Position numbers and translations under genes: made by a program. From Collinsella sp. (GTDB taxonomy: Bacteria; Actinomycetota; Coriobacteriia; Coriobacteriales; Coriobacteriaceae): DNA of 64,000 nucleotides. Below the pieces are notes generated by a model. The model was not told the origin of the DNA. It saw only the letters and a list, made by a program, of their open reading frames with translations, and did no database searches. Position 1 is the first letter of the stretch; each line of letters starts with the position of its first letter. Shown one piece after another: positions 1 through 64,000 of this stretch. Location: contig DBGEDL010000056.1 of the NCBI GenBank assembly GCA_048375035.1, positions 1,298 through 65,297 of the forward strand. The letters run 5' to 3'.

Positions 1-915
1 GATGTCGGCGATCTCCTTGACCTTGCCCTCTTTGGAGAGCTTGACGATGCGCTCGATGATGACATCGGTCTTGGTGGTGTAGGGGATTTCGTACACCTCG
101 ATGATGCGCTCTTCGGGAATCCAGCGCCAGCGGGAGCGGATCTGGAAGCTGCCAAGGCCGGTCTCGATAATCTTTTCCATCTCCTCGCGGCGGTAGATAA
201 TCTCGCCGCCGGTCGAGAAGTCGGGCATGGGCATGTACTCGAGCAGGTCGCAGTCGGGGTCCTGCAGGTAGTGCATTGTGGCAGTGCAGACCTCGTTGAG
301 GTTGAAGCCGCAGATGTCGGACGCCATAGCGACGCCGATGCCCTTGTTGGCCGAGACGAGGATGTTGGGGAACGTGGTGGGCAGCAGGCGCGGCTCCTTC
401 ATGGCGCCGTCGTAGCTGTCGACGAAGTCGACCGGGTCCTTGTCGATGTCCTTGAAGATCTCGGCACTGATGGGGGAGAGCTTGGCCTCGGTATAACGTG
501 AGGCGGCGTAGCTCAGGTCGCCCGAATAGTACTTGCCAAAGTTGCCCTTCGACTCTACGAAGGGGGCAAGCAGTGCCTCGTTGCCGGTGGCTAGGCGCAC
601 CATCGTCTCGTAGATCGCGGCATCGCCGTGCGGGTTGAGCTTCATGGTCTGGCCCACGATGTTGGCGCTCTTCTGGCGCTCGCCCTTGAGCAGGCCCATC
701 TTGTACATGGTGTAGAGCAACTTGCGGTGCGAGGGCTTAAAGCCGTCGATCTCGGGGAACGCACGCGAGACATTGACGCTCATAGCGTAGGGCATGTAGT
801 TGACCTCGAGCGTCTGCGTGATCGGCTGGTCGGTGACCTCGGAGTGCAGGCCGATGACGTTCTCGGCGTTGACCTGCTTTTTCTTGGGCTGGTTCTTCGT
901 CTTCTTCTTTGCCAC
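1..915 (-). CDS. Type IIA DNA topoisomerase subunit A (GyrA/ParC family), 5' part only; gene runs off the window start
   Basis: Not in the ORF track (edge-truncated). The minus frame is open from GTG at 915 (AAGAGGAA about 7 nt upstream) to position 1. Hand translation: VAKKKTKNQPKKKQVNAENV..NYMPYAMSVNVSRAFPEIDGFKPSHRKLLYTMYKMG..KLNPHGDAAIYETMVRL..LSYAASRYTEAKL (active-site Tyr block). It lies 46 nt downstream of the subunit B gene. Confidence 0.85.
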   Translation of the reverse strand, partial: MAKKKTKNQPKKKQVNAENVIGLHSEVTDQPITQTLEVNYMPYAMSVNVSRAFPEIDGFKPSHRKLLYTMYKMGLLKGERQKSANIVGQTMKLNPHGDAAIYETMVRLATGNEALLAPFVESKGNFGKYYSGDLSYAASRYTEAKLSPISAEIFKDIDKDPVDFVDSYDGAMKEPRLLPTTFPNILVSANKGIGVAMASDICGFNLNEVCTATMHYLQDPDCDLLEYMPMPDFSTGGEIIYRREEMEKIIETGLGSFQIRSRWRWIPEERIIEVYEIPYTTKTDVIIERIVKLSKEGKVKEIADI

Positions 916-960
916 GATTTCCTCTTGAACTTGTTATGGGCCGTCGTTATCGATTTGCTG

Positions 961-2958
961 CTATTGCAAGTCCAGCTGGTCCAGGTATTCCTTGCCGTGC
1001 TCGGAGATATGGCGCTTGCGGCCTGCCTCGTCATTGCCCAGCAAAAGGTTGAACATGGTCTCCATCTTGGTGACGTCCTCGGGCTCCACCTTGATCAGAC
1101 GACGCGTCTCGGGGTTCATGGTGGTGAGCCACATCATGTCCGGATCGTTCTCACCAAGACCCTTGGAGCGGTTGATGGAGCACTTCTGGTCGCCAATCTC
1201 CTTGAGGATCCCGTTCTTCTCGAGCTCGGTGTAGGCAAAGTAGGTCTTTTCTTTGCAGTTGATCTCGTAGAGCGGCGACTCGGCGATATACACGTAGCCT
1301 TCGTCGATAAGCGTGGGCACCAGGCGATAGAGCATGGTGAGCACGAGCGTGCGGATGTGATAACCGTCGACATCGGCGTCCGTACAGATGATGACCTTGT
1401 TCCAGTTGAGGTTGTCCAGGTCAAAGGCACCGAGGTTCTTGATCCGCTTGTCCTTGATCTCCACACCGCAGCCCAGCACGCGCATGAGGTCCATGATGAT
1501 GTCGGACTTAAAGATGCGCGGATAGTCCTCTTTCAGGCAGTTGAGGATCTTGCCGCGGACGGGCATAACGCCCTGGAACTCGGCATCGCGCGAGGTGCGA
1601 ATGGCGCCTGCTGCCGAGTCGCCCTCTACGATGTAGATCTCGCGACGGCTCTTGTCCTTGGAGCGGCAGTCGATGAACTTCTGCACGCGGTTGGCCATGT
1701 CGGTCTTCTGCTGCAGGTTGGTCTTGATACTCTGGCGCGTCTTCTCGGCGTTCTCGCGCGAGCGCTTGTTGATGAGCACCTGCTCCATGATCTTATTGGC
1801 GGCGTCCTTGTTCTCGATCAAGTAGGTCGAGAGGCGCTCCTTAAAGAAGGCAGTCATGGCTTGCTGGATAAAGCGGTTGTTGATGGCCTTCTTAGTCTGG
1901 TTTTCGTAGGACGTCTGGGTGGAGAAGCAGTTAGTCACCAGAACCAGGCAGTCCTGGACGTCCTGCCATTTGATGCCGCTCTCGTTTTTGTTGTACTTGC
2001 CCTGTTGCTTAATGTAAGCATCGATGGCGCTGGTCAGAGCGCTACGGGCCGCCTTCTCGGGCGAGCCGCCGTTCTCGAGCCACGATGAGTTGTGGTAGTA
2101 CTCCTGCATCATGAAAGTGCGCGAGAAGCACATGCAAGCAGTGATTTTTACGTTGTAGTCGGGCAGGTCCTCGCGGTCGCGACCGCGACGGTCGGCCTCG
2201 ATAAAGAAGGGCTCGGTGAGGTAGTCGGTACCGACCTTCTCGAGTACGTAGTCTTCGATGCCCTTGGGATAGCAAAAGTCCTCTTCGGAAAACTCGCCGT
2301 CGTCGCCCTCGATGCGCAGGCGGAAGGTCACGTTGGCGTTGACCACGGCCTGGCGGCGCATGGTCTCGCGATACCAATCGTGGGGGATGCTGATGGAGGT
2401 AAAGACCTCAAGATCGGGGCGCCACTTGATGGTGGTGCCGGTACGGTCCTCGTCGCTGGGCTCAATCTCGAGTGCCTTCTTTTTGGCGCCGACGACCTTG
2501 CCCTTCTTAAAGTGCAGGGAGTACTTGTTGCCGTCACGCCAAACCGTGACGTCCATGTATTCGGAGGCGTACTGGGTCGCGCAGGAGCCCAGGCCGTTGG
2601 TACCGAGCGAGAAGTCGTAGTCGCCGCCCTGGTTGTTGTTGTACTTGCCGCCGGCGTAGAGCTCGCAAAAGACGAGCTCCCAGTTAAAGCGCTTCTCGGA
2701 AGGGTTCCAGTCGAGCGGGCAGCCGCGGCCGTTGTCCTCTACCTGAATGGAGCCATCGCGAAAGGCGGTAAGGGTGATGAGCTTGCCGTAGCCCTGGCGC
2801 GCCTCGTCAACGGCGTTGGACAGGATCTCGAAGGCGGCATGCGCGCAGCCGTCGAGCCCGTCCGAGCCAAAGATGACGGCGGGGCGCAGGCGTACGCGCT
2901 CCTCGTCCTTGAGCTGACGAATACTGTCGTTACCATAGTTTGCGGTGTTTTTTGCCAT
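961..2958 (-). CDS. Type IIA DNA topoisomerase subunit B (GyrB/ParE family)
   Basis: ORF 961..3141 trimmed to ATG 2958 (MAKNTANYGNDSIRQLKDEERVRLRPAVIFG). GHKL ATPase N-terminus and TOPRIM motifs are present (YIVEGDSAAG, ICTDADVDGYHIRTL). Confidence 0.9.
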   Translation of the reverse strand: MAKNTANYGNDSIRQLKDEERVRLRPAVIFGSDGLDGCAHAAFEILSNAVDEARQGYGKLITLTAFRDGSIQVEDNGRGCPLDWNPSEKRFNWELVFCELYAGGKYNNNQGGDYDFSLGTNGLGSCATQYASEYMDVTVWRDGNKYSLHFKKGKVVGAKKKALEIEPSDEDRTGTTIKWRPDLEVFTSISIPHDWYRETMRRQAVVNANVTFRLRIEGDDGEFSEEDFCYPKGIEDYVLEKVGTDYLTEPFFIEADRRGRDREDLPDYNVKITACMCFSRTFMMQEYYHNSSWLENGGSPEKAARSALTSAIDAYIKQQGKYNKNESGIKWQDVQDCLVLVTNCFSTQTSYENQTKKAINNRFIQQAMTAFFKERLSTYLIENKDAANKIMEQVLINKRSRENAEKTRQSIKTNLQQKTDMANRVQKFIDCRSKDKSRREIYIVEGDSAAGAIRTSRDAEFQGVMPVRGKILNCLKEDYPRIFKSDIIMDLMRVLGCGVEIKDKRIKNLGAFDLDNLNWNKVIICTDADVDGYHIRTLVLTMLYRLVPTLIDEGYVYIAESPLYEINCKEKTYFAYTELEKNGILKEIGDQKCSINRSKGLGENDPDMMWLTTMNPETRRLIKVEPEDVTKMETMFNLLLGNDEAGRKRHISEHGKEYLDQLDLQ

Positions 2959-3143
2959 ACTCGCTCTCTCGGTGCTCCTTTGCTGCGTTTTAGTCATATA
3001 GATAGTCAAGGTAGCATAGCCCAGCCCATAGGCGATTCCAACTAACACGAAATCCATCGAACAACCGTTCGGAGTTCGATGGGGATTCCTTTTCCCGGAC
3101 AAAACCACGTCGGTTCTGTCCGAATGATCGGTACATAGCAAAG

Positions 3144-3170
3144 CCCCGCGCTCATTGGTGGAACGCGGGG
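3144..3170 (-). terminator. Weak hairpin after the DUF3825-like gene
   Basis: CCCCGCG-N13-CGCGGGG, followed on the minus strand only by CTTT. Confidence 0.35.
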
Positions 3171-3187
3171 CAAGAGAGCCGGATTGT

Positions 3188-5008
3188 TTAGCAGCCTGTA
3201 ACTTGCAGCGAAGTATTGAGCCAGTCGCTGTCCGGGCGGCTGATCAGGCGCGCGTTGTTATAGGCCATCTTCATGGTCAGAATTGTCTGGCCTATATAGG
3301 CGCCGGACTCCATGAGCTCGACCACCAGGGCGACATCGGGCCGGTCGTTTTCGGTCAGGTCGAGCGGCAGCAGCAGGCTCATGGTGTTCTTGGTGGGGTA
3401 GAACGCCGGAACGGCGGTCTTGAAGTTCCACTCGACACGCTTCTGGGCGAGCTCAATGGCATCGTCGAGTCTGTTGATCAGACGACGCTTCACCTTGGCG
3501 TTGTCCTCAACGGCTTCGCGCAGTTCATCATAGGCGGCCTTCTTTGACGCATCGTCATCTGCGCTAACCGCTCTCGACAGTGCTTCGAGCGCATCGCTGC
3601 TTCCGCGCAACTCCTCGGCAAGAAACGCCTCGGGCAGGCGGTCGATGTTGTCGAGCAGGATATGGTCAACGTCGCGCTGGAGCGTTCTGTTGCCGTCAAA
3701 GAGCAGGTCTTCCTTCTTTTCAAAATAGGATGCGCGCTGCGGAAGCGGGTCAAACGACGCAACGAGTTTCTTTCCCCACTGTTTTGAACCTGCTTTGCAA
3801 AAGGCCTCGAAGCGCCATGGACATCCGCTGCTCGATGGCGAAAAGCAGGCATAAATGGCCTCGTAGGTGGGGTCGACGAGTCCGGTGTTAAATGCCGCGA
3901 TTCCCTTATCGATGTCCTCGAGAACCTTGTTTTCGGACTGAAGGCGATAGAAGGTGTACATGAGGTAGCTGCGCAGAATCGAATAGTCCTTGGAGTCCTC
4001 GTCCTGGTCAAAGCCCCATTTTTCGTCCAGCGCGTAATTCGCAAGACTCTCGATCATGCTATCGATGTTGCCCAGATATGCCCAGTCGGTGAGCGCATGG
4101 CCGGCACGCACCTTTTGGAAAGCGAAGTTATCGACATAGCAGACACGCCAAGGCAGCGCACCCGGGCGATCCATCTTACGGTCGCGCGTTATCGACACCT
4201 CGACCGGAGTTTCCCCGTCGTTTCGAAGAACGCTGATCGGAAAGATAACCTTGCCCTCGTAGAAGCGGATGATTCGGTTGGAGAAGGCGAATTTCCAATC
4301 ACGATCTAAAAGAGCCGCGACGTCGATGTCGCGCTTTGCGTACTCGATGATCGTGTCGGTCCATCGCTGCGAAGTCCATGCGAACGATGAGAGTGCCTCG
4401 CCAAGGGATGCAAATTCCTCGACGAGGTCTTGCGGAACGGGGCCCTCGAGATAGTCCTCGGTCTCCTGCATGCGCTCGAGATTGCGCTCTAGGAGCGGGG
4501 GCAGTGAGGTCGCAGCGGGGCGAGCACCGGTATCGGCGTTCGTGCTTGCAATGGGTTGCGTATGGGTGTCGATGCTCGGGGCTTTGGTCTCATAGTCTCG
4601 GCGCAGCTTCATGCGATCGGCAATGGGGACATACGAGAGAAACCAGGGGAGGCCGTCCTGTGCATTTTCGGCAATCGACAGTTCAACGGCCGATCCATTT
4701 GCAGTCTCCAGGTGTGTGGCAAAGCTGACCGTTTTGGGGTCTCGCATATAAAGCGCGCCCTGGGCGTACGCTTCTTTCCAATCGGCGCAAAGCAGCGCCA
4801 TGGCATCAAGCCCCGGCCCATAGAGGCTCGAAAGCCTGGATTTAGAGGCATACGGAATCGATGCAAAGCTCGTCAGGTCGTCGCCAAAGGAATCAATGAG
4901 CTCGGCGGAGACGGGGGAAGCTTTAAACTTGGGCGAATCGGCAGCCCTGGCGATAACCAGACGCTCCTCCTCGCTCAGGCTGTTCTGTCCATACTTTGCT
5001 TCTTCCAT
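3188..5008 (-). CDS. DUF3825-like protein with a duplicated N-terminal domain of unknown function
   Basis: ORF 3188..5023 is the longest form (TTG). ATG 5008 is preferred because GGAGGAG lies 6 nt upstream. The C-terminal part (DWAYLG..ILRSYLMYTFYRL..FNTGL..WNFKTAVPAFYP..SLLLPL..LTMKMAYNNARLI) matches my recollection of the DUF3825 family. Confidence 0.7.
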   Translation of the reverse strand: MEEAKYGQNSLSEEERLVIARAADSPKFKASPVSAELIDSFGDDLTSFASIPYASKSRLSSLYGPGLDAMALLCADWKEAYAQGALYMRDPKTVSFATHLETANGSAVELSIAENAQDGLPWFLSYVPIADRMKLRRDYETKAPSIDTHTQPIASTNADTGARPAATSLPPLLERNLERMQETEDYLEGPVPQDLVEEFASLGEALSSFAWTSQRWTDTIIEYAKRDIDVAALLDRDWKFAFSNRIIRFYEGKVIFPISVLRNDGETPVEVSITRDRKMDRPGALPWRVCYVDNFAFQKVRAGHALTDWAYLGNIDSMIESLANYALDEKWGFDQDEDSKDYSILRSYLMYTFYRLQSENKVLEDIDKGIAAFNTGLVDPTYEAIYACFSPSSSGCPWRFEAFCKAGSKQWGKKLVASFDPLPQRASYFEKKEDLLFDGNRTLQRDVDHILLDNIDRLPEAFLAEELRGSSDALEALSRAVSADDDASKKAAYDELREAVEDNAKVKRRLINRLDDAIELAQKRVEWNFKTAVPAFYPTKNTMSLLLPLDLTENDRPDVALVVELMESGAYIGQTILTMKMAYNNARLISRPDSDWLNTSLQVTGC

Positions 5009-5352
5009 ATTTGTCTCCTCCAAATAATTGCTTGGTTCGGGCGAGCGGCTTGGATGTCAACGACGACTTGTGCCCGCTGTCCAAAATTGTTGAGGACATC
5101 ATACGCTCTGATAGGTACCTTCGGCACTTAGGCTTTGCGCCCGGATATTGGGACATGCGTCTCGTTTTGTGGGCCGAGGGTATGCGAACTGGGGCCCTTT
5201 TGGTCTGAAAGGGGGTCTAACGGGGCGTTATTTGGGCCACGGGTCACTTCGCCGGCGCCGTGTTTCGTCATACGCTCATTGTGGAAGCCGATGCCACGGG
5301 GCGACGAAGGCCTCGGGCAACGGATGAGCTGCAAGCGAAAGGAGCGGTGAGG

Positions 5353-6369
5353 ATGATGAAGCCCATGACGAAGAAGCTGCTGTTAGGAATTCCCACCGTG
5401 GCGCTTTCGGCTGTGTTGGCGTGTACGCTTGCTGGCTGCAGCGGTAATGCGCCGAGTGGCTCGGGCGGGAGCGCACCTGTGCAGGAGAAGTCCAAGAAGG
5501 CCAAGGCCTATGATTCGCAGACGGTCGAGGTAGCAGGCATTACCTATGAGTCTGTGGCTCACGGTACGTTCTATCGCGGCGATGCCAAGCTGCAGGACGA
5601 CTTTTACCTGCACATCAAGATTACCAACAACAACACAAAGAACAGGACGTTCAGTTCCTTTAACGTGCATGCTGCCCAGGGCGATCTTGAGGCAGGCGAC
5701 CCGTTGTTTACTTCTGGCAAGGCGGCCGTGCTCGACTACGTTGCAAGCGAGGCTCCCGATGAGCTGCACGAGGGCATCGACCTTTCCGAGAGGCCAGATA
5801 TCGGCCCGGGCGAGACCGTTGAGTACGTGTATTTCTGGGCGCCCAAGACGGCGTACTACGGGCCCATCACTGTCGAGTTCGTAGACGCTTATGCCCCCGC
5901 CAAGAATCATGAGGCCATGCACTTTGACACCACGGGATGCGAGACCAAGGAGTTCAAGGCGGCCGGCGGTGTGGCCGATTCTGGTGATGCGGCCAATATG
6001 ACCGGCATCGATTGCGCATCGTACAGTATCGAGGCCGCCGATGGGTACACGCTGGATTCGTCCAACGAAGAGCACGAAAAGGCAGACTTCTTCCACGACG
6101 AGACTGGAGGACGCCTGAACATCAGCATCTTCCCGCGCTCGCCGGAGGAAGAGGTTGCAAGCCTAGAGCAGGTCTACGAAGGCAAGGAGACAACAACCGA
6201 CCAGGTCGAGTACAACGGCATAACGTGGCTGCGCTTAACCGGTCCCGACAACGGCCATACACTGTTTGCGACGGCTCCCGCAACGGGTGAAACCGTCCGC
6301 GTGTCGATCGGCTGGAAGATCGATTGGGATGCCGCCGTGCCCATGATGGAGGCGCTAAAGCTCAAGTAG
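5353..6369 (+). CDS. Lipoprotein, function unknown
   Basis: ORF 5260..6369 trimmed to ATG 5353 (AAGGAGCGGTGAGG upstream). Lipobox signal MMKPMTKKLLLGIPTVALSAVLACTLAGC. Confidence 0.75.
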   Translation: MMKPMTKKLLLGIPTVALSAVLACTLAGCSGNAPSGSGGSAPVQEKSKKAKAYDSQTVEVAGITYESVAHGTFYRGDAKLQDDFYLHIKITNNNTKNRTFSSFNVHAAQGDLEAGDPLFTSGKAAVLDYVASEAPDELHEGIDLSERPDIGPGETVEYVYFWAPKTAYYGPITVEFVDAYAPAKNHEAMHFDTTGCETKEFKAAGGVADSGDAANMTGIDCASYSIEAADGYTLDSSNEEHEKADFFHDETGGRLNISIFPRSPEEEVASLEQVYEGKETTTDQVEYNGITWLRLTGPDNGHTLFATAPATGETVRVSIGWKIDWDAAVPMMEALKLK

Positions 6370-6397
6370 CGCTGTGATTCTCACGTCAGGCGACTCA

Positions 6398-6432
6398 GGG
6401 CTGGCTCCGAGTTATCGGGGCCAGCCCCTTTT
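6398..6432 (+). terminator. Rho-independent terminator
   Basis: GGGCTGGC-loop-GCCAGCCC followed by CTTTT. Confidence 0.7.
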
Positions 6433-6479
6433 GGTGTTCGATGAGCCGAGTCGGCGTCTCTCACAAAAGTAACTAGGAG

Positions 6480-9400
6480 CTAGCGAGGCTTATCAGAATT
6501 GACCTCATCGGCGGTGTTTTTTTCGAGCGCCGTGCGGCGGGCGCTGTAGGCGACGAGGCCGGCGCCTGCTGCGGCGAGTGCTGCTGCGGCTGCCGTAAGG
6601 GGAGCGTTGACATCGCCCGTGCCCGCAAGCGCGCCCGCTTTTCCGGGGCGCTTGTTATTGCCGTGATCCTTGCCGCTGCCAGAGCCACTGCCGCTACCGG
6701 AGCTGCTTCCGCCGGAGCCGCCACTGCCGTCCGCCGTCATCGGTGCATCGTGAAGCCCCGTCGTATCCGCGTTGTCGCATACGCCGACCTGAACTTCTGA
6801 GCGTTCGCATGCCGCGTCGGGCACATGAAGCTCGTGCAGTACGGCACCCAGCGCCGAGTTTGCGCCCGGTCGAATTTCCTCGAGCGTTACGGGATCGAGC
6901 GCCACCAGATTACGCGCCTTCGCATACAGCGTTACACGTTTGCCCACCTCGTCGCTCCAACTCTCGGGGATGGCGAAGCTCATGCGGAACTGTGCCGTGC
7001 AACCCGGTGCCAGCACGGCGTTGCCACTGTCGGCTACCAGCGGGTGCGTTGCAAAATGTGCGCCCAGCGTCTCGAGCGCGTACCTCACGTGCGTCATGTC
7101 GTTGGCCGAAGCGTCCTCGGCAAGCTCTGAATCGTAGATCGATGCCATGCGTGTGTTCGCTCCGAACCCGATGGATGCGCTGGAGAACGGCTGGCTGGAG
7201 CCCTCTCGGTACAGATCGATCGTGCCGGCGGTCAGCAAGGTATTGCCGTCGTTTCGCACCGTGACCATGAAGGATTCGCCTGCTGCTCCGGGCACCACCG
7301 CGCCCGAGGTAGCGACTGCGCCCGTCGGAGTGGCACACGCCACCAAGGGCACTTCGATGCCGTGTAGTTCTGCCTCGCTCTTCTCCGCGCTCACAATGTG
7401 CGTGGCGAGCGCGGAGAGCATGCTCCCCGACGTCAAAAATGTCGTTATCTGATCGACGGGATGGTCCAGCTCGCACATCACGAACGGCTTCGTGAACAGA
7501 TCGCCTGCCAAGGTGCTGGCGAAGATGCGGAAGTGCTTGCCCATCACTGCTACCGGGTTGCCTTCTTCGTCGTAGGTTTGTCCCACCTTGCCATCGGTGT
7601 TCTCTACATAGAGCACGCACCTGCCGTTGTTGCTTACGCTGAACGATGCCGGGCCGCAGCCTGCGGCACCCACGGGCTGCGTTGCAAATACCGATGCGCC
7701 TCGCGTCCAAGTAATATGCTGCAGTTGCTCGTTGACGGTAGCCAAAAAGCCCGTGTGCTGCGGCCACGGCACCGCGTGGGGTACTGTGGCATCTGGCGAC
7801 ATAACGCCCCAGCCCGCAATGGACTGGCCGATCACGGCGTACGATGCACAGCCACAACCGCCTGCGGTCTCGTATGCAACGGGCACCACCATTTTGCCGT
7901 TGATATTCTCGGGCGCGCCGAGCTCGATGCTCGACGGTGCCTGCGGAAAGCGGAGAACTTGGCGGAACGTCAGGCTGTCGCCCGAAACGTCCGACCACAG
8001 GGTAAAGCACTCCAGCGCAACCTCGGCCTCGCTGCCGAGCGCCTTTTCTGCGGTGGTTCCGCGGCGGTGGAGGTAGGCGCCCGACAGGCGCCCGTTGACA
8101 AGTGTCTTGCCCACCGTGATGCGTGGGCACTGCAGGCAATGGTAGCCATCCTCCTGAAGGCGGCCGCGCGAGATGCTGCGCCACGACGTGTGCGATACCA
8201 CGCGAACTCCGTCGTTGCTTATGCGCAGGCGCACAACGGACAGTATGCCGGCTGTGCTTGCCATATCGAAAAGGGTGTCGTCGCCGGCGGGGCGCTCGCC
8301 CGAGACCAGCAGCACGTAGGCGTCCTGGTTTCCTCTTCCGTCCGTATATTCCACTACGTCGAAGTCGTAATCGTATATGCTGTCGCGCTCCACGTCGCCC
8401 TCGCCAAACCCAAGGGGAAAGTCCACAGGCGTGGGAGCGGACCACGTTCCGTTTGCCTTTGTGTGTACCACCAGGCGCGAGCGACCATTGTCGCCGTAGC
8501 GCACCGAGGCGATACGGAACAGGCATTCTACGCCGGCAATCATTGCCAGCTTCATGTGGGCTTCGCTGAGCACGCCAGCGAACAGCACGTTGTCGCTCGA
8601 GGGCTTGATGCCGCCACGCTCGTCCTCCGACACGCCGGCAGAATCGGCGTTCGGGTCGGCAACGGTGTTCGTTGCCTGACCGATGTAGGTGTACTCATAC
8701 ATCGGCGCGGCGTTTTCGTCGTTCTCTATCAGTGCATGGACGAAATGCTCGATCTGTCCCGTGTCGTCGCTCTCCGCGTCCGCCTCGAGCTCAATGCGCG
8801 TGACTGCCCGGTCCCAATCGCGTACGGTAGGCGCGATGTTTATCGCGGCGGCTGCAACCTCGGCGCGTGCGAGCAGCTCGGCGTTGGTGACGATGGTGGC
8901 CGATGCGATAAATTGCGGCACGCCGCCCGCCTTGATGTTGCCGGGCGTGCCGAAGCGGATATCCAACGTGTAAGGCGTATCTCCACCCAATGCGAGCTCA
9001 GAGCGCTGGAGCACATACTGGTTGCCATTGTTCACCGACATATTCCACGAATCGAGGAGTGTGGGCCACGACCCTGACCAAGCCTTGGTGGTCCACTTGA
9101 ACATTACGAACTGGAGTATTACATCGACATCGACGTCTGCACCTACACGCAGTCGCGGAAGCTGGTGTCCATCTGCCTTCTCGTACCCAATGAACAGCGT
9201 GAGGGATGCGGCGCCGCGCACGGCAGACGAAGCGACGCCTGCAACGCCGGCGCCAAAGGTGACGGCAAGCCCGATCTGGATGGTGAACGAGCCCGACGTG
9301 TTTGAATAGTCGAGCGAAATGTTCTTGAAAAACGCCGCGCCGCTGCCGTGCGTGTGGGTGCCCACGGCGAGCGCTAGCTTCGCCAGCACCCAGGGGTTGA

Positions 9401-10832
9401 CGTTTAGGAAAAACGGCACCGGTCCTAGGGTAAACTGCTCGGTCCAATTGAGGTCGGTTCTTACCTGGAAGAGGGCCTTAATATTGCCGTATGCGGGGTC
9501 GTTGTTGTTACCCCAGGTTTTGCCCACCCAATCGTAGGCGAGCGAGCCGTACAGCTGTGTGGCGATATCCATCGTGAACAGCGGCGTGCAATGGTGACGA
9601 AGGAGCTTGGTGTTTCTTGGATCGGTGCCCGAACCGGCACTCATACTTTTGTACTGATTCCACTTCCCCTCCATCTCGTCGAGGTAGCGGTTTGCCTGCT
9701 TGGCGCCCGACTCACGCGGCGATTTCTTCCAGTATTCCGGATCAGGGTTGCCCGAATCGTTCATATAGCTGGCTGGTTTGTATCCTCCGCCAAACAGCAC
9801 GTATCCAGCAAACGAGAAATCGAAGAGGATCGGAAATGTGGGCATCCAACACGTGAACTTATTGCCGCCGATGCCGGGAAACGCCGCGGGGAAATCAAAC
9901 GGAGTGATCTCTTGGTCCATGGTGGTGGGGACGATAGTGGTCGATCCGGATTCCGCCTTTGCCGCCGGCGCAGTGACAACGGCCATGGGGGAGGAGAGTG
10001 TGTAGGTTTTGCCCTGGTAGTCGAGGACAAAGCGCAGCTTGCATCCTTCTTCCAGAAGGCTCGATGCCGCGTCGAGGAACTTGTCTTCGAGCGTGAACGT
10101 CGCCAGATTATCCGCGCCCGATGCGCTGGCCTTGACTTGGCCAATCTGCGTGGCGGTTTCGGATGAGCTGCCCGCAGCGGGCATCACTTTATTGATATGC
10201 AACGTTGCCTGCCCGCCCTGCGGCAGATGGGCCTGCACGGTAAAAGCGTGCGTGTCGGGCTGATCGTTTGCTGCTTCGTCCGCTGGCATTGCCATAAACG
10301 TGGCGTCGGCGTACTGGATGTCCCATTCGTCGAATGTGAGCTGGCGAAAGTACGGCTCGCCATCGGAGAGCGGACGTGTGGGTGCGGTAATGGCGGTGCC
10401 GCCTTGGACACGCGCGAGGGGAATCTCGACATCGCGGTAGCCCGCCATGCTAATGGAGATGCCGCCGTTAAAGTCATACGCGTCGAGAAGCGTCGCCTCG
10501 TCCACGTAGCCTTCTGAAAGCGGCGCGACCTCAAAGATGGCCGTGCCTTCGTCATCGGTAGCGGCGGTGAGCTGCTTGCCTGCGGCATAGCGCGATGTGA
10601 GTGTGACCTGGGCACCCGTGATGGGCGTATTCTTGTTGGCGACGTCGACCACGACCACACCAAACATGGTGCGCGAGAGAACGAGCACCCTGAAGGGGTC
10701 TTTTTCGTCGGCATAGGCTTCGGTGGCCACGAACGGCAATATGAAGGCGTTTGCGCTTCCCGGCACGCGCGGCAACATAATGCTCGCCAGCGAGGACACT
10801 CCGGCAACAAGTAACGAACGGCGATCAAGCAT
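6480..10832 (-). CDS. Large (1450 aa) cell-surface protein with an LAxTG-type sorting signal
   Basis: ORF 6480..10928 trimmed to ATG 10832 (GGGAG RBS). N-terminus MLDRRSLLVAGVSSLASIMLPRVPGSANA. C-terminus has a GS-rich linker, LAGTG, a hydrophobic stretch and an RR tail. CarboxypepD_reg-like and CARDB-like stretches were judged by eye. Confidence 0.8.
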   Translation of the reverse strand: MLDRRSLLVAGVSSLASIMLPRVPGSANAFILPFVATEAYADEKDPFRVLVLSRTMFGVVVVDVANKNTPITGAQVTLTSRYAAGKQLTAATDDEGTAIFEVAPLSEGYVDEATLLDAYDFNGGISISMAGYRDVEIPLARVQGGTAITAPTRPLSDGEPYFRQLTFDEWDIQYADATFMAMPADEAANDQPDTHAFTVQAHLPQGGQATLHINKVMPAAGSSSETATQIGQVKASASGADNLATFTLEDKFLDAASSLLEEGCKLRFVLDYQGKTYTLSSPMAVVTAPAAKAESGSTTIVPTTMDQEITPFDFPAAFPGIGGNKFTCWMPTFPILFDFSFAGYVLFGGGYKPASYMNDSGNPDPEYWKKSPRESGAKQANRYLDEMEGKWNQYKSMSAGSGTDPRNTKLLRHHCTPLFTMDIATQLYGSLAYDWVGKTWGNNNDPAYGNIKALFQVRTDLNWTEQFTLGPVPFFLNVNPWVLAKLALAVGTHTHGSGAAFFKNISLDYSNTSGSFTIQIGLAVTFGAGVAGVASSAVRGAASLTLFIGYEKADGHQLPRLRVGADVDVDVILQFVMFKWTTKAWSGSWPTLLDSWNMSVNNGNQYVLQRSELALGGDTPYTLDIRFGTPGNIKAGGVPQFIASATIVTNAELLARAEVAAAAINIAPTVRDWDRAVTRIELEADAESDDTGQIEHFVHALIENDENAAPMYEYTYIGQATNTVADPNADSAGVSEDERGGIKPSSDNVLFAGVLSEAHMKLAMIAGVECLFRIASVRYGDNGRSRLVVHTKANGTWSAPTPVDFPLGFGEGDVERDSIYDYDFDVVEYTDGRGNQDAYVLLVSGERPAGDDTLFDMASTAGILSVVRLRISNDGVRVVSHTSWRSISRGRLQEDGYHCLQCPRITVGKTLVNGRLSGAYLHRRGTTAEKALGSEAEVALECFTLWSDVSGDSLTFRQVLRFPQAPSSIELGAPENINGKMVVPVAYETAGGCGCASYAVIGQSIAGWGVMSPDATVPHAVPWPQHTGFLATVNEQLQHITWTRGASVFATQPVGAAGCGPASFSVSNNGRCVLYVENTDGKVGQTYDEEGNPVAVMGKHFRIFASTLAGDLFTKPFVMCELDHPVDQITTFLTSGSMLSALATHIVSAEKSEAELHGIEVPLVACATPTGAVATSGAVVPGAAGESFMVTVRNDGNTLLTAGTIDLYREGSSQPFSSASIGFGANTRMASIYDSELAEDASANDMTHVRYALETLGAHFATHPLVADSGNAVLAPGCTAQFRMSFAIPESWSDEVGKRVTLYAKARNLVALDPVTLEEIRPGANSALGAVLHELHVPDAACERSEVQVGVCDNADTTGLHDAPMTADGSGGSGGSSSGSGSGSGSGKDHGNNKRPGKAGALAGTGDVNAPLTAAAAALAAAGAGLVAYSARRTALEKNTADEVNSDKPR

Positions 10833-10988
10833 CTTTGGCTCCCATCCCGCAGGTATCGGTGGAAATAATCCAATTTTGCGAGAAGACGCTTCGTGGCGGT
10901 AGTGCCGTTCAAGGGTCAAAATGTCCAATTTGAGCGCGCGAAAGCGCCAGGCCCCGGAGCGCTTTCGATACGCCGGGAAGTCTGACCG

Positions 10989-11993
10989 CTAGCGCAACAT
11001 GTGGGTAACCAACTCGGCGCGTGTGCCGATGCCAAGCTTTGCGTATACGCCGGATAGGCGGTTTTTGGCGGTGCCCGGCGATACTCTCATATGGCGCGCG
11101 ATTTCGGCGTTGGTCCATCCGCGGCAGGCGAGCATGGCCATGGTGAATTCCGTGGTCGTTAGATCGTCGGCCACGTCCTCGCCCGAATCGGGGTTGTGGA
11201 TGCGCCGCCAACCGTAGCTGAATCGATACGTGATCTCGATGATGCGAGCGAAATCGTCGGGGTATTGCGATTTTAGGCATGCCTCGATAAGCCCCTGCAA
11301 AAGGCCGTGGTGCTCGCCGATAAGCTCGATAAGGCCGTCGGGGCGCGCAATGTTCCAAGCAGCTCCGAAGTGCGTTTTTGCGGCGTCGAGGTCCTTGAGG
11401 CTCATGCATGCCATGGAAGCTGCCAGGTGCAGGAACAGTTCCGAGATGGGATAGCTTCCCTGTTTCATAATCAGGGCGTTTTCCGCCATGCCCAGGCTGC
11501 GGCCGTATTCGCCGCGCAGATATAAGGCGTGCGCCATCACGTAGCTGGCGAACAGGCGCAGGCCTTCGGGCAGATGCGCCGCAAGCGGATAAAACTCTTC
11601 GGCAGAATACGGGGAAGGCAAGTGCAGCAGGACGCTTGCGGCCGAGGCGAACAGGATATGCGTGGCGTGGATAGCGGATGATTCCTCGTCGGCCGGCGTA
11701 TCGAGGATGCCCGCAAGGCACCGGCGGGCGTCGGCGATACGGTTGAGCGACAGACTGGCGTATCCGCAGATAAAGCATGCGGAATGGCGCAGTGCGGGAT
11801 CGGTGGCGTCAAGATGGGGGCGCGCCGTCTTGGCAGCGAGGGCGGCCTGTCCGCGAAAGTACAGCGCTTCTGCCGTGGCAATGGCGCGCGAATTGGGGTC
11901 GGAAATGCCTGCAACCGCAGCGTCAATCTGCCCCGGCACAAAGGCGGTGCACATCAACGGCATGGGAACGCATGGGTAGCCATCGCAGTCCAT
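10989..11993 (-). CDS. LuxR-family transcriptional regulator
   Basis: ORF 10989..12266 trimmed to ATG 11993, because the longest form overlaps the kinase gene. C-terminal LuxR HTH: TTTEFTMAMLACRGWTNAEIARHMRVSPGTAKNRLSGVYAKLG. Confidence 0.8.
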   Translation of the reverse strand: MDCDGYPCVPMPLMCTAFVPGQIDAAVAGISDPNSRAIATAEALYFRGQAALAAKTARPHLDATDPALRHSACFICGYASLSLNRIADARRCLAGILDTPADEESSAIHATHILFASAASVLLHLPSPYSAEEFYPLAAHLPEGLRLFASYVMAHALYLRGEYGRSLGMAENALIMKQGSYPISELFLHLAASMACMSLKDLDAAKTHFGAAWNIARPDGLIELIGEHHGLLQGLIEACLKSQYPDDFARIIEITYRFSYGWRRIHNPDSGEDVADDLTTTEFTMAMLACRGWTNAEIARHMRVSPGTAKNRLSGVYAKLGIGTRAELVTHMLR

Positions 11994-12061
11994 CTTCCAT
12001 CTCCCAACAGCTGGCAACAATAGCAGCAATTGTACTCCTGTTGCTCGGGACCCCTTTCGTT

Positions 12062-13213
12062 TTACTGATCGGTTAACGCTGCAGACCGTTTTGGAAGGCT
12101 TACGAGCATGGTGGTCCCGTTCTCGGAACTTGCTTCGACCTCTACAGCGCCACCGTGAAGCGCTGCAATCTCCCAAACGAGTGCTAGTCCGAGTCCCGCG
12201 CCGCCGTATGCCCTGCTGCGGGATTTGTCTAGACGAAAGAACGGCTGGAAGATGCTCTCTTGGCACTGCTTGGGTATTCCCGGGCCCTCATCTTTGACTC
12301 GCAGGAGCACGTGGCTGTCGCTGTCGCTGATGGAGACGTTGACAGTCGAGTCGGAGCGGCTGTAACGGATGGCGTTTTCAGCCAGGTTAAACACCAGCCG
12401 ATAGAGGAGCGTGTCGCTCCCGATTACTAAAGCGTCTCCAGCACAATTGAGGGCTATGCCCTTATTTTCGGCAAGTGGCGCAAGGTCGGTGAGGACCTCT
12501 TCGGACAAGGGGCCAAGTTCAACATCGTCATCGCAAGGAACGCTGCGGAGCTCGCTCATCTCGAGCAATACCTTGGTCATTCGAGACATGCGCTCGGTTT
12601 GTTCTTGTAACAGGCTAAGCAACTCGGCTGTTTCGGGTTGCAAACCGGAGTGCTCGGAGATGAATAGTTCAATCTGTGCTTGCATAAGGGCGAGCGGGGT
12701 GCGCAGCTCGTGTGCGGCGTTGCCGGTAAACTGACGCTGTGCAGAGAACCCTTCGCCAAGACGGGCGATCATGTCGTTGAAAGAGGCGCTGCATCGTTGT
12801 AGCTCGGTGGGCGCATCTTCACTGAGTCTGATTTCGCTTAGGTTGTCAGGCTGCACACGCTCAACCTGGGCTGCAAAAGCCCGTAGCGGTTTAAGTGCAC
12901 GGCCGCTCACAAAGTATGCCAGCGCGCCGCCAAGGAGTGTGATTCCAGCCGTGATGCACCAGGCTGTCGCGCCAAAAGACTCCTGTGCGTCGTTTACGAC
13001 GATCGTGACCTTTTCATCGAGGGTCGCTTTCGTTGGGTCGAACGCCTGGGGCGAATCTTCGCCGGTTGCGTTAAAGGCCGAGATGTCACTGCCGATGGCA
13101 TCCATGTAGCGCATACCCGTATAGCCGACCAGGCAGTTCGTCAGCACGCACGCCGCGCACGTCAGAAGTGCCGTCATGATCGTTATGCGCCATTGCAGCG
13201 AAAGCCCTTTCAT
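12062..13213 (-). CDS. Sensor histidine kinase (two TM segments, HAMP, HisKA, HATPase)
   Basis: H-box FTGNAAHELRTPLAL and G-box GGAGLGLALVWEIAALHGG. There is a 4-nt overlap with the upstream response regulator. Confidence 0.9.
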   Translation of the reverse strand: MKGLSLQWRITIMTALLTCAACVLTNCLVGYTGMRYMDAIGSDISAFNATGEDSPQAFDPTKATLDEKVTIVVNDAQESFGATAWCITAGITLLGGALAYFVSGRALKPLRAFAAQVERVQPDNLSEIRLSEDAPTELQRCSASFNDMIARLGEGFSAQRQFTGNAAHELRTPLALMQAQIELFISEHSGLQPETAELLSLLQEQTERMSRMTKVLLEMSELRSVPCDDDVELGPLSEEVLTDLAPLAENKGIALNCAGDALVIGSDTLLYRLVFNLAENAIRYSRSDSTVNVSISDSDSHVLLRVKDEGPGIPKQCQESIFQPFFRLDKSRSRAYGGAGLGLALVWEIAALHGGAVEVEASSENGTTMLVSLPKRSAALTDQ

Positions 13214-13884
13214 TCGCCATCCTCCATAACGTAGCCCTCTCCAATCCGATTACGAATCGGGTCGTATCCCAAAGCGCTGCGCAACTTTTTTCGGAGTGAC
13301 GAGATATGAACGCGGGTTGCGTTGCTAAAGCTGTTCACGGTGCTATCCCAAACGTGCTCGATAAGCTCCTCTTGGCTTACCGGTCGCCCCTGATTAAGCA
13401 TCAGGTATTCCAAGATTCCCGTTTCCTTGCGCGTAAGAGATAGCGCCTCGCTGTCCACGGAAGCGATGCGCGCCTTGGTGTCAAAGCGGAGCTTTCCGCA
13501 GGTTAATACTATGTCGCTCTGTGCGAAGCGCCTGAGGGTAAGGCTGCGGATCCTTGCCGCAAGTTCGTCCAGATGAAACGGCTTGGTGAGGTAATCGTTG
13601 GCGCCGGCATCGAGTCCGGCGACTTTATCGGATACTTCGCCACGTGCGGACAGAATCAGTACCTTCGTCTCGCAGTCAGTTTTCCTAAGTTCCCTGAGTA
13701 CGGTCATGCCATCGATGCGGGGAAGGTTGAGGTCGAGTACCACGAGGTCGAAGGCCTCAACGTCCAGTAGGTCGAGCGCCTCCTGTCCGTCGTGACAGCA
13801 GTCGACGCTGTACGCCAAGTTTCGCAAACTGCGCGCGATTGCATCGCACAGTGCTCGCTCGTCCTCGACGATCAAAATACGCAT
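13210..13884 (-). CDS. OmpR-family response regulator
   Basis: ORF trimmed to ATG 13884 (AAGGAG RBS). MRILIVEDERALCDAI..DLNLPRIDG, with a C-terminal winged helix. Confidence 0.9.
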   Translation of the reverse strand: MRILIVEDERALCDAIARSLRNLAYSVDCCHDGQEALDLLDVEAFDLVVLDLNLPRIDGMTVLRELRKTDCETKVLILSARGEVSDKVAGLDAGANDYLTKPFHLDELAARIRSLTLRRFAQSDIVLTCGKLRFDTKARIASVDSEALSLTRKETGILEYLMLNQGRPVSQEELIEHVWDSTVNSFSNATRVHISSLRKKLRSALGYDPIRNRIGEGYVMEDGE

Positions 13885-13974
13885 AGCAGTCTCCTTGCAC
13901 ATTTCAAATCGCGCTTAACACGGATTTTATAGTCGATATGGTCCAATGGTCGCGTAACGAAAGGAGTGGTCAGG

Positions 13975-14121
13975 TTGTTCAAAGCGGTAAAACCCGTGGT
14001 ACAGGTCGCTTTGTTGATCATCGGAATTGCCATGGTGTGCTTTGGCGTTATGCGTGGCGAGGCGGATGCCGTGCTGGCCAAAGCGATTAGGCTGTGCTTG
14101 GAGTGTATCGGAATTGGATAA
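13975..14121 (+). CDS. 48-codon membrane micropeptide with a C-terminal CXXC (CD1871A-like family)
   Basis: Not in the ORF track. TTG 13975 lies 8 nt after AAGGAG. Translation: LFKAVKPVVQVALLIIGIAMVCFGVMRGEADAVLAKAIRLCLECIGIG. It has one TM helix plus CLEC. The position immediately before a 4Fe-4S membrane protein matches the CD1871A-type cassette as I recall it. Confidence 0.65.
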   Translation: MFKAVKPVVQVALLIIGIAMVCFGVMRGEADAVLAKAIRLCLECIGIG

Positions 14122-15016
14122 AAGAGAAAACACTGCGTCGCATGTTTTGGCCCGATTTCGCGGATTTATTCAGGCGGCGGCGACGCTCATCACCAACATT
14201 CACCTGCCAAACTTTGCCAAAGGCGGCATCTATCAGGGCGCGGGAAAAACAGTCTGCGTACCTGGACTTAATTGCTATTCGTGCCCCGCGGCATCGGGTG
14301 CGTGCCCCATCGGGTCGTTCCAGTCGGTGGTAGGTTCATCCAAGTTCAACTTCTCCTACTACGTTACCGGTACGCTCATTTTGCTCGGCGTGCTGCTGGG
14401 TCGCTTTGTATGCGGCTTTCTGTGCCCGTTTGGCTGGCTGCAGGAGCTGCTTCATAAGATTCCCGGCAAAAAGCTTTCGACAAAAAGGCTCAAGGCGCTT
14501 ACGTATATCAAATACGTTGTGCTGCTGTTTGCCGTGGTGGTGCTGCCTGTGCTGGTGGTCAACGATGTGGGGATGGGCGATCCGTTCTTTTGCAAATACG
14601 TCTGTCCGCAGGGTGTGCTCGAGGGTGCCATTCCGCTGGCCATTGCCAATGCCGGCATTCGATCTGCGTTGGGACATCTCTTTACTTGGAAACTTGTCGT
14701 TCTCGTTGCCGTGATAGTGCTGAGCGTGTTGTTCTACCGCCCCTTCTGCAAATGGATTTGTCCACTCGGCGCATTCTATGCGCTCATGAATAGGGTGTCC
14801 TTGTTGGGGATTCAGGTTGACGCGTGCAAATGCGTCTCGTGCGGCAAGTGCTCAAAGGTTTGTCAGATGGACGTCGATGTGGTCCGCGCACCCAATCATG
14901 CCGAATGTATCCGGTGCGGAAAGTGCATCGGGGCCTGTCCTGTCGATGCCATCAGCTATCGCTATGGCCTGGATGTGTCGGCGGAAAAGCTTCCCTTGAC
15001 CGCCGATAAAAAGTAA
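14114..15016 (+). CDS. Membrane-bound 4Fe-4S binding protein (NapH/polyferredoxin-like)
   Basis: ORF 14027..15016. Start uncertain; TTG 14114 is chosen (8-nt overlap with the micropeptide stop). Motifs: NCYSCPAASGACP, CPFGW, CKYVCPQG, CKCVSCGKCSKVC, CIRCGKCIGACP. Confidence 0.8.
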   Translation: MDKRENTASHVLARFRGFIQAAATLITNIHLPNFAKGGIYQGAGKTVCVPGLNCYSCPAASGACPIGSFQSVVGSSKFNFSYYVTGTLILLGVLLGRFVCGFLCPFGWLQELLHKIPGKKLSTKRLKALTYIKYVVLLFAVVVLPVLVVNDVGMGDPFFCKYVCPQGVLEGAIPLAIANAGIRSALGHLFTWKLVVLVAVIVLSVLFYRPFCKWICPLGAFYALMNRVSLLGIQVDACKCVSCGKCSKVCQMDVDVVRAPNHAECIRCGKCIGACPVDAISYRYGLDVSAEKLPLTADKK

Positions 15017-15045
15017 ACAAGCTTCGACAAAACGGAGGAATGACT

Positions 15046-16017
15046 ATGAAGCTTTCTAAGATTGCGGCCTTGTTTATGGTGCCGGTATTGGCCTTGTGCC
15101 TTGTGGCATGTTCGGCGTCCGGTGGCAATGCGAGCGAATCTGCGAGCTCCGATCCTAAGATCGCAGAACTCACTGCGCAGAAGCCGACCAATGCTGACGA
15201 GGCCGCCGAGCTGTATGCGAAGCTCATGAAAAAGGAGAACGATATCCTTTCGAGTGATAACGCGCTGTGGGAAAAGGTATTCAATGCGGCAAATAAAGAC
15301 TCGGCAATGATTGAGGACGGTAGCAATTACGGCGATTTCCTGCTCAAGACCATCGACGGCGCCAAGGATGAGTTCACGGCGGATGAGCTTAAGACGCTCA
15401 AGGTCGGTGCACAGCAGATCAAGGAGATCGAGGACAAGCTCGAGAGCCTGGAGAAGGAGTTCCCCGGCTGTGGAAGTACGCCGAGCGCAGGCGAGAGCGT
15501 CGACGCTTCGACCGCTGGCATGACGGCTGGTGCCAATGCTTCGAGCGAGGCGACGAAGTTCCCCAGCTTTACGGGCAAGGACCTGGATGGCAACGACGTG
15601 AACAGCGACGAACTGTTCTCTAAGAACAAGGTCACCGTCATGAACTTCTGGTTCACCACTTGCAAGCCGTGCGTGGGCGAGCTGGGCGACCTTGAGGACC
15701 TGAATAAGGAGCTTGCCAAGAAGGGCGGCCAGGTCGTGGGCGTCAATTCCTTTACGCTCGATGGCAACAAGGACGAGATTGCAGATGCCAAGGACGTGCT
15801 GAGCAAGAAGGGCGTGACATATAAGAACGTCTGGTTCAAGTCGGATAGCGAGGCCGGTAAGTTTACGTCAAATCTGTTCTCGTTCCCGACAACCTACGTT
15901 ATTGACCAGAACGGCAACATCGTAGGGGAGCCCATCGTGGGCGCCATCAGCTCCGCCGAGCAGCGCGCGGCGCTCGACAAGTTTATTGACCAGGCGCTGG
16001 CGAAGAGCGAGCAGTAA
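15046..16017 (+). CDS. TlpA/ResA-like thioredoxin-fold lipoprotein
   Basis: ATG 15046 (GGAGG 7 nt upstream). Lipobox LALCLVAC. Thioredoxin-like C-terminus with WFTTCKPC. Confidence 0.85.
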   Translation: MKLSKIAALFMVPVLALCLVACSASGGNASESASSDPKIAELTAQKPTNADEAAELYAKLMKKENDILSSDNALWEKVFNAANKDSAMIEDGSNYGDFLLKTIDGAKDEFTADELKTLKVGAQQIKEIEDKLESLEKEFPGCGSTPSAGESVDASTAGMTAGANASSEATKFPSFTGKDLDGNDVNSDELFSKNKVTVMNFWFTTCKPCVGELGDLEDLNKELAKKGGQVVGVNSFTLDGNKDEIADAKDVLSKKGVTYKNVWFKSDSEAGKFTSNLFSFPTTYVIDQNGNIVGEPIVGAISSAEQRAALDKFIDQALAKSEQ

Positions 16018-16031
16018 AGGCTGAGTACACG

Positions 16032-16064
16032 AATGTGACAAAGGGACAGTCCCTTTGTCACATT
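16032..16064. repeat. 33-bp perfect palindrome, family A (AATGTGACAAAGGGAC-A-GTCCCTTTGTCACATT)
   Basis: Read directly. Located 15 nt after the TlpA-like stop. Related copies at 19499-19526, 26101-26127, 56754-56782 and 60482-60508. Confidence 0.9.
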
Positions 16065-16243
16065 GTCAATGTTGTGTGCGGGACGGTGCGCTGTGTGGCG
16101 TGTCGTCCCGTTCGTTTTTTGGCGAGGTTCGTTACATTCCTTATTGGCGCTGATAAAAAATGGGGATAGAGTAGGACAAACGCGTCGAATACGAACGGCG
16201 GGGAAGAGCGGGCGGGGTGCCTGCGCGGGAGAGGTTGCCGTCC

Positions 16244-19200
16244 ATGCTGGAGCTCAAAGGTATTTGCAAAAGGTACGTCACGCAGTCGTTTACGCAGGTG
16301 GCGCTCGATAACGTGAGCCTGGCTTTTCGCGATAACGAGTTCGTGGCCATTCTGGGTCCCTCGGGTTCGGGTAAAACCACGATGCTCAACGTTATCGGTG
16401 GGCTCGATCACTTTGATTCTGGTGACCTGTTGATCGACGGCATCTCGACCAAGGACTTTCACGATCGCGATTGGGACGCCTATCGCAACAACCGCATCGG
16501 CTTTGTGTTCCAGAGCTATAACCTTATCCCACATCAGACCATTTTGGAAAACGTTGAGCTAGCGCTGACGCTCACGGGTGTTGGCCATGCCGAGCGCCGC
16601 CAGCGTGCACGCAAGGCGCTCGAGGCAGTCGGTCTGGGCGAGCACGTTAACAAGCGCCCGAGTCAGCTTTCGGGTGGGCAGATGCAGCGCGTGGCCATTG
16701 CCCGCGCTCTGATCAATGATCCCGAGATTGTGCTGGCCGACGAGCCGACCGGCGCTTTGGATTCAACGACATCCGTACAGGTCATGGATCTGCTCAAGGA
16801 CGTGGCGCGCGACCGTCTGGTTATTATGGTCACGCACAATCCCGAGCTGGCGTACCAGTACGCCACACGCATCGTCAACCTGGCGGACGGCAAGATCACC
16901 GACGATTCCGACCCCTTTGATGTAGCAAAGGCCGCGCGTCGCGAGGCCAAGCCTACGCGCAAAACCTCGATGAGCTTTGTGACGGCGCTGGGGCTTTCTG
17001 CCCGAAACCTCATGACCAAGAAGGGTCGCACGGCCATGACTGCCTTTGCGGGCTCGATTGGCATTATCGGTATCGCGGCGATTCTGGCGCTGTCCAATGG
17101 CGTAAACGGCTACATCAAAAAGGTCGAGGAGGATACGCTCTCGAGCTACCCGCTCACCATTTCCAAGCAGGACTACGACCTGTCGTCCATGATGGGTGGG
17201 CAGGGAACTGCGGATGATGACTCGCCTGAAAACGTGGAGTCGTCCGACGACAGTGCCGGCGGCAAGGCTCAGGGAGCCGATAAGATTCCTGTGGTCACGG
17301 CCGTAAAGGATATGTTTGCAAGTGTTAAGTCCAACGACATGACGAGCTTTAAGGCATGGCTCGATGCCGGTGGCGACGGCATCGATAAAGAGGTCAACGC
17401 CATTCAGTACGGCTACGGTGTATCGCCGGTTGTCTATCGTGCCGGCAAGGGCGATGAGAAGCCTGTCCGGCTGGTGCCCAACGCCATGACCGAGGCCATG
17501 AGCGGAGGCGCGAGCTCGGCGGCAACGGTGAGCATGGAATCCATGGGAACCTCGGTCTTTAACGAGATGATTGACGACCAGAGCCTGCTCGACAGCCAGT
17601 ACGATGTCGTCGCCGGTCATTGGCCCACGTCTGCCAACGAAGCCGTGATGGTGCTTTCGAGTCGTGGCACGGTGGGCGACTATACGCTCTACAGCATCGG
17701 CGCGCTGGATATCAATGAGCTTAACAATCTGGTTAACAGTGCTATGACCGCTGACGGTGGGATCGAAGCGCCCGAGACCGGTACCGACTTTACCTACGAC
17801 GATGCGCTGTCCACGACGTTTAAGGTGCTGTCGCCGGCCGATGCCTATCGCAAAAACGAAGAGACCGGCATGTGGACCGACATGTCTGGCGACGCCGACT
17901 TTATGGCCGCCAAGGTTGCCGACGGTATTGACGTGCACATTGTGGGCGTGGTGCGACCTAACGAGACGGCCAATGCGAGCGCGTTGTCTCCGGGCATTGC
18001 CTATACGCATGCGCTGACTCGCCAGCTTATGGAGCGCGCCGCCGATTCGCAGATTGTGCAGGAGCAGCTTGCCCACCCCGAGACGGATGTCTTTACGGGC
18101 AAAACCTTCGACGAACTGCAAGGCGAGGCCAAGCAAGGCGTTGATCTGGGCAGCATGTTTAGCGTGGACGAGGCGGCGCTGAAGAGTGCGTTTTCGTTCG
18201 ATACATCTGCGCTCTCGGGTGCGGCTGACGGTATGGACCTTTCCGGTATCGACTTATCCGGGCTGGACATTGACCTTTCGAGCGTTGGCAAGGACATCGA
18301 CTTCAGCGACATCATGGCCAAAGCGCCGGCACCAGATTTCTCGGGCATCTTTGACGGTCTTGAGCTCACGCCCGAGCAAATGCAGCAGGTGGGAACACTA
18401 GCCAATCAGCTGTTTGAGGGCTTTTTGCAGTCTGATCAGTTTAAGGCGCTGTCGCCCGAAGATCTTAAGGACACGTCAAGGTTTGCTGCCGCATTCTCGG
18501 CGTATCTTGAGAGTGATACGGCAGCCCAGCAAATCCTGGCCCAGCTCAAAGCGCTCGGCGGCGATGCCCTGGCCGAGCGCCTGCAGCAGGCGATGACCGA
18601 CTATGTGCAAAAGCAGCTGGCTCCGTATCTGCAGCAGGCTATGGATCAGGTGATGAAGTCGATCAGCGATCAGATTGCGGCGACGGTGTCAGCTCAGCTC
18701 AGGGCAGGCGCAGCAGGGCTCATGGGCCAGATGGCGACGCAGATGTCGTCGAGTTTTGCTAACCTGGCGAGCGCCATGCGCGTGGATGCGAGTGCCTTTG
18801 CTCATGCCATTCACTTCAACATGGACGCCGAGGACCTGAGTTCGCTCATGATGAGCTATGCCAAGGCGTCGAAGCTCACCTACGATAACAATCTGACCAC
18901 GTTGGGTTATGCGGACGAGGCCGACCCCATTTCGGTCAAGATTTTCCCGCGCGACTTTGAGGCCAAGGAGCGCGTACTCGATCACATCGATGCGTACAAC
19001 AAGCAGGTCAAAGCCGCTGGCCATGATGAGCAGGCAATTTCGTACACCGACTACATGGGCATCATCATGGGTTCGGTGACCGACATCGTGAACACTATCA
19101 GCTTGGTGCTCATCGCGTTTGTGAGTATCAGTCTGGTGGTGAGCTCCATCATGATCGGCATCATCACATACATCAGCGTGCTGGAGCGCAAAAAGGAGAT

Positions 19201-19498
19201 TGGCATCCTGCGCGCGATCGGCGCGTCGAAGCGCAACGTGGCCAACGTATTCAATGCCGAGACCTTTATCGAGGGCCTCATCGCCGGCGTCTTTGCCATT
19301 GTCGTCGTGGTGGCCGTGAGCTTCCCGGTTAATACCTGGGCGCTTGCGGCCAAACAGGTCCCCAACCTGATGAGCCTGCCCGTGCAGGATGCGCTGGTGC
19401 TCATTGCAATTTCGGTGTTGCTGACGGTCGTTGCCGGTCTGCTGCCGGCCCGTAGCGCATCCAAAAAGGACCCCGTGGAGGCCCTTCGTTCCGAATAA
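16244..19498 (+). CDS. Fused ABC transporter (MacB-type ATPase plus large extracytoplasmic domain plus FtsX permease)
   Basis: ATG 16244 (GGGAGAGG RBS). Walker A GPSGSGKTT, signature LSGGQMQRVAIARAL, Walker B IVLADEPTGALD. C-terminal FtsX-like TM bundle. Confidence 0.9.
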   Translation: MLELKGICKRYVTQSFTQVALDNVSLAFRDNEFVAILGPSGSGKTTMLNVIGGLDHFDSGDLLIDGISTKDFHDRDWDAYRNNRIGFVFQSYNLIPHQTILENVELALTLTGVGHAERRQRARKALEAVGLGEHVNKRPSQLSGGQMQRVAIARALINDPEIVLADEPTGALDSTTSVQVMDLLKDVARDRLVIMVTHNPELAYQYATRIVNLADGKITDDSDPFDVAKAARREAKPTRKTSMSFVTALGLSARNLMTKKGRTAMTAFAGSIGIIGIAAILALSNGVNGYIKKVEEDTLSSYPLTISKQDYDLSSMMGGQGTADDDSPENVESSDDSAGGKAQGADKIPVVTAVKDMFASVKSNDMTSFKAWLDAGGDGIDKEVNAIQYGYGVSPVVYRAGKGDEKPVRLVPNAMTEAMSGGASSAATVSMESMGTSVFNEMIDDQSLLDSQYDVVAGHWPTSANEAVMVLSSRGTVGDYTLYSIGALDINELNNLVNSAMTADGGIEAPETGTDFTYDDALSTTFKVLSPADAYRKNEETGMWTDMSGDADFMAAKVADGIDVHIVGVVRPNETANASALSPGIAYTHALTRQLMERAADSQIVQEQLAHPETDVFTGKTFDELQGEAKQGVDLGSMFSVDEAALKSAFSFDTSALSGAADGMDLSGIDLSGLDIDLSSVGKDIDFSDIMAKAPAPDFSGIFDGLELTPEQMQQVGTLANQLFEGFLQSDQFKALSPEDLKDTSRFAAAFSAYLESDTAAQQILAQLKALGGDALAERLQQAMTDYVQKQLAPYLQQAMDQVMKSISDQIAATVSAQLRAGAAGLMGQMATQMSSSFANLASAMRVDASAFAHAIHFNMDAEDLSSLMMSYAKASKLTYDNNLTTLGYADEADPISVKIFPRDFEAKERVLDHIDAYNKQVKAAGHDEQAISYTDYMGIIMGSVTDIVNTISLVLIAFVSISLVVSSIMIGIITYISVLERKKEIGILRAIGASKRNVANVFNAETFIEGLIAGVFAIVVVVAVSFPVNTWALAAKQVPNLMSLPVQDALVLIAISVLLTVVAGLLPARSASKKDPVEALRSE

Positions 19499-19526
19499 TG
19501 TGACAAAGGGACAACCCTTTTGTCAC
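19499..19526. repeat. Family A palindrome, imperfect copy
   Basis: TGTGACAAAGGGACAACCCTTTTGTCAC, starting immediately after the ABC stop codon TAA (19496-19498). Confidence 0.85.
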
Positions 19527-19616
19527 GGCTAAAAGCAAGGAAGTCGCAAGGGTTGGGGCGGGGTTGTCGGCGAGTGCCCTCGGATACAATCGAAGCCGTG
19601 CTAGAAAGAGGCTTCG

Positions 19617-22061
19617 ATGATTAGAAAATCGTTCTTTAATCCGTTCTCGTCGCTGCTGCTTGCGCTTGCCGGGCTGGCTTTTTTGGTCGATGTCCTGCCG
19701 CAGGTGGAAGGCCAGACGGGCGTGTTCGCGCCAGCTGTGCTCTTTTTGATGTGGCTGGTGGGCGGCCTGGTGCGCCTGTTTTACGAAAATGAGGCCAAGC
19801 GCAGCTTTGATCGCCATATGTTTAAAGCGAACCACGCGGCCGTTTGGAAACGCGTCGATGCGTGTTGGATTCAAGTTGATGCCGACCGGCTTGTGCCCGG
19901 CGACGTCGTCCGCCTATATGCCGGCATGCTCTGCCCGGTCGACGTGACCCTTGCCAAGGGCGACCAGGTCCTTGTCTCGGAATCGTCGCTTACAGGCGAG
20001 AGCGGTCAGACCGCCAAGCGGGAAGGGGAGACCGTTCGCGCGGGAACGACCATTGTCGACGGCAAGGCGTCGGCAACCGTCCTCGCCCGCATTGCCGATG
20101 AGCAGCCCGTTTTGCGCCGTCGCGCTCGAATGGGCACACAGTTTGGTGCCGGCGCCAAGAGCATCTGCGCCGCCCTGGTAAGATGCATGCTCATCGTACT
20201 GCCGTTTGTCATTATGATTCGAGGCTTTGTGCTGGGCGACTGGGCGCAGGCACTGCTGTTTGCCCTGGGCACGGCCGTGGGCCTGGTTCCCGAAATGCTG
20301 CCGGTTGTCACGAGCGTTTGCCTTTCGGGCAGTGCCCATCGACTAAAAAACAAGCAGGTCATCGTTAAGAACGTTGACGCCATGGAGTCACTGGGCTCCA
20401 TGGACGTGGTGTGCGTTGACAAGACAGGCACGCTCACCGAAGATGCCGCGGTGCTCGAGTACTACACCGATATCCTGGGCAACGAAAGCGAGCAGACGCT
20501 CAACCTGGCGTATCTGGAGAGCACGAGCCAGGGGGCCGCTGCCAATCAGCTCAATCGGGCCATTGCCGATGCGTGCGCGGCACCCGAGCTGCACCTTGCC
20601 GCGAAAGACCTTGGCCACGCCTTTGCACTGCATGCCTCTGACCCCTTCGACCACGTCACCAAGGCTTCGGGTGTCAAGCTCGACGCCACGCCCGGGGCGC
20701 TTGGTTGTTTGGGGCTACAGGTTCGCCCCGGCAATCATCTGACCATCGTAAAGGGCGAGGTTGAAAGCGTGTGCACACGCTGCGCCTGGGCAAACTTTAA
20801 GGGCGAGCTGGTGCCCATGGATGCCGATGGCCGTCAGAGCGCCTACGAGGTTGCCGAGGACATGCGCGCCGATGGCATCAAAGTGCTCGCCGTCGCCTAT
20901 AGCACGACGTCGGCGGACTGGGATGACCTGGTGCTGTGCGGCTTTTTGGGCTTTTTCGATCGGCCCAAGGCGAGCGCTCGTGCCGCCGTGCAGGCGCTGT
21001 CTAACCTTTCCGTCGAGGTGCGCGTGCTCACGGGTGATTCGGCTTCGGTCGCTCGCTCAACATGCTCGCGCCTGGGCATTCCCGCCGATAGCGTTATCAC
21101 CGGCAGCATGCTTCAGGCCATGGAGGAATCCGAAGCGCTGATCCGGGTGGGGAAGGCTCGCGTGTTTGCCGAGCTTACGCCCGCACAGAAGGCGCAGATC
21201 GTTAGCCTGATTCGCCTCTCCGGCCACATCGTCGGCTATATCGGAGACGGCGTGAACGACGTGCCGGCGCTCACATCGGCAGACGTCGGCATTGTCGTGG
21301 ACTCGGCTGCGGCCGAATCCAAAAAGGTGGCCGACCTGGTGCTGCTCGAGCGCGACTTGGGTGTTGTCGCCGAGGGCGTCAGCGAGGGCAGGACTTCGTT
21401 CGCCAATGCCTCCAAGTACATCCGTATCGCATCGAGCTCCAACTTTGGCAATATCTGTTCGGTTGCCGCCTCGAGCATTTTCCTGCCCTTTGTGCCGGCA
21501 ACCGCTACCCAGCTGCTCTTGCTCAATCTGTGCTACGACGCCACCTGCCTGGCGCTTTCGTGGGATAACGTTGACGATGCAGAGATTGCCCGCCCCAGGG
21601 CCTGGTCGGGTAAGGGGCTCGGCAGCTTTATGCTTCATTTTGGCTTTGCGAGCTCGGCCTTCGACATCATTACGTTTGCCATTCTGTTCTTGGGCGTATG
21701 CCCCGCCGTCTGCGGCGCGCCCTTTGCCGCGCTCGACGCGGCGGGTCGAGCGGCCTTTATCGCGACCTTCCAAGCCGGCTGGCTGCTGGAATGCGCATGG
21801 ACCGAATCGCTCGTGCTCCTGGTGTTGCGAACGCGCAGTGTCCGCGACGGGGATCGTCCTTGCACACCGCTCGTGGTGATGGTTGCCGTCATGCTCGTTG
21901 TCACGGCGCTCCTTGCGCTCAGTCCGGTGGCGCAGCTGTTTGGGCTCGCCACGCTGCCTGTATGGTATCTGGGCATCGTTGCGCTGCTGAGCGTGTTGTA
22001 TCTTGTTGTTGCTTCGACGATCGAGCGGGTCTATCTGGCCCGCTCGAGCAGCTTATTCTAG
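19617..22061 (+). CDS. P-type ATPase, MgtA-like paralogue lacking the N-terminal cytoplasmic extension
   Basis: SLTGESGQ, CVDKTGTLTED, VLTGDS, GDGVNDVPAL. Aligns by eye with the downstream MgtA from its first TM onward. Confidence 0.85.
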   Translation: MIRKSFFNPFSSLLLALAGLAFLVDVLPQVEGQTGVFAPAVLFLMWLVGGLVRLFYENEAKRSFDRHMFKANHAAVWKRVDACWIQVDADRLVPGDVVRLYAGMLCPVDVTLAKGDQVLVSESSLTGESGQTAKREGETVRAGTTIVDGKASATVLARIADEQPVLRRRARMGTQFGAGAKSICAALVRCMLIVLPFVIMIRGFVLGDWAQALLFALGTAVGLVPEMLPVVTSVCLSGSAHRLKNKQVIVKNVDAMESLGSMDVVCVDKTGTLTEDAAVLEYYTDILGNESEQTLNLAYLESTSQGAAANQLNRAIADACAAPELHLAAKDLGHAFALHASDPFDHVTKASGVKLDATPGALGCLGLQVRPGNHLTIVKGEVESVCTRCAWANFKGELVPMDADGRQSAYEVAEDMRADGIKVLAVAYSTTSADWDDLVLCGFLGFFDRPKASARAAVQALSNLSVEVRVLTGDSASVARSTCSRLGIPADSVITGSMLQAMEESEALIRVGKARVFAELTPAQKAQIVSLIRLSGHIVGYIGDGVNDVPALTSADVGIVVDSAAAESKKVADLVLLERDLGVVAEGVSEGRTSFANASKYIRIASSSNFGNICSVAASSIFLPFVPATATQLLLLNLCYDATCLALSWDNVDDAEIARPRAWSGKGLGSFMLHFGFASSAFDIITFAILFLGVCPAVCGAPFAALDAAGRAAFIATFQAGWLLECAWTESLVLLVLRTRSVRDGDRPCTPLVVMVAVMLVVTALLALSPVAQLFGLATLPVWYLGIVALLSVLYLVVASTIERVYLARSSSLF

Positions 22062-22070
22062 GGCGGTTCT

Positions 22071-22553
22071 ATGCGTACCAACAGAACCAACATCGCGATT
22101 ACGCCGGCCGAGGCCGCCGAGCTCAGCAGCGCGCTGTTCTCGTCTGGCAGCGCTGCCGCCCTGGAGCTCGCGCCCGTGTTTGCCGATATCGCATCGGGCA
22201 AGCTGACTGCTATCGAGCTGGCGGTTGCCGGCTCGCAGGCAAGTGCCGCCACTGGACCCATCGTTATCGGCGAGCTTTCGATCGACCTGGCCTCGCGCAC
22301 CGTCAAGGTGTCGGACGCGCCGGTCTCGCTCACGCCCAAGGAGTTCGACATCCTTGCCTTTTTGGCGAGCAACCGGGGTACGGTCTTTAGCAAAGAGGAA
22401 ATCTACCGGGCGGTGTGGCAAAACGAGTATCTGCTCGATGACAGCAACATCATGGCCTTCGTCCGCAAAATTCGAAAGAAGATTGAGCCCGAACCAGACA
22501 ACCCCCACTACCTGCTGACTGTATGGGGCGTGGGCTACAAAATGGCCGAGTAA
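22071..22553 (+). CDS. Receiver-less OmpR/PhoB-type winged-helix DNA-binding protein
   Basis: The C-terminal 95 aa form a Trans_reg_C-like domain (LTPKEFDILAFLASNRGTVFSKEEIYRAVW..FVRKIRKKIE..LLTVWGVGYK). The N-terminal ~70 aa are Ala-rich with no receiver motifs. Start uncertain. Confidence 0.7.
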   Translation: MRTNRTNIAITPAEAAELSSALFSSGSAAALELAPVFADIASGKLTAIELAVAGSQASAATGPIVIGELSIDLASRTVKVSDAPVSLTPKEFDILAFLASNRGTVFSKEEIYRAVWQNEYLLDDSNIMAFVRKIRKKIEPEPDNPHYLLTVWGVGYKMAE

Positions 22554-22617
22554 CGCTTCGGGTATTCGCTCCCATCGATCCAAATAGTCACTTTGACAAT
22601 CCTTGCCAAATCGCAAG

Positions 22618-22660
22618 AAAGCCGCAAGAAACCAGCCATGTGCTCGGTCTTGCGGCTTTT
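22618..22660 (+). terminator. Rho-independent terminator
   Basis: AAAGCCGCAAGA-loop-TCTTGCGGCTTT followed by TCTATTCT. Confidence 0.75.
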
Positions 22661-22828
22661 CTATTCTGTAGACAGTCGCGGACGCGAAAGAGAGGTGAGG
22701 ACCGTGAGCGGCAGTGACAGTACCAGTAACGCAGGACGAAGTTGCCGGCGCGGGTCCACTTTGATGGGGGCGCGCGGCTGATTCGCCCTGCGTCCGATCG
22801 ATAGAACGGAGCGAGGCAATTGAAGAAG

Positions 22829-25588
22829 ATGACTATGCGCCATACGCCGTCTGCGGTTCAGGCGCAAAACGAACTGATGAGGCATCGCGCGGAGGGTCGC
22901 ATCCAGTATGCGGCGACCATTCCGCTGACGGAGGCCCTATCCTGGGTCGGCTCGAATCTCGGCGGCCTTAATCGCGACGAGGTCGCGCACAGCGAAGCCG
23001 ACAACGGGCGTAACGTGGTCACGCGTGGCAAGAAGAAGTCGATTGCCCGCAAGCTTGCGGACGCGTTCGTCAATCCCTTCACGGCGATTCTGTTTTTCCT
23101 GGCCATCATTTCGGCAGCGACCGACATGGTGTTTCCAGCGTTGTCGATGATGGGCAGCACGCCCGAAGACTTTGACCCGCTGACGGTGATCATCATCACC
23201 ACGATGGTCGTGCTCTCGGGCACGCTGCGCTATATCCAGGAAGCGCGCAGCGGCAACGCGGCCGAAAAGCTGCTCGATATGATTACGACCACCGTGACAG
23301 TCACCCGCGAGGATGCCCCTAGGACCGAGATTCCCATCGACGACGTGGTGGTTGGTGACATCGTGCACCTGTCCGCCGGTGACATGATTCCCGCCGATGT
23401 GAGAATCATTGAGGCTAAGGACCTCTTTGTGAGCCAGGCAAGCCTGACGGGCGAGAGCGAGCCGGTCGAGAAGGTTCCCGCGACGTGCACCGAGTCCGAT
23501 TCGGCAACGTCGTTCGAGAACATCGCCCTCATGGGCAGCAGTGTGATCTCGGGCAGCGCGACGGCGCTCGCCTTTAGCGTGGGCGAGCAGACCTTGTTTG
23601 GCTCTATGGCATCGAGCCTGTCCGAGGATGCCGTAGAGACGAGCTTTTCCAAAGGCGTCAATAGCGTCTCGTGGGTGCTCATCCGCTTTATGATGGTGAT
23701 GGTTCCGTTTGTCTTTATGATTAACGGCGTCACCAAGGGCGATTGGCTTAATGCTGGCCTGTTTGCCATCAGCATCGCCGTGGGCCTGACACCCGAGATG
23801 CTGCCCATGATCGTTACCACGTGCCTTGCCAAGGGCGCCGTGGCTATGAGCAAAAAGCAGACCATCGTTAAGAACCTCAACTCGATTCAAAACTTTGGCG
23901 CGATGGACGTGCTGTGCACGGACAAGACTGGCACGCTGACGCAGGACCAGGTGGTGCTGGAGTATCACTGGAACATCGATGGCCAGGAGGATTCGCGCGT
24001 TCTGCGCCATGCCTACCTCAACAGCTATTTCCAGACGGGCTACAAGAATCTGATGGATCTGGCGATCATCAAATGCACCGAGGAAGAGGAGCAAAACGAC
24101 CCGAGTCTCACCGACCTTTCCGAGGCCTATGTGAAGGTCGACGAGGTGCCGTTTGACTTTACGCGCCGTCGCCTTACCACCGTGGTGCGCGATCGAAGCG
24201 GCAAAACCCAGATGGTCACCAAGGGTGCAGTCGAGGAGATGCTGTCGGTGTGCTCGCATGCCGAGATTGACGGCGGCGTTCACGTGCTGGACGACGAGGT
24301 GCGCGAGCGCATTTTGGCAACGGTCGCCGACCTTAACGACGACGGCTTCCGCGTGTTGGCAATCGCTCAAAAGTCCAACCCGTCGCCTGTCGGTGCCTTT
24401 AGCGCCGATGATGAGCGCGACATGGTGCTGATCGGCTACCTGGCGTTTTTGGATCCGCCCAAAGAGTCCACGGCCGATGCTATCGAGGCGCTGCGCAACC
24501 ACGGTGTAGCCACCAAGATCTTGACCGGCGACAATGAGAAGGTCACGCGCACCATCTGCAAGCAGGTGGGACTCGAGGTCAACAACATGCTGCTCGGCAG
24601 CGATATCGCCGCAATGGACGACGCCGAGCTCGCTCGTCGCGCCGAGGACGTGCAGGTCTTTGCCAAGCTTACGCCCGATCAAAAAGCGCGCGTCGTGTCC
24701 GTGCTGCGTGCAAACGGTCATGTGGTGGGCTACATGGGCGACGGCATCAACGACGCCTCGGCCATGAAGTCGTCCGACATCGGCATCTCGGTCGATACTG
24801 CGGTCGACGTGGCCAAGGAGTCGGCCGATATCATCTTGCTCGAGAAGGATTTGATGGTGCTCGAGGAGGGCATCATCGAGGGGCGCAAGACCTACGCCAA
24901 CATGATCAAGTACATCAAGATGACCGCAAGCTCCAACTTCGGCAATATGTTCAGCGTGCTTGCCGCATCCGCCCTGCTGCCGTTTTTGCCGATGATGAGC
25001 ATCCAGCTGATCCTGCTCAACCTGATCTATGACTGCAGCTGCCTGGCGATTCCCTGGGACAACGTGGACGAGGAGTTCCTGCGCGTGCCGCGTACCTGGG
25101 ACGCTTCGAGTGTTGGCAGGTTCATGATCTGGATCGGGCCCACCAGCTCCATCTTCGACTTTATGACCTATATCTTTATGTACTTCGTTTTCTGCCCCCT
25201 GTTCGTGAGCCATGGCGTGCTGTTCAACGACCTGGCGAGCGTCTACTCGGGCGCCGCGCTGGAGCAGATGCAGCTGGCCTACATCGCGCTGTTCCAGGCT
25301 GGATGGTTCGTCGAGTCTATGTGGAGCCAGACGCTGGTCATCCACATGATCCGTACGCCTAAGTTGCCGTTTATCCAGAGCCGTGCCTCGGCTCCGGTGA
25401 TGCTGCTCACGATGACGGGCATCGCGCTGCTCACGCTGATCCCGTTTAGCCCGCTTGGCCCCACGCTGGGTCTGGGCGCCCTGCCTGTCGAGTACTTCTT
25501 GTTCCTGATTCCGTGCATCTTGCTGTACATGGCGCTGGCGACAAGCCTTAAGAAGGCCTACGTCAAGCGCTACGGCGAGCTGCTGTAG
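22829..25588 (+). CDS. mgtA: Magnesium-translocating P-type ATPase
   Basis: ORF 22820 (TTG)..25588. ATG 22829 is preferred (GGAGCGAGG upstream). [36 protein letters not shown], plus an MgtA-type N-terminal region. Confidence 0.9.
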
Positions 25589-25618
25589 TGGGGGATTGAT
25601 GCAGAAAGGAGCGTTTGC

Positions 25619-25774
25619 ATGAACTGGACGCAGATTTGGATGGACTTGTTTGGCACCACGGAGTGGCTCGGCCTTAACATGGGCTTTTGGGTGGCCAACG
25701 GCGTGGTGTTGGTGGTTGTCGTGATTATGAACGTTGTCTTTTGGAGCATGAAACCGCTGCCGAGGGATGAATAA
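25619..25774 (+). CDS. 51-codon single-TM small protein co-oriented with mgtA
   Basis: Not in the ORF track. AAAGGAG lies 8 nt before ATG 25619. Translation: MNWTQIWMDLFGTTEWLGLNMGFWVANGVVLVVVVIMNVVFWSMKPLPRDE. The terminator follows directly. Confidence 0.5.
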   Translation: MNWTQIWMDLFGTTEWLGLNMGFWVANGVVLVVVVIMNVVFWSMKPLPRDE

Positions 25775-25776
25775 CA

Positions 25777-25817
25777 AGCGAGGGGGCCGCCTGCCGGGCG
25801 ACCCCCTCGCTGTTTAT
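25777..25817 (+). terminator. Rho-independent terminator of the mgtA unit
   Basis: AGCGAGGGGG-loop-CCCCCTCGCT followed by GTTTAT. Confidence 0.75.
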
Positions 25818-25831
25818 AAGCACCAGTAAAT

Positions 25832-26013
25832 CGAAGGTGAATGGTTTCCCGAGAAGTGAACGACCTAATTTGGACCCCTGAAGCACCCACGTTTTTCGAC
25901 GCTAAAACCGCAGGATTTGAGTGATAAAACCGCAGGAATTGGCCTTCCCAAAGTGTCGATGCATCGAGGGTCCGATTTCACCCGTTCACTTCGCGGAAAA
26001 GCATTCACCTTCG
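25832..26013. repeat. 182-bp long imperfect inverted repeat (MITE-like or structured element)
   Basis: 31-nt termini CGAAGGTGAATGGTTTCCCGAGAAGTGAACG (25832-25862) and the complement of 25983-26013 match 28/31. Weaker complementarity continues inward. The centre holds a 13-nt direct repeat TAAAACCGCAGGA at 25903 and 25925. Confidence 0.6.
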
Positions 26014-26152
26014 TTGCGTAAGGCGACGGATGGAAGGGTGATTATCGTCAAGCAGCTACCTCTGCCTTGTGAATCATCTGAAGCACAAGGCATAATGCAT
26101 GTAACAAGGGGGCGGTTCCTTTGTCACATCCGTTGATATGAGAGAAGAGTAG

Positions 26153-27106
26153 ATGATTCTTTCGCTTGCCCCTATGGAGGGGATTACCGGGCATGTGTTC
26201 CGTCGCGTGCATGCGGAGTGCTTCGGTGCGCTCGATTGCTATTACACGCCGTTTTTGCCGCCGCCGCGGGTGGGAAACCGCTTTGGCGGCAAGGCGTTTA
26301 AGGAAGTCGATCCGGCTAACAACCAAGGGCTCAACGTGGTGCCCCAGCTCATGTCCAAGAACGCGGACGAGTTTGTGTGGGCGGCACAGGTGCTCGCCGA
26401 CATGGGCTATCGGGAGGTCAATCTCAACCTGGGTTGCCCTTCGGGAACGGTTGTCGCTAAGGGCAAGGGCTCGGGTTTCTTGCGCAATCTCGACGAGCTC
26501 GAGGTGTTCTTGAGTGATGTGTGCGAGCGGTCGCCGTTGCCGGTATCGGTAAAGACCAGGCTGGGGCTGGAGAGCGACGACGAATACGAGCGCGTGCTCG
26601 ATCTATATTGCCACATGCCGCTGGCAGAGCTGATCGTGCATCCGCGCGTACAGAAGGACCGCTATACGGGCTCGACGCGCAAAGAGTTTTATGGCGAGAC
26701 GCTGGAGCGCGCGCCGTTCCCCGTGGCCTATAACGGCGACATTTTCGATCTTGAGGATATGGACGCACTGGTGGAGGCCTATCCCGGGACACGCCATGTG
26801 ATGCTGGGGCGTGGCTTGCTTGCGAACCCCGCGCTGGCTCGCATGGTCAAGGGCGGCCCCACTGCAACGGCTGCTGAGCTGCAGCGTTTCCACGATACGC
26901 TGTTTGCGGCCTATGCAGAAGAGATTGGCGGTAATGCGGTCTTTCGTATGAAGGAGTGGTGGTTCTACGCCAAGTGCGCTTTCGCCGACCCCGCTACCGT
27001 TCACAAACTCGTACGTAAGACCAAAAAGGTCGACGAATACCGCGCCGCCGTCGAGCGCGTCTTTCGCGAGCAGCCACTCGCACCCACAGCCCGCTTCCAC
27101 GGCTAG
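26153..27106 (+). CDS. tRNA-dihydrouridine synthase family protein
   Basis: MILSLAPMEGITGHVFRRV..NLNLGCPS..: a Dus-type TIM-barrel signature. Confidence 0.85.
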   Translation: MILSLAPMEGITGHVFRRVHAECFGALDCYYTPFLPPPRVGNRFGGKAFKEVDPANNQGLNVVPQLMSKNADEFVWAAQVLADMGYREVNLNLGCPSGTVVAKGKGSGFLRNLDELEVFLSDVCERSPLPVSVKTRLGLESDDEYERVLDLYCHMPLAELIVHPRVQKDRYTGSTRKEFYGETLERAPFPVAYNGDIFDLEDMDALVEAYPGTRHVMLGRGLLANPALARMVKGGPTATAAELQRFHDTLFAAYAEEIGGNAVFRMKEWWFYAKCAFADPATVHKLVRKTKKVDEYRAAVERVFREQPLAPTARFHG

Positions 27107-27170
27107 CTAGTCATTGGCCATTGGGGACGTTCTTTAACGACTAGTCATTTAAGAACGTCCCCGATGACTA
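27107..27170. repeat. Two inverted copies of the ~30-bp family B element (TAGTCATT-yAAGAACGTCCCC-rATGACTA)
   Basis: Read directly. Also forms a GGGGACGTTCTTTAA/TTAAGAACGTCCCC hairpin (27123-27162). A third copy is at 51005-51035. Confidence 0.8.
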
Positions 27171-27182
27171 CCCACAAATAGT

Positions 27183-27237
27183 TGTACACCAGCATCCAAA
27201 GATGTCGAAAAATGTCGACTTTGGATGCTGGTGTACA
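27183..27237. terminator. Perfect 19-bp-stem hairpin between convergent genes (probable bidirectional terminator)
   Basis: TGTACACCAGCATCCAAAG-N17-CTTTGGATGCTGGTGTACA. The loop contains ATGTCGA twice. Confidence 0.55.
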
Positions 27238-27289
27238 TGTTTGTGCCGTATGGGTTTGTGCGTTGGGACGGGCCGACCGCAATAGCACG

Positions 27290-27535
27290 CTAGAGCAGGT
27301 TCTTCTGTACCCACGCGATGATGTCGCTCGATTCGTAGAGCGGTTTGCCGTTAATGAACAGGCAGGGAACCTGGCGTTTTCCGCCGATGGCGATGAGTGT
27401 CTGTTCGGCATCGGAATCGGTCGAGATATTGCGCTCGGGAATGGTCACGCCGTTATCTGCCAGAAAGCGCTTGACCTTTATGCAATACGGGCAGCCGGTC
27501 ATAACGTAGAGCACGAGCTCGTGATCAGTAGCCAT
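27290..27535 (-). CDS. Glutaredoxin-family protein
   Basis: ORF trimmed to ATG 27535. LVLYVMTGCPYCIKVKRFL..RQVPCLFINGKPL. Confidence 0.85.
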   Translation of the reverse strand: MATDHELVLYVMTGCPYCIKVKRFLADNGVTIPERNISTDSDAEQTLIAIGGKRQVPCLFINGKPLYESSDIIAWVQKNLL

Positions 27536-27586
27536 GGGTCTCCAATCGGTTGAGGTTTTGATTGAAATACCCAAAGCCGCCGCGGT

Positions 27587-28414
27587 CTATGCGCGCGTCA
27601 ACGACGACTCGATGGCCTGAACTAGAAACGCCGTGGCTCCGGTGCCGCAGGGCTTGTCGTAGTAGTCGATAAAGCGCTGATCGGCAAGATAGCCGTGGGC
27701 GAGGCCCAGGTGTGCTTCGTCCTGGGGTTCGCGTCCCCAGTTGAGACCAATCCAACGACGATGCATCGCGACAAGCTTGCGAGCCTCGTTTCCGTCCGCA
27801 TCGCCGTCACTCATGGCAATCGAGAGCTGACCCAGAATAGCGCGTTCAAGTTCCTTCATGTCGGTCCATGTCTGAGGATCCATGTCCAGTAACGTTTCGT
27901 TTGCTGCATCGATAGCCTCATCGCCATAGCGCGCCCGCGCCTCGGCGCCGTAGCGCTCTTCGTTTTCCTGCACGGTGTGCCAGCGCTCCAGTTGCGGCAG
28001 GACGGCGCCCATGAGCGAGACGGCTTCGTCGAGCGACATGCCGGTGTTTTGCGCCAGCCGCGGGGCACAATCCTCAATCATCGCCTCCATGGTGGTGTCG
28101 TAGGTGTACTTGCCGTGGTCGTAGCACCACTTGCAGTAATGGTCGGTCGTGGCGCCCGTGGCGTCGGTGCCGCAGTCGTCGGGCGTGAGTATCATGCCGC
28201 AGCTCTGGCAATAATGCTCGGGCATTTCGAGCAGGTGAGACAGGGGTTCGCCGGTTACGGCGGCGATGAGCTTCATCATGTCGATGCCCGGGGTGACTTC
28301 GCCGCGCTCCCAACGGCTGACGGCTTGGCGTGTGACGAAGAGCTTGGCGGCGAGCTGCTCTTGGGTAAGGTGATGGGCGCGACGGATGGCAATGAGCTTT
28401 TCTGCAAAGGCCAT
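27587..28414 (-). CDS. XRE-type HTH / zinc-ribbon / TipAS-like domain regulator
   Basis: N-terminus LIAIRRAHHLTQEQLAAKLFVTRQAVSRWERGE. CQSCGM..YCKWCY zinc ribbon. The C-terminal ~130 aa resemble the TipAS antibiotic-recognition domain by eye. AAAGGAG RBS. Confidence 0.8.
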   Translation of the reverse strand: MAFAEKLIAIRRAHHLTQEQLAAKLFVTRQAVSRWERGEVTPGIDMMKLIAAVTGEPLSHLLEMPEHYCQSCGMILTPDDCGTDATGATTDHYCKWCYDHGKYTYDTTMEAMIEDCAPRLAQNTGMSLDEAVSLMGAVLPQLERWHTVQENEERYGAEARARYGDEAIDAANETLLDMDPQTWTDMKELERAILGQLSIAMSDGDADGNEARKLVAMHRRWIGLNWGREPQDEAHLGLAHGYLADQRFIDYYDKPCGTGATAFLVQAIESSLTRA

Positions 28415-28546
28415 AGCGGCTCCTTTCTGCTGGTTGATAGCTTAAGCATACGCGGCGGCAGGCACCCTTCCAAGCAACCGTTGGTTGCACGACTGCGGAC
28501 CGCGGCGAAGAATTGCGCGCAACGCCCCGCGCCTCCATGCCGTACA

Positions 28547-29293
28547 ATGACCGGCATGGAACCTATCGCACACATACATACCGACCTGCCGCAGAAGTTC
28601 GGCATTCCGCGCAACAGCTTTTTGGCGCCCCATCTGCAGGGACGCATCGTTTTTGAGCCGGAATTTGCCTCCAATGCAGCGGTTGAGGGTTTGGACTCCT
28701 TCTCTCACCTGTGGCTGCTGTGGCGCTTCGAAAACGGAACGCCCGGCGGCACGGCTAAGGACATAGCTGCCGATGCCAAGTCGCAGGACAGGTCCGGCAC
28801 CAACGTCAAGTGGTCGAAGACCGTGCGTCCGCCGCGTCTGGGCGGAGCCGAGCGCGTGGGTGTCTTTGCCACGCGCAGTCCGTTTCGCCCTAATCCCATC
28901 GGGCTCACCTGCGTTAAGCTCGACCGCGTGGAGCTTACCGACGACGGCCCCATCATCCATGTGCTGGGGGCCGATCTGCGCGACGGCACGCCCATCTACG
29001 ATATCAAGCCCTACATCCCGTTTGCGGACTGCCACCCGGATGCGACCGGCGGCTGGATTGAGGGTGCTCCGTGGCAAGAGCTCGATGTTGAGTTTCCACA
29101 AGCGCTGCAGGATATGGTCCCGCCCGCAAAGCTCCCCGGCTTGGTCGAGGTCCTTTGCCAAGATCCGCGCCGCGCGGGCAGCAAGCACGAGCCAAACCGC
29201 GTTTACCACTTAGCTTATGCTGGGCTCGACATATCTTTTACGGTCGATAAAACCCAGCTAACCGTAGTCGCCGTCAACGACGCGCAAGACTAA
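28547..29293 (+). CDS. trmO: tRNA (t6A37) methyltransferase TrmO/TsaA family
   Basis: ORF 27977..29293 trimmed to ATG 28547 (28556 is also possible). IAHIHTDLPQKFGIPRNS..HLWLLWRF..FATRSPFRPNPIGLT..DGTPIYDIKPY. Confidence 0.85.
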   Translation: MTGMEPIAHIHTDLPQKFGIPRNSFLAPHLQGRIVFEPEFASNAAVEGLDSFSHLWLLWRFENGTPGGTAKDIAADAKSQDRSGTNVKWSKTVRPPRLGGAERVGVFATRSPFRPNPIGLTCVKLDRVELTDDGPIIHVLGADLRDGTPIYDIKPYIPFADCHPDATGGWIEGAPWQELDVEFPQALQDMVPPAKLPGLVEVLCQDPRRAGSKHEPNRVYHLAYAGLDISFTVDKTQLTVVAVNDAQD

Positions 29294-29404
29294 CCAGTCA
29301 TTCGTCTGAACCCGTCAAATTAAGCGCCAAACCCCATGCCAAAACCGCCCACGCTGGTGGACAATAACGCCTACCAAAACAATCACTTTGCACGGGGGCT
29401 CAGC

Positions 29405-30619
29405 ATGAAATACGACTTTAGCTCGCTTATCGACCGCCACGGCATGGACTCCATCGCCGTTGACTCCTGGGGCGAGATCCCCGGTATGGCTCCGAACGCA
29501 CCCGACGAGGGCTTCGACCGCATTCCCATGTGGGTGGCCGACATGAATTTTGCTACGGTGCCCACGGTTCAGGAGTACATCATCAAGCGCGCTCAGCACC
29601 CCATGTTTGGCTACTTCAATCCGCGTCCCGAGTACTTCGACCACATCATCGAATGGCAGAGCCGTCGCAACGGCGTTGAGGGCTTGGCGCCGGAGCATAT
29701 CGGCTACGAAAACGGCGTGCTGGGCGGTGTCGTGTCGACGCTGCGCGCGTATGTCCAGCCAGGCGATGCGGTGCTGGTCCACAGCCCTACCTACATCGGC
29801 TTTGCCAAGTCCATCGAGGCCGCGGGCTATCGCATTGTCCACAGCCCGCTTAAGCTCGACGACCAGGGCGTGTGGCGTATGGACTTTGAGGACATGGAGC
29901 GCAAGCTCGCCCAAAACCACATCCATGCCGCGGTGTTCTGCTCGCCGCATAATCCCTGCGGCCGCGTATGGGAGCGCGACGAGATCGAACGTGCCATGGA
30001 CATCTATCGACAGCACGATTGCGTGGTGATATCGGACGAGATTTGGTCCGATATCATCCTGCCGGGTCACAAGCATATCCCGACGCAGTCGGTGAGCGAG
30101 GATGCCCGCATGCGCACGGTTGCCCTCTACGCGCCGAGCAAGACGTTTAACCTGGCGGGCCTGGTCGGCAGCTACCACATCATCTACAACGAGACGCTGC
30201 GCGACCGCGTGTGCGCCGTGTCCGACAAGACCCACTACAACGAGATGAACGTCCTCTCCATGCATGCGCTTATCGGTGCCTACCAGCCGCAGGGCTACGA
30301 GTGGGTGGACGAGCTCAACCAGGTACTTGCCGGCAATATCGAGTACTTCTGCGATTACGTGGACGAGCATTTTGAGGGCGTGTTCTATTCACGTCCGCAG
30401 GGCACCTACATGGTGTTTCTGGACTGCACCGAGTGGTGCCGCGAGCATGGCCGCGATATTCAGTGGTTGCTCGATGAGGGTGCCCGCGTGGGCGTTGGCT
30501 ATCAGGACGGCCGCCCGTTCCACGGACCCTGCCACATTCGCGTGAATCTGGCGCTGCCGCTTTCGCGCGTAAGGGAGGCGTGCGACCGCCTGGACCGCTA
30601 CGTTTTTAATGCACGGTAA
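29405..30619 (+). CDS. MalY/PatB-type PLP-dependent C-S lyase (aminotransferase class I/II)
   Basis: ORF trimmed to ATG 29405. MKYDFSSLIDRHGMDSIAVD..MWVADMNF..YAPSKTFNLAGL. Confidence 0.85.
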   Translation: MKYDFSSLIDRHGMDSIAVDSWGEIPGMAPNAPDEGFDRIPMWVADMNFATVPTVQEYIIKRAQHPMFGYFNPRPEYFDHIIEWQSRRNGVEGLAPEHIGYENGVLGGVVSTLRAYVQPGDAVLVHSPTYIGFAKSIEAAGYRIVHSPLKLDDQGVWRMDFEDMERKLAQNHIHAAVFCSPHNPCGRVWERDEIERAMDIYRQHDCVVISDEIWSDIILPGHKHIPTQSVSEDARMRTVALYAPSKTFNLAGLVGSYHIIYNETLRDRVCAVSDKTHYNEMNVLSMHALIGAYQPQGYEWVDELNQVLAGNIEYFCDYVDEHFEGVFYSRPQGTYMVFLDCTEWCREHGRDIQWLLDEGARVGVGYQDGRPFHGPCHIRVNLALPLSRVREACDRLDRYVFNAR

Positions 30620-30763
30620 GTGAGCACTGCATGCGGGGCCTTCTGCCAAGTCGGCTGGAAGGTCCCACACGGTAAAGCGCCTGTAACAATTGGGCACTCG
30701 TGTGGTTTTGTTTGCTATTATCTTTAACCATTTAAGTCTGTAAACAGGATCGTATGGAGCTCG

Positions 30764-31633
30764 ATGAAAAGATCCCGTCGCTCGGTTGCCATTTCGTTGT
30801 TTGTTGCGCTTGCAGTGGCGAGCGTCTTTGTCGTAGCGATAGCTGGCTGCTCCGGGTCGAATGACGGAGCCTCGACGTCTGCATTAGAAGGTCTGGACGC
30901 CTCGCAAGTCAAAGACGACGACCTTAAGACGCTCAACGTCGGAAGCGACCTCTATCCACCGTTTGTGTATACCGACGAGTACGGCGATATCGTTGGCCTG
31001 GATGTCGAGATATTGACCGAGGCTTTGGCTCGCATTGGTTACAAGCCAAAATACCAGCTGATCGACTGGGAAAAGAAGAAGGAGCTGCTGGCGAGCGGCG
31101 AACTCGATTGTGTCATGGGCAGCTTTAGTATGACGGGTCGCGAAAACGAATATCGTTGGGCCGGCCCGTACCTTGCGAGCCGCCAGGTGGTCGCGGTCGA
31201 TCCCCAGAGCGATATCTACACGCTTGCCGATCTTGAGGATAAGATCGTGGCGGTTCAGTCCACCACCAAGCCCGAGGACATTTTGCTCAATCGCATAAAT
31301 GAAAACGTTCCGCAGATCAAGGAACTCTACAGCTTTTCGGACGGTTCATACCTGAACCCGGCGCTCGTCGAGGGCCTGGTCGACGCTATCGCCGCGCATG
31401 AGTCCTCGTTCCTCACCTACGAAAAAGACTATGGTGTGACATATCGCATTTTTGATGAGCCGCTGCTAGAGGTCGGTTTGGGCACCGCTTTCGATATCAA
31501 CGATACGCGTGGCATCGACGTCAAGCTCACTCATGCCTACCAAGAAATGCTTGCCGATGGCACCATGGAACGCCTGGTGTCAAAGTACTTCGATGACCCT
31601 TCGCCATTTTTGAATATGGAGGGCCTGTCATGA
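30764..31633 (+). CDS. Family-3 solute-binding lipoprotein (amino-acid-type SBP)
   Basis: Lipobox VVAIAGCSGS and an SBP_bac_3-like body. The stop overlaps the next start (ATGA). Confidence 0.85.
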   Translation: MKRSRRSVAISLFVALAVASVFVVAIAGCSGSNDGASTSALEGLDASQVKDDDLKTLNVGSDLYPPFVYTDEYGDIVGLDVEILTEALARIGYKPKYQLIDWEKKKELLASGELDCVMGSFSMTGRENEYRWAGPYLASRQVVAVDPQSDIYTLADLEDKIVAVQSTTKPEDILLNRINENVPQIKELYSFSDGSYLNPALVEGLVDAIAAHESSFLTYEKDYGVTYRIFDEPLLEVGLGTAFDINDTRGIDVKLTHAYQEMLADGTMERLVSKYFDDPSPFLNMEGLS

Positions 31634-33822
31634 TCGATGCGCCCGACCACGCTGCTCAGGAGCGGGGCAATCGTTCGGCAGGGGCATGGCTCCTTGTCGC
31701 TCTGCTGGGGATAGCGCTCTCGGTTGTTGCCGGCATGATGAGCTACGATTACACGACGGCCCAAGCCGAGCAGCGCTTTGCCGACGTTGTCGATTACGTG
31801 GCGACGCAGAGCCTTTCCTACGATGCATTCAACAGCGCCTATACGACCAAAAACCTGATTCGCGTTATGGAGATCGCCGGAGAGGCTGCCCGCGATATGG
31901 AGCGCGACGGTTCGGTGGATAACGCCATGCTGGAGCAATACGCCGACCAGTTCAACGTGAGCGCGCTGATCGTGACGGGCGCATCGGGCAATTTGGTGTC
32001 CGAGTCCTCGACGGGCGATGTGGACTACGGGTCGCTCGCTACGTATCTCAAAGAATCACCCGTGCTGGAGGTGGCAACTCATCCGCTTAAGTCCTATACC
32101 GCCCGCATCACGCTTGCGGATGATTCGGTCGCAGACATTGGCTGCGTGACTCGGCAGGATGGCGAGGGCATCGTTATCGCGGTAAGGCATCAGAGCGCGA
32201 AAGCGGTTGCAAGCAATACACTCAAACTGCAGAGCTTGCTTGATGGCTATGAGACCATCGATAGCGGCAATATCGTGATCGAAAACGATGGCAAGGTCGT
32301 TGCGACCAATGCCGTTGAACCCACCGTATTGGGCGTGTTCGATCTGCCTGCGACGGATGTCTTTATTGTCGACGGTATTAAGGATCGATGCCTGGCTGGT
32401 AAGGTCAGATTGGTTAACGCCGACGGCGAGTGGTATTTGGGCACATTTGGAAAAGCGCACAAATTCTATGTGTACACCTATGCCTCGGCGCAGCGCTACT
32501 TTGAGGTCGCCGCGGCTGTTGCCGCCGGCGTGCTGGTGCTCTACGGCGGTGTTATAGCCGTTGTTGTGACGGTGCGTCGCCGCGCTGATCGTCGACGTTT
32601 GACGGACTTGCTGCAGCAGGAGCGCGACTATGGCGACAAGCTGGCAAAGGCGGCGCGTGAGGCCTCGTCTGCCAACTCGGCAAAGACGGAGTTTCTGCGT
32701 CGCATGAGCCACGATCTGCGCACGCCCATCAACGGCATTCGCGGCATGGTCGAGGTTGGCGATGCCAATGCGGACGATCTGCAAAAGCAGACTGAGTGCC
32801 GCTCAAAAATCTGGACGGCATCGGGACTGCTGCTCGACCTTGCCAACGAGGCGCTCGATATGAGTCGCCTGGAGAGCGGGCAGGTCGACCTGAACCTCGT
32901 GCCCATAAATTTGGTGGCCCTCAACTGTGAAGTGCGCGATATTCTGGAGCGCCAGGCCGAGGAGCGTCTGGTGACAATTATCTCCGACCAGCAGACGCTT
33001 AATCATCCCTATGCGCGGGTGAGCGTGACGCACCTCAAGCGTTTGTTGCTCAATATTGCCGGCAATGCCGTCAAGTACAACCGCCAGGGCGGCTATGTCC
33101 GCCTGGTGTGCCGCGAGGTTGAGCCAGCGGATGGCGTCCCCGTCTATGAATACACGATCGCCGACAACGGTATTGGCATGAGCGAGGAGTTCCAAAAGCA
33201 CCTCTACGAGCCGTTTTGCCGCGAGGAGCAGCAGGTGGAAAGCGCTTCGTCGGGAACTGGCCTGGGCGCGCCTATCGCAAAACAGCTGGTCGAGCTTATG
33301 GGCGGAACCATGAGCTTTACGAGTGTCTTGGGGCAGGGGACGACGTTTACCATTCGCCTGCCGTTCGAGAAGTGCGACCGCTCCGAGATTCCTCAGGCAG
33401 TTCCCGCGGATACGGGAGACGGCGATGCGCTCCAGGGCTTGCGCGTTTTGCTCGTAGAGGATAACGATCTGAATGCCGAGATCGCGCAGTTTACGCTCAG
33501 CCGTGCCGGTGCCATCGTGACGCATGCTAAGGATGGCGAGTCTGCCGTCGAGATGTTTGCCGCGAGCGCGCCGTACGAGTACGACGCGGTGTTGATGGAC
33601 ATCATGATGCCCGGCATCGATGGCCTTGAGGCCACGCGTCGGATTCGAGCACTCGATCGCGAGGATGCCGCGACCACGCCGATTGTTGCCGTGAGCGCCA
33701 ACGCCTTTGCCGACGACCGCAGGCTTTCGCGTGAGGCGGGCATGGACGCGCACCTGAGTAAACCCGTGAGCTCGCAGGAGCTCGTTGAGGCGCTAGCGCA
33801 CATAGCCGCCGATGCTTCATAA
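31630..33822 (+). CDS. Hybrid sensor histidine kinase / response regulator
   Basis: H-box RMSHDLRTPINGI, G-box GTGLGAPIAKQLVELMGG, C-terminal receiver VLLVEDNDLNAEIA..DIMMPGIDGLEA. Confidence 0.9.
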   Translation: MIDAPDHAAQERGNRSAGAWLLVALLGIALSVVAGMMSYDYTTAQAEQRFADVVDYVATQSLSYDAFNSAYTTKNLIRVMEIAGEAARDMERDGSVDNAMLEQYADQFNVSALIVTGASGNLVSESSTGDVDYGSLATYLKESPVLEVATHPLKSYTARITLADDSVADIGCVTRQDGEGIVIAVRHQSAKAVASNTLKLQSLLDGYETIDSGNIVIENDGKVVATNAVEPTVLGVFDLPATDVFIVDGIKDRCLAGKVRLVNADGEWYLGTFGKAHKFYVYTYASAQRYFEVAAAVAAGVLVLYGGVIAVVVTVRRRADRRRLTDLLQQERDYGDKLAKAAREASSANSAKTEFLRRMSHDLRTPINGIRGMVEVGDANADDLQKQTECRSKIWTASGLLLDLANEALDMSRLESGQVDLNLVPINLVALNCEVRDILERQAEERLVTIISDQQTLNHPYARVSVTHLKRLLLNIAGNAVKYNRQGGYVRLVCREVEPADGVPVYEYTIADNGIGMSEEFQKHLYEPFCREEQQVESASSGTGLGAPIAKQLVELMGGTMSFTSVLGQGTTFTIRLPFEKCDRSEIPQAVPADTGDGDALQGLRVLLVEDNDLNAEIAQFTLSRAGAIVTHAKDGESAVEMFAASAPYEYDAVLMDIMMPGIDGLEATRRIRALDREDAATTPIVAVSANAFADDRRLSREAGMDAHLSKPVSSQELVEALAHIAADAS

Positions 33823-33824
33823 GC

Positions 33825-33864
33825 ATATGGCCCGGTTCCAAGGTGGGTTGGAACCGGGCCATAT
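33825..33864. terminator. Bidirectional hairpin terminator
   Basis: ATATGGCCCGGTTCCA-N8-TGGAACCGGGCCATAT, a perfect 16-bp stem between convergent genes. Confidence 0.7.
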
Positions 33865-33891
33865 TGTTATTGATGAGGCCTGCTGAGGGGC

Positions 33892-34371
33892 TTACTTTTC
33901 TTGAATCTGCTTGCCGCAAAGATGCTCAATCGAAATCTCGTAGAGCTGGACGCCCTTGATGTCTTTGGCGATTTCCTCTTCGACTTCTTCGGCAGAAGAG
34001 TAGTACTTAAGGGCGAGCTGGCGGACTTTGTCCTCGATAAACGCGGGGGTGTCATTCGCCAGGCGACAACGGCCAAAGACGACGGTGCTCATAACGTAGG
34101 GAGCCCAGTCACCGTCCTGGTACCACTCGTTGCCGTATACGGTAAAGCAGACCTTGTCATCGCGCTTGAGTGCGTCGACCTTGTGGCCAGCTTTGGCGCC
34201 ATGGAAATAAATCTTGTCGTGCTCGGTGTCAAAGAAGTAGTTGACGGGAATGGCGTACGGGTAGCCATCGTCGCCGTTGACGGCAAAGACGCCGCGCTTG
34301 CAGGTAGCGAGCAGTTCGCGCGCTTCCTTGTCGGTGATGGCGCGTTTCTTTCGACGTAAGGGCCTAAACAT
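33892..34371 (-). CDS. Pyridoxamine 5'-phosphate oxidase family protein (Nim-like)
   Basis: ORF trimmed to ATG 34371 (AAGGAAG RBS). MFRPLRRKKRAITDKEARELL..GDDGYPYAIPVNYFF..IYFHGAKAGHKVDAL. Confidence 0.85.
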   Translation of the reverse strand: MFRPLRRKKRAITDKEARELLATCKRGVFAVNGDDGYPYAIPVNYFFDTEHDKIYFHGAKAGHKVDALKRDDKVCFTVYGNEWYQDGDWAPYVMSTVVFGRCRLANDTPAFIEDKVRQLALKYYSSAEEVEEEIAKDIKGVQLYEISIEHLCGKQIQEK

Positions 34372-34413
34372 CGTTGGCTTCCTTTCTGGTCGTGCGTGGT
34401 GGTTGAGCACAAA

Positions 34414-37224
34414 CTATAGCGAAACGGATCCGTTTTTCTTGATGCGGGCGAGTATGTTTTTGAGCTTGTTAAAGTCGAGCGGTTTGGACAGATGGGCGTT
34501 CATGCCGGCATCGTGTGCCGCCTTGGCGTCCTCGGCAAAGGCATTGGCGGTGAGCGCGATGATGGGGATATCGGCTGCATCGACCTTCTCGCTCAGACGA
34601 ATCGCGCGGGTTGCCTCATAGCCGTCCATGTCCGGCATCATAATGTCCATCAGGATCGCATCGAAGCTGCCGGCGGGATGCGACAGGTACAGATCGACGA
34701 CCTCGTTGCCGTTGGCGGCGCGGGTGACCACGACGCCCTCGGATTCTAGCAGCGTCTGGGCAATCTCGGCATTCAATTCGTTGTCTTCGGCGAGCAGCAC
34801 GTTCATGTCGGTGAGCGAGCAGTCAGGCGCACTCTCAACCGTATTCGCCCGCGCCTGGGGATTCTCGTCGATATCGAGCGGAATCTCCACGTAGAACGAG
34901 GTGCCCACATGGAGCTCACTGGTGACTTCGATGGTGCCGCCCATCAGTTCAATAAGCGACTTGACGATTGGCATGCCCATGCCGGTTCCTTGGAACCTGC
35001 TGCGCGCATCGTCGCCTTCTTGGGCAAACGGCTCATAGATATGCTTTAAAAACTTGGGAGTCATGCCAATGCCGGTATCCGAAACGCTAAAGCAAAAGAG
35101 CGCGCGCCCGTTATCGAGTGGCTTGGTCTTTGAACTAAAGGTGACGGAGCCGCCGTGCTTGTTGTACTTAATGCTGTTGTCTAACAGGTTGATCATGATC
35201 TGTCGGATATGGGTGGGACTGCCGATCATGTATGGCCCCGTGGCGTACGGCAGACTATTGTCCTGCATGGTGATGCCGTTACTGGACGCGCGGAGCTTGC
35301 ACAGAACCAGCGTATTGTCACAGAGTTCTTTGAGGTTAAAAGGCGCATGCTCCAGTGTTAGCTTGCGGTCTTCGATTTTGCCCATCTCGAGGATGTCGTT
35401 GATCAGCGAGAGCAGGTGATTGGCGGCAACGCGCGCCTTGGCACGGCTCTCGCGGGCGACCTTGATATCGCCTTCCTTCAATTCCTCAATCTCGATAAGG
35501 CCCAGGATACCGTTGAGCGGCGTACGGATGTCGTGGCTCATGCGCGTGAGGAATGCCGTCTTAGCGGCGTTGGCAGCGTCGGCTTTTTTGCGCTCGGTTC
35601 GAGCGCGCACGAGCGCCCAGATGAGCAGGACGATGCCGACCGACAACATACCGATGAGGGTAGCGGCAATGGCGGTGCGGTTGCGAAAAAGGAATTGAAG
35701 CGTGTCTGATTCCTGGGTCGTGTACGACGTGGAGGAGTAATTGCTTGCGGAGAGCGATTCTCCGGCATTGATGATGCCCTTGTTGATGATTCCCAGCAGC
35801 TCGGGCTTTCCGTGCGAAATCCAGCACGAGAGCTCACAGGTGTCAGGGAGCTCGACCGTCTCGTAGTCCTTGAGATCATGACGGTCGCCGATGGTTTTTA
35901 TGCGTGAGCTGGGAGCGACGATGCAGTGCGCCATTCCCTTCCTGAGGGCGTCGAACGCTTCATCGTCGGATTGGTATTCGGTCACGGTCGCTGTGGGGAA
36001 CAGACTTTCAAGTGCATTTTTGTTGACAAACGATGATTTGGTACAGGCGATGTTCTGAAGGTCTTTGTTCAGGTCGCTGCCGGTGTGGATGGCGGTGAGG
36101 GATATGGTCCCCAACGATACCGACTGCACAACGCCTGATTGCTCGGCAAACCAGTAATCTCGGTATACCGGCAGCACAACGTCTATGCTTCCCTTTGACA
36201 GGGCCTTTGACATCATCTTGTAGCTATCAAAGGCGACGGTTTTGACCGTAATGCCAAATTTATCGTGCAACGTCGTCGCAAGCGATGCGAGCGAGCCTTC
36301 CATTTCGCCGTTTTCGTCTTCGTTGCAGTAGGGGAGTCTGCCCGTAATGTAGCCGAGCGTGATGGTGTTGTCATTTGTTTTGAGCCAGGAACGTTCGGGG
36401 CCGTTGAGCGATGATGAACCGCTGTTTTGGGCCGAGTAGTTAGATTTGACTTCGTCGATATAGCGTGGGTTGACGCGGGCGATTGCCGACATGGCGGCAT
36501 TGATGTCGTCCATCAGGTCGGGGCGGCTTTTGGGGACGGCAAAAAAGTAGTCGCTCGAACCAATGTAGAACATGGGGGAGGCGCTGGGCGACGAGGTCGT
36601 GTCGTTCATGATGATGGCATCGACCTCGTTGTTTGCGAGCGCGTCAAAGAGGGCACCGCCAGTGTCGATTTCTTTATAGGTGCAGGTAATGCCTTCGTTG
36701 GCGAGCCACTGCTGGCCAACGAAGGTTTGCATAACGTCGGGGTTGCAGCCGATGGTAAGGCCTTGGAGCGCTCGGGGGTCACCCTTGGCCAGATCGTCGC
36801 GATCGGGCTTGGCGTAGATGAAGTAGCGCTCGGTGCCCTCGGGGTTCGAGGAAAAGAGCAGCTTTTGGGCGCGTTCCTCGGAGTAGGAGATGTTGGGCAT
36901 GAGGTCGATCTCGCCCGCCTCGAGCATGTCCATAAGCTCGGTGAAGGTGCCGGAGACGTATTCGTACCGCCAGCCGGGCGTGTAGTACGACAGAGTCTGG
37001 AGGTACTCGTAACCCCATCCCGAGAGACGCTCGCCGGGGGTGCCGTCCTGGAAGCCCTCGTTGTTGACGAGCCAGCCGACACGGACCGTTTTGACCTGCT
37101 GATCGGAGTCGGCGGCAAAGACAGGGGCGGGCGCGACGGCGCTCAGTACGGCGAGCGCGGTAAGCGCGGCGGCCAGGGTGCGACATATAACTGAACGAAG
37201 GACAGTGGCAGCTCTCACATGCAA
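34414..37224 (-). CDS. Hybrid sensor kinase with two periplasmic SBP_bac_3-like domains (BvgS/EvgS-like layout)
   Basis: Signal peptide, two SBP-like repeats, TM, H-box FLTRMSHDIRTPLNGI, G-box GTGMGMPIVKSLIELMGG, receiver VLLAEDNELNAEIA..DIMMPDMDGYEA. Start is TTG 37224 or GTG 37218. Confidence 0.9.
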   Translation of the reverse strand: MHVRAATVLRSVICRTLAAALTALAVLSAVAPAPVFAADSDQQVKTVRVGWLVNNEGFQDGTPGERLSGWGYEYLQTLSYYTPGWRYEYVSGTFTELMDMLEAGEIDLMPNISYSEERAQKLLFSSNPEGTERYFIYAKPDRDDLAKGDPRALQGLTIGCNPDVMQTFVGQQWLANEGITCTYKEIDTGGALFDALANNEVDAIIMNDTTSSPSASPMFYIGSSDYFFAVPKSRPDLMDDINAAMSAIARVNPRYIDEVKSNYSAQNSGSSSLNGPERSWLKTNDNTITLGYITGRLPYCNEDENGEMEGSLASLATTLHDKFGITVKTVAFDSYKMMSKALSKGSIDVVLPVYRDYWFAEQSGVVQSVSLGTISLTAIHTGSDLNKDLQNIACTKSSFVNKNALESLFPTATVTEYQSDDEAFDALRKGMAHCIVAPSSRIKTIGDRHDLKDYETVELPDTCELSCWISHGKPELLGIINKGIINAGESLSASNYSSTSYTTQESDTLQFLFRNRTAIAATLIGMLSVGIVLLIWALVRARTERKKADAANAAKTAFLTRMSHDIRTPLNGILGLIEIEELKEGDIKVARESRAKARVAANHLLSLINDILEMGKIEDRKLTLEHAPFNLKELCDNTLVLCKLRASSNGITMQDNSLPYATGPYMIGSPTHIRQIMINLLDNSIKYNKHGGSVTFSSKTKPLDNGRALFCFSVSDTGIGMTPKFLKHIYEPFAQEGDDARSRFQGTGMGMPIVKSLIELMGGTIEVTSELHVGTSFYVEIPLDIDENPQARANTVESAPDCSLTDMNVLLAEDNELNAEIAQTLLESEGVVVTRAANGNEVVDLYLSHPAGSFDAILMDIMMPDMDGYEATRAIRLSEKVDAADIPIIALTANAFAEDAKAAHDAGMNAHLSKPLDFNKLKNILARIKKNGSVSL

Positions 37225-37314
37225 TCCTAACGAATCGAGACATTACCGCATAAGGATACCAGCTCAGCCTGCCCAGCCGGCAGCGGCACCGCTAAACGGT
37301 TCCGCCCGGCAGTT

Positions 37315-37356
37315 GGGGACAGTCCCTTTCTGCCGGCACAAAAGGAACGTCCCTAA
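37315..37356. repeat. ~42-bp family C element (GGGGACAGTCCCTTTCTGCCGGCACAAAAGGAACGTCCCTAA)
   Basis: An inverted-orientation copy at 50952-50993 shares about 32/42 positions, including a 17-nt identical block TTAGGGACGTTCCTTTT. Confidence 0.75.
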
Positions 37357-37415
37357 CTGACGGTTGTGGGACAATACCGAGCGAACGTGATTGGTTGTCC
37401 GTGGAAGGGGTCGCG

Positions 37416-37841
37416 ATGAAAAAGCTCAGGACGCTTGCCGACGTGTTGCGCCAGGCGGGCTTTGTGCGCATTACGGAGCTGTTCCTCGTCTTCTATCTGC
37501 TGTGCTCGACGGCTGTCTGGCTGTCCGAGCCCACGACCCTCACGTTTGGCGATGGCCTGTGGTTTAGCTTTGAGACGGTCTCGACCATCGGCTTTGGCGA
37601 CATTCCGGCCGAAACGCCGGTTGCCCGCGCCATTACCGTCGTCTTGAGCGTTATTAGCATCTTCTACATCGCCATGCTCACGGGCGTGGCGGTGAACTAC
37701 TGCAATACGCTCATCAAGATGCGTCAAAAGGACACCATGGCGCGCTTTATGGATGATCTGGAGCATTTGGAAGAGCTCGATCGCGACGAGCTTGCCGATC
37801 TTTCGCGTCGCGTGCGCGAGTATCGTCGACGCCAGCGCTAG
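37416..37841 (+). CDS. Small two-TM potassium channel family protein
   Basis: ORF trimmed to ATG 37416. Selectivity filter TVSTIGFGD. Confidence 0.8.
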   Translation: MKKLRTLADVLRQAGFVRITELFLVFYLLCSTAVWLSEPTTLTFGDGLWFSFETVSTIGFGDIPAETPVARAITVVLSVISIFYIAMLTGVAVNYCNTLIKMRQKDTMARFMDDLEHLEELDRDELADLSRRVREYRRRQR

Positions 37842-37877
37842 AACGGGCGCCGTGCGTCACGATGAGGGGGACTGAAT

Positions 37878-38411
37878 ATGAATATCACCGTGTATCTGGG
37901 TGCCAGTGTCGGTAACGACCCAGCATTTCTGTCTGCGGTACAGGAGCTGGGCAACTGGATTGGCGCCAACGGACACGCGTTGGTATACGGCGGGTCCAAA
38001 TCGGGCCTGATGGGTGCGCTCGCCGATAGCGTACTCGAGGCAGGCGGACATGTGACGGGTGTGGAGCCGAGCTTTTTTATCGAGGCCGAGTTTCAACATG
38101 ACGGTATCGACGACCTCATCGTGACGAGTGATATGGCCGAGCGCAAAGCCAAGATGATTGAGCTCGGCGATGCGTTCATCGCCTTTCCCGGTGGGACGGG
38201 CACGCTCGAGGAGATTGCCGAGGTCATGTCCGCGGTGTCGTTGGGGCACCTGAGTGCTCCGTGCATCCTGTATAACCTGGACGGTTACTACAACGACCTC
38301 AAGGCGCTGCTCGGGCACATGATTGATAAAGGGCTTTCGAGCCCGAGGCGCCAGCACGGCATCTACTTTGCCGACGATTTGCGCGAGATTGTCTCGATTA
38401 TCAACGGATGA
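37878..38411 (+). CDS. LOG-family (TIGR00730) nucleotide phosphoribohydrolase
   Basis: VYGGSKSGLMGALA and AFPGGTGTLEEIAEV motifs. Confidence 0.9.
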   Translation: MNITVYLGASVGNDPAFLSAVQELGNWIGANGHALVYGGSKSGLMGALADSVLEAGGHVTGVEPSFFIEAEFQHDGIDDLIVTSDMAERKAKMIELGDAFIAFPGGTGTLEEIAEVMSAVSLGHLSAPCILYNLDGYYNDLKALLGHMIDKGLSSPRRQHGIYFADDLREIVSIING

Positions 38412-38536
38412 GTCTTAAGCCTGTCCCGCTATGGCTCCCAATGGTGCCGTTTGCGGCGCAGACGGTTGGCTCGTTCGGGCAACGCTCGCTCTACAATAAA
38501 ACATAACTATGTCGACTTTGACCGCGGGAGGACCCG

Positions 38537-39841
38537 ATGGATAACCTTGCCAAACCCACAAACCGCGCGCTGTTTTTAGTTAGCGTTGCTGTGACCGGTG
38601 CGTTCGCAGGTGCCGCGGTCTGGCTGTTCTTTTTTGCGATGGAGCACGGTATCGACTATCTGTGGACCGAGATTCCGCACGCGCTGGGCGTCGCTTCGCC
38701 CGAGCTCGCCAGCGGCCCGTTTGGCTTTTTGCCGTACCCGTTTTTTGTCTGTCTGCTGGGCGGCCTATTAATCGGTCTGTACGAAAAGATGACAGGCGCC
38801 AAGACCGATGACCTCAACCAGGTGATGGCTAAGGTTAAGCAAGACGGGCGCTACCCGTACGACAACCTGGGCAAACTTTCGCTCGCGGCGTTGCTGCCGC
38901 TGCTGTTTGGCGGCAGCATTGGACCGGAGGCCGGTCTGACCGGTGTTATCGCGGGTCTGTGCAGCTGGGTCGGCGACCGTATGCGTTGCTTTGGCGCCGA
39001 GTTTAGGGAGCTCACGCTGCTGGGCACCCAGGCTGCCCTGACGGCGCTCTTTACCGCGCCCGTCTTTGGCTTTGTAGCACCGCTTGCCGGTAGCGCCGAC
39101 GGCCAGGGCGAAGACGCCGACGATGAGTCCGTGTCCGGCGAGATCACCATCAAGCTGCCCAAGGTGCAAAAGACCGTGGTCTATGGCATCGCGATTGCCG
39201 GCGGTCTGGGCACCTACCTGCTGCTTGGCCAGCTTGTGGGCGGCGGCATGGGCATGCCCAGGTTCGAGTCCGCCGAGGTGGGCAACCTGGAACTTGCCTG
39301 GCTCATTCCGCTGGCGTTGGTCGGCACCGTTTGCGGCTGGCTGTACTTTGTCTCCGAGCACGCAAGCGAGGCGCTGTCTCATGCAATAGGGGAGCGTCCT
39401 GTCGTCAAAGCCATGCTGGCTGGTCTGGCGCTCGCCATCTGCGGCACAGCTCTGCCCTACACCATGTTTGCCGGCGAGACGCAGGCCGATGTGCTCATGG
39501 AAACCTACCTGACCATCCCTGCCGGTGTGCTTATCGCGACTGGCCTGGTTAAGGCTATGCTGACCCCGGCTCTCATCAATATGGGCTGGCGCGGCGGCCA
39601 TTTCTTCCCCGTGATTTTCTCAGGCGTGAGCCTGGGCTACGGTTTCGCTCTGCTCACCGGTGCCGATCCGGTCTTTTGCGTTGCCGTCTGCACGGCATCG
39701 ACGATGGGTGCCGTCATGCGCCAGCCCGTAATGGTTGTGGGCCTACTGCTCATGTGCTTCCCGCTCAAGGGCATCGTCGCCATGATCATCGCCGCAGTCA
39801 TCGCCGCCGGTATTCCGCTGCCCAAGCCGCTGCGCAAGTAG
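38537..39841 (+). CDS. ClC-family (voltage-gated chloride channel-like) membrane protein
   Basis: About 10 TM segments. GGSIGPEAG and GGHFFPV resemble ClC filter loops. Divergent, so anion specificity is unknown. Confidence 0.7.
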   Translation: MDNLAKPTNRALFLVSVAVTGAFAGAAVWLFFFAMEHGIDYLWTEIPHALGVASPELASGPFGFLPYPFFVCLLGGLLIGLYEKMTGAKTDDLNQVMAKVKQDGRYPYDNLGKLSLAALLPLLFGGSIGPEAGLTGVIAGLCSWVGDRMRCFGAEFRELTLLGTQAALTALFTAPVFGFVAPLAGSADGQGEDADDESVSGEITIKLPKVQKTVVYGIAIAGGLGTYLLLGQLVGGGMGMPRFESAEVGNLELAWLIPLALVGTVCGWLYFVSEHASEALSHAIGERPVVKAMLAGLALAICGTALPYTMFAGETQADVLMETYLTIPAGVLIATGLVKAMLTPALINMGWRGGHFFPVIFSGVSLGYGFALLTGADPVFCVAVCTASTMGAVMRQPVMVVGLLLMCFPLKGIVAMIIAAVIAAGIPLPKPLRK

Positions 39842-39878
39842 CGCGGTTAATCGCGAGCCAACTCCAGAGGGGTACGAG

Positions 39879-40670
39879 ATGATCCTGTACTTTAGCGCGA
39901 CGGGGAACAGCGAACATGTGGCGCGTCGCATTGCAGCGGCGACAGACGACAAGGTTATGTCGATTGAGCGTTTTGATGTCGAGGCCTTTCGCCTTGCCTT
40001 GACGGAAGGTCCCTGCCAACTGGGATTTGTTGCTCCGGTGTATGCCTGGGGTTTGCCGACGCCGATGATCGAGTTTTTGAAGACCGTCGGCCTGTCGGAT
40101 GCCGTCGGCGCGAACGGTGGCAAGCAGCCCTATACGTTCTATGTTTCGACGTACGGTTCGACGACCGGCCAATCGGCCAAGTTTGCCCGCGATCTGCTGC
40201 GCGAGCGTGGGTTCGAGCTGCATGCGGCGATGAGCGTCAAGATGCCCGATACCTGGACGCCTGTTTTCGACCTGTCAGATCATCAAAAGGTCGAGAGCAT
40301 CAATAAAGCTGCCGAGGCGCAGATTGATGCCGTGATCGAGGCGGTGCGGGTGCGGCGCACGGGCGACATGATGCGCCATCGCGTGCCCCTGTTTGCATCG
40401 TGCGCGTATCACGCGTTTGGGTTGCCGCGTATGCAGCAGACGAGCAAGTTTGCCGTCGATGCCGATCTGTGCATCGGTTGCGGCCTCTGCGCCAAGCGCT
40501 GCCCAATGTCGGCAATTGAGATGCGCGACGGTCTTCCCGTGTGGGCAAAACCGGAGTGCGCCGCCTGTCTCCGTTGTCTGCACTGCTGCCCAAAGTTTGC
40601 CATCTCACGCGGCAAGCGCACGGCCGCCCATGGTCAGTACAGGCATCCCAAACCCGGCGCGAGGATGTAG
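39879..40670 (+). CDS. EFR1-type flavodoxin-like / 4Fe-4S dicluster ferredoxin
   Basis: MILYFSATGNSEHVARRIA. C-terminal CIGCGLCAKRCP and CAACLRCLHCCP. Confidence 0.8.
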   Translation: MILYFSATGNSEHVARRIAAATDDKVMSIERFDVEAFRLALTEGPCQLGFVAPVYAWGLPTPMIEFLKTVGLSDAVGANGGKQPYTFYVSTYGSTTGQSAKFARDLLRERGFELHAAMSVKMPDTWTPVFDLSDHQKVESINKAAEAQIDAVIEAVRVRRTGDMMRHRVPLFASCAYHAFGLPRMQQTSKFAVDADLCIGCGLCAKRCPMSAIEMRDGLPVWAKPECAACLRCLHCCPKFAISRGKRTAAHGQYRHPKPGARM

Positions 40671-40711
40671 CGCCTGCCGGGCCGCTGCTCCAAGAGTAAT
40701 TAAGAAAGATT

Positions 40712-40745
40712 CCGCGCGAGGCCGTATGTCTACGGTCTCGCGCGG
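40712..40745 (+). terminator. 15-bp-stem hairpin with no clear T tract
   Basis: CCGCGCGAGGCCGTA-TGTC-TACGGTCTCGCGCGG. Confidence 0.4.
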
Positions 40746-40752
40746 CTGTCAT

Positions 40753-40941
40753 TTAGAGCTTCCTCAGCACGATTGCAATGGTGTTGAGATACTCGAGCGC
40801 GCCCGCCTGAACGGGATGAATCGTGTCGCGCGAAATGCCGAGTGAATCGAAGAACGCGCGGTTTTCCTCGGGGTCGCTCCAGAGATCGACAGCGTAGGTG
40901 TCAAACCCGTATTCGCGGGCGATCGATTGTGGACTTCGTGA
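40753..40941 (-). pseudogene. Remnant of a class I SAM-dependent methyltransferase
   Basis: Hand translation SIAREYGFDTYAVDLWSDPEENRAFFDSLGISRDTIHPVQAGA resembles the LAKEFG..DLW..P.EN...G....PI.A.A block of a clostridial-type methyltransferase family. There is no start codon, the frame runs into the permease gene, and the C-terminus is unrelated and truncated. Confidence 0.4.
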
Positions 40942-40957
40942 GTCAAGGCTCGCGTGG

Positions 40958-41656
40958 TTACAGATCGCGTGCTCGATAAACCTTGATGCTGACAGCGCAG
41001 CTGATTACACATAGCGCGAGGGCAAGCGCGGCGATGCCTGCACACAGGCAGCCAAGAACGGCAGGATCGGGATTCGCTCCGGCAATCGACATGAGCCAGT
41101 TGCTGATGGGGTTGGAGGAGCTCAGCATTGCCATGGTACCGCAGCCCATCAGGGCAAACAGGCCGACGGAAAGGCGCAGCGCCTCCATGTGTCCAAATCG
41201 AAAGAACAGCGGCTGTGCCAAAAACACCATCATGAGGGAGATGAGCATCGATGCGGCGGAGGCTATTGTGATCTCAAAGACGGTCTGTCCCGTCGAGGGA
41301 ATGCCCGTGTGATCGAAGAACGGAAGGGCGATGATGTTCAAAAGCACGGCGGTGCATGCCATGACGGCCGAGAAAGCAATAATGCACAGGTAGCGTGCGC
41401 AGATGATGTCTTTGCGCGAGAACGGCAGCGTTGCCCGATAGCGCTCCCAGCCGTTTTGGTTATCGTAGCCAGCCAGTGAGTTCATGATTATGATGGGCGA
41501 CATGGCGCTGACCGCGCAGGCGCCGGCGCTCATACCGGAATCGCCGTCCGATGCGTTGGCAAGGGTTAGCACGACGAAGATGAACAGGCCGACGCCCGCA
41601 ATGCTCGGGATGAGCGTGCGAGCGATGGCGAGCTCGGACATAAAGGCGCGTTTCAT
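40958..41656 (-). CDS. ABC-2 type transporter permease
   Basis: Six hydrophobic segments. 4-nt overlap with the upstream ATPase gene. Confidence 0.75.
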   Translation of the reverse strand: MKRAFMSELAIARTLIPSIAGVGLFIFVVLTLANASDGDSGMSAGACAVSAMSPIIIMNSLAGYDNQNGWERYRATLPFSRKDIICARYLCIIAFSAVMACTAVLLNIIALPFFDHTGIPSTGQTVFEITIASAASMLISLMMVFLAQPLFFRFGHMEALRLSVGLFALMGCGTMAMLSSSNPISNWLMSIAGANPDPAVLGCLCAGIAALALALCVISCAVSIKVYRARDL

Positions 41657-42534
41657 TTTGAAGCCCCTTTCAGCGTGAGGCGAAGATAGTCGTCAATGGT
41701 TGCCCGATCGCAGGGAATCTCGGGAAAGGCCTCGAGCGTTTCGCGACGGTTGGGCACGAGCACGTCCACGCTGTAGGCATGACGGGCGGCACGGGCGCCT
41801 TCGACACAAGCCATAAGCTCGGCGGCCTGAGCTTGGGTGCAGTGGGCGATGCCGGCTCGGTCGGTAATGTCCTCGCGCGGCAGGTCAAACACAATCGAGC
41901 CGTTATCGATGCAGATGACGCGGTCGGCGGCGCGATCGAGGTCGGACGTAATGTGGCTCGAGAGCAGCACGCTGTGCTGGCCGTCGGCGACAAAAGCAAG
42001 CAGCTCATCGAGCAGTTCCTCGCGCGCCATGGGATCGAGGCCCGCGGTGGCTTCGTCCAAAAGGAGTAGCTTGGCATTATGGCTGAGTGCACAGGCAAGC
42101 TGCAGTTTCATGCCCATGCCACGGGAGAGGTCCTTGACCTTTGTCTTGGGATCGAGGCCAAATCGGTCGATGAATCCGGCGAACGTTTTGCGGTCCCACG
42201 TGGGGTACGCCTGGCCTACGAGTGCCTCGATCTGGCCCACCTTGAGCGTTGAAGGGAAGGGGCATGTGTCCAGGACGAGACCGACGCGGGAGCGCAGGCA
42301 GCGCTGTGTCTCATCGGGCGCGTCGGCGCCACAGCGCTGCCCAAACAGGCGCACCTCGCCGGCATCGAGCTTGATAAGCCCGAGCGCGGCGCGAATGGTC
42401 GTTGTCTTGCCGGCACCGTTAGCGCCCACAAAGCCAACAATCTGGCCGGGCTCCACGGCGAACGTGACATCACGCAGCGAAAAACGGTCGCTCACGCGGC
42501 GTGAGACACCTTTGAGTTCTAACAAGTTTTGCAT
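41653..42534 (-). CDS. ABC transporter ATP-binding protein
   Basis: Walker A GANGAGKTTT, LSRGMGMKLQLACAL, Walker B LLLLDEATAGLD. Confidence 0.9.
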   Translation of the reverse strand: MQNLLELKGVSRRVSDRFSLRDVTFAVEPGQIVGFVGANGAGKTTTIRAALGLIKLDAGEVRLFGQRCGADAPDETQRCLRSRVGLVLDTCPFPSTLKVGQIEALVGQAYPTWDRKTFAGFIDRFGLDPKTKVKDLSRGMGMKLQLACALSHNAKLLLLDEATAGLDPMAREELLDELLAFVADGQHSVLLSSHITSDLDRAADRVICIDNGSIVFDLPREDITDRAGIAHCTQAQAAELMACVEGARAARHAYSVDVLVPNRRETLEAFPEIPCDRATIDDYLRLTLKGASK

Positions 42535-42557
42535 GGTATGGCCTTTCTTGCAGATGG

Positions 42558-42938
42558 CTACTGCATGGTTTCGGGAGCTACCAGGTCAAGCATTTCGTGC
42601 AGCTTGTCGCGTGTGACGCCCAGGGTTTCGGCTTGGCTCGCCGCTTTTGCAAGTAGCTCTTCGATATGGCAGAGCTGGCTTTCGCGTAAGAGTTCTTGGT
42701 TGCCCTCAGCGACAAAGCACCCCTTGCCCTGCACGGTGCAGATAAACCCGAGCTGCTCCAAGTCGGCGTAGGCGCGCTTGGTGGTGATAACGCTCACACT
42801 CAGGTCGCTGGCAAGCGCACGGATACTGGGGAGTTTGGCTCCCGCAGCGAGTGCGCCCGATAGGATCTGAGCTTTGACTTGCGAGGCTATCTGCTCGTAG
42901 ATGGGCTTGTCGCTCGAATTGGATAGGATGATGTCCAC
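42558..42938 (-). CDS. GntR-family regulator, YtrA-like short subfamily
   Basis: GTG 42938 with TAAGGAG RBS. PIYEQIASQVKAQILSGALAAGAKLPSIRALASDLSVSVITTKRAYADLE. 126 aa, with no large effector domain. Confidence 0.9.
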   Translation of the reverse strand: MDIILSNSSDKPIYEQIASQVKAQILSGALAAGAKLPSIRALASDLSVSVITTKRAYADLEQLGFICTVQGKGCFVAEGNQELLRESQLCHIEELLAKAASQAETLGVTRDKLHEMLDLVAPETMQ

Positions 42939-42965
42939 AGCGGCTCCTTAGCTGTTGGGCTACAC

Positions 42966-42999
42966 GTGTATATAACCGTTAAGCACAGTATATATACAC
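42966..42999. promoter_or_regulatory. AT-rich inverted repeat GTGTATATA-N16-TATATACAC; likely operator/promoter of the GntR-ABC operon
   Basis: Read directly, 28 nt upstream of the GntR start. Contains TATATA -10-like hexamers. Similar in type to the B. subtilis YtrA operator as I recall it. Confidence 0.5.
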
Positions 43000-43049
43000 T
43001 ATGCACAGTTACGCAAGAGGTAAGTAGGGATTGTCCGCCCGTTCATTCA

Positions 43050-43345
43050 TCTCAATCTGTAACATCTGGAACCGATTTGGACGGCCACCTGTTACAGATC
43101 GAGATTTTACTGGCGGGCCCCACCTGGTTGTCTCAATCTGTAACAACTGGAGAAGATTTTGGCTGCTAGATGTTACAGATCGAGACATTGGCCACCCGTC
43201 TATCCTTATATCTCAATCTGTAACAGATGGACCCGTTTTGAGTGGCTAGATGTTACAGATCGAGATCTTTCTGGGACGCCCACCTGTTTGTCTAAATCTG
43301 TAACAGGTAGAGGTTCAAAAACCGTCTAGATGTTACAGATTGAGA
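43050..43345. repeat. 4 x 80 bp array of eight alternating-orientation 15-mers (TCTCAATCTGTAACA / TGTTACAGATCGAGA) with 25-26 nt gaps
   Basis: Read directly. Forward sites at 43050, 43131, 43211 and 43291; reverse sites at 43090, 43171, 43251 and 43331. Only two substitutions occur across all eight copies. Confidence 0.95.
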
Positions 43346-43491
43346 CAAATTGCTGCGGAGTGCCGCCATCGATTGCTACCCAGGCCCCAACTGATGAATT
43401 TGTCCTGATAGGCACCCTAGAGCGAGATTTCGCGGCTACAATAGACGGGTTACATCGACGTAATGCATATAGAACGCAAGAAAGGATCCGC

Positions 43492-45105
<1,614 letters not shown>

Positions 45106-45111
45106 CGCATC

Positions 45112-45148
45112 GGCGCGGTGGCCCTGCGGGGCTGCCGCGCCGTTTGCT
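45112..45148 (+). terminator. Rho-independent terminator of prfC
   Basis: GGCGCGG-loop-CCGCGCC followed by GTTTGCTT. Confidence 0.7.
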
Positions 45149-45206
45149 TGCCTTATGCCGTGTGAGCGGCTATTATACCCACCGTCGTCTCAAGACCGGG
45201 GCGTCC

Positions 45207-45255
45207 GAGCAGTTCGGGTCCGATATCCTGCTCGTTAAACCTAAAACCAAAGGAG
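45207..45255 (+). promoter_or_regulatory. Candidate preQ1-I riboswitch
   Basis: GAGCAG-UUCGGGUCCGAUAUC-CUGCUC-GUUAAACCUAAAACCAAAGGAG. It has a 6-bp P1, a loop starting UUC, and an A-rich tail running into the RBS of a YhhQ-type transporter gene. The tail resembles the Thermoanaerobacter aptamer tail UUAACAAAACAAGG as I recall it. Confidence 0.4.
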
Positions 45256-45261
45256 TACATA

Positions 45262-45984
45262 ATGATCAAGAAGGTCATGGAGGACTACAAGGTCCTGTTG
45301 CGGAGCATTCCCGCGGCAACGGTTTCGCTGTTTTTCGTGAGCGTCATCATGATGAACCTGCTGGCCAACAAAGAGCTCATCAGCCTGCCGTATCTGGCGC
45401 TCGACTGTGGCTTTGTGGTGAGCTGGGTTTCGTTTTTGTGCCAGGACATGATCTGCAAGCGCTTTGGCGCCAAGGCATCCATCAAAATCTCTATCCTCGC
45501 GCTGCTGGTCAACCTGGCCGTGAGTCTGTGCTTTTGGGCATGCTCGCTCACGCCCGGCATGTGGGGCGCCTACTACGACACGGGCATGATCGAGGTCAAC
45601 ACTGCCCTTAACGCCACCATCGGCGGCACCTGGTACGTGGTGCTGGGCTCTTCGCTGGCAATGCTCGTTTCTGCCGTGGTTAACTCCACGCTCAACCAGT
45701 CGCTCGGCCGCATGCTCAAAAAGAATAATTTTGCGAGCTTTGCCTTTCGCTCCTATGTGTCCACGGGCATTGGCCAGTTTATCGACAACTTGGTCTTTGC
45801 CATTGTGGTGAGCCACACGTTCTTTGGTTGGACCTGGGTGCAGGTCCTTATGTGCTCGCTGACCGGTGCTGTTGCCGAGCTGCTGTGCGAGGTCTTCTTG
45901 AGCCCCGTGGGCTACAAGGTCGTGCGCGGCTGGGAGCGCGAGAATGTGGGCTCCGAGTACCTCGAGCGCCACGCAACCGCCTAA
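45262..45984 (+). CDS. Queuosine-precursor transporter (VUT/YhhQ, DUF165 family)
   Basis: Multi-TM protein. LLANKELISLPYLALDCGFVVSWVSFLCQDMICKRFG is typical of the YhhQ family. Confidence 0.8.
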   Translation: MIKKVMEDYKVLLRSIPAATVSLFFVSVIMMNLLANKELISLPYLALDCGFVVSWVSFLCQDMICKRFGAKASIKISILALLVNLAVSLCFWACSLTPGMWGAYYDTGMIEVNTALNATIGGTWYVVLGSSLAMLVSAVVNSTLNQSLGRMLKKNNFASFAFRSYVSTGIGQFIDNLVFAIVVSHTFFGWTWVQVLMCSLTGAVAELLCEVFLSPVGYKVVRGWERENVGSEYLERHATA

Positions 45985-45993
45985 GGAGCAAGT

Positions 45994-46674
45994 ATGCGGG
46001 TTTTGATCACGGGCGCTTCGGGCGGTATCGGAGCCGCGTGCGTGCAGCGCTTTTTGGATGAGGGCCACGAGGTCGTGGGCTTTGATCTGCTGTCGCCGGC
46101 GATCGAACACGAGCGCTACCGCCATCTGATCGTTGATGTCCGCGAGCCGGACTCGTTTCCAAGCGACCTTGAGCCCCAGGTGATCGTGAACGTTGCCGGT
46201 ACGCAGGATTCGGCCGACGACATCGCCGCCAACCTGTATGGCACCATCAACGTGACCGAGCGCTACGCCTTTGCGGGGGAGGGGCTTGCTGCCAAGCCGG
46301 CATCGGCTATCAAATCCGTGGTCAATGTGGGGTCGGCGAGCGGGCATACGGGATCGGAGTTTCCCGACTATGCCGCCAGCAAGGGCGGCGTTATCGCCTA
46401 CACCAAGAACCTTGCAAACCGTCTGGCGCCGCAGGCTATCGCCAACAGTGTGGACCCGGGTGGCGTTATCACGTCGCTCAACCGTTGCGTGATGGAAGAC
46501 GAACACCTGTGGAACCAGATTATGGAGCTCACGCCGCTTAAACGCTGGGCTACCGCCCAAGAGATCGCCGAGTGGATCTACTTTGTGGGCGTGACCAACC
46601 GGTTTATGACCGGACAGAGTCTGTTGATCGATGGCGGCGAGGCCGGCCGCACACAATTTATTTGGCCCGAATAG
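45994..46674 (+). CDS. SDR-family oxidoreductase
   Basis: MRVLITGASGGIGAA..., and YAASKGG (catalytic YxxxK). Confidence 0.85.
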   Translation: MRVLITGASGGIGAACVQRFLDEGHEVVGFDLLSPAIEHERYRHLIVDVREPDSFPSDLEPQVIVNVAGTQDSADDIAANLYGTINVTERYAFAGEGLAAKPASAIKSVVNVGSASGHTGSEFPDYAASKGGVIAYTKNLANRLAPQAIANSVDPGGVITSLNRCVMEDEHLWNQIMELTPLKRWATAQEIAEWIYFVGVTNRFMTGQSLLIDGGEAGRTQFIWPE

Positions 46675-46676
46675 GA

Positions 46677-46711
46677 AACGCGCCCGATGGAAAGCCGTCG
46701 GGCGCGTTTTT
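46677..46711. terminator. Rho-independent terminator between convergent genes
   Basis: ACGCGCCCGATGG-AAAG-CCGTCGGGCGCGT followed by TTTT. Confidence 0.8.
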
Positions 46712-46724
46712 GATGTATCGATTT

Positions 46725-47450
46725 TTAGCCGAGGCAAGTCCAGTCGACGGGGGTCGAGCCGTGCTGTTCGAGTAGCCGATTGGCAGCGGAGAAGGGGCGC
46801 GACCCCATAAAAGCGGGGAGTTCTGCTGTGGCACGGTTGGCCGAAAGCGGCGAGGGGTGCGTGGAGGCCAGGCAGAACTTGTCGGTTGCCTTGCCCGCAC
46901 CAGTTGCGTCGAGCTTACCTTCGACCATCTGCTGGGCAAAGCGGCCCCATGCCAAAAAGACTACCGGCTGGGGCAGCTGGCAGCAGCGTTCGATAACGTA
47001 GTCGGTGAGCGTGCTCCAGCCCAGTTTGGCGTGCGAGTTGGCGGCATGCTCGCGCACGGTGAGCGTAGTGTTAAGGAGTAGGACGCCCCGTTGTGCCCAT
47101 GGGGTTAGGTCTCCCGTGGCGGGAATGGGACAACCCAGATCGGCTTTGAGTTCCTTGTAAATGTTGCGCAGGCTCGGCGGCAACTTGGTTTGCGTCGCGG
47201 GGACCGAGAACGACAGCCCCATTGCCTGGTTGGGTCCGTGATAGGGGTCTTGACCCAAGATGACAACCTTGACCTGGTCGGCCGGCGTGTAGGCGAGGGC
47301 ATTGAGGATGTCGTCTTGTGCCGGGTAGATAGTCTGCTCGGCACGCAAAAGGGCGATGCGCTCGAGCAGCTGGTTCGTAGTGTCACGTACCGGCTGCGGT
47401 GCATCGCCCAACCAAGTTGCTATGTTGCGGTCGCGGGTCGCGGCGTCCAT
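46725..47450 (-). CDS. ung: Uracil-DNA glycosylase, family 1
   Basis: GQDPYHGPNQAMGLSFSV and HPSPLSA motifs. AAAGGAG RBS. Confidence 0.92.
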   Translation of the reverse strand: MDAATRDRNIATWLGDAPQPVRDTTNQLLERIALLRAEQTIYPAQDDILNALAYTPADQVKVVILGQDPYHGPNQAMGLSFSVPATQTKLPPSLRNIYKELKADLGCPIPATGDLTPWAQRGVLLLNTTLTVREHAANSHAKLGWSTLTDYVIERCCQLPQPVVFLAWGRFAQQMVEGKLDATGAGKATDKFCLASTHPSPLSANRATAELPAFMGSRPFSAANRLLEQHGSTPVDWTCLG

Positions 47451-47538
47451 GGGGCTCCTTTACGTCAGATGCTCTGTTTGCATCTATTGTAAAGGCGCAC
47501 CGGTTGCCTTTATGCCACGGCTGTATGAAGAGCGGGGT

Positions 47539-48441
47539 CTACGAGACGTGCTCGGGCGCTCCTGCCATGCGAGCCTGTCCATGTGCGCGGAGGCGCGGAA
47601 GCTCGACGGTTGCCACCATGACGCCGCTGAGGATGAGTGCGGCGCCAAAGAAGGCGATGGGGCTCAGAACCTCGCCGACCAGGAAGAACGAGAAGACGGC
47701 GGAGCAGACCGGCTCGAGCGAGAAGGCGAAGCCGGTGGTCTCGGCGGGCACGTGGGGCTGCACGAGCGTTTGGGTGATAAAGCCATAAGCAGAGCAGATG
47801 AGTGCGAGTGCGACGACGACCACGACCTCGCTGGGCGTGCTGGGAAGTGTGAAACCGCCAAAGACGCATGCGGCAATGCCCGAGAACAGGCCGCCAAAGC
47901 CCAGCTGCCAAACGCCCAGGGACAGCGGATCGACTTCTTCGACAAACCGCTTGGCGACAATGATGTGGCCGGCGTAGACAAAGGCGGAGAGCAGCATGAT
48001 GAGCGCGCCCGGGTTCAGGCTGGTGAAGTCGGCGCCCGAGAGCAGCAACATACCGCAGGTGACGATGGCGGTGCCGACGAGCACTTTGCGCTCGGGGGCG
48101 CGGCGCAGCAGGGCGGCGTTGGCAAACGGCACGATCACGACCGTCAGGCTCTGCAAAAAGCCGGCAGTGGAGGCGGAGGTGAGGCTGGAGCCCAGGCACA
48201 TGCAGGTGAGCTCGGTTGCCATGATGGCACCGATGATGGCGGCACGGACCATAAGGTCGCGGTTGATGCGAAACGCGTGCTTGTGGAAGAGCAAAAGGCA
48301 GGCTACAAAGGCGATGATGCAGCGTAGCGCGACGATGCTCGTGGCGTTCATGCTGTCCATGCCGATCTTCATGAGGGGATACGAAAAGCCCCATGCGACG
48401 GGAACGGAAAATGAGAGCGCGATTGCTTTTTTGCGATCCAT
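47539..48441 (-). CDS. DMT-superfamily (EamA-like) transporter
   Basis: Ten hydrophobic segments in two EamA-like halves. AAAAGGAG RBS. Confidence 0.85.
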   Translation of the reverse strand: MDRKKAIALSFSVPVAWGFSYPLMKIGMDSMNATSIVALRCIIAFVACLLLFHKHAFRINRDLMVRAAIIGAIMATELTCMCLGSSLTSASTAGFLQSLTVVIVPFANAALLRRAPERKVLVGTAIVTCGMLLLSGADFTSLNPGALIMLLSAFVYAGHIIVAKRFVEEVDPLSLGVWQLGFGGLFSGIAACVFGGFTLPSTPSEVVVVVALALICSAYGFITQTLVQPHVPAETTGFAFSLEPVCSAVFSFFLVGEVLSPIAFFGAALILSGVMVATVELPRLRAHGQARMAGAPEHVS

Positions 48442-48598
48442 GGGACTCCTTTTGTTACAGAACGGTTTCGTAAAAAGGATTCTGCTCCCAGATGTGGATG
48501 TAGTAAAGCGAATGTATCTTCAGTATGATTAAGAAATACTAATGTAGGCAGAAAAAGCCCTGGCAAACGTTTTACGGCTGCATTGATGTGGAGGCACG

Positions 48599-49465
48599 AT
48601 GGCATCGCGGTATCAGATTGTTTGTATGGTGGTCGACTGCGGCAGCCTTAAAGGCGCGGCGGACGAGCTGGGCTATACGCAAAGTGCGGTGAGCCAGGCC
48701 GTCAAGGCGCTCGAGCGCGAGCTGGGTACCACGCTTATCGAGCGCGGAAAGCAGGGCGTTTCGCTTACGCGCGACGGTAAACAATATCTGCCGTACCTGC
48801 GCCAGATCGTGACTGCCGAGGCCGAGCTCGAGGGCAAGCGCCAGGAGCTGCTGGGGCTTTCGTCGACCGATATTCGCATTGCGACGTTTACCAACGTGAG
48901 TCGTACCGTGTTGCCACGCGTGATCCGCGACTTTGGTGCGCTGCACCCGGGCGTACGCTTTACCCTCAAGCAGGGCGATTACACGCGCAACGCCCAATGG
49001 GTGCACGATGGCGTGGTTGATTTTTGTTTTACGGCACGTGGGTTTACCGCGGGGCTCGAGAAGCGCGTGGTCTATCATGACGAGTTGGTGGCGCTGTTGC
49101 CTGTCGCGCATCCGCTGGCGGCAAAGGAAAAGGTGACGCTCGCCGACCTGGCGTCCGAGCCGTTTGTGTTGCTGGATGAGGGCGAACAGAGCCTGGTGCT
49201 CGATGCATTCGCGGCGCATGGCCTGTCGCCGCACGTGACGAGCGAGGTCACCGACGACTACACCATCATGGCGATGGTGGAGGAGGGCCTAGGCGTGAGT
49301 ATGCTCTACCGTCGTACTGTGGAGGGCATGCGTGCCGATATTCGCGTACGTCCCATCGTGCACGCCCCCTCGCGCGACGTAGTGGCGGCCTGGCGCAGCT
49401 GGGACACCATGCCCATCGCCACGAGGCGCTTTATCGACTATATGAGCTCGCATATTGTCAATTAA
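48599..49465 (+). CDS. LysR-family transcriptional regulator
   Basis: GSLKGAADELGYTQSAVSQAVKALERELG. Divergent from the DMT gene. Confidence 0.9.
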   Translation: MASRYQIVCMVVDCGSLKGAADELGYTQSAVSQAVKALERELGTTLIERGKQGVSLTRDGKQYLPYLRQIVTAEAELEGKRQELLGLSSTDIRIATFTNVSRTVLPRVIRDFGALHPGVRFTLKQGDYTRNAQWVHDGVVDFCFTARGFTAGLEKRVVYHDELVALLPVAHPLAAKEKVTLADLASEPFVLLDEGEQSLVLDAFAAHGLSPHVTSEVTDDYTIMAMVEEGLGVSMLYRRTVEGMRADIRVRPIVHAPSRDVVAAWRSWDTMPIATRRFIDYMSSHIVN

Positions 49466-49492
49466 TGACTGGCGCGGCGTTGAGTGCGGTGT

Positions 49493-50875
49493 TTAGCGGG
49501 CTGTCGCTTTGGCTTGGGTGACACGATAGGTGCGTGCCGGGTGGCAGAGTAGCACCGCCACGACCATAAAGAACGCCGTGGTGCCCAGGCTGATGGGGTA
49601 GACCATCATGATGTTCGCAAAGGTGCGGAAGTGCGGGAACACGCAGAACACCCAATAGAAGCGGATGCCGCAGACGCAGATCATGGTGATGAGGGCGGGC
49701 GTGAGCGAGATACCAAAGCCGCGCAGGTAGCCGGACATGTTTTCGTAGAACATGCTAAAGGCGTACGCCGGGAAGATCGAACACACGCGGATATAGCCGA
49801 TCGAGACGATGTTGGGATCGCTGTTGAACAGCGACAAGATCTCGCGCCCCAGGCCGACAATAACGATGATCGTGGTGAGCGCGACGATACCGCCTTCGAC
49901 CAGGCAGACCTTGAGCGTTTTGGTGCAGCGGTCGATCTGGCGGGCACCGTGGTTTTGTCCCACAAAGGTGGTGCACGCCTGGCTAAAGCTGTTGAGCAGG
50001 TTGTAGCATACGTACTCCAAGCTCATAGCGGCGCTCGATGCCGCCATGACCTCGGTGCCCAGGCTGTTGATGGCGGACTGGATGATGATGTTGGCTACGG
50101 CAAAGACGGCGCTTTGGATGCCGGCTGGCAGGCCGATCTTGACGATGCGCTTGAGGGCGAACGGGTCGATAGCCAGGTCGCGTGGGGTGACGCGGACGAC
50201 GGAGCCGGTCTTGAGCAGGCGGATAAAGAGTGTGGCGGCGCTGACGGTGTAGGCGATGGCGGTGGCGATGGCGACGCCCGCGACACCCCAGTGGAGTACG
50301 GGGACAAAGATGAGGTCCAGGCCAATGTTGAGGACGGTGGACACGGCAAGCGCCTGCAGCGGCATGCGGGTGATGCCGACGGAGCGGAAGATCGCAGCCT
50401 CAAAGTTGTAGAGCATGATCGAGGGCATGCTCAGCAAAAAGACGCGCAGGTAGAGCGAAGCGAGCGGCATGGTTTCGGCGGGAACGTTGAGGGCGGCGAG
50501 CATGGGCTCGGCAAAGATCTCGCCCAGCGCGATGACGATAAAGCCCACGAGCGCCATTAAAATCGAGGTATGGACGGCGCGTTTGACCATGTTCTGATCG
50601 TCGCGGCCGATAGCGTTGGCGATGACCACGTTGGAGCCAAGCGACATGCCAATAAACAGGTTGAGCATAAGGCTGGTAAGCGGAACATTGGAGCCGACCG
50701 CCGCCATGGCGAGGGTTCCCTGGTCGCCCGAGAAGTTGCCGATAATGACCGTGGCGATGAGGTTCGACAGCTGCTCCAAGATGCTCGTGGCGGCCACGGG
50801 GAAGGCGAACAGGGGAATATTGCGCCACAGCGAGCCGGTGGTCATATCGATGTGCTTAGATGCGGCATCAGCCAT
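49493..50875 (-). CDS. MATE-family efflux transporter
   Basis: 12-TM protein. N-terminus DMTTGSLWRNIPLFAFPVAATSILEQL is typical of MATE. Confidence 0.9.
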   Translation of the reverse strand: MADAASKHIDMTTGSLWRNIPLFAFPVAATSILEQLSNLIATVIIGNFSGDQGTLAMAAVGSNVPLTSLMLNLFIGMSLGSNVVIANAIGRDDQNMVKRAVHTSILMALVGFIVIALGEIFAEPMLAALNVPAETMPLASLYLRVFLLSMPSIMLYNFEAAIFRSVGITRMPLQALAVSTVLNIGLDLIFVPVLHWGVAGVAIATAIAYTVSAATLFIRLLKTGSVVRVTPRDLAIDPFALKRIVKIGLPAGIQSAVFAVANIIIQSAINSLGTEVMAASSAAMSLEYVCYNLLNSFSQACTTFVGQNHGARQIDRCTKTLKVCLVEGGIVALTTIIVIVGLGREILSLFNSDPNIVSIGYIRVCSIFPAYAFSMFYENMSGYLRGFGISLTPALITMICVCGIRFYWVFCVFPHFRTFANIMMVYPISLGTTAFFMVVAVLLCHPARTYRVTQAKATAR

Positions 50876-50951
50876 ACGCTCTCAATCTCTAACATGCTAT
50901 ATCGTGCTTATTTGCGCAGACGATGATACTCCTAATGCAACCAGTCGGCAC

Positions 50952-50993
50952 TTAGGGACGTTCCTTTTCTGTCGGCAGCTGGGGACACTCCTT
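50952..50993. repeat. Family C element, inverted copy
   Basis: TTAGGGACGTTCCTTTTCTGTCGGCAGCTGGGGACACTCCTT; compare 37315-37356. Confidence 0.75.
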
Positions 50994-51004
50994 ATCTCTT
51001 CTAA

Positions 51005-51035
51005 CTAGTCATTCAAGAACGTCCCCAATGACTAG
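51005..51035. repeat. Family B element (CTAGTCATT-CAAGAACGTCCCC-AATGACTAG)
   Basis: 28/30 identical to 27141-27170. Confidence 0.8.
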
Positions 51036-51091
51036 GTGGGGAAGGCGTGCGACAATGGTGGGCGTTGTGTTGTTCGCGCTAAGGAGTTGCC

Positions 51092-51907
51092 ATGTTGTTG
51101 TGTCCCGTTTGCCATGAGCCGCTGGTGGATGACGAACGCGGTGCTGCATGCGCGGGTGGGCACCGGTTTGACCGTGCGCGCGAGGGCTATCTATATCTAT
51201 TGCGCTCGTCCAAGAGCGGCGACTCCATGGGCGATCCCAAGTCGCAGGCGCGCAGCCGTCGTGACTTTTTGAACCGTGGATACTACGCGCCGTTGCGCGA
51301 TGCGATGGTCGAGCTGGTGCGCAAGCAGGTGTCTGGGCGCGCTGCGCCTACGAACGGCCCCATGACGTTGCTCGATATTTGCTGTGGCGAGGGCTATTAC
51401 ACGAGTGCCATGGGCGCGGTGCCGGGCGTGGGCGCTTACGGGTTCGACTTGGGCAAAGAGATGGTGCGCCTGGCCGCCAAGCGCGGCGATGCGACCTATT
51501 TCGTGGCCAACATGAAGGACATCCCCGTGGCGGACGGCGCCTTCGATATGGTGACCGAGCTCTTCGCTCCCTTTAACGAGCGTGAGTTTGCCCGCGTGCT
51601 GGCGCCCGAGGGCTCACTCTATACCGTGGTGCCGGGTGCCCGTCATTTGTTTGGGCTCAAGGAGGTGCTCTACGACACGCCATATCTTAATGACGAGAAG
51701 CTGCCGCAGACCACCGAGCTCGAGTTGGTCGGAACGCAGCGGGTGTCTGCGAATATTACGCTTCAGACCCAAGCGGACATCGAGGCGGTGTTCCAGATGA
51801 CGCCGTACTACTACCGCACGCGCCCCGCCGACAAAGAGCGCCTGGCAAACCTCGATACCCTTCAGACTGACATCGACTTCATCATCGCCGAGTACCGCCA
51901 CAGCTAA
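51092..51907 (+). CDS. rlmA: 23S rRNA (guanine745-N1)-methyltransferase RlmA family
   Basis: N-terminal zinc motif CPVCHEPL..GHRFDRAREGYLYLL, then DICCGEGYYT, which is RlmA(I)-like. AAGGAG RBS. Confidence 0.85.
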   Translation: MLLCPVCHEPLVDDERGAACAGGHRFDRAREGYLYLLRSSKSGDSMGDPKSQARSRRDFLNRGYYAPLRDAMVELVRKQVSGRAAPTNGPMTLLDICCGEGYYTSAMGAVPGVGAYGFDLGKEMVRLAAKRGDATYFVANMKDIPVADGAFDMVTELFAPFNEREFARVLAPEGSLYTVVPGARHLFGLKEVLYDTPYLNDEKLPQTTELELVGTQRVSANITLQTQADIEAVFQMTPYYYRTRPADKERLANLDTLQTDIDFIIAEYRHS

Positions 51908-51964
51908 CAACCTGCCAAAAAGGGACAGGTTTATTTTGGTAGGTTTTATCTGGGCAAACGTAAA

Positions 51965-51999
51965 GGGCCGACCGCGGAGATGCGCGATCGGCCCTTTTT
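51965..51999 (+). terminator. Rho-independent terminator
   Basis: GGGCCGACCGCG-loop-CGCGATCGGCCC followed by TTTTT. Confidence 0.8.
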
Positions 52000-52035
52000 A
52001 GTTGCTTGGCTGCAGAGGTTATGAGAAGCGAGCGC

Positions 52036-52437
52036 TTATAGGCGGTCCTTGTTCTCGGCCTTAACGGCGTGTGCCTGCTGAACAAAGAACAGGTCGTACA
52101 CCACGATGACAAAGGCGCCAAAGTTGATGGCGTCGCCGCCAAACGCGGGAAGCGTGAGCACCGCTTGGGCAAGCGTGGCGACCGCGGCAACAATACCGAG
52201 CTTAAACGCGCCGTCCACCTGCGAAGGCTTGTTGGCGCCCTTGATACCGGCGACGCCTGCGGCAAGGTCGACGAGACCCTTGGCGATAAGCACGACCGCT
52301 GCGAGCGTGGCGTACGAACCGTACGTGGAATCGAGACCGCCCGTGGCGATACCGACGCCGGCGGTGACGAGGCTGGCGATACCCAAAACAAAGTAGATGA
52401 GAGCAAGGATTTTGAGAGTCTTGCGAGTGAAGCTCAT
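52036..52437 (-). CDS. Small four-TM membrane protein, unknown function
   Basis: ORF 52036..52506 trimmed to ATG 52437. Gly/Ala-rich hydrophobic helices. Confidence 0.6.
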   Translation of the reverse strand: MSFTRKTLKILALIYFVLGIASLVTAGVGIATGGLDSTYGSYATLAAVVLIAKGLVDLAAGVAGIKGANKPSQVDGAFKLGIVAAVATLAQAVLTLPAFGGDAINFGAFVIVVYDLFFVQQAHAVKAENKDRL

Positions 52438-52670
52438 GGCTGGTCCTTTCGATACGAGTACGCCAACTTGGCGCACCCAATGTGCTGCACATATGGTGAA
52501 GCACATTGTAGTTCAACGCGGCGATGCATGCGCCTGAAAGCGCTTTGAGCCCGCGCGGCCCAACCCAACCTTTCAAAAGGGAAAGCTGGACGTAAGCCAA
52601 ATCGATGGCAGCTCATGTGCGGCGCTGAGATGATGAGGCCGTAACAAGGAGTTGGTCTCAAGGAGGAGCC

Positions 52671-52814
52671 ATGATGTACGGAGCAGGGCAAGTGCGTGAG
52701 CCGCGATCGTTGGGAAGGCGCATGAGTGATTCTGTGATCGCTGCCGTGTGCACGGGATTGATGGCGGTGCTTTGCATTGGGATGCTGTGGGCCATGTCGC
52801 ATGTGGGACAATAG
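52671..52814 (+). CDS. 47-codon single-TM small protein
   Basis: Not in the ORF track. AAGGAGG lies 5 nt before ATG 52671. Translation: MMYGAGQVREPRSLGRRMSDSVIAAVCTGLMAVLCIGMLWAMSHVGQ. Confidence 0.4.
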   Translation: MMYGAGQVREPRSLGRRMSDSVIAAVCTGLMAVLCIGMLWAMSHVGQ

Positions 52815-52877
52815 CGGACGGTTGGGTGCCGGCATAAACGGCGCTCACGTATTCGTTTTGCTTGTTAAGGAGTACCC

Positions 52878-53582
52878 ATGGGCGTCGTCGATCCCTTTTC
52901 TGTTGCTCGGGCCGCGGGGCTTGAGCTGACCGGGAAGCCCGAGGGCCTCACGCTCACCGACGGCACGATGGAGCTGCGTGCCGATTTTGGCCGCATGCTT
53001 CCACGGCTCAAGCAGGGCCGTCTGCAGCAAGAACTGCTGGTAAAGGCTGCGCGCGCAAAAGGCATCGAGAGCCCATGGGCGATTGACGCCACGGCAGGCT
53101 TTGGCGAGGATTCGCTGCTGCTGGCGGCCGCGGGCTTTACCGTCGATCTGTATGAGCAGGATTGCGTGATCGCGGCGCTCCTCAAGGATGCCCTGGATCG
53201 CGCGGCAGATGATCCGGCGCTTGTGGCTGCCGTGTCGCGCATGCGCTTACATGCGGGCGAGGATAGCATTGCCGGCCTTCGCCATACAGCTGAGCTGATC
53301 GGGCAGGGCGAGCTCACCGCTCCTGACGTGGTGTATCTGGACCCCATGTTTCCCGGACGCACCAAGAGCGCGGCGGTTAAAAAGAAGTTCCAACTCTTGC
53401 ATCATCTGGAACAGCCGTGCGCCGATGAGGAGACGTTGGTCGAAGCTGCGCTTGCGGTGCACCCGCGCAAGGTCGTTATCAAGCGACCGGTGAAGGGGCC
53501 ACTGCTTGCCGGCGTTAAGCCGAGCTATCAACTTGCGGGCAAGGCCGTTCGTTACGATGTTTTGGTGCCGCCGCGCCCGTAG
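52878..53582 (+). CDS. rsmJ: 16S rRNA (guanine1516-N2)-methyltransferase RsmJ family
   Basis: DATAGFGEDSLLLAAAGF..VVYLDPMFP..KSAAVKKKFQLL matches the E. coli RsmJ blocks. TAAGGAG RBS. Confidence 0.85.
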   Translation: MGVVDPFSVARAAGLELTGKPEGLTLTDGTMELRADFGRMLPRLKQGRLQQELLVKAARAKGIESPWAIDATAGFGEDSLLLAAAGFTVDLYEQDCVIAALLKDALDRAADDPALVAAVSRMRLHAGEDSIAGLRHTAELIGQGELTAPDVVYLDPMFPGRTKSAAVKKKFQLLHHLEQPCADEETLVEAALAVHPRKVVIKRPVKGPLLAGVKPSYQLAGKAVRYDVLVPPRP

Positions 53583-53630
53583 CTTGCGTGCGATGGCTGG
53601 CGCTCCGTCAGTGCCGTGCCGATGCGGCGC

Positions 53631-53933
53631 CTATTTCCAAGGGTGCGACGTCAGGTGCCATCCACCGCAGTATTCGCATTTGTAGCAGGCCAAACCGCGC
53701 CGCCCGCGGTTTTCGCAGTCGGCCATAACGGCCTCGGCCTCGGCGCGCGTGTCGTAACGGTTTTTGCGCTCGCACGACTTGTAGCGCCAGGCCTCATCGC
53801 GCTCGGCGTCCAGGGCGTCGCGGCGCTCGTCCTCGCGTGCAAACAGGTCGCTCATATCGCCGCCGGTGGCAGTGCTCAAAAACTCGCTTTTTGCTTTTGA
53901 CCAGGCGGCTCGCTTTTTGCTCCCCATCTGCAT
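53631..53933 (-). CDS. Small C-terminal zinc-ribbon protein, unknown function
   Basis: ORF trimmed to ATG 53933 (GGAGAGGGG upstream). The C-terminus CYKCEYCGGWHLTSH follows a charged region. Confidence 0.6.
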   Translation of the reverse strand: MQMGSKKRAAWSKAKSEFLSTATGGDMSDLFAREDERRDALDAERDEAWRYKSCERKNRYDTRAEAEAVMADCENRGRRGLACYKCEYCGGWHLTSHPWK

Positions 53934-54004
53934 CGCGCCCCTCTCCAAACGTTGGTATCATTGCTCAATCAAAGTGATACCAATAAACGTGAGGTCGCCG
54001 CGTG

Positions 54005-54493
54005 ATGATCAGAAAAACCCTCGATACCGACATTCCCGCTGTCATGGCTATCTATGACGCGGCCCGCGCCTTTATGCGCGCGCATGGCAACGCCACACAG
54101 TGGCCCGAGGGCACGCCTTCTGCCGAGCAACTGGCTGCCGATATCGCCGCCGGTGGCAGCTATGTGTGCGAAGTCGATGGCCGCGTGGTGGCGACGTTTG
54201 CCTTTTTGCCGGGCCCGGACGAGTGCTATGACGTAATTGAGGATGGTCAATGGCGCAGCGACACTCCGTACGCCGTGCTGCACCGTGTGGCGTCCGATGG
54301 CACCGTGCACGGTATCGCGGCTGCGATGTTTGCCTTTGCCAAGGAGCGTGCCGATCACCTGCGCATCGACACGCATCAGGACAACCTGCCCATGCAGGGC
54401 GCGAGTATTAAGGCGGGGTTCGAGCGTGCCGGCGTCGTGTATGTGTCGGACGGCACGCCGCGTGTTGCGTTCGACTGGCTGCGTGAGGCGTAA
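54005..54493 (+). CDS. GNAT-family N-acetyltransferase
   Basis: MIRKTLDTDIPAVMAIYDAARAFM..HRVASDGTVHGIAAAMFAFA..N.PMQGASIKAGFE. Confidence 0.85.
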   Translation: MIRKTLDTDIPAVMAIYDAARAFMRAHGNATQWPEGTPSAEQLAADIAAGGSYVCEVDGRVVATFAFLPGPDECYDVIEDGQWRSDTPYAVLHRVASDGTVHGIAAAMFAFAKERADHLRIDTHQDNLPMQGASIKAGFERAGVVYVSDGTPRVAFDWLREA

Positions 54494-54754
54494 GAGTAGG
54501 GGCACGTGTCAACAATTCGCACGAACGAAAATGGTCCCGGGTGGGGCCATTTTCGTTCGCTGCGCTGATTTGCAAGCCGGCTTTCGCAAGGCGCGAACCT
54601 ACGAAAATCGCCGCGCGGCAACGCAGGGCGATGAGCTTGGTCGGGGGATAGGGCCCGCTTCGCCCGCCGGCTCGTAAATTGTATCATCCAGTGTGGAACG
54701 AGGACGCCCGTTGCCGCGTGCGATGGGCTTGTAGCTTGTAATAAGAGGAGAGCC

Positions 54755-56758
54755 ATGTCGAAGCAGGCAGTCGTTGGAATCTTGGCGCATGTCGATGCCG
54801 GCAAGACCACGTTGGCCGAGGCCATGTTGTTCAACGTGGGTCGCATTCGCAAGCGCGGCCGCGTGGACGATGGCGATTCGCATCTGGACACTAACGCGAT
54901 CGAGCGCGAGCGCGGCATTACGATCTTCTCGTCGCAGGCCGTGCTCGACCACGGCGATACCCACGTCATGCTTGTGGATGCGCCCGGCCACGTCGATTTT
55001 TCGGCCGAGGCGGAGCGCACGCTGCGCGCGCTCGACTATGCGATTTTGGTTGTGGGTGCCAACGACGGCGTGCAGGGGCACACCGAAACCCTGTGGCGCC
55101 TGCTTGCGCGCTATGACATTCCGACGTTCATCTTTATCAACAAAATCGATTTGGAGAATCCCGGCCGCGATGTTTTGCTGGCACAGCTTGGGCAACGTCT
55201 TTCCGAGGGCTGCCTGGATGCCAGCGAACTGTTGGTGGGTGGTGCCGTTCAGGAGGACGCTGCTGCGTTGGACGAGGCGGCGCTCGAGGAGTTTCTCGAC
55301 GCAGGGGAGCTTTCGACTGCCACGCTTTCGCGGCTGGTCGCAGAGCGAAAGTTGTTTCCCTGCTTTGCGGGCTCGGCGCTCAAGGACCAGGGTGTGGCAG
55401 AGCTACTCGACGGCATATGCGCTTTGATGCGCGAGCGAACATGGCCCCAGGAGTTCGCCGCGCGAGTCTACCGCGTGAGTCGTGGAGACCGTGGCGAGCG
55501 TCTTGCCTGGGTCAAGGTGACGGGCGGTGTACTGCGTGCAAAGCAAGTTGTCGAGGGATGCTCTGGCGCCTCCACTTGGGAGCAAAAGATCGACCAGGTG
55601 CGCATCTATAACGGCGAGAAGTATGAGCTTGCCCAAGAAGTTGCTGCTGGCGGTATTTGTGCCGTGACGGGCCTTGCGCACGTTCGCCCAGGGGATGCCT
55701 TGGGGGCGGAGCCCGTGGGCGATGCGCCTGTCATCGCTCCGGTCCTCACCTATACGGTGCTTCCGGGCGAACACGATGTCCACGCGGTGTTCAAAGCACT
55801 GACAGAGTTGGCGGACGAAGATCCCATGCTCGGCGTAAGCTGGAACACTCATCTTGAGCAGATTCATTTACAGCTGATGGGCGCCGTGCAACTCGAGGTC
55901 GTGCAGCGGGTGTTGGCCGATCGCTTTGGCCTTTCGGTTGCGTTTGAGTCTGGCGGCATTCTCTATAAGGAGACTATTTCGCAGCCGGTCGAGGGCGTGG
56001 GCCATTTTGAGCCGCTGCGCCACTATGCCGAGGTACATCTGCGCCTGGAGCCGTTGCCAGCGGGTTCGGGCGTGCAGTTTGGCACCGTGACCTCGACCGA
56101 CGAACTCGATCTTAACTGGCAGCGTTTGGCACTCACCAACGCCATGGAGCGCGATCACCTGGGCGCGCTGACCGGCTCGCCCATCACCGATGTGTGCATT
56201 ACGCTCACGGGCGGCCGTGCGCATGCCAAACACACCGAGGGCGGCGATTTTCGCCAGGCCACGTACCGCGCGATTCGCCAGGGGCTCATGCAGGCGCGTG
56301 AGGCTGGCGCGGCGGTGCTGTTGGAGCCGTGGTATCGCTTTGAGCTCGAGGTGCCGGGGGAGTGCGTGGGCCGGGCACTCTCGGATGCCACGCGCATGGG
56401 TGCCGAGTACGAGCCGCCGACGATGGCGGGAGACCGGGCGAAGCTTGTGGGTCGCGTGCCGGCATCTGAGGTGCAGGATTACGCGCTGGAGGTGGCCGCC
56501 TATACGAGTGGTCGTGGGCATCTGTACCTAGAGTTCGCCGGCTATGCGGCTTGCCATGATGCCGAGCGCGTCATCGAGACGGCCGCCTATGAGCCCGAGG
56601 CCGATCTGCCCAACACGCCCGATTCGGTCTTTTGCTCCCACGGCGCCGGTTACACGGTCAAATGGTACGACGTCCCCGAGGCAGCCCACGTAAAGGTCGA
56701 TCCCTCCACCTTCCGCCCCTGGCGAGCAGCAGACGCCGAGTTTTTCGGCCACATGTGA
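54755..56758 (+). CDS. Translation-factor GTPase of the EF-G / Tet(M)-Tet(W) ribosomal-protection family
   Basis: GILAHVDAGKTTLAEAML, DAPGHVDF, NKID. Domain order II-V parallels Tet(M)/Tet(W) by eye, but the sequence is clearly divergent. AAGAGGAG RBS. Confidence 0.85.
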   Translation: MSKQAVVGILAHVDAGKTTLAEAMLFNVGRIRKRGRVDDGDSHLDTNAIERERGITIFSSQAVLDHGDTHVMLVDAPGHVDFSAEAERTLRALDYAILVVGANDGVQGHTETLWRLLARYDIPTFIFINKIDLENPGRDVLLAQLGQRLSEGCLDASELLVGGAVQEDAAALDEAALEEFLDAGELSTATLSRLVAERKLFPCFAGSALKDQGVAELLDGICALMRERTWPQEFAARVYRVSRGDRGERLAWVKVTGGVLRAKQVVEGCSGASTWEQKIDQVRIYNGEKYELAQEVAAGGICAVTGLAHVRPGDALGAEPVGDAPVIAPVLTYTVLPGEHDVHAVFKALTELADEDPMLGVSWNTHLEQIHLQLMGAVQLEVVQRVLADRFGLSVAFESGGILYKETISQPVEGVGHFEPLRHYAEVHLRLEPLPAGSGVQFGTVTSTDELDLNWQRLALTNAMERDHLGALTGSPITDVCITLTGGRAHAKHTEGGDFRQATYRAIRQGLMQAREAGAAVLLEPWYRFELEVPGECVGRALSDATRMGAEYEPPTMAGDRAKLVGRVPASEVQDYALEVAAYTSGRGHLYLEFAGYAACHDAERVIETAAYEPEADLPNTPDSVFCSHGAGYTVKWYDVPEAAHVKVDPSTFRPWRAADAEFFGHM

Positions 56759-56782
56759 CAGAGGGGCAGCCCCTTTGGCAGA
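56754..56782. repeat. Family A palindrome, degenerate copy containing the GTPase stop codon
   Basis: TGTGACAGAGGGGCAGCCCCTTTGGCAGA. The TGA at 56756-56758 is the stop. Confidence 0.75.
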
Positions 56783-56789
56783 TTCAGTT

Positions 56790-56816
56790 GGTATAACTCG
56801 GTATAAGTTGGTATAA
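56790..56816 (+). promoter_or_regulatory. Three GGTATAA repeats at exact 10-bp phasing, within two 12-nt GTTGGTATAACT repeats
   Basis: Repeats at 56790, 56800 and 56810. An AT-rich island 36 nt upstream of the ATPase start. Confidence 0.45.
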
Positions 56817-56851
56817 CTATTACCAGGGTTTGCCAATCCGAGGAGGCCGAC

Positions 56852-57970
56852 ATGAATCCAAATCCCTTTAAGCCAACGGCAGGCAAGCGGCCTCCGATGC
56901 TCATTGGTCGCGAGTCGGTCATCGAAGATTTCGAGGAAGGGCTCGATAACGGCGCCGGAGCGCCGGGCAGGCTCATGCTCATTACGGGAAACCGCGGCTG
57001 CGGCAAGACAGTTCTCCTGCGGGAGCTGCAACGTCTGGCCAGCGAGCGCGGATGGGCGGTTGTCTCCGATTCCGCTTCGCTTGGCTTATGCGACCGCTTG
57101 GCCGACGCGCTTCGCTCGAATAAACCCGTTGTGACGTCAATGGAGTTCGGTCCTTCGTTTGGCCGGATGTCGGTCGAGGCGGCGCGAGCAAAGGGCGAGA
57201 CGTTGCGAGGGCTGGTCAACGAGCGCCTTAAGAAGCTCGGTCCAGGCAAGGGCATACTGTTTGCGATTGACGAGGCGCAATCGGCGTCTATCGAGGAACT
57301 GGCGGCTCTTGCCGTTCTCTATCAGCAGGTGCTCGGAGACCAGGATGCCACGGGATTACCCGATAGCGACCAGCGCGGTCTTGCGCTGGTTTTTGCCGGC
57401 TTGCCCAGTATGGTTGACGATCTGCTCGAAGAGCCGAGCGTGACGTTTTTGCGCCGCGCCCAGCAGCGTACGCTGGGGGCGATATCTTTGCCCAAGGTGC
57501 GCGATTCATATATCCAGACGGTCAAAGACGCTGGTCTTTACGTTGACGCGGAGACGGCGGACCTTGCGGCACGCAAGAGCATGGGGCATCCCTATATGGT
57601 TCAGCTGGTGGGATATTACATGTGGCGGTCTGCTGTCCGGCGTGGCTCGCAGGTCATCGAAAGGCGCGATGTCGAGGATGGCCATGCGGATGCCGTCTCC
57701 GAGTTCTACGAAGCGGTTGACGCGCCCCTGTATTACGGGCTGCGCAGTCCACAGCGCGTCTTTATCGAGGCCATGGCGGTTGACGAGGACAAACCGACGC
57801 GCATGGCGGATATCATTGAGCGCTGTGATCGTACCCAGAGCTGGGCGAGTAAATATCGCGCAAGCCTGATTCGCGAGCGCGTCATCGAGGCTGCCGGATA
57901 CGGTCTCGTCCGGTTTACTGTGCCCATGCTGGGCGAGTACATCCGCGATCGAGTTTTATGGCATGAGTAG
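56852..57970 (+). CDS. ORC/Cdc6-like AAA+ ATP-binding protein with a C-terminal winged-helix-like region
   Basis: Walker A GNRGCGKT, Walker B-like ILFAIDEAQ. GAGGAGG RBS. Confidence 0.8.
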   Translation: MNPNPFKPTAGKRPPMLIGRESVIEDFEEGLDNGAGAPGRLMLITGNRGCGKTVLLRELQRLASERGWAVVSDSASLGLCDRLADALRSNKPVVTSMEFGPSFGRMSVEAARAKGETLRGLVNERLKKLGPGKGILFAIDEAQSASIEELAALAVLYQQVLGDQDATGLPDSDQRGLALVFAGLPSMVDDLLEEPSVTFLRRAQQRTLGAISLPKVRDSYIQTVKDAGLYVDAETADLAARKSMGHPYMVQLVGYYMWRSAVRRGSQVIERRDVEDGHADAVSEFYEAVDAPLYYGLRSPQRVFIEAMAVDEDKPTRMADIIERCDRTQSWASKYRASLIRERVIEAAGYGLVRFTVPMLGEYIRDRVLWHE

Positions 57971-57995
57971 GGTGATAAAGGTGACGGAACAGAAG

Positions 57996-60476
57996 ATGAG
58001 CCCGCAGGCTATCGAGGTGCGTGGCGCGCGCGTCCATAACCTTAAGGACATCGATATCGATATTCCGCTGGGAAAGCTGGTGGGTATTGCCGGCGTATCG
58101 GGTTCGGGCAAGAGCTCGCTGGCACTGGGCGTTCTTTATGCCGAGGGCTCGCGCCGTTACTTGGAGGCGCTCAGCACCTATACTCGCCGTCGTCTGACGC
58201 AGGCCGAACATGCCCAGGTGGACGAGGTGCTACACGTGCCGGCGGCGCTCGCATTGCATCAGCGCCCGAGCGTGCCGAGCGTGCGCTCGACCTTTGGTAC
58301 CATGACCGAGCTCAACAATAGCCTGCGCCTGCTCTTTAGCCGTTGCGCCCATCACGTGTGCCCGCATTGCGGGGCGCGTGTGGAGCCGAGCCTTAACGTT
58401 GCCGCAGGCCTGTCGCTCGCGTGCCCTGTGTGCGGCCGCGAGTTCTACGCGCCGAGCGCCGAGGACCTTGCGTTTAACAGCGGCGGTGCGTGTCCCACCT
58501 GCGGCGGCACCGGTGTCATGCGCGAGGTGGACGAGGCGAGCTTGGTGCCCGACGAGTCAAAGACTATCAACGAGGGCGCGGTGCTTCCTTGGGGCACGCT
58601 CATGTGGGATCTGATGAAGCAGGTGGCCGGCGAGATGGGCGTGCGCACCGACGTGCCGTTTAACCAGCTCACGCCTCAAGAGCGCGACATCGTGTTCCAT
58701 GGTCCGGCGGTTAAGAAGCACATTCTCTACGTTCCCAAAAACGGCGAGGGCGCCACGCCGCTCGACTTCACCTATTACAACGCCGTCTATACCGTCGAGA
58801 ATGCGCTTGCCAAGGTTAAGGACGACAAGGGCCTCAAGCGCGTTGCACGCTTTTTGCGCGAGGGGCCATGCCGTGACTGTGGCGGCACGCGTCTCTCCGA
58901 GGCTGCGCGCCAGCCCCAGGTGCGCGGTATCAATCTGGCACAGGCTGCGGCCATGACGCTGGGCGAGGCGATTGAGTGGGTGCGCGGGGTGCCCGTATCC
59001 TTGCCGCCCGAGATGCGGCCTATGGCGACGGATATCTGCGATTCGTTTTTGAGCGCGGCCCGTCGTCTGGTCGACCTGGGTCTCGATTACCTTTCACTCG
59101 ACCGCGCCGGTGCCACGCTCTCCACGGGCGAGCGTCAGCGCGTTCAGCTCGCCCGCGTGGTGCGCAACCGATCGACGGGCGTGCTCTATGTGCTGGACGA
59201 GCCTTCGATCGGCTTGCATCCTGCCAATGTCGACGGCTTGGTGGGCGTGATGCGCGACCTGGTGGATGACGGCAACACCGTGGTTGTTGTCGACCACGAC
59301 ACACGTGTGCTGGCGGAGGCTGATTATCTGGTCGAGATGGGCCCCGTTGCCGGAGCGGGCGGCGGTAACGTGATCGCCGCGGGCGTGGTGGACGAGGTCG
59401 AACAATCGCAGGGCAGCCGTATCGCGCCGTTTTTGCGCTCAGAGTCCAAGCGCTTGCGTCCACAGGTGACTGACGACGAAATGTTCGATCAGGGTCATAT
59501 CCGCATGGCAACCGAGGCCATCCATACCGTTAAGCCGCTCGAAGTCGACATCCCGCGTGGCCGTCTCGTTGCGGTGACGGGTGTTTCGGGTTCGGGCAAG
59601 ACGACGTTGGTGCTCGAGACGCTCATTCCGGCGCTTAAGGCGCAGACAGCCGGCGAGCGCCTGCCGGGGCACGTGCGTTGGGTCGATGCCGAAGGCATTG
59701 CCCGCGCCAACTTGATTGACGCCACACCCATCGGCGCCAACGTGCGCTCGACGGTGGCAACCTATGCCGACATCCATGACGAGCTGCGCCGCGCCTTTGC
59801 ACGTACGCCCGAGGCCAAGGCGGCGGGATATAAGGCGGGCGCCTTTAGCTACAACACCGGTGCCCTGCGCTGCCCTACGTGCGACGGCACGGGTTCGATA
59901 TCGCTCGACGTGCAGTTTTTGCCCGACGTCGAGATCGTCTGCCCGGCATGTCGTGGCTCGCGCTACGCCGAGGCTGCCTCGCATATCCATCGCGAGGGCA
60001 AGGACGGGAGTCTGCTTACGTTGCCGCAGCTCATGGACATGAGTGTGGACGAAGCCATCGACGCCACACTGGGACTCAAGAAGGTTCAGACGCGCTTACA
60101 GACCTTGCATGACCTGGGCCTGGGTTATCTCACGCTCGGTGAGCCCACGCCGGCGCTTTCGGGCGGGGAGGCGCAGCGTCTTAAGCTCGCGAGCGAGATG
60201 GGCCGTGTGCAGGATGATGCCGTGTTCGTATTCGACGAGCCTACGATCGGCCTGCATCCGCTCGATGTTCGGGTGCTGCTGAACGTGTTTGACGGCCTCG
60301 TTGCCAAGGGCGCCACAGTTGTCGTGATCGAGCACGACCTCGACCTTATCCGTAACGCCGATTATGTGATCGACATGGGCCCGGGCGGTGGCGACGCCGG
60401 CGGGCAAATCGTCTGCGCCGGCACGCCGGGCGACATCGCTGCCTGCTCCAAGAGCATTACCGGTCGCTACCTATAG
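57996..60476 (+). CDS. UvrA-family ABC ATPase paralogue (short, UvrA2-like)
   Basis: The longest ORF starts at ATG 57963, overlapping the ATPase stop by 8 nt. ATG 57996 gives the canonical MSPQAIEVRGARVHNLKDIDIDIP..GVSGSGKSSLA. There are two ABC modules and zinc-finger CxxC pairs. At about 830 aa it is shorter than the housekeeping UvrA. Confidence 0.9.
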   Translation: MSPQAIEVRGARVHNLKDIDIDIPLGKLVGIAGVSGSGKSSLALGVLYAEGSRRYLEALSTYTRRRLTQAEHAQVDEVLHVPAALALHQRPSVPSVRSTFGTMTELNNSLRLLFSRCAHHVCPHCGARVEPSLNVAAGLSLACPVCGREFYAPSAEDLAFNSGGACPTCGGTGVMREVDEASLVPDESKTINEGAVLPWGTLMWDLMKQVAGEMGVRTDVPFNQLTPQERDIVFHGPAVKKHILYVPKNGEGATPLDFTYYNAVYTVENALAKVKDDKGLKRVARFLREGPCRDCGGTRLSEAARQPQVRGINLAQAAAMTLGEAIEWVRGVPVSLPPEMRPMATDICDSFLSAARRLVDLGLDYLSLDRAGATLSTGERQRVQLARVVRNRSTGVLYVLDEPSIGLHPANVDGLVGVMRDLVDDGNTVVVVDHDTRVLAEADYLVEMGPVAGAGGGNVIAAGVVDEVEQSQGSRIAPFLRSESKRLRPQVTDDEMFDQGHIRMATEAIHTVKPLEVDIPRGRLVAVTGVSGSGKTTLVLETLIPALKAQTAGERLPGHVRWVDAEGIARANLIDATPIGANVRSTVATYADIHDELRRAFARTPEAKAAGYKAGAFSYNTGALRCPTCDGTGSISLDVQFLPDVEIVCPACRGSRYAEAASHIHREGKDGSLLTLPQLMDMSVDEAIDATLGLKKVQTRLQTLHDLGLGYLTLGEPTPALSGGEAQRLKLASEMGRVQDDAVFVFDEPTIGLHPLDVRVLLNVFDGLVAKGATVVVIEHDLDLIRNADYVIDMGPGGGDAGGQIVCAGTPGDIAACSKSITGRYL

Positions 60477-60481
60477 ACAAC

Positions 60482-60508
60482 GTGACAAAGGGGCTGCCCC
60501 TTTGTCAC
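60482..60508. repeat. 27-bp perfect family A palindrome (GTGACAAAGGGGC-T-GCCCCTTTGTCAC)
   Basis: Lies between the convergent UvrA-like and TrmL genes. The TrmL stop TGA (60505-60507, minus strand) is inside the right arm. Confidence 0.9.
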
Positions 60509-61104
60509 ATGCCGGCAAAGCCGGTCTGGCGGAGAGCTTCGTAGAGGACGATGGCAGCGCTGTTGGAGAGGTTGAGTGCGCTGATGCGGTAGTCGTCAGG
60601 GTTGACGAAGTTGCCGCAGATGTCCTGTTGAAGGATGGCCTCGTGGCTGTCCTCGGTATGCCCCAGCGATTTCTCGTGAGCTTCCCAAGCCTCGGCGTTA
60701 TCGAGTGAGTCGCAATCGCGCAGCATCGGGATACGCTCGCAGCGCTCGGGCGCCGCGGCAAGCAGTGGCTCGGGAATGCCCGAGCTCTCGCTGCCAAAGA
60801 CCAAGTAGTCGCCATCGCGGTAGGTGCTCTGCGCATAGGTGCGGCGTGCCTTTTTGGTCAGCAGATGCAGGCGCTCGTCGGCGGGGGAGAGGCCATTGCG
60901 CGCAAGGAAATCCTCCCAGCCGGCATAGGTTGTCACGCCCAAGTTTTGCCAGTAGCCCAGTCCGGCGCGACGCACCGTCTTGTCGTCGAGCGAAAACCCC
61001 AGCGGCTCCACTAGATGCAGGCGGGCACCGGTGACCACGCAGGTGCGGCCGATATTGCCCGTATTGGCCGGAATCTCGGGCGCATACAGCACAATGTTGA
61101 ACAT
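60505..61104 (-). CDS. trmL: tRNA (cytidine/uridine-2'-O)-methyltransferase TrmL (SPOUT) with an internal insertion
   Basis: ORF 60505..61317 trimmed to ATG 61104 (AAGGAG RBS). MFNIVLYAPEIPANTGNIGRTC..DGDYLVFGSESSGIP..RIPM..LNLSNSAAIVLYEALRQ parallels E. coli TrmL. Confidence 0.85.
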   Translation of the reverse strand: MFNIVLYAPEIPANTGNIGRTCVVTGARLHLVEPLGFSLDDKTVRRAGLGYWQNLGVTTYAGWEDFLARNGLSPADERLHLLTKKARRTYAQSTYRDGDYLVFGSESSGIPEPLLAAAPERCERIPMLRDCDSLDNAEAWEAHEKSLGHTEDSHEAILQQDICGNFVNPDDYRISALNLSNSAAIVLYEALRQTGFAGM

Positions 61105-61123
61105 GAATCTCCTTGGCTCAGAA

Positions 61124-61157
61124 CGAAAAACCACCACGAAGGGCACCTTCGTGGTGG
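61124..61157 (-). terminator. Rho-independent terminator of the COG0523 gene
   Basis: Minus strand: CCACCACGAAGG-TGC-CCTTCGTGGTGG followed by TTTTTCG. Confidence 0.8.
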
Positions 61158-61199
61158 TTTGGCGGTTACGTAGGCGGAAAAATGCCCGCTTGGATAAAC

Positions 61200-62330
61200 C
61201 TAGGCGCGGTGCCAGTCGGTCAGGCAAGCATCGAGGGAAGCGATGAGCGCATCCTTGTCCATGTGACGGCCGATGATGCATAGGCTCGTCATACGGTCGC
61301 CCGTCTCGTCGTCCCAAATCTGCATGATCTCGGGGTTTTCGTCGATGATCTTCTGCTTCTCGCCCTCGGGCGCCGAGTCGACAAACAGGCCGTTCTCCAT
61401 CAGGCGCATCTGGTGGCCGGCCTGCTCAAACATGTAGCACATGTCCGGATTGCCGGTCTGCCACAGCGGACCCTTGACGCGGATGACCTCGTCGGGCCAC
61501 TCCTGCTCAACAAAATCGGTGAACTTCTGCAGGTCAAACGGCTTACGGCGCGAGTACACAAAGGTCTCGATGTCGTACTCGAGCACCTCGGGGTCGTCGT
61601 GCTCCTCGGGATGCTCCATGGCCTCGATCCAAGCGGCGGAGTTGTAGGCGCGCATAAAGTCGAAGCGGTCGGTGTCGAGCAGCTCCTCCATGGGGACCTC
61701 GCCGTTTTGGGCCTCGACGATCACGGCGTCTTTCTGCAGGCTGCGCACGATGGCCTTGAGCTCGGCGATCTGCTCGGGGCTCACGGTATCGGTCTTGTTG
61801 AGGATCAGCGTGGAGCAGAACTCGATCTGCTGGATGAGCAGACTTTCGATGTCGTCCTCGTCGATATCCTCGGCCAGCAGGTCGCGACCGCCGTTGAACT
61901 CGTCGTACATGCGGGCGCAGTCGACCACGGCCACGATGTTGTCGAGCGCAAGCTTAGGCTCGCCGCCCACCTTGGCCTCGTCGCAGAAGCTCGAGATGGT
62001 GTAGGCGATGGGGATAGGCTCGCAAATGCCCGATGCCTCGATGATGATGTAATCGAAGTTGCCCGAATCGGCGATGCCCTGCAGCTGGTTGGCAAGGTCG
62101 TCCGAAAGCGTACAGCAGATGCAGCCGTTGGTGAGCGGGATGAGGTCATCGGTCTCGGAAAGGCCGCCGTCGGCGATGAGGCTGGCGTCCACATTGATCT
62201 CGCCGATATCGTTGACGATTACGGCGGCGCGGATGCCGCCGTCGTTAGCGAGGATGTGGTTGAGCAGCGTGGTCTTGCCGGCACCGAGGTATCCGGTAAG
62301 CATGATGATCTTCACGGGTTTGTTGGGCAT
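61200..62330 (-). CDS. COG0523-family (CobW/YjiA/ZigA-like) GTPase metallochaperone
   Basis: ORF trimmed to ATG 62330 (AAAGGAGGG RBS). GYLGAGKTTLLNHIL and GCICCTL motifs. Confidence 0.88.
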   Translation of the reverse strand: MPNKPVKIIMLTGYLGAGKTTLLNHILANDGGIRAAVIVNDIGEINVDASLIADGGLSETDDLIPLTNGCICCTLSDDLANQLQGIADSGNFDYIIIEASGICEPIPIAYTISSFCDEAKVGGEPKLALDNIVAVVDCARMYDEFNGGRDLLAEDIDEDDIESLLIQQIEFCSTLILNKTDTVSPEQIAELKAIVRSLQKDAVIVEAQNGEVPMEELLDTDRFDFMRAYNSAAWIEAMEHPEEHDDPEVLEYDIETFVYSRRKPFDLQKFTDFVEQEWPDEVIRVKGPLWQTGNPDMCYMFEQAGHQMRLMENGLFVDSAPEGEKQKIIDENPEIMQIWDDETGDRMTSLCIIGRHMDKDALIASLDACLTDWHRA

Positions 62331-62416
62331 GTGCCCTCCTTTGTTAGACATGGCTTACAGTTAAATCTTATGCCAAACGCCTGCTCTTATACCCACGCGC
62401 CGGCAAATAACACAGG

Positions 62417-62758
62417 CTACTCCCAGGCTCCCCACACATCGGGGCAATAACCGACGGTGGCCTTTTTGCCGTTGCGCACGATGGGCTCGGCTAGAACCTG
62501 CTGATTCTCGAGCAGTTTATCGAAGCGCTGGCTAGGGGTGAGGTGCTGGATGAGCGCGAGCGTCTCCTCGTCCTTGGCCTTGGGGTTGAGCAGCTTGTCG
62601 ATGCTGCCGACCGCCTGCATCACGCTCGTGAGCTCGCCCTTGCTCATCTCCTTTTCCTTAAGGTCGATAAACTGCACCTTAATGCGGCGCTCCTTAAAAT
62701 AGCGCTGGGCCTTCTTGGTATCGAAGGACTTTTTGGTGCCAAAAATCTGCACGCTCAT
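62417..62758 (-). CDS. ArsC/Spx/YffB-fold protein lacking the N-terminal catalytic cysteine
   Basis: ORF trimmed to ATG 62758. MSVQIFGTKKSFDTKKAQRYFKERRI, where the family normally has C at the KS position. Confidence 0.75.
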   Translation of the reverse strand: MSVQIFGTKKSFDTKKAQRYFKERRIKVQFIDLKEKEMSKGELTSVMQAVGSIDKLLNPKAKDEETLALIQHLTPSQRFDKLLENQQVLAEPIVRNGKKATVGYCPDVWGAWE

Positions 62759-62775
62759 GTATTTGTTCCGCCGTT

Positions 62776-63399
62776 CTACCTGATGAAGTTGGTGCGCTCG
62801 CGATCGGCTTCGGGGGCTTCGATGCCGGCGGCCTGTCCTGCCTCGATACAATGCAGGAGCCAGGCCATGTTCTTGCCGATGTTGCGCATGGTGGCCAGGC
62901 CCTCGGCGTCCTGGGCGGCCTCGCCCGGCATGGCACCAAACACGTTGTTCCAGTACGTGGAAGCAACCACGGGCATCTGGTTGATGGTGAAGTACTTGTT
63001 GAGTACATCGAACGTGGTCGACGTGCCGCCGCGGCGGGCAACGGCGACAGAGGCGCCCGGCTTGTGCGCAAAGGCCTTGCTGCCAGCATAAAACGCGCGG
63101 TCGAGGGCCGAGAGGATGCGGCCGCTGGGGTGCGCGTAATAGACGGGCGAGCCAAAGACAAAGCCGTCTGCCTGCTCGGCGGCGGCAATGAGCTCGTTGA
63201 CCACGTCGTCGTCAAAGGTGCAGCGGCAATCGAGCTTGCCGCACCGACCACAGCCAATGCAGTCGCGAATGGGCTTGGTGCCCAGCTGAAACACCTCGGT
63301 ATCAATGCCTTCGGCATCAAGTTGCTTTGCGACCTCGGTGAGTGCGCGGGCAGTGTTGCCGTTTGCCTTGGGGCTGCCATTGATCAAAAGAACCTTCAT
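62776..63399 (-). CDS. Iron-sulfur flavoprotein-like NADPH-dependent FMN reductase
   Basis: ORF 62776..63816 trimmed to ATG 63399 (AGGGAG RBS). MKVLLINGSPKANGNT and the compact Cys cluster CIGCGRCGKLDC. Confidence 0.85.
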   Translation of the reverse strand: MKVLLINGSPKANGNTARALTEVAKQLDAEGIDTEVFQLGTKPIRDCIGCGRCGKLDCRCTFDDDVVNELIAAAEQADGFVFGSPVYYAHPSGRILSALDRAFYAGSKAFAHKPGASVAVARRGGTSTTFDVLNKYFTINQMPVVASTYWNNVFGAMPGEAAQDAEGLATMRNIGKNMAWLLHCIEAGQAAGIEAPEADRERTNFIR

Positions 63400-64000
63400 C
63401 ACAAACTCCCTCTGCTTTCGGTGACTTCTGCAGAGGATTATCGCACGAGAGGGCAGATGGCGTGGGGCGCGATTCCAGCGACCGCCCATCATACGCCCCG
63501 TCTCGATCGGTAGCTTCATCCGAGGGCCAACGGCGGGCTCGCTCACCAGGTACGAGAGGGACACGGTCCAGAGGATGTTGGAGCGCGGGGCCTCATGCAA
63601 GCCGATTGTGAGGAGTCTGGGCAGGTCGCCTTCGATGGCGAACTCTGAGGTCTTAGAAGGCGGGCTGCTGTGCGGCTTGAGGAACGATCTCGGCGGGCAG
63701 GAAGTGGCGGCGTGGCAGAACTGGCAGTTCGACAAATACGGAGATCGAAAACTCCGCAGAGGTTTCGCCGGAGGCCAATTGCTTTTCACGCTGCCGTCGC
63801 TTGCGGGTGTTTTCAAGCGGGTGAAGCTAGCGGGTCGTCGACACCTTCATGTCCCGCACGATGTAGTTCATAGTGCGGTAAATTTGCATGCGCAGTTTTA
63901 TCGCGCAGATGAATTCATGATAGGTGAATCTGATCTGTGCCCCCGTCCTGCGGTATGTGACGTAGTCCGGCCTCGCCCCGTTTATATTTCGACCTTAAGG

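Follow-up and report, generated by a model that had tools for sequence, protein, structure and literature searches.

A dispersed family of intergenic tandem-hairpin repeats in Collinsella, represented upstream of prfC, and its putative AbiEi-like, nuclease-like partner protein

To our knowledge, the REPIN-RAYT system is the only well-described, long-persisting population of short bacterial repeats that has a dedicated single-copy enzyme. It has been studied mainly in Proteobacteria, and the BIMEs of E. coli have gyrase and IHF as protein partners. In REPIN-RAYT systems, REP doublets forming hairpins go together with a single-copy REP-associated tyrosine transposase (Bertels & Rainey, PMC3116915, PMC5581495), and the REP-associated RAYT groups have been analysed in Pseudomonas and Enterobacteriaceae (PMC5581495). 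AbiEi-family proteins also bind inverted repeats, AbiEi and Rv2827c recognising one or two inverted-repeat sets upstream of their own gene (PMC7319586, where crystal structures of S. agalactiae AbiEi and of Rv2827c are also described). Here, a tandem array of inverted repeats located upstream of prfC was analysed in a 64,000-nt stretch of Collinsella sp. DNA, hereafter the window. The array belongs to a Collinsella-wide family of tandem-hairpin repeats located in intergenic DNA, named F1 in this report, and is not a locus-specific oddity. From sequence comparisons, the family looks tied to p356, a single-copy gene that codes for about 356 aa (in C. aerofaciens, for example, WP_148332043) and whose product is predicted to be DNA-binding and nuclease-like.

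The pattern search in the window found eight TCTCRATCTGTAACA sites between positions 43050 and 43345, alternating in orientation and spaced by 40 or 41 bp, each where a sequence-only reading of this DNA had placed it and in the same orientation. The whole array (43050-43349) comprises four hairpin units with eight arms, an 80/81-bp period and a CAAA extension at its right end. In the first unit, arm 1 (TCTCAATCTGTAACA, 43050-43064, + strand, 0 mismatches) and arm 2 (TCTCGATCTGTAACA read on the - strand, 43090-43104) enclose loop 1 (43065-43089), and linker 1 (43105-43130) leads to the second unit, made of arm 3 (43131-43145, + strand), loop 2 (43146-43170) and arm 4 (43171-43185, - strand). 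Linker 2 (43186-43210) is followed by arm 5 (43211-43225, + strand), loop 3 (43226-43250) and arm 6 (43251-43265, - strand), and linker 3 (43266-43290) by arm 7 (TCTAAATCTGTAACA, 43291-43305, + strand, one mismatch), loop 4 (43306-43330) and arm 8 (43331-43345, - strand). The gaps measure 25 or 26 nt throughout, linker 1 having 26 nt, and the four loops and the other two linkers 25 nt. Loops 1 to 3 have the T-type orientation and loop 4 the A-type, i.e. the reverse complement of the former; the hairpin containing loop 4, which is proximal to prfC, is the one kept in every orthologous locus. Tandem Repeats Finder gave a period of 80, with 3.2 copies and 71% matches; the 25-26 nt gaps, 40-bp spacing and 80-bp unit described earlier are borne out. 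With up to three mismatches allowed, the 15-mer pattern matched 14 times in the window vs. 1.48 expected, a number reached in none of 100 shuffles, and eight of these 14 matches are the array itself. As for the consensus of about 20 nt proposed earlier, conservation does pass the 15-mer, the conserved F1 element running about 4 nt past each arm (TTTG-TCTC...GAGA-CAAA), but the "TCTRG" extension belongs to the oriented loop and forms no paired stem. Family-wide, the arm flanks are TTTG or AAYR, and the 15-mer itself contains only the TGTnACA mini-palindrome. The array is not a CRISPR, as already stated from the sequence: its repeats alternate, its gaps are homologous to each other and no cas-like neighbours were seen.

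The two flanking genes, both outside the element, are that of a GntR-family regulator, the first gene of an ABC-transporter operon (42558-42938, - strand), and prfC, coding for RF3 (43492-45105, + strand). Homologues of the regulator at 79-81% identity stand in another gene neighbourhood, without arrays, and are uninformative. An AT-rich palindrome (GTGTATATA...TATATACAC, 42966-42999), rightly separated from the array at the outset, lies outside it and is kept in all orthologous loci; it is a likely candidate for the GntR operator. Between the array and prfC, a TACAAT hexamer (43437-43442, + strand), also outside the element, sits in a conserved block. Scans for consensus promoters and terminators around the array, the hexamer region included, gave no match, and neither did searches of the window for Rfam families and tRNAs. 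In other species, the orthologous GntR-prfC locus has two or four hairpins, and the operator and promoter blocks on the outside are conserved; copy number differs in 80-bp steps, and chimeric units carry the mark of in-register deletion. The array occupies DNA that can be dispensed with, flanked by the GntR operator/promoter on one side and the conserved promoter block of prfC on the other, and a regulatory role specific to this locus is improbable.

Alternating sites, together with loops and linkers found both ways, would be expected of an invertible, shufflon- or inverton-like substrate; alternatively, the array could be an operator that serves, at this locus only, the adjacent GntR or prfC. 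Neither single-gap flips nor multi-gap inversions were found, as 0 of 441 orthologous array pairs mixed direct and inverted gap matches, and no recombinase gene lies near the array upstream of prfC; at the between-species scale, the inversion hypothesis raised earlier is largely refuted. Concerning the operator, the conserved candidate is the palindrome outside the array, and F1 cannot be specific to GntR or prfC, since the family adjoins unrelated genes at dozens of loci. We regard both variants as hardly probable at all.

A pattern search of the kind suggested by the first reading located F1 in 19 places of a 900-kb C. aerofaciens record and its architecture in at least 148 arrays in at least 120 loci, almost all of them from Collinsella. 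The genome-wide number, estimated from part of a 900-kb Collinsella record, is in the dozens per genome and not in the hundreds. The unit is a palindromic hairpin element of 55-63 bp, in which two inverted 15-nt arms frame a strict 25-nt oriented loop; units are joined by oriented linkers of 25/26 nt, and loops and linkers each form one coherent oriented sequence class. Among the matches listed, most arrays have 2, 4, 6 or 8 sites, the mode being 2-3 hairpins, and the start-to-start distance is 40 from + to - sites in 348 of 351 hairpins and 40 or 41 from - to + sites. None of the 116 arrays classified among these matches lies inside a gene, 39 being in divergent, 38 in convergent and 39 in tandem contexts (background 121/103/359). 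To describe the array as "fitting no known repeat class" was overstated, since F1 is dispersed through Collinsella, always intergenic and variable in copy number; by these same features, the hypothesis of a BIME-like cluster of a REP-type element was right in kind. As a kind of array, F1 is ordinary. In the full-text literature, neither the motif strings nor Collinsella REP elements were found described.

Divergence at orthologous loci is 0.026-0.069 in the arms, 0.079-0.285 in the gaps and 0.048-0.219 at third codon positions, and array pairs of the same length diverge by 3.2% in the arms vs. 9.6% in the gaps. Arms thus evolve at roughly a third of the synonymous rate, and the gap rate is approximately neutral. 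Over the family, arms are about 94% identical to the consensus and gaps about half identical, and 287 of 295 partner arms (97%) defined by geometry are within three mismatches; together with the divergence of 3-7% in arms vs. 8-28% in gaps, this sustains the early claim that the motif is under selection while the gaps drift. No stem covariation was found, the variable positions 4/52 and 5/51 pairing at chance level, loop self-complementarity is below chance, and position 5 is mismatched in 46% of F1 hairpins. The A vs. G asymmetry of the arms, seen in units 1 to 3, is not family-wide: over 347 hairpins among the matches listed, all four +/- arm combinations are common (GG 103, AG 86, AA 82 and GA 75), and with combinations about equally frequent the argument drawn from G-U pairing in a bottom-strand transcript fails family-wide. 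On this comparative evidence, the constrained part is the arms as individual sites at fixed spacing, and not the hairpin.

The same data bear on an RNA-level element, which, once transcribed, would work through its hairpins as a terminator, a stabiliser of mRNA 3' ends or a small RNA. The array folds strongly (-138 and -137 kcal/mol for the two strands, z about -11.5), and tandem and convergent F1 arrays lie 10-60 nt past stop codons. However, the folding is equal on both strands and is a trivial consequence of the inverted repeats, one third of the arrays lie between divergent genes, and compensatory stem changes, a terminator-like site and an Rfam family were all looked for and not found. 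Moreover, loop orientation is random relative to the neighbours, with no strand bias, loops and linkers occurring both ways and nearly independently of each other. Tandem-hairpin RNA, another of the initial hypotheses, is not supported as a general role, and we judge an RNA-level element very improbable.

F1 arrays change size in 80-bp steps, via in-register deletion or duplication between arms. They stand at orthologous positions across species, and 645 flank-matched comparisons revealed no empty site; what differed was copy number, apart from one half-hairpin remnant. Similarly, no place without an array in the window corresponded to an array of another species. Target-site duplication was sought in 122 non-redundant array flanks, where no k-mer/offset combination was in clear excess. 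Insertion of the whole 80-bp unit in either direction was considered as the source of the gap orientations and rejected, because the coupling of loop and linker orientations is only weak. No transposase was found beside F1 arrays, and the genes enclosed by paired arrays are p356, NRAMP and AAA-ATPase genes, with no known transposase among them; a parent IS with matching ends was not found. With E. coli RayT as the query, tblastn gave no Collinsella match at E <= 10 in PLSDB, and a best E-value of 0.48 in 1.0 Mb of Collinsella DNA around arrays, which represents part of any one genome.

In 11 of the 11 Collinsella loci that hold p356, F1 arrays lie on both sides of this gene, one ending some 27 nt upstream of the ATG and the other beginning 9-42 nt past the stop codon; the 900-kb record yielded a single p356 copy. 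The baseline, for intergenic regions of 80 bp or more, is one with an F1 array among 35, and NRAMP and AAA-ATPase genes are also F1-flanked on both sides at some loci. The neighbours of p356 code for a hypothetical protein and an amidohydrolase, and no AbiEii/DUF1814 toxin gene adjoins it. Two Collinsella paralogues, p332 and p341, which are 36-39% identical to p356, are bracketed by families of their own, F2 (CGGAAAGYGCRTCCC, period 62 bp) and F3 (GAGCGTGGAWAATC), respectively. With 24 F2 and 68 F3 sites in 0.9 Mb vs. 725 for F1, these two families are mostly local to their own genes, so plain autoregulatory operators would fit them too. Repeats likewise flank homologues from other Coriobacteriaceae and from Tsukamurella. 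The arrays on both sides of a syntenic p356 orthologue (58% identical) share the architecture of F1 but have other arms (GTGCRYATCTCAGAC), and a 43%-identical homologue and two Tsukamurella homologues have their own palindromic repeats on both flanks. In 80 metagenome loci, which are not phylogenetically independent, repeat clusters occur in 55 of 104 gene-adjacent vs. 9 of 84 non-adjacent intergenic regions; several members of the p356 family are without flanking repeats. This association of p356 with repeats is apparently undescribed.

The bracketing of p356 would be a coincidence if F1 were a decaying, MITE-like non-autonomous transposon fossil or a neutral minisatellite without a protein partner. 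Copy number that varies by units in a VNTR-like manner, the half-hairpin remnant, the absence of a transposase beside the arrays and the nearly neutral gap rate all agree with such an origin. Against it stand the contrast between conserved arms and half-identical gaps, an arm rate that is, in situ, about three times slower than that of third codon positions, and the lack of both target-site duplications and loop indels (the loop is 25 nt long in 348 of 351 hairpins among the matches listed). In addition, three paralogues each flanked by its own family are very unlikely by chance, because the baseline is 1 in 35. Overall, this explanation appears improbable.

As for the protein, p356 itself matched neither the AbiEi models (PADLOC, Pfam AbiEi_4) nor other family models, and searches against Pfam, NCBIfam, PHROGs and PDB sequences gave no match; 45 of 95 members of its family do match AbiEi models. 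This large, unannotated family comprises 4443 clusters at 50% identity. The AlphaFold model of p356 has a pLDDT of 91 (an earlier one from a shallow alignment, with a pLDDT of 46, was discarded). Foldseek returned no match at E <= 0.001 for this model; its C-terminal domain resembles the catalytic domain of I-Bth0305I (probability 0.97, E-value 0.16) and also NGO0050. Residues D264 and E278 are invariant, and D280 and K284 nearly so. The family is predicted, from these models, to combine an AbiEi-like winged-helix DNA-binding half with a PD-(D/E)xK-like nuclease half; AbiEi together with DUF559 was not found described in the full-text literature.

The reading we favour, with a probability of roughly 0.55, is that F1 forms a population of REPIN/BIME-like repeats, the arms being putative sites of a cognate non-RAYT protein, p356. 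The F1 arms would serve as DNA recognition sites for p356, and the relation would resemble that of RAYT and REPIN, i.e. a single gene passed on vertically with its own repeats on its flanks, and a separate repeat family for each p356 paralogue. The protein itself is unrelated to RAYTs. Conceivably, p356 also helps to spread the repeats or to maintain them; spread is pure analogy, because recent movement was not seen in the searches for empty sites and target-site duplications; as a transposase-like enzyme, p356 would be a MITE parent in an unconventional way. The phased protein platform hypothesised from the sequence is compatible with these data and gains a candidate protein in p356, which is bracketed by F1 and may be the partner.

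Such a platform could also exist at the host level without mobility, its phased sites binding a protein of structural or nucleoid-associated type, p356 or not, and being kept by host selection for chromosome organisation or local supercoiling, a role proposed for the binding of gyrase or IHF to the BIMEs of E. coli. Purifying selection on the arms at orthologous loci, the fixed loop length, the stable array positions across species with no empty sites found, and a modal array of 2-3 hairpins and not one (among the matches listed) are consistent with this, as are three A/T runs per unit, at fixed positions irrespective of the strand carrying them. However, arms at the syntenic locus differ between related lineages while each genome is internally homogeneous, a pattern that turnover from a source explains more easily than the co-mutation of hundreds of static sites. 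Moreover, arrays have been lost or halved with no obvious consequence, and their positions follow no pattern by gene function. A platform of this kind is, in our view, unlikely.

Extending the favoured reading of p356 as cognate protein, we tentatively propose, at somewhat less than even odds, a second, independently evolved REPIN-RAYT-like partnership in Coriobacteriaceae and possibly wider Actinomycetota, in which an AbiEi-wHTH/PD-(D/E)xK protein would recognise, and perhaps nick and propagate or maintain, its own tandem-hairpin repeats, with at least three cognate pairs in Collinsella and the prfC array as an F1 "offspring". If true, a repeat-enzyme partnership would have arisen more than once, here in actinobacteria abundant in the human gut and with an unrelated protein; a function could be assigned to a large family of unannotated proteins, and F1, F2 and F3 would form a natural three-pair specificity experiment in one genome. 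Should the protein link fail, an ordinary, previously undescribed REP-like repeat family remains. In either case, F1 arrays are potential typing markers for Collinsella, since their copy number varies between strains, and they cause breaks in assemblies and can be wrongly called as "structured RNA" or "regulatory site".

Compared with the known systems, F1 elements are small, non-coding and intergenic with terminal inverted repeats, like MITEs, but have no target-site duplication; they vary in copy number unit by unit between strains, like the mycobacterial MIRU-type VNTRs, which are direct repeats without alternating inverted arms. With the operators of AbiEi antitoxins, from type IV toxin-antitoxin systems, the likeness is the DNA-binding half that the p356 family appears to share by model matches (45 of 95 members, p356 itself not included), whereas no AbiEii/DUF1814 gene lies beside p356, its C-terminal half is predicted to be nuclease-like and not an antitoxicity domain, and the repeats occupy both sides of the gene, with up to 8-18 sites, F1 extending over dozens of unrelated loci. 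The BIMEs of E. coli, clusters of REP/PU units whose linkers are conserved, share the alternating orientation, the two alternating gap types of fixed length, the variable unit number and the extragenic position. They differ in arm sequence and length, and a BIME PU is itself a stem-loop, whereas the F1 stem is made of two neighbouring arms; no RAYT was found with F1 in PLSDB or in the 1.0 Mb around arrays, one third of F1 arrays lie between divergent genes and not in transcribed 3' regions, and F1 units have no conserved GTAG-like flank of the REP/BIME type. With regard to REPIN-RAYT systems, p356 is not an HUH/Y1 transposase but AbiEi-like and PD-(D/E)xK-like by prediction, F1 arms are not palindromes and lack a 5' tetranucleotide of the GTAG type, the commonest arrays have 2-4 hairpins and are not single REPINs, loops and linkers are half-diverged and not near-identical, and the host is an actinobacterium. 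What F1 shares with them are short extragenic repeats, inverted pairs as hairpins, some ordered tandem clusters, dozens of vertically inherited copies per genome, and a single-copy gene with clusters of its own repeat family alongside, a feature found for p356/F1, p332/F2 and p341/F3 although none is a RAYT. In both cases, paralogues each have their own repeat "flavour", three in SBW25 and at least three in Collinsella.

The repeat array upstream of prfC (hereafter the prfC array) consists of eight copies of TCTCRATCTGTAACA, located at 43050-43345 of the window on alternating strands and with start-to-start distances of, in order, 40, 41, 40, 40, 40, 40 and 40; Tandem Repeats Finder reports it as 3.2 copies of an 80-bp period with 71% matches. 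When up to three mismatches were allowed, 14 matches to TCTCRATCTGTAACA were found in the 64 kb vs. 1.48 expected, a number reached by no shuffled sequence, and the eight-site array noticed in the sequence-only reading is thus real and statistically clear. It is flanked by the gene of a GntR-family regulator (42558-42938, minus strand), the first of an ABC-transporter operon, and by prfC, coding for RF3 (43492-45105). The sole close match outside the array, TCTCAATCTCTAACA at 50880-50894 (one mismatch), is found directly upstream of the start of a minus-strand gene (49493-50875); it is without a partner at +/-40 and could be either a chance occurrence or a lone remnant.

As a whole, the prfC array belongs, as one copy among many, to a family of intergenic tandem hairpins, designated F1, that occurs throughout the genus and varies in copy number. 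Scanning one genome per species for the exact pattern gave at least 120 loci, nearly all of those listed being from Collinsella; three single-site matches, in Bacillus, Clostridium and a proteobacterium, were put down to chance. Being a dispersed intergenic family with variable copy number, F1 agrees in kind with the BIME-like cluster of a REP-type element proposed earlier, and the statement that the array fits no known class was too strong, since, viewed as a sequence feature, it is ordinary for a REP/BIME-like family. The loci listed hold 148 arrays, with two (17 arrays), four (53), six (38) or eight (15) sites, a few odd numbers and one array of 16. Among these arrays, a minus site follows a plus site at a distance of 40 in 348 of 351 cases, and the distance from a minus site to the next plus site is 40 (129 cases) or 41 (85). 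Since the plus-to-minus spacing is nearly constant and array sizes are mostly even, the basic unit is a hairpin element (15-nt arm, 25-nt loop, arm), recurring every 80 or 81 bp with linkers of 25 or 26 nt. Conservation extends four bases past each arm and no further (TTTG/TCTC...GAGA/CAAA, or AAYR on either side).

A distant blastn search of PLSDB with the GntR-prfC intergenic region matched a single record, in 19 places: NZ_OY725717.1, a clearly chromosomal C. aerofaciens replicon of 900 kb. This record goes under the label "plasmid 6", apparently an artefact of deposit or labelling, since it is a 900-kb piece of the C. aerofaciens chromosome with recA, ftsK, lexA, der and similar genes. F1 arrays are spread unevenly along that chromosome. 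One stretch of the record (L133) has three arrays in 7.3 kb (5678-5973, 7081-7216 and 12771-12986), and its first 50 kb (L132), with dense core-gene operons, has none.

Concerning gene context, genes were called with a simple ORF caller using GC at codon positions, which was checked on the window. All 116 arrays classified are intergenic, and the flanking genes are divergent in 39 cases, convergent in 38 and tandem in 39, vs. 121, 103 and 359 for background adjacent gene pairs. The arrays reach 10-60 nt from stop codons, start codons usually being more than 100 nt away. This is the pattern expected of a sequence tolerated wherever promoters are undisturbed, and it does not match a dedicated operator or a terminator.

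Orthologous GntR-prfC regions, six among the loci listed and six recovered through GntR homologues, all carry an array, of four or two hairpins, and the prfC-proximal hairpin is kept in every region compared. In one of them (L039) hairpins 3 and 4 of the window are fused straight onto the left flank, and another (L127) has a chimeric unit of loop 2 followed by linker 3, structures that show in-register deletion or duplication between arms. Outside the array, an AT-rich palindrome adjoining the GntR gene (GTGTATATA-N16-TATATACAC, 42966-42999) and a block bearing TACAAT (43437-43442) are conserved at all these loci, and the array is therefore placed between the likely control regions and outside both. 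Similar palindromes are also found ahead of more distant GntR homologues whose neighbouring genes differ (L123 and L131), and the earlier assignment of the palindrome as a GntR operator separate from the array continues to fit.

Across the family, invariance exceeds 95% at arm positions 1-3 and 6-15, while loops and linkers hold just a loose consensus. As a control for ascertainment, exact-match arms were used as seeds and the partner arm was set by geometry alone (+40): 287 of 295 such partners have at most three mismatches (mean 0.94), and arm invariance is not an ascertainment artefact. Over 343 orthologous locus pairs, sorted into four bins by overall identity, divergence was 0.026, 0.046, 0.059 and 0.069 for arms, 0.079, 0.198, 0.214 and 0.285 for array gaps, 0.018, 0.059, 0.105 and 0.149 for other intergenic DNA, and 0.048, 0.119, 0.160 and 0.219 for third codon positions. 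A stricter comparison, ungapped and confined to arrays of the same length, gave 3.2% for arms vs. 9.6% for gaps. Gap values can be inflated by out-of-register alignment of paralogous units, and arm values deflated up to about two-fold when one partner is chosen for its near-consensus arms; the single pair formed by the window and L045 displays no difference at all. Despite these caveats, the arms evolve as constrained sites would and the gaps as neutral DNA would, gap length being almost never altered; constraint on the motif had been correctly deduced from the one array. What is constrained in F1 is each arm as a site of its own, at a fixed spacing. The gaps inside one array are rarely alike (just six pairs at 80% identity or more), so the arrays are not recent tandem duplications.

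As for the stem, position 5 pairs with position 51 in 53% of the hairpins vs. 50% expected, and position 4 with position 52 in 66% vs. 68%; no compensatory change was seen at these two variable arm positions among the family hairpins. At position 5, all four combinations of A and G occur at about the same frequency, which makes the change of the A/C mismatch into a G-U pair in a bottom-strand transcript a local accident. Loops have self-complementarity below chance and are oriented sequences (about gcTAGaccCgtTTTtgGCgcCTAgm), the base profile of A-type loops being the exact reverse complement of that of T-type loops, also outside the classifying centre; hairpins 1-4 of the prfC array are T, T, T and A. 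The linkers, too, are oriented: on one strand both of their ends carry T-runs or A-runs. Neighbouring gap orientations are nearly independent. Among 441 orthologous array pairs there was no case of direct and inverted gap matches occurring together; orientation scrambling is therefore old, with no ongoing inversion. RNA folding of the prfC array is strong and alike on both strands (-138.4 and -137.3 kcal/mol), and neither a terminator-like site nor an Rfam match was found there. F1 is neither an RNA family nor a terminator, and it is equally no CRISPR array, active inverton or locus-specific operator.

No target-site duplication was found at F1 arrays, and no empty site in any flank-matched comparison. 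The closest case is found beside an NRAMP gene (L106, about 431-452, reverse strand), where one arm and a loop are left, fused to an adjoining terminator-like hairpin, at a position with two to four hairpins in other species; this shows array loss by deletion. The family is old, vertically inherited and positionally stable. A separate, unrelated element of about 185 bp at 25829-26013 of the window, with terminal inverted repeats of about 31 bp (CGAAGGTGAATGGTTTCCCGAGAAGTGAACG ... CGTTCACTTCGCGGAAAAGCATTCACCTTCG), looks MITE-like and recurs at 78-81% identity in other Collinsella loci, namely L039 (2065-2248) and L126-L128 (about 4610-4794).

In ten of the loci listed and in the C. aerofaciens record, a pair of F1 arrays spaced about 1.1 kb encloses one gene of about 356 codons (p356), annotated as hypothetical and found in single copy in the 900-kb record. 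About 27 nt, including a GGAGG, separate the end of the upstream array from the ATG, and the downstream array begins 9-42 nt past the stop. The protein has no sequence match in Pfam, NCBIfam, PHROGs or PDB, and its family is large (4443 clusters at 50% identity, E <= 0.001). Its AlphaFold model (95-sequence alignment, pLDDT 91) has no Foldseek match at E <= 0.001, matches being weak overall; those of the C-terminal domain to the I-Bth0305I catalytic domain (probability 0.97, TM 0.63 on target) and to the NGO0050 endonuclease-like protein point to a predicted PD-(D/E)xK nuclease-like fold. In the family alignment D264 and E278 are invariant and D280 and K284 nearly so, arranged as E-x-D-G...K. 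PADLOC AbiEi models are matched by 45 of the 95 family members (best E-value 3e-10) and Pfam AbiEi_4 by three, p356 itself being below threshold for the AbiEi models. NRAMP and AAA ATPase genes are likewise flanked by F1, and adjacency for F1 alone must therefore not be over-read.

The case for a protein-repeat partnership rests instead on a paralogue-specific pattern. At a syntenic locus in a relative of Collinsella (L134), a protein 58% identical to p356 has arrays of the same architecture on both sides (alternating arms, 25-nt gaps, 82-bp period), the bracketing arms being GTGCRYATCTCAGAC; a third array nearby has arms GTGCRYATCTGTGAC, so that the three (253-709, 1788-1966 and 3256-3515) place two arm types within 3.5 kb. 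Another homologue, 43% identical (L135), is accompanied by a 65-bp palindromic element of its own, present once on either side. Scanning metagenomes with the p356-family alignment gave 80 loci, most with exact strings of 14-30 nt common to both flanks. Repeat clusters concentrate directly beside the family gene: 55 of 104 gene-adjacent intergenic regions vs. nine of 84 others in the same, non-independent loci (odds ratio 9.4). Two large groups are the Collinsella paralogues p332 (WP_368156979, C. aerofaciens) and p341, which share 36-39% identity with each other and with p356. The first always has F2 arrays alongside (arms CGGAAAGYGCRTCCC, hairpin period 62 bp), with six hairpins upstream and nine downstream in L150 (2310-2673 and 4033-4578); many loci have a further F2 array, at about 2.0-2.6 kb upstream of p332. 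The second always has F3 repeats (GAGCGTGGAWAATC), made up of direct repeats and one hairpin and bracketing p341 at 2583-2698 and 3984-4155 in L184. Of the 35 intergenic regions that reach 80 bp in 114 kb of unselected Collinsella sequence, one had an F1 array and none had F2 or F3. Relatives in C. stercoris and Enorma have their own flanking motifs, and two distant homologues in Tsukamurella tyrosinosolvens (Mycobacteriales) have shared palindromic or composite repeats of 45-131 nt on both sides (L219, 1004-1085 and 2065-2140; L220, 971-1101, 2092-2222 and 2251-2381); judging from the latter, the arrangement may be widespread in Actinomycetota. Flanking repeats were not seen for some family members.

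With moderate confidence, F1 arms are predicted to be recognition sites for p356. AbiEi-family proteins bind inverted repeats beside their own genes (PMC7319586), and F2 and F3 could possibly be plain autoregulatory sites in the style of AbiEi operators, F1 then being an operator family that escaped and spread; this reading draws on the largely local occurrence of F2 and F3 at p332 and p341, with 24 and 68 sites vs. 725 for F1 in 0.9 Mb around F1 arrays. The interest of the prfC array lies in the candidate partner protein and in three putative cognate pairs (F1/p356, F2/p332 and F3/p341). Among the open-access papers searched, none contains any of the three motifs or describes a Collinsella REP family.

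Among known systems, REPIN clusters and BIMEs have the architecture nearest to F1. RAYTs are single-copy and vertically inherited, each paralogue having its own repeat family clustered alongside (PMC3116915, PMC5581495), and by analogy the relation of p356 to F1 would, again with moderate confidence, parallel that of RAYTs to REPINs. With E. coli RayT as query, the Collinsella record gave no match at E <= 10, and the best match in 1.0 Mb around F1 arrays had E = 0.48. F1 differs from the REP-RAYT family in the defining enzyme and in the form of the unit, and is therefore a variant, not a member, of that kind.
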